DNA from: Promethearchaeia archaeon
Lineage (GTDB): Archaea > Asgardarchaeota > Lokiarchaeia > Sigyniarchaeales > SOKP01
Length of the DNA stretch: 17,311 nucleotides
Assembly: GCA_046497275.1 (NCBI GenBank)
Contig: JAWOFX010000081.1
Coordinates: forward strand, 1 to 17,311
Direction of reading: 5' to 3'
The notes under the pieces were generated by a model. It made no database searches, was not told where the DNA came from, and worked only from the letters and a program-made list of their open reading frames with translations. Every line of letters starts with the position of its first letter. Positions within the stretch are counted from its first letter, which is position 1. Shown one piece after another: positions 1 through 17,311 of this stretch. The translations under genes and the position numbers were made by a program.

Positions 1-197
1 TCGATTCTGTGTATTTCTGATAATATACTCTTTGTAATTGTTTGCATATCTTTACCCTTTATTTTAGCAATAACATCTATTGTTCCTGTTACAACATTTG
101 CTTCTTCAACTTCTTCCATTTCTCTTAATCTTAGTACTATATCCTCCACAAAACCAGCTGTTCCTTTTATGAAGATATAACAATACGTTTCACTCAT
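1..197 (-). CDS. Stand-alone Lrp/AsnC ligand-binding (RAM) domain protein, 3' end truncated by the window edge
   Basis: Not in the ORF track. Manual translation from ATG at 197 gives MSETYCYIFIKGTAGFVEDIVLRLREMEEVEEANVVTGTIDVIAKIKGKDMQTITKSILSEIHRI..., open to position 1. It has the RAM-domain 'VTGxxDVIAKI' motif and no N-terminal HTH. Confidence 0.8.
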   Translation of the reverse strand, partial: MSETYCYIFIKGTAGFVEDIVLRLREMEEVEEANVVTGTIDVIAKIKGKDMQTITKSILSEIHRI

Positions 198-396
198 TTC
201 AATTCTCACATTTTTTTGAATTAAATTTATACATTATCTTAATAAATATATAATTTATGGTTGTATGTTGATTGGTTAATCTCCTATAAAAATATACAAT
301 TTTAATTATTCTTTTATTATTAAAATTAAGTAAATAATTATAATATAAGAAAATAATAAATTCTTTTGAACTTTAAATTATTAGCGAGAAAAACAC

Positions 397-942
397 ATGG
401 CGATTCAATTTAATGGAAAATTTAAAAATTATAAAATGCTAAAATGTCTTATTTGCGGAGATAGAGACAAAATTTCTCTAAAAAAAATAGTTATTCCCTT
501 TTCTTTAAAGCATAGTTTTTTGAAAGCTTTTATAAAATGTGTAAAAGAACAAAAAGAGATTACAATCCCGCTATGTCAAAATTGCCAAAAAAAGGTTTCC
601 AGGTGGAATAGTCTGAGATTAATTTCTGAATATTTAATATTTGTCTTTATCTCATTAAATCTAGTGAGCTTATTTATTTCTTTTTTGGTATTTGCTTTTA
701 ATCTTAGAATTCCTTACTATATTTTTATTTTATTGCTGATTGCTGTAATATCTCTCATGGTTAGTTTGGGGATCTACTATAAAATAAAAAGTTCAGATTA
801 TAAACCTTCTAATTATGTTAAAATTGACAATGAAAACCTTGAATCTCATATTTTAGTTAAACCTCTTCATAAAGAAACATGGATTCCTTATAAAGTATGG
901 TTAGGTACTTCATACTTGGAAGGTATAGAAAATCAAGATTAA
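397..942 (+). CDS. Hypothetical membrane protein with an N-terminal CxxC...CxxC putative Zn site and two TM helices
   Basis: 181-aa ORF with CLIC and CQNC motifs followed by two long hydrophobic stretches. Confidence 0.7.
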   Translation: MAIQFNGKFKNYKMLKCLICGDRDKISLKKIVIPFSLKHSFLKAFIKCVKEQKEITIPLCQNCQKKVSRWNSLRLISEYLIFVFISLNLVSLFISFLVFAFNLRIPYYIFILLLIAVISLMVSLGIYYKIKSSDYKPSNYVKIDNENLESHILVKPLHKETWIPYKVWLGTSYLEGIENQD

Positions 943-1095
943 TTAATCTAATTCTCTCCTTTTATAATTTAAAAACTCAAAAAAATTTAAAATATATTTG
1001 AAACAATCTAAAAAATTGAAGAAAAAAAGATTGAAAATTTAAAATAATTTTGTAGATATTCAAGCTTTTTTATTATTAACTCAATAGATTTGATT

Positions 1096-1677
1096 TTAAA
1101 ATTTTTCTCCACATTTGATACAGAAATTAGCAGAAGTTAGGTTTTTTGCGCCACATTTTTCACATTTTTTATAATCTTGCTTTTGAACTGAGATTGTTGA
1201 ACTTGCTGATCCAGCGCCAAGTAATTCATCCCATCTTGATTTTAACTCTTCTCTTCCTACTTTAAATACCTCTTCAAAATGTTCTGGCTCCAAATAAGGC
1301 AATATTCCGCCTTCCCATAATTGGTTAAGGGTTTTAGCTATTTCTTTTGCATGCTCTGGGTTATCAGAATAAATTTTAATTCTTTCTACATGATTCTCTG
1401 CGTGATGAATATTATATGCTGCCATTTTATTTTCAAGTTCTACATACAGTTTTGCTTGCTCCGCTAATAAATAAAATGTATTACTTCTGGGCCCTCCAGA
1501 ATTGGTTTCGATAAACGATGGATCAATAGTCTTCATATAATTCCCAATATGCTTAGCAGTATCTGGTTTATATTTGTTAAACATCATTTTCATTTCTTTA
1601 GGTCGGGAATAGAGAATAGTTAGAGGGAGATTGTGAAAACCTAGTTTTTGTGCCTCTTTTTTAGCATTTCTACCCAT
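1096..1677 (-). CDS. Hypothetical soluble protein with a C-terminal zinc ribbon
   Basis: Ends in CEKC-x10-CIKC (KKCEKCGAKNLTSANFCIKCGEKF) after a G/S-rich linker. The N-terminal domain is not recognised. Confidence 0.8.
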   Translation of the reverse strand: MGRNAKKEAQKLGFHNLPLTILYSRPKEMKMMFNKYKPDTAKHIGNYMKTIDPSFIETNSGGPRSNTFYLLAEQAKLYVELENKMAAYNIHHAENHVERIKIYSDNPEHAKEIAKTLNQLWEGGILPYLEPEHFEEVFKVGREELKSRWDELLGAGSASSTISVQKQDYKKCEKCGAKNLTSANFCIKCGEKF

Positions 1678-1921
1678 TTTTTTTAACCTTATTTAATATA
1701 TTAATATTTTAAATTTTTGAATTGGATATTAATATATGAGCTGGATTCATACATAAATATTTAGTATGTCAAAAAATCTTTCATATCTTAACTCCTATTA
1801 AAAAATTAATAAGTTGTTTATAAAGGATATTAACCTTTTAGAAGCTAAAAGTTTTTAATTATGGGTAGTTTAAATAAAAATAAATTTTATAAAATAATAT
1901 AATCCACAAAAGGCGTCTCTA

Positions 1922-3265
1922 ATGGGAAAAATAAAAGATTTTATAAATAAGAATTTCTATGAAATTTTTAATGATTCTCACTTGATTTATACCTTAATAT
2001 TCTTTATATCTGCTTTTTTAATCGCATTACTTAGTTTATTTCCATACACTAACATAGGAAATGCAGTTCTGTTTCTCTCCACTTCAATATCACTTACATA
2101 TATTTTATTAATGTTTATAAGTCTAATACCTACCCTTGAAAAGTACCTTTTCTCTGAGGAAAAAAGATTCGGTAGATATAAAATTATTGGGTTTTTTGGA
2201 GTTTATTTAATTAGTTTTATAATAATATTAATCTATTTTATTTTTGGATCTAGTGCTAATTTAACAATAGAATTTATGGGTTGGGATATTCTCCTTCCTA
2301 CTCTATTTATTGTAGTCTTTTTTGGGTGGAATCTTTTACAAATTTTGTTCTTAAGAAGCGGTATGGAAATTTTATCAGAGAAGATTGAAAATAAAATTTT
2401 CCCAAGATCGAAATCGATTGAAACAAAAGAGACATTTTCATTGATCTTTTTAATCTTAGCGACTTTAATTGCTCCATTATTACAAATCTTTCTTATTCTT
2501 TTTTACATTCATTCTTATTCTTCCTTAGGCGGAGATTTATTTATCTGGTTTATTATTGTCAATACGTTAATTGCTTTAATTATCTCAATAACTTCTTGGA
2601 GATTGATTTCGTTATTCTTGAAAAGTAGGAAAAATAATACCTCCAATATCTTTTCTTCACTTTTTTATATATTTATTTGGCTATACATGATTTATCGGAT
2701 TTTTAGTTTTTTCAATTCGCTTCGAGGTGAAGGAAAGGTTGGTGCGAACATTTTTACCTCACTAATAGATATTCTGTTAATGGTTATCACTGCTGGTTTA
2801 GTACTTAGAAGTTTAGGAGGGAAAATTGTTGGAGCTGTAATTTTTAATAAAAATAATATGCCTTTCTTTTTATACGCGTTTACAATGCTTTATATCCAAG
2901 GACAAATCATCATGATAACAGGTGCGGGCAATTTAGTTGGAATATTTTCGAATCGAAATCAAGTGAACCTTGTGAATAATTTTATGATTTTCATAATATC
3001 TTTTGGTTTTTACCTTTGGTATTCATCCTATATGCTTCAGAGAAAAGGTTTAATTGAACGAACGCTCTTTACGAGAGAGGAAATCATTCAAATTTTATTT
3101 GATTATAGCGAATATTTAGGAAAACAAACCCCAAATGAACAAGACTTTAAAATATTTTTAGAAAATCAGGGGATAAGCTCTGAAATAATGAAAGAAAAAC
3201 ATCCTACCACTAAAGAATTAGAAAGTCAATCAGAACCGGAACCAAAAGAAGCAGATGAATTCTAA
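1922..3265 (+). CDS. Polytopic membrane protein of unknown function (about ten TM segments, acidic C-terminal tail)
   Basis: 447-aa ORF with repeated hydrophobic segments and a charged tail (ESQSEPEPKEADEF). No family motif recognised. Confidence 0.8.
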   Translation: MGKIKDFINKNFYEIFNDSHLIYTLIFFISAFLIALLSLFPYTNIGNAVLFLSTSISLTYILLMFISLIPTLEKYLFSEEKRFGRYKIIGFFGVYLISFIIILIYFIFGSSANLTIEFMGWDILLPTLFIVVFFGWNLLQILFLRSGMEILSEKIENKIFPRSKSIETKETFSLIFLILATLIAPLLQIFLILFYIHSYSSLGGDLFIWFIIVNTLIALIISITSWRLISLFLKSRKNNTSNIFSSLFYIFIWLYMIYRIFSFFNSLRGEGKVGANIFTSLIDILLMVITAGLVLRSLGGKIVGAVIFNKNNMPFFLYAFTMLYIQGQIIMITGAGNLVGIFSNRNQVNLVNNFMIFIISFGFYLWYSSYMLQRKGLIERTLFTREEIIQILFDYSEYLGKQTPNEQDFKIFLENQGISSEIMKEKHPTTKELESQSEPEPKEADEF

Positions 3266-3381
3266 AGATACAATCTATTTATATTTCTAAAGTTTTTGTT
3301 TCATTCTTTTACATGTATTATAAAAAATAAATTAAAAATATAAAACAGAAGAGAAACTGAAAATATTAATAATAATCTCAT

Positions 3382-3389
3382 TTTAAATA
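3382..3389 (+). promoter_or_regulatory. Possible archaeal TATA box for the ABC operon (leaderless-type spacing)
   Basis: TTTAAATA ends about 22 nt before ATG 3412, and no SD precedes that ATG. The AT-rich background makes this weak. Confidence 0.3.
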
Positions 3390-3411
3390 AAAAAATACAT
3401 TTTACTTTTAT

Positions 3412-5238
3412 ATGCTTGAAAGTTCAAACCAATATACTCCTATGCAATCAGAATTTTCCCCCGAGGATGATCCGTTTAAAAAAGTTAGACAGAAAGGAGC
3501 TAATAGATGGATTTTATATCATTTATTTCACGGAACGAATAAATTTATCATAATTATTGTGTTTTTCACGACCATTCTTTCCGCTAACCTCCAATCGATT
3601 AATAGGGTTCTTATTGGTGTGGCGGTTTCAGATTTTCTCGTAGGCACCAGTTCAAATCTATTATTTTATACCCTCATCATACTTATCACAGGAATAGGGG
3701 GGGCTATAGTAAGATTATTAAATTTTATGTTAAGGGAAATCCTTGCTCAAAGAATGGAGAGGGATACTCGAAAAGAATTTTTTATGATATTATTAGGCAA
3801 AAGTCAATCCTTTCATGATCGTCAAAAGGTTGGAGATATTATGGCAAGGGCGACAGATGATGTTCGTAATTTGAACTTTTTAGTAAGTCCCGCCATTTCT
3901 CTCATTTTTGAATCTTTTACAAATTTAATCATCCCTCTTATATATATAGTGTTATTCTATCCACCCCAATTGATGATAACTCCTTTAATTTTTACAATAA
4001 TATTTTTAATCGCCTTAAAAGATTATAATAAAAAAATAGGGCCAGTCTCTAGAAATTTAAGAATCCAATATGGCAAGATGAATGCAATTTTAAATGAAGC
4101 TTTATCTGGTATAGAAACTATTAAGGGTACCGCCCAAGAATCAACAGAAGTTCTTAAATTTTATACAAGTGCAAAAAAATATCGAGATCATTATGTAGAA
4201 CAGGGTAGAGTACAAGCAAAATATTTACCAATCTTATTTTATGCCCTATCCATAACATTTGGATTAGCTCATAGCATTTTTTTATTTTTGAATGGGTTTA
4301 TAGATATCGGACAAATAATAGGGTATATTGGTTTGCTCACTTTATATAGATTTCCAACCAATATTTCCATTTTTGTTTTTTCTTTTATTAAATTAGCAAC
4401 CGCTGGAGCAGAAAGATTACTTGAATTGATGAATCAAGAGACCGAAATTGATGAGAATCTATCCGGAATTAAGAAAGAAATTGAGGGAAAAATAAAATTT
4501 GATAACGTGACTTTTATTTATCCAGATGGAGAAAACCCGGTTTTAAAAAATATCTCACTCGAGATTAATCCGGGGCAAACTGTTGCAGTCGTTGGAACTA
4601 CGGGTTCAGGAAAAACCACTTTAACTAAATTAATTTCAAGATTATATGACTTGAATGAAGGTGAAATTTTAATTGATGATATTAATATAAAAAACTACTC
4701 CTTAAAATCATTGAGAAATCAGATTTCCTACATTGAACAAGACCTATTCTTGTTTTCAGATACAATTTTTCAAAATATATCTTTTGGAAGGGTAAGTTCT
4801 ATGGATGAAGTTAAGAAAGTTGCTAAACAAGCTCAAGCTCATAATTTTATTAAAAATCTACCTGAGAGATATGAAACTAAAGTAGGAGAACGAGGAGTCA
4901 CCTTGAGTGGAGGGGAAAAACAGAGAATCGCCATTGCTAGAGCCTTTTTAACGGATCCAAGAATTTTAATATTAGATGATTCAACTTCCGCTATAGATTC
5001 TGAAACGGAAGATAAAATTCAAATGGCAATTCAAAAGATTCTCAAAAATAGAACTACTTTCTTAATAACCCATCGTCTAAGTCAAATTAGATGGGCAGAT
5101 TTGATAATTGTATTAAAAAGAGGGGAAATCGTTGCAAAGGGGACACATGAAGAATTAATTTTAACTTCCGAAGAATATAGAAAGATTTTCATTAAAAAAT
5201 TCGATCTAAAATCAGAAGATTTACTAAGAGGTGAATAA
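3412..5238 (+). CDS. ABC exporter (TMD+NBD half transporter), subunit with degenerate Walker B
   Basis: N-terminal TM domain; Walker A GTTGSGKT; Q-loop IEQD; signature LSGGEKQR; Walker B ILILDD (D in place of the catalytic E); H-loop ITHR. Confidence 0.95.
   Translation: MLESSNQYTPMQSEFSPEDDPFKKVRQKGANRWILYHLFHGTNKFIIIIVFFTTILSANLQSINRVLIGVAVSDFLVGTSSNLLFYTLIILITGIGGAIVRLLNFMLREILAQRMERDTRKEFFMILLGKSQSFHDRQKVGDIMARATDDVRNLNFLVSPAISLIFESFTNLIIPLIYIVLFYPPQLMITPLIFTIIFLIALKDYNKKIGPVSRNLRIQYGKMNAILNEALSGIETIKGTAQESTEVLKFYTSAKKYRDHYVEQGRVQAKYLPILFYALSITFGLAHSIFLFLNGFIDIGQIIGYIGLLTLYRFPTNISIFVFSFIKLATAGAERLLELMNQETEIDENLSGIKKEIEGKIKFDNVTFIYPDGENPVLKNISLEINPGQTVAVVGTTGSGKTTLTKLISRLYDLNEGEILIDDINIKNYSLKSLRNQISYIEQDLFLFSDTIFQNISFGRVSSMDEVKKVAKQAQAHNFIKNLPERYETKVGERGVTLSGGEKQRIAIARAFLTDPRILILDDSTSAIDSETEDKIQMAIQKILKNRTTFLITHRLSQIRWADLIIVLKRGEIVAKGTHEELILTSEEYRKIFIKKFDLKSEDLLRGE
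5228..5234 (+). promoter_or_regulatory. Shine-Dalgarno site GAGGTGA for the second ABC gene
   Basis: Lies inside the 3' end of the first ABC gene, 5 nt before ATG 5240. This favours ATG 5240 over the track's GTG 5231. Confidence 0.65.
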
Positions 5239-5239
5239 T

Positions 5240-7051
5240 ATGGCTGTAATTGGATTAGAAGCGGAGGCATATGACAGAAAATACTCAGATAAAAAATTAG
5301 TAAAAAGAATTTCCTCATACTTTAAGCCCTATACTAAAAATTTAATAATCGTTGTTATCTTTCTTACTCTTTATTCTTTAACAAGCTCACTTATACCCAT
5401 CCTCTCAAGAACAATTATTAATGATTTAGCATTAAATCAAAATCTAGCATATTTAATATTTGTATTGAGTTTTATATTAGGATTAAATCTATTAAATTGG
5501 ATTTTTAATTACTTCAGACAGATTAATTCCGCAAAAATGATAGGTGGTGTTGTATTAGATCTAAGGCGGGATGCTACAAAGGCAACCTTAAATCATGATC
5601 TTTCTTTTTTCGATAACTATCCAACTGGAAAGATTGTCAGTAGAATTAATTCAGACGGAAAGGATTTTGCCCAAACTGTAGAATTATCGATTGAATTAAT
5701 AGCATCAATATTTATAATTATTCTTTTATTAGTCTTCATGTTTTTCATCAATATAATCCTCACTTTGATCTTTCTTTTTTCCATCCCAATATTTTTCATG
5801 ATTGCCCTCTCATTTAGAAAAATTGCTAGAGAAAAAACTCTTATAGGTCAGAGAGCAAGAGCGAATGTAAATTCTTTTGTCAAGGAAAGTATTTCTGGCA
5901 TTCAAATCGCAAAGACCTTCAGAAGAGAGCAGAATTTATTTAACAAGTTTAATGATATTAACGAGCAATCATATAAAGTAAATCTGAAGAGAGCATGGGT
6001 TTTAAATACAATCTTTCCAACACTAAGTGTATTACAAGGTTTGATCATAGCATTACTAGTGTATTTTGGTGGTTTTAGTGCATTAAATAATATAATTAGC
6101 GGAGGAGATTTATATTTATTTCTCCAAAGTATTTGGTTATTATTTTTCCCACTTTTTATTATAGCATCTTTCTGGCCTTCATTTCAAGCGGGGTTAGCAG
6201 CGGCAGAAAGAAGTTTTTCTCTTATTGATGCGGAACCCAAAGTTCAACAAATAGATAATATAAAGCCAGGAAAGCTAAATGGAAAAATAGAATTTAAGAA
6301 TTTATCATTTCAGTACGAAGAAGATAAAAAAGTATTTGAAAATTTCAATTTAACCATCCAAGCAGGAGAAAGAATTGCTTTAGTTGGTCATACCGGAGCA
6401 GGAAAATCAAGTATAGCTAATCTCATAGCAAGATATTACGAGTTTCAAGAAGGCGAAATATTAATTGACGGTCTAAGTATCAGGGACTATGATTTGGAAG
6501 CATATCGAAAAGAATTGGGAATAATTCCACAAACACCATTTTTATGGGCAAATACTGTTGAAAATAATATCAAATACTGCTGCCTTTCAGCTACTAGCGA
6601 TGACGTTATCCAAACATTAGATAAAATTGGAGGATATGATTGGATTGACGATCTTCCAGAAGGGTTAGATACCAATATCAGGGAACGAGGCAGCCTTCTT
6701 TCAATGGGACAAAGACAATTAATTGTTTTTGCGAGAGTTTTAATAGAAGATCCCTCGATATTGATTCTGGATGAAGCAACAGCCTCAGTAGACCCCTTTA
6801 CAGAAACTAGAATTCAGGAGGCAGTTGAAAGAGTTATCGAAGGACGAACATCTATCATTATCGCTCATCGCCTTTGGACTGTTCGGCATGTTGATAGAAT
6901 AATTGTTATTGATCATGGAGAAATAATTGAGCAAGGAACTCATGAAGAATTAATGGAAATAAAAGGAAAATATGCAGAACTTTATGATACCTATTTCAGA
7001 CATCAATCTTTAGAATATATCGATAAAGTTAAAGAAATGAGCCAGAATTGA
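5240..7051 (+). CDS. ABC exporter (TMD+NBD half transporter), subunit with consensus catalytic residues
   Basis: Walker A GHTGAGKS; signature LSMGQRQ (non-canonical); Walker B ILILDE; H-loop IAHR. Starts 1 nt after the partner's stop codon. Confidence 0.95.
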   Translation: MAVIGLEAEAYDRKYSDKKLVKRISSYFKPYTKNLIIVVIFLTLYSLTSSLIPILSRTIINDLALNQNLAYLIFVLSFILGLNLLNWIFNYFRQINSAKMIGGVVLDLRRDATKATLNHDLSFFDNYPTGKIVSRINSDGKDFAQTVELSIELIASIFIIILLLVFMFFINIILTLIFLFSIPIFFMIALSFRKIAREKTLIGQRARANVNSFVKESISGIQIAKTFRREQNLFNKFNDINEQSYKVNLKRAWVLNTIFPTLSVLQGLIIALLVYFGGFSALNNIISGGDLYLFLQSIWLLFFPLFIIASFWPSFQAGLAAAERSFSLIDAEPKVQQIDNIKPGKLNGKIEFKNLSFQYEEDKKVFENFNLTIQAGERIALVGHTGAGKSSIANLIARYYEFQEGEILIDGLSIRDYDLEAYRKELGIIPQTPFLWANTVENNIKYCCLSATSDDVIQTLDKIGGYDWIDDLPEGLDTNIRERGSLLSMGQRQLIVFARVLIEDPSILILDEATASVDPFTETRIQEAVERVIEGRTSIIIAHRLWTVRHVDRIIVIDHGEIIEQGTHEELMEIKGKYAELYDTYFRHQSLEYIDKVKEMSQN

Positions 7052-7110
7052 GAAATCCATAAAAATTTCTTTTATTTTAAATAACCCTAAACAAAATTAG
7101 TTAATGAATA

Positions 7111-8079
7111 TTAAAATTCAATGACTATATCTTCAACTTTTTTAGATTTGTTTTTTTTAGAAAGATATAGCACAATACCAATCGTTAGAATACTAATAAT
7201 CGCTCCAGAAGGAATTAAAACACTAAGATATTTATTTCCTTTTTGATTGGGATTAAATTCTGGGGAGGAGTTGACTTCTATGGTTTTATTTGAAATATAT
7301 TGAGAATATTGAATTCCAAATCTGTCTTGATAAGAATAAAAGAGTGAAACGTAAAGATTTATTGAATCACAGTTTTCTAAATTAACAATCTCACTGATAG
7401 AAATGTTTATGATTTTTGATATAGTACCAATATCAAGATATTGCGCAGATTCCCAAAGCGGTATAAGTCCCTCAAAATTAGGATCATTAAAGATCTTAAA
7501 TTGAGTAAAAATTAATTCAGGAGCATAATACTCTAATGTCCATAACGCATCTATTTGGATGGTGTCATTAGAGTAAAACACGTCTTTATTTATATTAAAG
7601 CTCTCGAATTCTAAATTCCCCTCCTTAATAATTTTAAAACTGGTAGTATTATAAAAATATTCAAGATTAGAATTTAATGGATCATATTGATGATAATATA
7701 ATGTTACATATAATTCAATTGAGCCATTGAATGTTATATTCTCCCATAGCGATTGGATTGGAATACTGACATTTTTAAATACTTCTCCTCTTTCATCAAA
7801 ACTTTCTGATTTCCATACTAAACAGTAATCTGGTAAGTTTGTGTTATTATAAATTCGAAATTGACTATAACAAGTTCCCACATAATCTTCAATTATATTC
7901 CACGACCCATTTATCTCAATCGTCTCATTAGGATAAAAATTTTCTCTATTAATATTAATATTGGTTGAATTAATTTGAAAATTTCCTTGGTCTTCTTCAT
8001 TTCCTTTAATTTCTGAGATATCTAAAAATAAAAATATCAAGCCTAGAAGAAAGAATAAACTTAGATATCTTTTTTTCAT
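7111..8079 (-). CDS. Putative cell-surface glycoprotein: signal peptide, two tandem homologous beta-rich domains, C-terminal TM anchor
   Basis: N-terminus MKKRY plus a hydrophobic stretch; internal duplication (NINRENFYPNETIEINGSW vs NINKDVFYSNDTIQIDALW); 12 N-x-S/T sequons; C-terminal hydrophobic helix followed by SKKNKSKK. Confidence 0.8.
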   Translation of the reverse strand: MKKRYLSLFFLLGLIFLFLDISEIKGNEEDQGNFQINSTNININRENFYPNETIEINGSWNIIEDYVGTCYSQFRIYNNTNLPDYCLVWKSESFDERGEVFKNVSIPIQSLWENITFNGSIELYVTLYYHQYDPLNSNLEYFYNTTSFKIIKEGNLEFESFNINKDVFYSNDTIQIDALWTLEYYAPELIFTQFKIFNDPNFEGLIPLWESAQYLDIGTISKIINISISEIVNLENCDSINLYVSLFYSYQDRFGIQYSQYISNKTIEVNSSPEFNPNQKGNKYLSVLIPSGAIISILTIGIVLYLSKKNKSKKVEDIVIEF

Positions 8080-8235
8080 ACTAGTGTTTTCATAACTAAC
8101 TATAAAAAATCCTAGCTAATTTGAAGAATACCACAATATTCATTCAAAGCTATTATCTTTTTTAAAATTGAAAAGATTATTTTAGTAAATTATTTGGGTG
8201 TAGCAATTTAAATTACTCGAAAAATATTAAAGAGA

Positions 8236-8303
8236 ATGATAGCCTAATAGGATAGTAAATCTTTTCCTCACAAAAAAAGTCACTTCTATCCTATTACTAT
8301 CAT
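8236..8303. repeat. Intergenic imperfect inverted repeat (18-bp stem, 2-nt bulge, 30-nt loop)
   Basis: ATGATAG(8236-8242)-CC-TAATAGGATAG(8245-8255) pairs with CTATCCTATTA(8286-8296)-CTATCAT(8297-8303). Confidence 0.75.
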
Positions 8304-8381
8304 CTGATTTTATCTTTAATTAAAAAGTCTTACTAGAGTGATAATTAATATTTTTAAAAAAATGAAGAAATTATATTTAAA

Positions 8382-9734
8382 TTAAAGTCTCTGGATATAG
8401 CGGTCACGTTCCCAATCAGAAACATTTACACGATAGGCGTCATATTCTTCTAATTTAGCATAATAATAGTTTTTAAACAAATCTTCACCGAAAATCTTTT
8501 TCATCATTTCAGATTCCTTGAATTCGGTTAAGGCGACCCTAAGACTGCCAGGAAGTGATATAATTCCCGATTTTTCTAGATCTTTAGTTGAAAAATGATA
8601 AACATTTTTATCTGTAGGGGAGGGAATCTCTATATCATCAGATAATATACCTTCCAATCCAGTGGCTAAAAGTACTGCAAATTGAAGATATGGATTTCCA
8701 GAAGGATCCGGACATCGAATTTCACATCGTGCTGAATTAGGTTTTCCATGAAAATCGGGGACTCGAATCAAGGGAGATCGATTTCTAAAACCCCAAGCCA
8801 CATACACTGGTGCCTCATAACCTGGGACTAATCGTTTATAAGAATTTGGCCAACTTGATAATACAGCACACATATCTTTTGCATATTTTAATTGTCCTGC
8901 TATCCATTTTTTCATCTCATAAGATATAAAATTTTCATCATTTTCATCATAGAAAACATTATTTCCATTTTTCCACAGACTCTGGTGAACATGCATCCCC
9001 GAACCATTTATCCCCGAAAATGGTTTTGGCATAAATGTTGCTGTCATATCGTTTTCAGCGGCCACAGTTTTAACAATAGTTTTTATAGTTATAGTATTAT
9101 CTGCTGAGTTAACTGCTTCATCATATCGAAAATCTACCTCATGTTGTCCATATGCAACTTCATGGTGTAGAGCTTCTATTTCGATACCCATTTTATCGCA
9201 GTATTGCGCGATGCGATATCTCATCATCTCATTAATATCGTAGGGATCATAATCGAAATATCCTCGAAGGTCGCTCGGCTTGAAGGGTTTTTGGGCCTCT
9301 TTGTTTAACATGAAGAACTCCATTTCTGGGGCACAATAATATTTATATCCGTGTTCTGCCGCTTTGTTAACCACCTTTTGAAGGACATATCTGGGATCTC
9401 CTTCATATCTATCCCCATCAGGTTTATAGATATCACAAATTATTCGTGCCACTTTATTTTCCTTCCTCCAAGGCAAAATATGGAAAGTACTGGGATCGGG
9501 AACAGCAACTTTATCACTTTCTTCTATTGCTCCATACCCTGTAATGCTTGATCCATCAAAATTCTCTCCCATTTCCATAAAATCTTCAATCCGTTTTGAA
9601 TTAATTTCAAAAGATTTTATAAGCCCATGGATATCTGTGAATTGAAGATATATAAATTTAATATCACATTCCTTTACGGTCTCTATAACTTTTTCACATA
9701 TCTCCTTTCGATGAGGATCCTCTTTATCAATCAT
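8382..9734 (-). CDS. glnA: Glutamine synthetase type I (GSI-alpha-like)
   Basis: Motifs FDGSSI, IEESD, PEMEFF, HHEVAYGQHE, ATFMPKPFSGINGSGMH, NSYKRLVPGYEAP, NRSPLIRVP and EIRCPDPSGNPYL; the canonical metal- and substrate-binding residues are present. Confidence 0.97.
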   Translation of the reverse strand: MIDKEDPHRKEICEKVIETVKECDIKFIYLQFTDIHGLIKSFEINSKRIEDFMEMGENFDGSSITGYGAIEESDKVAVPDPSTFHILPWRKENKVARIICDIYKPDGDRYEGDPRYVLQKVVNKAAEHGYKYYCAPEMEFFMLNKEAQKPFKPSDLRGYFDYDPYDINEMMRYRIAQYCDKMGIEIEALHHEVAYGQHEVDFRYDEAVNSADNTITIKTIVKTVAAENDMTATFMPKPFSGINGSGMHVHQSLWKNGNNVFYDENDENFISYEMKKWIAGQLKYAKDMCAVLSSWPNSYKRLVPGYEAPVYVAWGFRNRSPLIRVPDFHGKPNSARCEIRCPDPSGNPYLQFAVLLATGLEGILSDDIEIPSPTDKNVYHFSTKDLEKSGIISLPGSLRVALTEFKESEMMKKIFGEDLFKNYYYAKLEEYDAYRVNVSDWERDRYIQRL

Positions 9735-9916
9735 AATTATTTTTAATTATTTGTTTAATTTTTTAATATAATTAAGATCATTTAGTTAAACAAAATATAT
9801 AAATCTGGTCATTCATTACACCCGACAAAAAGATAAGTAAAAATTTGATCACAAAACTTAAAAATGATTAAAACAAATGATCAATAAGGAATTTGAAAAA
9901 ATGCTTAAAAATTTAT

Positions 9917-10411
9917 ATGAATGATCAAATCAAATTAGAAGATTGGGATTGGCAAATACTAAAGGAATTAAGCGAAGATGGGCGTCTTTCTTTCAGGAGT
10001 TTATCAAAAACTCTTGATAAATCTCCTGTTACTATAAAAAGGCATATTGAATATTTAGAAACTAAGGGAATAATAAAACATTATGGAATAACAATTGATT
10101 ATGAAAAGTTAGGATTGGATATTATAGCATTAATTGAATTGACCATTTCAAAAGGAAAGATGCTTGAAGTTGAAGAAGATATTGCTAAAAACCCTAATGT
10201 TTTTGGTGTCTATGATATCACAGGAGAATATGATGCGTTAATATTCGCGAGATTTAGAGCGAGGGAAGATCTAAGCAAATTAGTGAAGGATATTAATTCC
10301 TATGAATATGTGATAAGAACTAATACACATTTAATTCTAAATATCATAAAGGAAGAAAGTACTTTCTCAGATCTTTTTAAAGGTAAATTAAATAATTCAG
10401 AAAAAACATAG
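9917..10411 (+). CDS. Lrp/AsnC family transcriptional regulator, divergent from glnA
   Basis: N-terminal HTH (DWQILKELSEDGRLSFRSLSKTLDKSPVTIKRHIEYLETKGII) and RAM domain (VYDITGEYDALI). ATG 9917 is preferred over the track's TTG 9893. Confidence 0.93.
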   Translation: MNDQIKLEDWDWQILKELSEDGRLSFRSLSKTLDKSPVTIKRHIEYLETKGIIKHYGITIDYEKLGLDIIALIELTISKGKMLEVEEDIAKNPNVFGVYDITGEYDALIFARFRAREDLSKLVKDINSYEYVIRTNTHLILNIIKEESTFSDLFKGKLNNSEKT

Positions 10412-10422
10412 AGATATATCAT

Positions 10423-10436
10423 TTACTTCGAAGTAA
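10423..10436. repeat. Perfect 14-bp palindrome TTACTTCGAAGTAA
   Basis: Directly visible, 11 nt downstream of the Lrp stop codon. Function unknown. Confidence 0.6.
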
Positions 10437-10520
10437 TGTTTTATGAAGTATTAAAAGGTTACAATCTGATCCCAATATATTTCGTATTCAGTTAAAAATT
10501 AGAGGAATTTAACTATAATG

Positions 10521-10829
10521 TCAATAAGATCTTAGTAATTGATCTACCCAGCCATCATAATATTCTTACTCTAAAATAATATGTGGAGCTACATCTTTAA
10601 AACCTTCTTTCTGTAAATTATCTTGAATAATTTTGGTTTCTTGAGCACTTTTAGTCCAAACTTTAAATGTAATTAAGTTAGGAATATTACTGTAGCTAAT
10701 AGAAGATAACTTTTTTGGATAATTCTCATTAAGATATTCTTGAGTGGAGGGTATATCGGTCGCCTCGTTCAATGTAAGGTTAAAAACTAATACATAATTA
10801 GGGACATAATACGGTTGCCATTACTCCAT
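10521..10829 (-). pseudogene. Probable decayed gene fragment, possibly the C-terminal effector domain of an AsnC-like regulator
   Basis: One frame reads ME*WQPYYVPNYVLVFNLTLNEATD...SYSNIPNLITFKVWTKSAQETKIIQDNLQKEGFKDVAPHIILE*EYYDGWVDQLLRSY*, with TAA at 10821-10823 and 10566-10568. The family assignment is from recollection only and was not searched. Confidence 0.45.
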
Positions 10830-11062
10830 TTAGTTGAAATTTGAGAACGGAAAATATTAAACTTAAAAATAGAAGTAATTTAAGCTTTTCATATCTTTAT
10901 TATTAAATATATTTTGTGATATCTTTAAGAAAAAGTGAAGATTTTTCTCATAGATTATTTTCATTAAGAACTAATTATAATTGGTTCATTTAATTCTTGA
11001 ATTAATTATGGATCTTTCAAAATTCAAATCCTTCGGCGATATTTTTCTCATCTAAAGACAGC

Positions 11063-11890
11063 TTATATTAGGTTTCCGCAAAAATTTCCTCCGAATGGTC
11101 GTTTTGATATTGGTTTTACTATTTGATATGGTTTTAGATTTATTATATCGGGATTAATCTTGAAAGTATCACAGAATTCTTTAATATAAGGCTTAATAGT
11201 TTTTTCTGTTTCTTTTTTTAAATCATACACTTTCGCACCAACTCCCAATCTGGATCCTAAATCTTCCTCCGTTCGAAGGATAATTTTTCCTCTATGTATT
11301 CCTGTACCTAATTCTTCTCCACAGATAGGATACTTACTCTCCGAAACTGTTCCATCAGATTTAAATTCTAATCCTAATACAATTATTAATCCCCCAGCCA
11401 TGTATTCTCCCAAAAAATCTTTAGCTGTTCCTCCTATTAACAATACAGGAAATTTATGCTCAAATTCTTTAATATGGATTCCTACTCGATATCCAACATC
11501 TTTTTTTACATATATTTTTCCTCCACGAGCAGATAACCCAATTACATCTCCTCCATCTCCATGAATAATTATTTTTCCATTATTCATCGTATTACCAATT
11601 TGATCTTCGCTATTGCCATTTACAATTATTTCTGGTCCATCCATAAATATCCCGAGATCATTCCCAGGAAGTCCATTGATTTCAATTTTCAATTGTCCTT
11701 GTAAAGAAGCACCTATAAATCTCTGACCACATACATTATTTAGAACGACCTTAGTATAACCTTTTTTTATTATTTGATATATTTTTTCATTTAATATTTT
11801 ATAATTTAAAGGATTTCCATTTGGAGCAGCATTTATCTCAAATTCTGCTGAATTTTCTTTTCTATATTCTATTTTTATATTTTCTATCAT
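11063..11890 (-). CDS. gltB3: Glutamate synthase GXGXG-domain subunit (archaeal split-type GltB domain 3)
   Basis: Repeated GXGXG-type beta-helix segments (GQRFIG, GNDLG, EDQIGNTMNNG, GDVIG, KDFLGEYMAGG). Start placed at ATG 11890 because GAGG lies 8 nt upstream and this removes the overlap with gltB2. Confidence 0.9.
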   Translation of the reverse strand: MIENIKIEYRKENSAEFEINAAPNGNPLNYKILNEKIYQIIKKGYTKVVLNNVCGQRFIGASLQGQLKIEINGLPGNDLGIFMDGPEIIVNGNSEDQIGNTMNNGKIIIHGDGGDVIGLSARGGKIYVKKDVGYRVGIHIKEFEHKFPVLLIGGTAKDFLGEYMAGGLIIVLGLEFKSDGTVSESKYPICGEELGTGIHRGKIILRTEEDLGSRLGVGAKVYDLKKETEKTIKPYIKEFCDTFKINPDIINLKPYQIVKPISKRPFGGNFCGNLI

Positions 11891-11906
11891 ATTTTTTTCC
11901 TCATTT

Positions 11907-13427
11907 CTATTCTCCAGCATGCTTAACACCTAATATATCCGCGATCTTTGGATTTGGACCAATATATCTTAATCGATCTCGGTTAGATCTTAGTGATTCT
12001 ACCGAATCAATACCCATCGCTCCTAACACTTCTTTTAGTTCTTCATTCCAGCTATGAAATAAATTAATAATCCGATTTCGGGCAACATCGATATCTAATC
12101 TTTTTACAAGATATTCTTGTTGAGTTGCAATCCCCCAAGAACAGAGCCCTCTAAAACATTGTTGACATACTCGACAGCCCATGGCAATTAAAACTGGCAT
12201 ACAACACATTCCAACATCAGCGCCCAACGCAATTGCTTTGATTAAGTCTGCTGAATATCTGATTGACCCTCCTGCAACTAAAGTCACCTCATCCCGAAGA
12301 TTTTCTTCTCTGAGTCGTGAATCAACTGCAGCAATCGCTAACTCTATAGGGATCCCAGCATGATCTCTAATAATTCTGGGAGCAGCTCCTGTTCCTCCTC
12401 GAAATCCATCTATTGTTAGGAAATCGGCACCACCTCTTACAATACCAACCGCAATTGGTGCTGAATTATGCACTGCGGCGATTTTAACTCCTATTGGAAC
12501 CGTATAACGTGTTGCCTCTTTTAACGCGGATATTAATTGCGCGAGATCCTCTATAGAATAGATATCATGATGAGGATATGGTGAAAGAGCATCTGATCCT
12601 TTGGGAATCATCCTCGTTTGAGAAATTAAGGAATTTACCTTCTCTCCGGGTAAATGTCCACCATGACCAGGTTTTGCTCCTTGTCCTATTTTTATCTCTA
12701 TTCCGGCAGCATTCTGTAAATAATTTATATCAACTCCAAAACGACCAGATGCAATCTCGGTTATGATATTTGGCCCATATTCATAAAAATCTTGATGAAG
12801 CCCTCCCTCTCCAGAACCTGCTAATATATTAAGCTTTTTAGCCGCTTGGTAAATTGCCATGCAAGCATTATAACTTATTGATCCTAAACTCATATGTCCA
12901 ATCATAATAGGGGAATCAATTTCAAGATTTGGCATGAATTCTGTTTTTAATGAAATATTATTGGGATCTTCAAGATCTTCAGAAAATACAATCTTTTTAG
13001 GCTTTCTTCCGAAAAATACCTTGGTTTCAATAGTTTCTCTTAATGGATCTATACTTGGATTAGTTACTTGGCATGCATCAAGAAGTAAATCATCAAAAAT
13101 ACTTCTTATTGGACGATCATTTCCTGTTGCTGAGAGTAAAACACCTCCGTTTCCAGATTGAGACCAGATGATATTCCGTATCCTCTGAGTATAGTTGCCA
13201 TGAGGTGGCAGATAGGAATCATTTTTTTCAATTCTAATTGCACCTGAGGGACACATTGCTACACATCTCTGACAAGATACACACTTTGAATCATCAGAGA
13301 CTATTTGTTCTCCATTGAATGAAAGAGCATTATAAGAACAGTGGTTGGTACAGCGTTTGCATTTCCGACAAATCTCTCTATCCACTTTAATATGAAAATA
13401 AGATGGGAAATTATGAGATAACGACAA
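11907..13427 (-). CDS. gltB2: Glutamate synthase FMN-binding subunit with N-terminal 2x[4Fe-4S] ferredoxin domain (archaeal split-type GltB domain 2)
   Basis: CRKCKRCTNHC and CVSCQRCVAMCP; EIKIGQGAKPGHGGHLPGEKV; PHHDIYSIEDLAQLI; IDGFRGGTGAAP; C-terminal Fe-S motif CRVCQQCFRGLCSWGIATQ. TTG start 7 nt after GGAGGT. Confidence 0.95.
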   Translation of the reverse strand: MSLSHNFPSYFHIKVDREICRKCKRCTNHCSYNALSFNGEQIVSDDSKCVSCQRCVAMCPSGAIRIEKNDSYLPPHGNYTQRIRNIIWSQSGNGGVLLSATGNDRPIRSIFDDLLLDACQVTNPSIDPLRETIETKVFFGRKPKKIVFSEDLEDPNNISLKTEFMPNLEIDSPIMIGHMSLGSISYNACMAIYQAAKKLNILAGSGEGGLHQDFYEYGPNIITEIASGRFGVDINYLQNAAGIEIKIGQGAKPGHGGHLPGEKVNSLISQTRMIPKGSDALSPYPHHDIYSIEDLAQLISALKEATRYTVPIGVKIAAVHNSAPIAVGIVRGGADFLTIDGFRGGTGAAPRIIRDHAGIPIELAIAAVDSRLREENLRDEVTLVAGGSIRYSADLIKAIALGADVGMCCMPVLIAMGCRVCQQCFRGLCSWGIATQQEYLVKRLDIDVARNRIINLFHSWNEELKEVLGAMGIDSVESLRSNRDRLRYIGPNPKIADILGVKHAGE

Positions 13428-13431
13428 TTTA

Positions 13432-14628
13432 TTAACCTCCTATAGTCCCCTCTACTTTTAAATTAATTTTTTCAAATGGACTTTCTCTTCCGTCTCTGAG
13501 TAATCCTTTACCCACTTGTGCAATTATCGCTGTTCCACTTTTCGGGTGCCATATTCTCTTAAAATTATAATCTTCACATAATTTTAGTCTTTTAAATGAA
13601 GCTTCTTCACTACTTAAGAACACTGAATTTTCATCATTAGAGATAGCTGCAACAAGCGGTCGTAATTTTTTTCTATCAGATAATCCTATTAATGTAGGTT
13701 TAGGATAGTTTAGTCCGACAACAATCGAAAATGGCCCATTTAACATCGCAGATCTGTAGGTAGCGCGAATATTTTTGAGAGCAATTTGATATTTTTGTTC
13801 CATGTTCTCGATAGTGGTAAAGAGAGGTGGTGCTAATGCAATAGTTGTAATAGGTATGGGTATTTTTTGTTTTCTAATTAATAAATCAAATAAATAAGCA
13901 ATAACTTCTGTATCAGTAAATAAAGTACATTTATAACCGAAAGATTCTAAATATCTCATGTTGGTCCCATAAGAAGTTATTTCTCCATTGTGAACAACAC
14001 TAGTTCCTAATAAATTAAATGGATGAGCTCCACCCCACCAACCAGGTGTATTCGTAGGAAAGCGAGAATGTGCTAACCACATATAAGCTTTATAATCTTT
14101 AATTTGATAAAAATCGGCAATTTCATGAGACCATCCATTGCCTTTAAAAACACCCATATTTTTTCCAGATGATATAACAAAAACCCCATCAAAAGTATCA
14201 TTTAGCTTCATAATCAATCTAACCATTTGGGCATCATCAGAGATACTTTCTTTATGTTTTGGTTCATAAAAAATTCTCCAAGTTATGGGGGGATTGTTAA
14301 CATTAGGTGGAATTTTGGTAGGTATAGGCTCCGATTGAATTATATTACCAAAATCACCTAGGTATCTTATTAAATTTTCTTTACTGTCTTCATCATCTAT
14401 TAGAAGATGGAGTGCATAATATTCTTTATATTTTGGATATATTCCATAACCCGCAAATCCAGCACCTAACCCATTTTCTCTTTCACTTAAAATACTCAAC
14501 ATATCAATGATTTGTTCTCCATTATCTCTTTTTTTGTCTAAATTGATATATCCTGATATGCCGCATCCATCAAATACACGTTGGTTTCTAAACTTTTCCA
14601 CTAAAGATGTATAATTATTCCATTTCAC
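13432..14628 (-). CDS. gltB1: Glutamate synthase class II (Ntn) glutamine amidotransferase subunit (archaeal split-type GltB domain 1)
   Basis: CGISG at residue 22; ERENGLGAGFAGYG; HSRFPTNT; AHPF; HNGEI; TDTEV; LNGPFS; DRKKLRP. GTG start immediately after an in-frame TAA. Confidence 0.93.
   Translation of the reverse strand: MKWNNYTSLVEKFRNQRVFDGCGISGYINLDKKRDNGEQIIDMLSILSERENGLGAGFAGYGIYPKYKEYYALHLLIDDEDSKENLIRYLGDFGNIIQSEPIPTKIPPNVNNPPITWRIFYEPKHKESISDDAQMVRLIMKLNDTFDGVFVISSGKNMGVFKGNGWSHEIADFYQIKDYKAYMWLAHSRFPTNTPGWWGGAHPFNLLGTSVVHNGEITSYGTNMRYLESFGYKCTLFTDTEVIAYLFDLLIRKQKIPIPITTIALAPPLFTTIENMEQKYQIALKNIRATYRSAMLNGPFSIVVGLNYPKPTLIGLSDRKKLRPLVAAISNDENSVFLSSEEASFKRLKLCEDYNFKRIWHPKSGTAIIAQVGKGLLRDGRESPFEKINLKVEGTIGG
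13435..13440 (-). promoter_or_regulatory. Shine-Dalgarno site GGAGGT for gltB2
   Basis: Formed by the last two codons of gltB1 (GGA GGT TAA), 7 nt before TTG 13427. Confidence 0.7.
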
Positions 14629-14652
14629 TTATTTATCCCATTTTGTTATTTT

Positions 14653-15984
14653 TTAATGCTCTCCATCAATTTTAATAATTAATCTTTTTAAATCTTGTAT
14701 TTTTGGTTTTTTGGCATTTAAACCAACTCTCTTCCTTGCTGACCTTGAAAATTTTGCAACTGTTCCCATCCTCTTAAAAGAATCAAACTCTTTTTCGAAA
14801 CCTTTAACGGTTATATCTAATTCTTTTGCTAAGTTTCTAAGAGTTGTAAAAACATCCACTAAACCTATCCTCATAGGACATAATTCATAGCAAACATAAC
14901 AGTCAAGGCATAACCAGATAGAGGGATCTCTTACAATTTTATTCAGTTGTCCCTTTAAGATCTTTCCGATTATTTCTTTCGGATTAAAGGTTTGTGGCAT
15001 ATATTTTGCGACAGGGCAATCACTATTGCACGCTCCACAAAAATAACATTCTTTCAAAAATTCTAAATCAAAGTATTTCTCTATTTCTCTATTCCTTTGG
15101 TAAATCATATCTATTTTTCTAAAAATACTCTCAACCGGCGTTCTATGATATTTAGTAATAAATTCTTTAATATCTATACCTAATGCAATACAGAGTAATT
15201 CTGAATAATAAAAAACAGGTATATCAAATTCATAGTCTAGTTTTTTAAGTTCTCTTTGTAAATGATCAAATTGGATAAAACATTGAGGGCAGCCCACTAC
15301 TATTGCATCTGCACCAACGTCTTTAATATTTTCTAATTTTGAATGAACCATTTCTAATGCGGTATCGGGATTACCAGCTCTTTCTAGACTTCCTCCACAG
15401 CATTCCATTTTTTGAATATAATCTATACTTTTTGCTCCAAGATCTTCAATTAATTCATCAAAAATATGGGGTTTCATAGGATCATCCATTTGAATTTTAT
15501 TACTAGGTCTTAAGAAATGACATCCATAATGAACTGCTATCTTTAACCCTAATAAGGGATATTTTATTTTTTGTTTTATTTTTTCCCTATGATATTTATG
15601 AAAGAATTCCACAAGATGAAAAATATCGGATTTTCCCTCACAATGATATTCAATCTTCTCTAAATAATGATTAATTTTATCCCGTAAATGATGATTTGAT
15701 TTAATTACACTTCTAATTCCCTTTAAGGTTTCAAAACATCCATTACACGGAGTTAATATATCTAGTGATATCTGTTCCGCAATTGATAAATTCCTTGCGG
15801 CTGTTATATTATAGATAAATTCATTAGAATTTTTAATTCCATTAGGTTCTGGACAACAAGAAAACTTATTTGATTCAATATATTCAATATCTAAAAATTC
15901 AAGGATATTTTTTACTGAAACTTCTATAAATGGCAATCTATAACTAATCATACAGCCAGGAAATAATATAACCTCTTTTTGAAT
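14653..15984 (-). CDS. hdrB: HdrB-HdrC fusion protein (two CCG domains plus C-terminal 2x[4Fe-4S]), heterodisulfide-reductase-like; probable ATT start
   Basis: CCG1: FPGC (upstream of the track's ATG 15951), SCCPEP, PCNGC. CCG2: HYGCH, ECCGG, GCPQC. HdrC-like: CYFCGACNSDCP and IWLCLDCYVCYELCP. The frame is open up to TAA 15985-15987. The start position is less certain than the product call. Confidence 0.9.
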   Translation of the reverse strand: MQKEVILFPGCMISYRLPFIEVSVKNILEFLDIEYIESNKFSCCPEPNGIKNSNEFIYNITAARNLSIAEQISLDILTPCNGCFETLKGIRSVIKSNHHLRDKINHYLEKIEYHCEGKSDIFHLVEFFHKYHREKIKQKIKYPLLGLKIAVHYGCHFLRPSNKIQMDDPMKPHIFDELIEDLGAKSIDYIQKMECCGGSLERAGNPDTALEMVHSKLENIKDVGADAIVVGCPQCFIQFDHLQRELKKLDYEFDIPVFYYSELLCIALGIDIKEFITKYHRTPVESIFRKIDMIYQRNREIEKYFDLEFLKECYFCGACNSDCPVAKYMPQTFNPKEIIGKILKGQLNKIVRDPSIWLCLDCYVCYELCPMRIGLVDVFTTLRNLAKELDITVKGFEKEFDSFKRMGTVAKFSRSARKRVGLNAKKPKIQDLKRLIIKIDGEH

Positions 15985-15992
15985 TTAAAATA

Positions 15993-15998
15993 ACCTCC
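15993..15998 (-). promoter_or_regulatory. Shine-Dalgarno site GGAGGT for the hdrBC gene
   Basis: mRNA reads TTGGAGGT-TATTTTAA-ATT CAA AAA, an 8-nt spacer to ATT 15984. Confidence 0.6.
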
Positions 15999-16070
15999 AA
16001 TTTTTTTTATATTTCAACTCCTAAATTTATATTTCTTAGATAAATATATCCAAATAAAAATATAAACTTT

Positions 16071-16097
16071 GTGGGAAAATAGTGGGACGCATTTCCC
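16071..16097. promoter_or_regulatory. Candidate operator upstream of the hdrBC-gltB operon
   Basis: G/C-rich island in AT-rich DNA: GGGA-N6-TCCC (16084-16097), GTGGGA repeated at 11-bp spacing (16071, 16082), next to a minus-strand TTTATA at 16066-16061. Confidence 0.35.
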
Positions 16098-16586
16098 TTA
16101 AGTATACATTAATAAATCATAAAATATGAGATAGTTATATTAGTTATATTTTTGGAAGTGGTATTTTAATTTACAAATAAATGTCAATTTTTGAATGGAT
16201 TGGATTGAGTTATATAATGATTTGGATCAACTTTAATGCATTATATATCTTCTTAAAGAAATATTGATATGAAGTGTTAAATTAATCTATCAAATTTAAG
16301 ATAATAATTTTTTAAAATCTTTCTGACAACAAGCTTGATAGTTTCAATGAAATTGAAATTATCTTTTTTTTATTTCTATCAAATCCTTAAATGAATAGGG
16401 GGAATAAATTTTTAAAAATTTGAAATTTGCTTCAATTCTTTAAAAAAAAGTAAACTTTGAGATCTTATTATGATAAGATATTAAACTAACTAATTTTAAT
16501 CTAAAATCCCTCATTCTTTTTTTGAATCATAAGTATTTATAAATTTAGAGATTGATTATTGATTATAAAAATTATATGTGATATTT

Positions 16587-17311
16587 TTGACTCAAAATAG
16601 TAATATAAATGATTACACTGAGTTTGATAAAACTCAACTTTATGAGGATCTTCGAGTGTTTTTAAGCCCTGAAAATAGTTTAAAGCTGCCAAAAAGTGAA
16701 ACCACATCGAAACTATTAACTAACATGTATACACCTACTGAAGCTTTTATTATCGTGAAAGGATTTAAAAAGCCTTTAGGACCAACATTAGGTTGGAGGA
16801 TTAGGAGAAAAACAAAAATTCCTAAAGAGAAATTAAAAGAAATTTTGGACGATATGATTTATAAGGGAAAACTGATTAAAAAGGGGCCATTTTATGTTAT
16901 TTTCCCCTATATACCTGGAGGATTTGAATTTTATTTTACAACAAATAGAGATGATCCCGAAAGAATGAAAAAAGCCGCAGAAGCTCATGATGCATTATTT
17001 TATGAAGGGTATCCCTTAGGTTTGAGCAAATTGGAGCCAACTGTATATAGAGTTATTCCAACCATAGAACCTACCAAGAGAACTTATGAAATTAATAAAT
17101 CTATGGAAATACAACATGAGATCCTTACTTATGAGCTCATGGAAGATTATTTGGCGGAAAAAGATGTATTTGCTGTCGTACCTTGTAGTTGTAGAACTGC
17201 TGCAGCTTTAGCGGGGAATCCATGTAAGAGAACTGACGAAAACTTTTGTATAACTGCAGGAGCTTTAGCTGAGAATGCTATTGAATCTGGGGTTGGAAGA
17301 GAAGTCTCATT
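16587..17311 (+). CDS. Fe-S ('4Fe-4S binding protein')-family protein, N-terminal part, truncated by the window edge
   Basis: Not in the ORF track because it has no stop in the window. Open frame from TTG 16587 (or GTG 16578): ...LYEDLRVFL...YTPTEAFII...LDDMIYKG...PYIPGGFEFYF...YRVIP...VPCSCR...GNPCKRTDENFCI...GVGREVS. This layout usually precedes a C-terminal ferredoxin domain, which is not visible here. Confidence 0.75.
   Translation, partial: MTQNSNINDYTEFDKTQLYEDLRVFLSPENSLKLPKSETTSKLLTNMYTPTEAFIIVKGFKKPLGPTLGWRIRRKTKIPKEKLKEILDDMIYKGKLIKKGPFYVIFPYIPGGFEFYFTTNRDDPERMKKAAEAHDALFYEGYPLGLSKLEPTVYRVIPTIEPTKRTYEINKSMEIQHEILTYELMEDYLAEKDVFAVVPCSCRTAAALAGNPCKRTDENFCITAGALAENAIESGVGREVS

Follow-up and report, generated by a model that had tools for sequence, protein, structure and literature searches.

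An HdrB-HdrC fusion as a candidate electron-input subunit of a split glutamate synthase in an Asgard archaeon

Which compound donates electrons to the split glutamate synthase (GOGAT) of the archaeal type in the cell has, to our knowledge, never been settled. The locus described here bears on that question. It lies in the window (the whole 17,311-nt stretch of DNA that we analyzed) of a Lokiarchaeia-type Asgard metagenome-assembled genome (MAG) that is 98.9% complete, and the window is 99% identical to a contig of 'Promethearchaeota archaeon TEKIR_8'. On the minus strand, from 11063 to 15984, three glutamate synthase genes follow a gene with similarity to heterodisulfide reductase subunits. 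What does an Hdr-type protein do at the head of a glutamate synthase operon?

A putative glutamate synthase operon headed by an HdrB-HdrC fusion

Pfam and NCBIfam assign the four co-oriented genes, in order, to an HdrB-then-HdrC fusion, GltB1, GltB2 and GltB3 (Table 1). Read from the sequence, the gaps are 24 nt (fusion/gltB1), 4 nt (gltB1/gltB2) and 16 nt (gltB2/gltB3), the last figure assuming that GltB3 starts at ATG 11890. The longest GltB3 frame opens at GTG 11929 and orthologues align only from residue 22-34 of that frame; ATG 11890, 8 nt after GAGG, is probably the start. The three adjacent gltB genes encode the Ntn amidotransferase with its nucleophile cysteine, the FMN synthase and the GXGXG subunit of a split archaeal-type enzyme. 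In GltB1, a conserved 21-residue propeptide precedes the nucleophile Cys22, which is invariant in 46 loci. GltB2 (PDB match 7mfm_G, 1.7e-57) carries eight ferredoxin-domain cysteines (C20, C23, C26, C30, C49, C52, C55 and C59) and a four-Cys cluster motif near FMN (C418, C421, C424 and C429), all invariant in 35 orthologues.

Table 1. Features of the glutamate synthase locus and its surroundings (positions in the window).
Feature	Position	Strand	Basis or remark
HdrB-then-HdrC fusion	14653..15984	-	443 aa from ATT 15984; 432 aa if from ATG 15951
Probable near-cognate start ATT	15982..15984	-	after in-frame TAA 15985-15987; 8 nt after GGAGGT 15993-15998
GltB1, class-II (Ntn) glutamine amidotransferase subunit	13432..14628	-	GATase_2, 4.4e-10
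GltB2, N-terminal 2x[4Fe-4S] ferredoxin domain + FMN/synthase domain	11907..13427	-	Fer4 dicluster; Glu_synthase 8.8e-126
GltB3, GXGXG beta-helix subunit	11063..11890	-	GXGXG 3.6e-29
Lrp/AsnC-family regulator	9893..10411	+	divergent, between gltB3 and glnA; Pfam + NCBIfam
glnA, type I glutamine synthetase	8382..9734	-	TIGR00653, 497.8 bits vs 429 cut-off
Candidate archaeal BRE/TATA element AAAGTTTATATTTTTA	16055..16070	-	~75 nt upstream of fusion start

The first gene encodes two CCG domains (PF02754, 1.6e-26) and, C-terminal to them, a 4Fe-4S dicluster domain. Its best NCBIfam matches are HdrB (TIGR03288) over residues 3-280 and then HdrC (TIGR03290) over residues 300-422, with TfrB also among the matches; in the PDB it matches HdrB 8rvu_b (3.4e-63) and HdrC 5odc_C (1.4e-15). 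The HdrB half has the pattern C-X31-39-CC-X35-36-C-XX-C, with 2 x 5 cysteines for non-cubane [4Fe-4S] clusters (C11, C43, C44, C80 and C83; C155, C195, C196, C232 and C235), and the HdrC half has CX2CX2CX3C twice (C313/C316/C319/C323 and C359/C362/C365/C369). All 18 ligand cysteines, 10 from the CCG domains and 8 from HdrC, are invariant in 35 orthologues, and the CCG cysteines are so across Asgard, Bathyarchaeota and bacterial proteins. The scores fall under the equivalog cut-offs for CoB-CoM HdrB (TIGR03288, 257.8 vs 345.15 bits; NF041780, 145 vs 450) and HdrC (TIGR03290, 76.4 vs 160 bits); its substrate may be something other than a thiol pair of the heterodisulfide type.

The start codon of the fusion is unusual. 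CCG motif 1 has its first Cys ligand encoded upstream of the first ATG, and the full motif holds only if the protein begins at ATT 15984. Counting the window, 13 of 36 examined loci have no ATG, GTG or TTG between the stop codon and the invariant F-P-G-C, and ATT-CAG-CAA is conserved at the aligned start position. From these alignments, translation of the fusion seems to begin at a near-cognate ATT/ATA codon that is conserved. Automatic gene calls shorten the fusion and thereby remove one of its cluster ligands; constructs for expression have to start from the ATT.

Because the internal gaps are so short, the upstream region is the sole room for an operon promoter, and an element read there from the sequence could be the BRE/TATA box. 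An Rfam scan of the whole window (E <= 0.1) returned zero matches, hence no known riboswitch or leader. A GGGA-N-TCCC inverted repeat upstream of the operon was rejected as a shared nitrogen operator because glnA has no copy upstream and the pattern occurs no more often than expected by chance. We also discarded as spurious a 68-aa ORF 3' of gltB3 (10566-10772, minus strand), considered as a small carrier, which has no Pfam match and is conserved solely in the near-identical MAG.

The original prediction had described the co-oriented array with these gaps, the HdrB-HdrC fusion, an end coordinate of 15984 and a glnA about 1.3 kb downstream, and each of these points was borne out: the fusion's reading frame begins with ATT 15984, immediately following the TAA stop, and glnA, the metabolic partner of GOGAT, lies 1.33 kb away. 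It had also presumed a non-methanogenic host and an operon lacking HdrA and GltD. In line with this, the 98.9%-complete genome yielded no mcrA, the window has no HdrA/MvhD homologue, and the GltD-type Fer4_20 domain (PF14691) has zero matches in that same genome. The host thus lacks the GltD small subunit (Fer4_20 + Pyr_redox_2) of NAD(P)H-GOGAT. Its eight FrhB-like genes all lie on contigs other than the window's, and no FrhB-like gene is fused or adjacent to gltB as in the putative F420-dependent enzyme (FGltS).

Conservation of the fusion-gltB linkage

We asked whether the adjacency is unique to this genome, and it is not. In GTDB species genomes, all HdrB-then-HdrC fusion loci with enough downstream DNA (L026-L075, about 45 species) have gltB1-B2-B3 directly after the fusion. 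The hosts are Promethearchaeota, MAGs labelled Thor-, Hermod-, Hod- and Odinarchaeota, Sigynarchaeum, one Bathyarchaeota MAG, an uncultured bacterium, Bacillota and Thermoleophilia. The linkage was recovered in each of three independent look-ups, at identities of 68, 53 and 41%. By comparison, gltB1-3 accompany none of the canonical separate hdrC and hdrB loci (0/29), and the HdrB/HdrC paralogues elsewhere in the host are likewise separate genes, in C-then-B order. In Thermoleophilia (L075), a 1749-aa single frame over all four genes was rejected as a high-GC artefact; matches jump between reading frames, indicating that assembly errors have frameshifted the true genes.

The survey of gltB2 neighbourhoods proposed with the original prediction, which approaches the linkage from the other side, agreed. 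A gltB2 orthologue occurs patchily, in 17 of 151 sampled Asgard genomes (the host has a single one, the window's copy), and in 12 of the 17 the fusion lies next to it on one contig; in two more, the link is invisible because the contigs that bear the two genes are short or fragmented. The expected tree congruence was likewise found: HdrBC and GltB2 trees have 19 of 32 splits in common, against 0.2 under label shuffling, and their patristic distances correlate at r = 0.89. This agreement fits co-inheritance of the two proteins, and vertical co-inheritance alone would give the same result.

Might the adjacency reflect only shared regulation or chance, with the fusion serving an unrelated thiol/disulfide pathway? 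Binding of the fusion to GltB is putative, which gives this explanation some room; a complex prediction for fusion and GltB2 gave 0.00 in both runs and is counted neither for nor against binding. Yet the same gene order and a spacing of 0-130 nt recur across about 45 species-level genomes from the two domains amid wholly different flanking genes, and the association holds in both directions, from fusion to gltB and from gltB2 to fusion. We regard this explanation as very unlikely.

A second possibility is that the fusion docks GOGAT to an HdrA-type bifurcating flavoprotein encoded elsewhere, with iminoglutarate reduction replacing heterodisulfide reduction as the high-potential branch. Two Asgard genomes (G047 and G007) have hdrA::mvhD-hdrC-hdrB-frhB-gltB3-gltB2 clusters, so Hdr-GltB wiring with HdrA does exist. 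However, those clusters lack an amidotransferase and encode HdrC and HdrB as two genes, with HdrC first. Furthermore, no HdrA/MvhD homologue occurs within 10 kb in any fusion locus, the window's included, although such a homologue is present in at least 10 canonical hdrCB loci; the HdrA flavoprotein encoded with HdrBC in HdrABC is thus missing here. Docking to HdrA therefore seems very unlikely. GltD and adjacent FrhB are also absent from every fusion locus, an FrhB-like gene lying 5-7 kb off, non-adjacent, in two related ones.

The donor slot and the path of electrons

In one Asgard genome (G031) and in the second gltB copy of another (G020), the place immediately before gltB1 is taken not by the fusion but by a flavoprotein gene (Pyr_redox_2/Rubredoxin_C; NADH-dependent PadH/NirB type), which itself follows glnA. 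Both versions occur in G020, fusion-gltB and flavoprotein-gltB. This exchange of flavoprotein for HdrBC in the same slot is a natural module swap and, with the conserved linkage, it supports the earlier proposal that HdrBC fills the donor slot. Strict linkage, slot swap and invariant ligands therefore make a role for HdrBC as the electron-input subunit of this GOGAT well supported by genomics. A thiol donor, physical association and the direction of electron flow are inferred.

We judge it about evenly balanced that the four genes form one GltD-less split archaeal-type GOGAT whose HdrBC fusion is a dedicated electron-input subunit on a dithiol-fed path. A dithiol would be oxidized in the HdrB half, at its two non-cubane [4Fe-4S] clusters, and electrons would move on by way of the HdrC half, with two [4Fe-4S] clusters, and the GltB2 ferredoxin domain, with two more, to the four-Cys cluster next to FMN. 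There, 2-iminoglutarate, formed from 2-oxoglutarate and the ammonia that GltB1 releases from glutamine, would be reduced to glutamate, and with the nearby glnA the enzyme would complete a GS-GOGAT cycle. The electron feed into nitrogen assimilation is probably thiol-driven. In the archaeon, the dithiol could be a protein-bound dihydrolipoyl group or a thiol pair served by the many Lokiarchaeia Hdr paralogues; the host has 43 CCG-domain matches in about 24 reading frames.

Hints of a lipoyl dithiol as donor come from two Bacillota relatives (L005 and L073), the only loci with a lipoate-linked feature. In Bacillota, the fusion directly adjoins dihydrolipoyl dehydrogenase (Lpd; TIGR01350, 577 and 568 bits; cut-off 408.8), and lipoyl synthase lies beside it (TIGR00510, 395 bits; cut-off 310). 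The window itself contains no lipoyl carrier, lipoylation enzyme, Lpd gene or thiol carrier; three GcvH-like genes and one Lpd-like gene occur elsewhere in the host. GcvH is present in 147 of 151 Asgard genomes and is therefore uninformative, so we dropped it as a marker of a lipoyl-fed GOGAT.

Electrons might instead enter from ferredoxin or another Fe-S protein, at the HdrC clusters or the GltB2 ferredoxin clusters, of a GOGAT that still includes the fusion; the HdrB half would then sense thiol redox state, serve in regulation or provide a second outlet. GltB2 could take electrons from soluble ferredoxin directly through its own 2x[4Fe-4S] domain, and the Asgard operon encodes no thiol carrier. 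Moreover, one 100% complete genome (G077) keeps gltB1-3 intact behind a 69-residue C-terminal relic of the fusion, and the subunit may therefore not be strictly indispensable: either GOGAT works without it or that operon may be decaying. What speaks for electron entry at the CCG site, however, is the invariance of all ten CCG cysteines from Asgard to bacteria, a slot otherwise held by an NADH-oxidizing input flavoprotein, and Lpd and LipA beside the fusion in Bacillota. We consider ferredoxin entry unlikely, if a serious contender.

The dithiol-fed path could also run backward, glutamate being oxidized at FMN and a disulfide reduced at HdrB, as a catabolic outlet of an amino-acid-fermenting archaeon. 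The 2-oxoglutarate + NH3/glutamate and CoM-S-S-CoB couples have similar midpoint potentials, which would permit this, and the wealth of Hdr paralogues in Lokiarchaeia-type genomes is in keeping with it. Against it, an amidotransferase subunit with an invariant nucleophile is always there, glnA and nitrogen-type regulators are linked, and where another module takes the slot, it is an NADH-type input flavoprotein, in a cluster led by glnA. GlnA at least 63% identical is present in 16 related loci, and in one Clostridia locus an ANTAR regulator and glnA precede the cluster. These features together favor the assimilatory direction, and reverse operation strikes us as quite improbable.

More tentatively, and at somewhat below even confidence, we propose a fifth GOGAT class: dithiol-dependent, with an HdrA-independent HdrB-HdrC input. 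It would be tied in Asgard archaea to the thiol/disulfide pool of the Hdr paralogues and in Bacillota to NADH via Lpd and a lipoyl protein, and its mRNA would be initiated at a conserved AUU/AUA codon, possibly for a set low level.

Comparison with known systems

No description of an HdrBC-linked glutamate synthase was found in the literature searched, mostly outside subscription journals; what was found treats GltD, FrhB or unrelated Hdr contexts. The fusion is a concrete, testable candidate donor subunit for split GOGAT, conserved across both prokaryotic domains. If its CCG site oxidizes a dithiol, dithiols would join NAD(P)H, ferredoxin and the proposed F420 as a new class of GOGAT donor, and modules of the HdrBC type would have a part in biosynthesis, outside energy metabolism. 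In Asgard archaea, the fusion also gives a way into the role of abundant Hdr-like proteins without methanogenesis.

A close organizational parallel is the archaeal split GOGAT with an FrhB-like fourth subunit (MTH193, 'subunit 4', PMC3087415; FGltS groups, PMC9012536), which is putatively F420-dependent. Both have three GltB pieces and a fourth, interchangeable electron-input subunit, but here that subunit is HdrBC-like and without a flavin or F420 site. With bacterial NADPH-GOGAT (GltBD) and Fd-GOGAT (1EA0, 2VDC, 6S6S, 7MFM and 1LLW), the enzyme has in common a homologous FMN/synthase domain (1.7e-57 to 4e-53), the Ntn amidotransferase and the GXGXG domain. Unlike them, it has a large subunit split into three genes, no GltD, an extra 2x[4Fe-4S] ferredoxin domain in GltB2 and four rather than three cysteines at the FMN-near cluster.

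On the Hdr side, the fusion resembles HdrB and HdrC of HdrABC-MvhAGD/Fdh (5ODC, 7BKB, 8RVU and 9SFI) in its two CCG domains (CX31-39CCX35CXXC) and double CX2CX2CX3C. It differs from methanogen HdrABC as a single B-then-C polypeptide that scores below the equivalog cut-offs, has gltB1-3 as constant neighbors in place of an HdrA/MvhD partner, and occurs in a host without mcrA. Thiol:fumarate reductase TfrB sets a precedent for a CCG site working in the thiol-oxidizing direction, and sHdr of sulfur oxidizers for an Hdr-like complex served by lipoyl (lipoate-binding) proteins. Compared with both, the acceptor module here is a glutamate synthase, and the Asgard operon has no lipoyl carrier.

Gene content, redox sites and start codon of the operon

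Pfam and NCBIfam profiles identify four co-oriented minus-strand genes at 11063-15984 in the window, whose G+C content is about 30%. The original prediction described an HdrB-HdrC fusion followed by the amidotransferase (GltB1), ferredoxin/FMN (GltB2) and GXGXG (GltB3) parts of a split glutamate synthase, with gaps of 24, 4 and 16 nt and glnA downstream, and domain profiles and sequence bear out all of these details. The 16-nt gap applies if GltB3 starts at the ATG at 11890, which has a GAGG upstream and matches where orthologues begin aligning. Co-transcription is predicted from this spacing and from the single candidate BRE/TATA element upstream of the operon. An Rfam scan of the window returned zero matches. 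Four sizeable ORFs in the window have no Pfam match, three of them (447, 322 and at least 244 aa) even at E ≤ 1. At the related locus L001, a 438-aa ORF without a Pfam match occupies an equivalent place beside ABC-transporter genes.

Features of the window and of related loci
Feature	Location	Strand	Details
ORF without Pfam match	397-942	+	181 aa
ORF without Pfam match	1922-3265	+	447 aa
ORF without Pfam match	7111-8079	-	322 aa
glnA	8382-9734		1.33 kb downstream of operon, beyond divergent Lrp/AsnC gene
GltB3	11063-11890/11929	-	GXGXG subunit
GltB2	11907-13427	-	ferredoxin dicluster domain fused to glutamate-synthase FMN domain (PF01645, 8.8e-126)
GltB1	13432-14628	-	class-II glutamine amidotransferase
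HdrB-then-HdrC fusion	14653-15984	-	two CCG domains, then 4Fe-4S dicluster domain
Putative ATT start and GGAGGT	15982-15998	-	GGAGGT 8 nt before ATT
Candidate BRE/TATA element	near 16055-16070		single one, upstream of operon
ORF without Pfam match	16578-17309	+	at least 244 aa
Fusion relic (L105)	G077:C81, locus positions 9145-9351		69 C-terminal residues
GcvH-like protein 1			inside gcvT-H-P operon
GcvH-like protein 2 (L111)	within G000:C118:70757-74116		291 aa; DGC domain (PF08859) fused to GcvH-type lipoyl-carrier domain
GcvH-like protein 3 (L112)			orphan; adjoins NAD kinase

Among curated profiles, residues 3-280 of the fusion match HdrB best (TIGR03288) and residues 300-422 HdrC (TIGR03290); its closest solved structures by sequence are methanogen HdrB (8RVU, 3.4e-63) and HdrC (5ODC, 1.4e-15). 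Its scores lie under the curated equivalog thresholds set for genuine CoB-CoM HdrB and HdrC; it is an Hdr-like protein and, by membership, no heterodisulfide reductase. All 10 CCG-motif cysteines and all 8 HdrC-type-motif cysteines are invariant among 35 orthologues. Neither a flavin site nor a nucleotide site is present in the fusion, whose CCG pair is the only substrate-type site. In characterised HdrB (PDB 5ODC family), the CCG pair carries out thiol/disulfide interconversion.

GltB2 likewise retains eight invariant cysteines in its ferredoxin domain and an invariant four-cysteine motif beside the FMN domain (C418, C421, C424, C429). Its closest solved structures by sequence are bacterial GltB large chains; we know of no solved structure of a split glutamate synthase. 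GltB1 has an invariant nucleophile, Cys22, across 46 related loci behind a 21-residue propeptide. The segment before the nucleophilic cysteine of an Ntn amidotransferase must be cleaved off, and the GltB1 propeptide (M-x-W-x-N-Y-T ... F-R-N-x-R-V-F-D-G) shows unusually strong sequence conservation for a cleaved segment.

The window contains no ATG, GTG or TTG from the in-frame stop (15985-15987) to the invariant F-P-G-C, which supplies the first cluster ligand of the fusion. A canonical start upstream of this motif is missing in 13 of the 36 loci examined, window counted; loci with an apparent near-cognate start, besides the window, are L029, L030, L035, L036, L040, L041, L047, L060, L061, L067 and L003. 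ATT-CAG-CAA is conserved at the aligned position in most Loki-type loci, three loci have ATA in place of ATT, and canonical starts, where present, lie 0-2 codons upstream of the conserved ATT. Judging from these alignments, the fusion gene seems to have a conserved habit of near-cognate initiation, at ATT in the window and at ATA in some relatives. With no canonical start before FPGC, gene callers shorten the fusion (432 aa; P0088 likewise), and the automatic calls lose the cluster ligand.

Linkage of the fusion to the split glutamate synthase

The relatives of the fusion are overwhelmingly Lokiarchaeia/Promethearchaeota MAG proteins, and one 'Promethearchaeota archaeon TEKIR_8' contig matches at 99% identity. 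This MAG holds two whole-operon copies on separate short contigs, L026 and L027, whose fusions are 99% and 76% identical to that of the window, suggesting that the bin mixes two related populations. The order fusion-GATase-Fer4/FMN-GXGXG recurs at all three relatives examined, which are 68, 53 and 41% identical (the 41% one carries the label Sigynarchaeota), in neighbourhoods that are otherwise unrelated.

Our locus survey, with one genome per GTDB species, covered 79 loci: 50 B-then-C fusions (L026-L075) and 29 canonical loci with separate hdrC and hdrB genes. The adjacency could have been unique to one genome; instead, gltB1-B2-B3 directly follows the fusion in every fusion locus with a long enough contig (about 45), and the adjacency is strictly conserved. 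None of the 29 canonical loci contains gltB. No fusion locus has an HdrA/MvhD homologue, whereas at least 10 canonical loci do, and two fusion loci contain FrhB-like genes, at a distance of 5-7 kb. Among the sources of the fusion loci with gltB are Promethearchaeota, MAGs labelled Thor-, Hermod-, Hod- and Odinarchaeota, Sigynarchaeum and one Bathyarchaeota MAG; the bacterial ones include one MAG each of Bacillota and Thermoleophilia and an uncultured bacterium.

The reverse survey of gltB2 neighbourhoods, proposed with the original prediction, also found the fusion. Of 151 Asgard genomes sampled, 17 contain a gltB2 orthologue (identity of at least 52%, ferredoxin domain included); the fusion adjoins gltB on the same contig in 12 of these, and in two more both genes lie on short or fragmented contigs where the link is not visible. 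In the window's own family within Lokiarchaeia, gltB2 is present in 10 of 29 sampled genomes, eight of which have an orthologue. Trees of the fusion and GltB2, built from the same 35 loci, have 19 of 32 splits in common compared with 0.2 under label shuffling, and patristic distances correlate at r = 0.89. This agreement is expected of a unit inherited and transferred together, although any two vertically inherited genes would show much of the same.

An electron-input role for the fusion is argued most strongly by the slot upstream of gltB1, which holds either the HdrBC fusion or an NADH-oxidising module. The gene immediately upstream of gltB1 in one other Asgard genome (G031), and at the second copy in another (G020), encodes a 453-461-aa Pyr_redox_2/Rubredoxin_C flavoprotein, best matching the NADH-dependent PadH/NirB N-terminal type, with glnA ahead of it and a small ferredoxin behind gltB3. 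G020 carries both operon versions, 25 kb apart. The proposal that HdrBC fills the donor slot is thus strengthened. In a 100% complete sister Lokiarchaeia genome (G077), only a relic of the fusion precedes intact gltB1-3, and some 1 kb of dissimilar sequence stands in place of the remainder; either the fusion is not absolutely indispensable, or this operon is in decay.

Predicted electron path and candidate donors

The window's genome as searched (3.85 Mb, 98.9% complete) lacks mcrA, so the guess of a non-methanogenic host was correct. It has a single gltB2, and a genome-wide search for the GltD-type Fer4_20 domain was empty. All eight FrhB-like genes lie on other contigs. The CCG domain matches 43 times, spread over about 24 reading frames, which form a large Hdr-like paralogue family in which the fusion's nearest members are ordinary separate hdrC-then-hdrB pairs (about 38% identity).

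In the most economical reading of the sequences, a dithiol would be oxidised at the HdrB clusters of the fusion, and its electrons would pass through the HdrC clusters to the GltB2 ferredoxin domain, then to the cluster near FMN, to FMN and to iminoglutarate. We favour the assimilatory direction because the amidotransferase is always present, glnA is often linked, and nitrogen-type regulators lie nearby (Lrp/AsnC in the window, an ANTAR regulator in Clostridia).

One lead on the dithiol may come from two Bacillota-type loci, where the immediate neighbour of the fusion is a true dihydrolipoyl dehydrogenase (577 and 568 bits against TIGR01350, above cut-off); in one of the two, lipoyl synthase adjoins the fusion as well (395 bits against TIGR00510, above cut-off). 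A Clostridia contig reads glnA-gltB3-lpd-lipA-fusion and then ends. Neither gene occurs in the Asgard operon. Outside the operon, the window's genome encodes one Lpd-like and three GcvH-like proteins, with the GcvH paralogues at C109, C118 and C69. The DGC-fused GcvH, whose neighbours are two further DGC-domain proteins and a small ferredoxin, and the orphan are spare lipoyl carriers. Since 147 of 151 Asgard genomes contain GcvH, its presence is uninformative about a lipoyl donor. The candidate donors in this archaeon are either a lipoyl protein or the thiol pair of Asgard Hdr systems.

Comparison with known glutamate synthases

A second Hdr-GltB arrangement occurs in two other Asgard genomes (L108, G047:C241; L109, G007:C25): hdrA::mvhD (1002 aa)-hdrC-hdrB-frhB-like-GXGXG-Fer4/Glu_synthase, with no amidotransferase gene. 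It appears to join a bifurcating Hdr to an FMN module of the GltB2/3 type.

The known fourth subunits of glutamate synthase are GltD and an FrhB-like protein, the latter still unproven (MTH193, PMC3087415; FGltS, PMC9012536). None of our full-text literature searches turned up an account of a glutamate synthase linked to HdrBC, and we rate the operon as a known enzyme whose donor module is undescribed.

Follow-up and report, generated by a model that had tools for sequence, protein, structure and literature searches.

Translation of a gene encoding a fused HdrB- and HdrC-like protein in an uncultured Loki-type Asgard archaeon very probably begins at an AUU codon at position 15984, as judged from the DNA sequence and its orthologs, and this start looks like one instance of a lineage-wide near-cognate habit shared by dozens of genes in the genome. 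The gene occupies positions 14653–15984 of the minus strand (443 codons plus a stop) of the window, which is the whole 17,311-nucleotide stretch of contig JAWOFX010000081.1 that was analysed. The encoded protein combines an HdrB-like part containing two CCG domains with an HdrC-like 2x[4Fe-4S] domain. The source genome has a G+C content of 30% and comprises 3.85 Mb on 188 contigs. The ATT start of this gene on this contig is already public; what is new is the depth of its conservation, its link to a Shine-Dalgarno (SD) motif, and the inconsistent annotation of the orthologs.

Start region of the HdrBC-like gene

On the minus strand, the reading frame at the 5' end of the gene is TAA ATT CAA AAA GAG GTT ATA TTA TTT CCT GGC TGT ATG. 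The TAA (15987–15985) closes the frame directly 5' of the proposed start codon ATT (15984–15982), which is followed by ten codons for QKEVILFPGC (15981–15952), the last of these being the Cys codon TGT (15954–15952), and then by an ATG (15951–15949), the first canonical start in frame and most likely an internal Met12. No ATG, GTG, or TTG is present in frame between the TAA and ATG 15951, and the motif GGAGGT (15998–15993) lies 8 nt 5' of the ATT; on both points the re-read sequence agrees with the original prediction. Because the 16S rRNA of the same genome terminates in ...GGATCACCTCCT, with which GGAGGT pairs at 6/6 positions, the motif constitutes a perfect 6-nt SD. Measured from the start of the SD 5-mer, the distance to the ATT is 14 nt, and the genome's own SD peak for first ATG codons is at 12–14 nt. 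The ATT is the sole near-cognate codon at SD spacing. The predicted fold of the 81 nt around the start was unremarkable when compared with shuffled sequences (z = 0.01).

An ATT directly after a stop codon is not rare on its own, as ATT makes up 7% of the in-frame codons that precede first canonical starts in this genome. This ATT stands above chance because an essential Cys is encoded upstream of the ATG, because the orthologs have an ATT column, and because the SD spacing is that of a start. The agreement of upstream Cys homology, ortholog column, and SD spacing makes translation from ATT 15984, as had been proposed, the most likely reading.

N-terminal cysteine ligand and relation to HdrB and HdrC

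The 443-aa product matched the Pfam CCG family (PF02754) over two stretches (E 5.6e-30), and residues 310–373 matched Fer4_8, Fer4_9, and Fer4_17. Solved HdrB chains were matched at E-values of 1e-55 to 3e-63 and HdrC chains at approximately 1e-15. In the alignment with the HdrB chain 8rvu_b (E 3e-63), product residues 4–293 are paired with residues 2–293; since residue 4 of the product is equivalent to residue 2 of HdrB, Cys11, encoded just before the ATG, corresponds to HdrB Cys9. In HdrB, the five Cys residues of a CCG motif serve as ligands to each noncubane cluster (PMC10861901). Cys11 is the first of the five Cys residues in the N-terminal CCG motif (Cys11, 43, 44, 80, and 83, spaced C-X31-CC-X35-C-X2-C), and the motif is complete only if the extension from the ATT is translated. 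HdrB paralogs in the same genome open with M-E-Y-x-L-F-x-G-C, in which the Met precedes the Cys by 8–10 residues, the position held by the ATT in the gene studied here. As the original prediction had noted, HdrB proteins open with a short beta strand and an F-x-G-C motif, the Cys of which is a ligand of the first noncubane cluster. The reading frame of 443 codons is unbroken and retains every one of the ten CCG Cys residues as well as both ferredoxin motifs. The product thus has the two five-Cys CCG domains of an HdrB-type protein as well as the two CxxCxxCxxxCP motifs (2x[4Fe-4S]) of an HdrC-type protein. If translation starts upstream of Met12, a tryptic peptide EVILFPGCMISYR would be produced that would not exist otherwise.

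The product resembles methanogen HdrB and HdrC (PDB 8rvu, 5odc, and 7bkb) in its two CCG domains with ten Cys residues and in its 2x[4Fe-4S] domain, but here B and C form one fused chain in the order B-C, and the gene precedes split glutamate-synthase-like genes rather than hdrA. The locus does not qualify as a heterodisulfide reductase (CoM-S-S-CoB) proper, with no hdrA among the neighbors; canonical hdrA/C/B sets are located elsewhere in the same genome. Downstream and in the same orientation on the minus strand are a GATase_2 gene (14628–13432, first in-frame start GTG), a Fer4+Glu_synthase gene (13427–11907, first in-frame start TTG), and a GXGXG gene (11929–11063, first in-frame start GTG). 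Among these three genes, only TTG 13427 is preceded by a strong SD (AGGAGGT, 7 nt). The HdrBC-like module may supply an archaeal glutamate synthase with electrons.

Conservation of the ATT among orthologs

Orthologs were collected by searching the whole genomes of 40 relatives and by scanning GTDB species genomes, which resulted in 38 distinct loci with 41–76% protein identity plus one copy with 99% identity. The metagenome-assembled genomes (MAGs) carrying them are labelled Promethearchaeota, Lokiarchaeota, and related names. In the column ten codons before the Cys, 26 of the 38 loci have ATT, two have ATA, and one has ATG; in two further loci the ATT is displaced by one codon. The ATT is common to most orthologs and to at least ten genera of the family, and approximately 25 related species retain it as the start. 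The original prediction had proposed an ortholog alignment as a check, and since most relatives retain ATT and not ATG, the codon is no private mutation. On the protein tree, the ATT state is spread across the deep branches of a 31-row clade, for which about six state changes suffice, and this distribution indicates an old and maintained codon.

Conservation ends exactly at the ATT. Columns -11 and -12 are unconserved among the orthologs and contain stop codons in some of them, and the nearest in-frame upstream stop is found at variable positions from 1 to approximately 20 codons away. Downstream of the ATT, the ortholog columns retain Q-Q-E-(I/V)-(V/I)-L-F-P-G-C. Within the last four of these residues the codons vary at the third base, with TTT in 26 and TTC in 12 loci for Phe, CCA in 16, CCT in 10, CCG in 5, and CCC in 3 for Pro, GGA in 21, GGT in 10, GGC in 4, and GGG in 3 for Gly, and TGT in 25 and TGC in 13 for Cys. 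Residues that are kept while their third bases vary indicate that the peptide from the ATT onward is translated and under selection. At the start column itself, ATT accounts for 26 of the 28 Ile codons (93%), compared with 56% for 17 conserved Ile columns pooled, a third-base bias that is suggestive rather than decisive because one ordinary Ile column is 88% ATT. Two other interpretations of the upstream region were considered and rejected. Read-through or a longer upstream ORF is at odds with an upstream frame that is AT-rich, unconserved, interrupted by variably placed stops, and lacking a conserved upstream start; a conserved upstream ORF ending at the ATT was discarded as well, the TTG, nine codons, and TAA present in the genome designated G000 having no equivalent in the orthologs.

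Canonical starts are absent between the upstream stop and the Cys in 18 of the 38 loci. In five of these 18 (L053, L059, L061, L067, and L069), no canonical start occurs for another 11–46 codons past the Cys, so a canonical start would also remove the CC pair. Where canonical starts are present, they usually either abut the ATT on its 5' side, as in ATG ATT (L019, L051, and L068) and GTG ATT (L070), or lie one or two codons from it. In 13 of the 38 orthologs, a codon for Val, Thr, or Phe stands in the column of ATG 15951, which is therefore not a conserved start. Initiation at this ATG, which would yield a 432-aa protein devoid of the first Cys and leave the upstream codons as an untranslated leader, is very improbable. 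It is the first canonical start, and public ortholog records have been deposited in that manner, but the ten upstream codons are conserved as protein with synonymous changes, the upstream Cys is needed for a full five-Cys motif and matches HdrB Cys9 in the alignment, the ATG column is variable, canonical starts are missing from some orthologs over as many as 46 codons, and no SD precedes the ATG. The ATT remains the only plausible initiation codon at SD spacing for the conserved N-terminus, and a near-cognate codon is conserved at its position in the orthologs.

A single base separates ATT from ATG, and the sequence comes from a single MAG, so an error in sequencing or assembly, or a private inactivating mutation that created a pseudogene, was also considered. 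A contig of the TEKIR_8 MAG is 99.48% identical over 3.8 kb and, despite 19 mismatches, carries the same ATT; this independent assembly argues against an artefact. With the ATT also found in 26 orthologous loci and the frame intact with all cluster Cys residues, error or decay is almost certainly not the explanation.

Public annotation of the gene and its orthologs

An exact look-up of the NCBI product for this contig returned a 443-aa protein beginning M-Q-K-E-V-I-L-F-P-G-C, that is, one translated from the ATT. The 432-aa product started at the ATG in the window had no exact match in the collection, in which NCBI has the 443-aa form. The TEKIR_8 gene, which is 99% identical, and many orthologs have been deposited from the first canonical codon, with lengths of 432, 433, 430, 420, 416, and 390 aa (for example MBD3196820.1, MBY9006646.1, MBN1214560.1, and NHJ22362.1). 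That standard gene calls do truncate the orthologs is evident from these records of 390–433 aa, all of which begin at the first canonical codon. The original prediction that a standard call would delete an essential ligand is supported: a start at ATG 15951 loses the first CCG Cys, and orthologs have been deposited truncated. The NCBI entry of 443 aa for this contig keeps the ATT.

Recent NCBI entries for orthologs use near-cognate codons at four positions relative to the Cys (-10 ATT, -6 ATT, -12 ATA, and -24 ATT), and two near-identical loci, L013 and L041, are annotated with different starts. Comparison of the loci favors the -10 ATT as the start shared by the orthologs. That PGAP chose differing near-cognates in the orthologs, and that ATA is itself a near-cognate, could be taken to favor ATA 15969, five codons before the Cys, as the start in the window. 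This codon is located 23 nt from the SD, however, its ortholog column consists mostly of Val codons, and the alignment with solved HdrB already includes residues 4–6, which are encoded before this ATA, making its use scarcely credible beside that of ATT 15984.

Shine-Dalgarno association and promoter elements

SD-like motifs of at least 4 nt located 6–11 nt before the start were found in 23 of the 24 orthologs having only ATT or ATA and in 4 of the 14 with canonical starts, an association to be read as a raw pattern without a valid test because related loci are non-independent and only two well-supported independent contrasts are available. The mean predicted SD duplex energies were -7 kcal/mol for ATT, -11 kcal/mol for ATA, and -3.6 kcal/mol for orthologs with canonical starts.

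Upstream of the gene are two TATA-like candidate promoter elements on the minus strand, a distal box AAATATAAAT (16034–16025) and a proximal box AAATATAAAA (16014–16005), which are spaced 20 nt apart, the proximal one 28 nt before the ATT. Several orthologs contain a similar AATATAAC pair approximately 52 and 33 nt before the ATT. As a candidate regulator site, the pair AATATAAC-N-AATATAA was rejected, with only two other matches genome-wide and no over-representation of the single motif. The arrangement would fit either of two transcripts: transcription from the distal box would produce a leader of approximately 17 nt with the SD inside it, and from the proximal box the mRNA would be nearly leaderless. 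If the latter were the case, AUU 15984 would be read on a (nearly) leaderless message and GGAGGT would be promoter-proximal DNA rather than a ribosome-binding site. The center of the proximal box is approximately 26 nt before the ATT, the usual distance from TATA box to start in archaea, and several orthologs have a AATATAAC box 32–35 nt before their ATT or ATG. The SD-like motifs at a fixed distance in nearly all non-canonical orthologs and few ATG ones count against this arrangement, as do the genome-wide enrichment of ATT specifically behind SD motifs and the strong dependence of leaderless initiation on the start codon (PMC4705826), and the distal box fits an SD-containing leader equally well. 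We regard the leaderless arrangement as improbable and, owing to the SD association in the orthologs, favor the SD-containing leader.

Near-cognate starts across the genome

The genome was examined for further near-cognate starts using 2825 stop-to-stop ORFs of at least 150 codons each. In-frame codons at least eight codons before the first ATG, GTG, or TTG were counted if an SD 5-mer was located 11–15 nt upstream. ATT was preceded by an SD in 29 of 843 cases, with 9.1 expected (3-fold, p = 9e-8), ACG in 5 of 51 with 0.6 expected (p = 2e-4), and CTG in 3 of 44 with 0.5 expected (p = 0.012). The A/T-rich control codons AAT, TTT, TAT, and TTA were at or under the SD background of 1.08%, and neither ATA nor ATC was significantly enriched behind SD motifs in the same strict genome-wide test. 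In addition, 75 ORFs had at least 40 codons preceding the first canonical start, where the geometric decay seen at short distances would predict 15.

In at least seven genes of the genome, Pfam profiles open upstream of the first canonical codon. ATT is the proposed start for a thiolase (Pfam start at residue 13, first canonical codon at 49), a GDPD protein (residue 6, codon 55), an ABC ATPase (residue 20, codon 35), a short-chain dehydrogenase (SDR; residue 20, codon 132), and an Arf-like GTPase whose P-loop lies upstream of its first canonical codon, 28. The proposed start is ACG for subunit D of ATP synthase (ATP-synt_D; residue 12, codon 16) and ATA for RadA (HHH_5 domain; residue 2, codon 28). 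An HdrA paralog on contig C100 would likewise lose its N-terminal Cys cluster if it were not started at an ATT (48733). The orthologs of this paralog start with ATG or TTG, so its ATT, which relatives do not share, is recent, and the ATT starts of this genome are therefore not all old. The gene for aIF1 encodes zinc-knuckle Cys residues upstream of its first TTG; 13 of 15 genomes of the family have an ATT seven codons before the TTG, following a conserved GGTTGTGA-like motif that contains an in-frame TGA. In other families of the order, the aIF1 start position is occupied by ATG, TTG, or ATA. Inspection for an initiator tRNA was uninformative, as only 13–19 tRNAs were reported by aragorn and none of these had a CAT anticodon (tRNA-Met).

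Many unrelated genes of this genome thus need near-cognate starts behind an SD. The suggestion that AUU serves as a rare, gene-specific device for translational down-tuning did not fare well against these data, given the 29 SD-led ATT codons where 9.1 were expected and the many unrelated conserved genes in need of near-cognates. A gene-specific throttle that would hold the HdrBC-like subunit at a lower level than its partners, in the manner of infC and pcnB, is weakened because the HdrBC ATT appears to belong to a broad near-cognate habit. In favor of a throttle, initiation at AUU is weak in both bacteria and yeast (PMC4705826), and the ATT has been retained over long divergence. However, near-cognates here are common across unrelated functions, including RadA and a subunit of ATP synthase, six lineages have moved to canonical starts with no other visible change, and the strong SD may offset the weak codon. 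On balance we consider a throttle unlikely.

Discussion

The features of the locus suggest a sequence of events in which a short 5' leader would carry GGAGGU, the pairing of this motif with the 3' end of 16S rRNA would bring the AUU, located 8 nt further on, into the P site, and the initiator Met-tRNA would read AUU with a third-base mismatch. We infer the initiation event and the residue inserted at 15984 from sequence. In the resulting 443-aa product, residues 4–11 would supply the N-terminal noncubane [4Fe-4S] site with its first strand and its first Cys ligand. Over the history of the orthologs, the AUU has been replaced or preceded by ATG, GTG, or TTG about six times, and where kept it is accompanied by an SD that the ATG-started orthologs mostly lack. 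The AUU of this gene appears to be one case of a genome- and family-wide use of near-cognates (AUU, ACG, CUG, and some AUA) that extends to aIF1.

Genes with AUU starts are known in E. coli, pcnB being one of them. Another is infC, encoding IF3, whose AUU start is under translational autocontrol (Butler et al. 1987, as cited in PMC4705826). The likeness of the HdrBC-like gene to infC and pcnB is that an SD-led AUU is the sole usable start of an intact conserved gene and that the near-cognate is kept in relatives. In contrast to infC, the machinery is archaeal (aIF1/aIF2, with no IF3 or fMet), the product is a redox enzyme rather than an initiation factor, and the case is not isolated, as dozens of genes in the genome are alike. 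Within this genome, infC has its closer counterpart in aIF1, with an ATT that is kept throughout the family, a circumstantial parallel.

Another archaeon, Haloferax volcanii, has likewise shown signs that near-cognates of AUG can initiate translation; approximately 30% of the putative alternative initiation sites in ribosome profiling were near-cognate and were set aside as possible false positives (PMC7261190). Those sites are alternative or extra, whereas the main ORF studied here has no start other than the near-cognate. In our literature search for near-cognate starts as an Asgard trait, no description was found other than a single remark on AtubA from the same lineage. There, too, the first beta strand is missing from a deposited protein and is regained by starting at an ATT further upstream, plausibly spaced from a ribosome-binding site. 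That remark concerns the cloning of a single gene and has no ortholog survey, whereas the present case comprises 38 loci and a genome-wide enrichment.

In vitro, aIF1 of Sulfolobus solfataricus rejects an AUU model mRNA (PMC4705826), and archaeal AUU initiation thus needs compensation or a more tolerant factor. One tentative possibility, which we hold to be somewhat less than even, is that the Lokiarchaeia family has re-tuned start selection, such that AUU, ACG, CUG, and some AUA are regular SD-dependent starts, used by a few percent of genes and long kept, and that the proofreading factor aIF1, AUU-started throughout the family, would provide an infC/eIF1-like feedback on how permissive initiation is.

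For the HdrBC-like protein, the choice of start decides whether the protein model includes the first ligand of the catalytic noncubane cluster. Public ortholog entries lack 11 to 57 N-terminal residues, which would mislead structure prediction, cloning, and metabolic inference. More broadly, gene callers restricted to ATG, GTG, and TTG under-call such genomes, and near-cognate calls by PGAP differ between near-identical orthologs. The wider near-cognate phenomenon is the more interesting part of these findings than the single HdrBC start. Because Sulfolobus aIF1 rejects AUU (PMC4705826), the lineage would be a natural system for start-codon stringency in initiation of the archaeal/eukaryotic type, and the HdrBC-like gene offers a clean 38-locus example in which Loki-type AUU starts appear old, maintained, and associated with a ribosome-binding site.

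Probable near-cognate start codons across the genome

In G000, the genome to which the window belongs, an HdrA paralog adjoins an hdrCB set (contig C100, minus strand, ATT at 48733; locus L071:4-1686). The upstream layout of this gene is AGGAGGTGA, 6 nt and then ATT. Because its first canonical start lies 28 codons past the ATT and would remove the N-terminal VCHCG Cys cluster, the paralog requires the ATT start. Orthologs from other genera (n = 8) begin with ATG or TTG, one of them reading ATG ATT, and the ATT in G000 is therefore recent.

Ten further G000 genes encode conserved N-termini that precede the first ATG, GTG, or TTG, and in every one a Shine-Dalgarno motif lies ahead of a near-cognate codon. 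On the plus strand these encode a thiolase (C20:10126), an Arf-like GTPase (C180:28799), an SDR (C156:40283), the V-type ATP synthase subunit D (C139:11172, ACG), and an OFOR beta subunit (C98:8271); on the minus strand they encode GDPD (C69:5354), an ABC ATPase (C136:23802), RadA (C13:21897, ATA), a second GTPase (C47:29034), and CorA (C127:20501).

Orthologs and genomic context of the HdrBC-like gene

In the separately assembled TEKIR_8 bin, the HdrBC-like gene is present twice (loci L009/L038 and L039; contigs SDNL01000101.1 and SDNL01000106.1). One copy is 99% identical to the window and has the ATT start, and the other is 76% identical and starts with ATG; the two are either paralogs or the product of two strains mixed in a single bin. 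Orthologs L013 and L041 are near-identical, yet their NCBI start calls (MFX0188934.1 and MFW9898752.1) fall on different near-cognates, an ATT six codons and an ATA twelve codons ahead of the first Cys, neither of which is the conserved ATT at codon -10.

Upstream of the HdrBC-like gene, on the minus strand, are a pair of AAATATAA(A/C) boxes spaced 19–20 nt apart (16005-16034) and, approximately 140 nt from the gene, a tandem AATATAACT repeat (16120-16150). The box pair also precedes several orthologs (L013, L041, L042, L044, and L047) and is uncommon elsewhere in G000, with 2 other matches genome-wide. Together, the boxes and the repeat may constitute a promoter plus a regulator site. A divergently oriented ORF (16578-17309, plus strand) runs past the window end, carries Cys-rich motifs near its own end, and gave no Pfam match at E <= 0.01. 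Downstream, the GATase_2, Fer4 plus Glu_synthase FMN domain, and GXGXG genes (11063-14628, minus strand) have GTG, TTG, and GTG as their first in-frame start codons; thus none of the four operon genes has ATG in this position, the fourth having an ATG three codons inside its first in-frame start.

The proposed start codon of aIF1

The G000 gene for aIF1 (SUI1; C118:66899-67234, plus strand; locus L091:1411-1746) encodes a zinc-knuckle Cys upstream of its first canonical start, a TTG within the knuckle. Of 15 genomes in the family, 13 keep an ATT seven codons ahead of the first Cys, downstream of a motif that resembles GGTTGTGA and contains a TGA in frame. In the order's other families, the corresponding position is occupied by ATG, TTG, or ATA. 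By analogy with infC and eIF1, the aIF1 ATT could possibly serve feedback.
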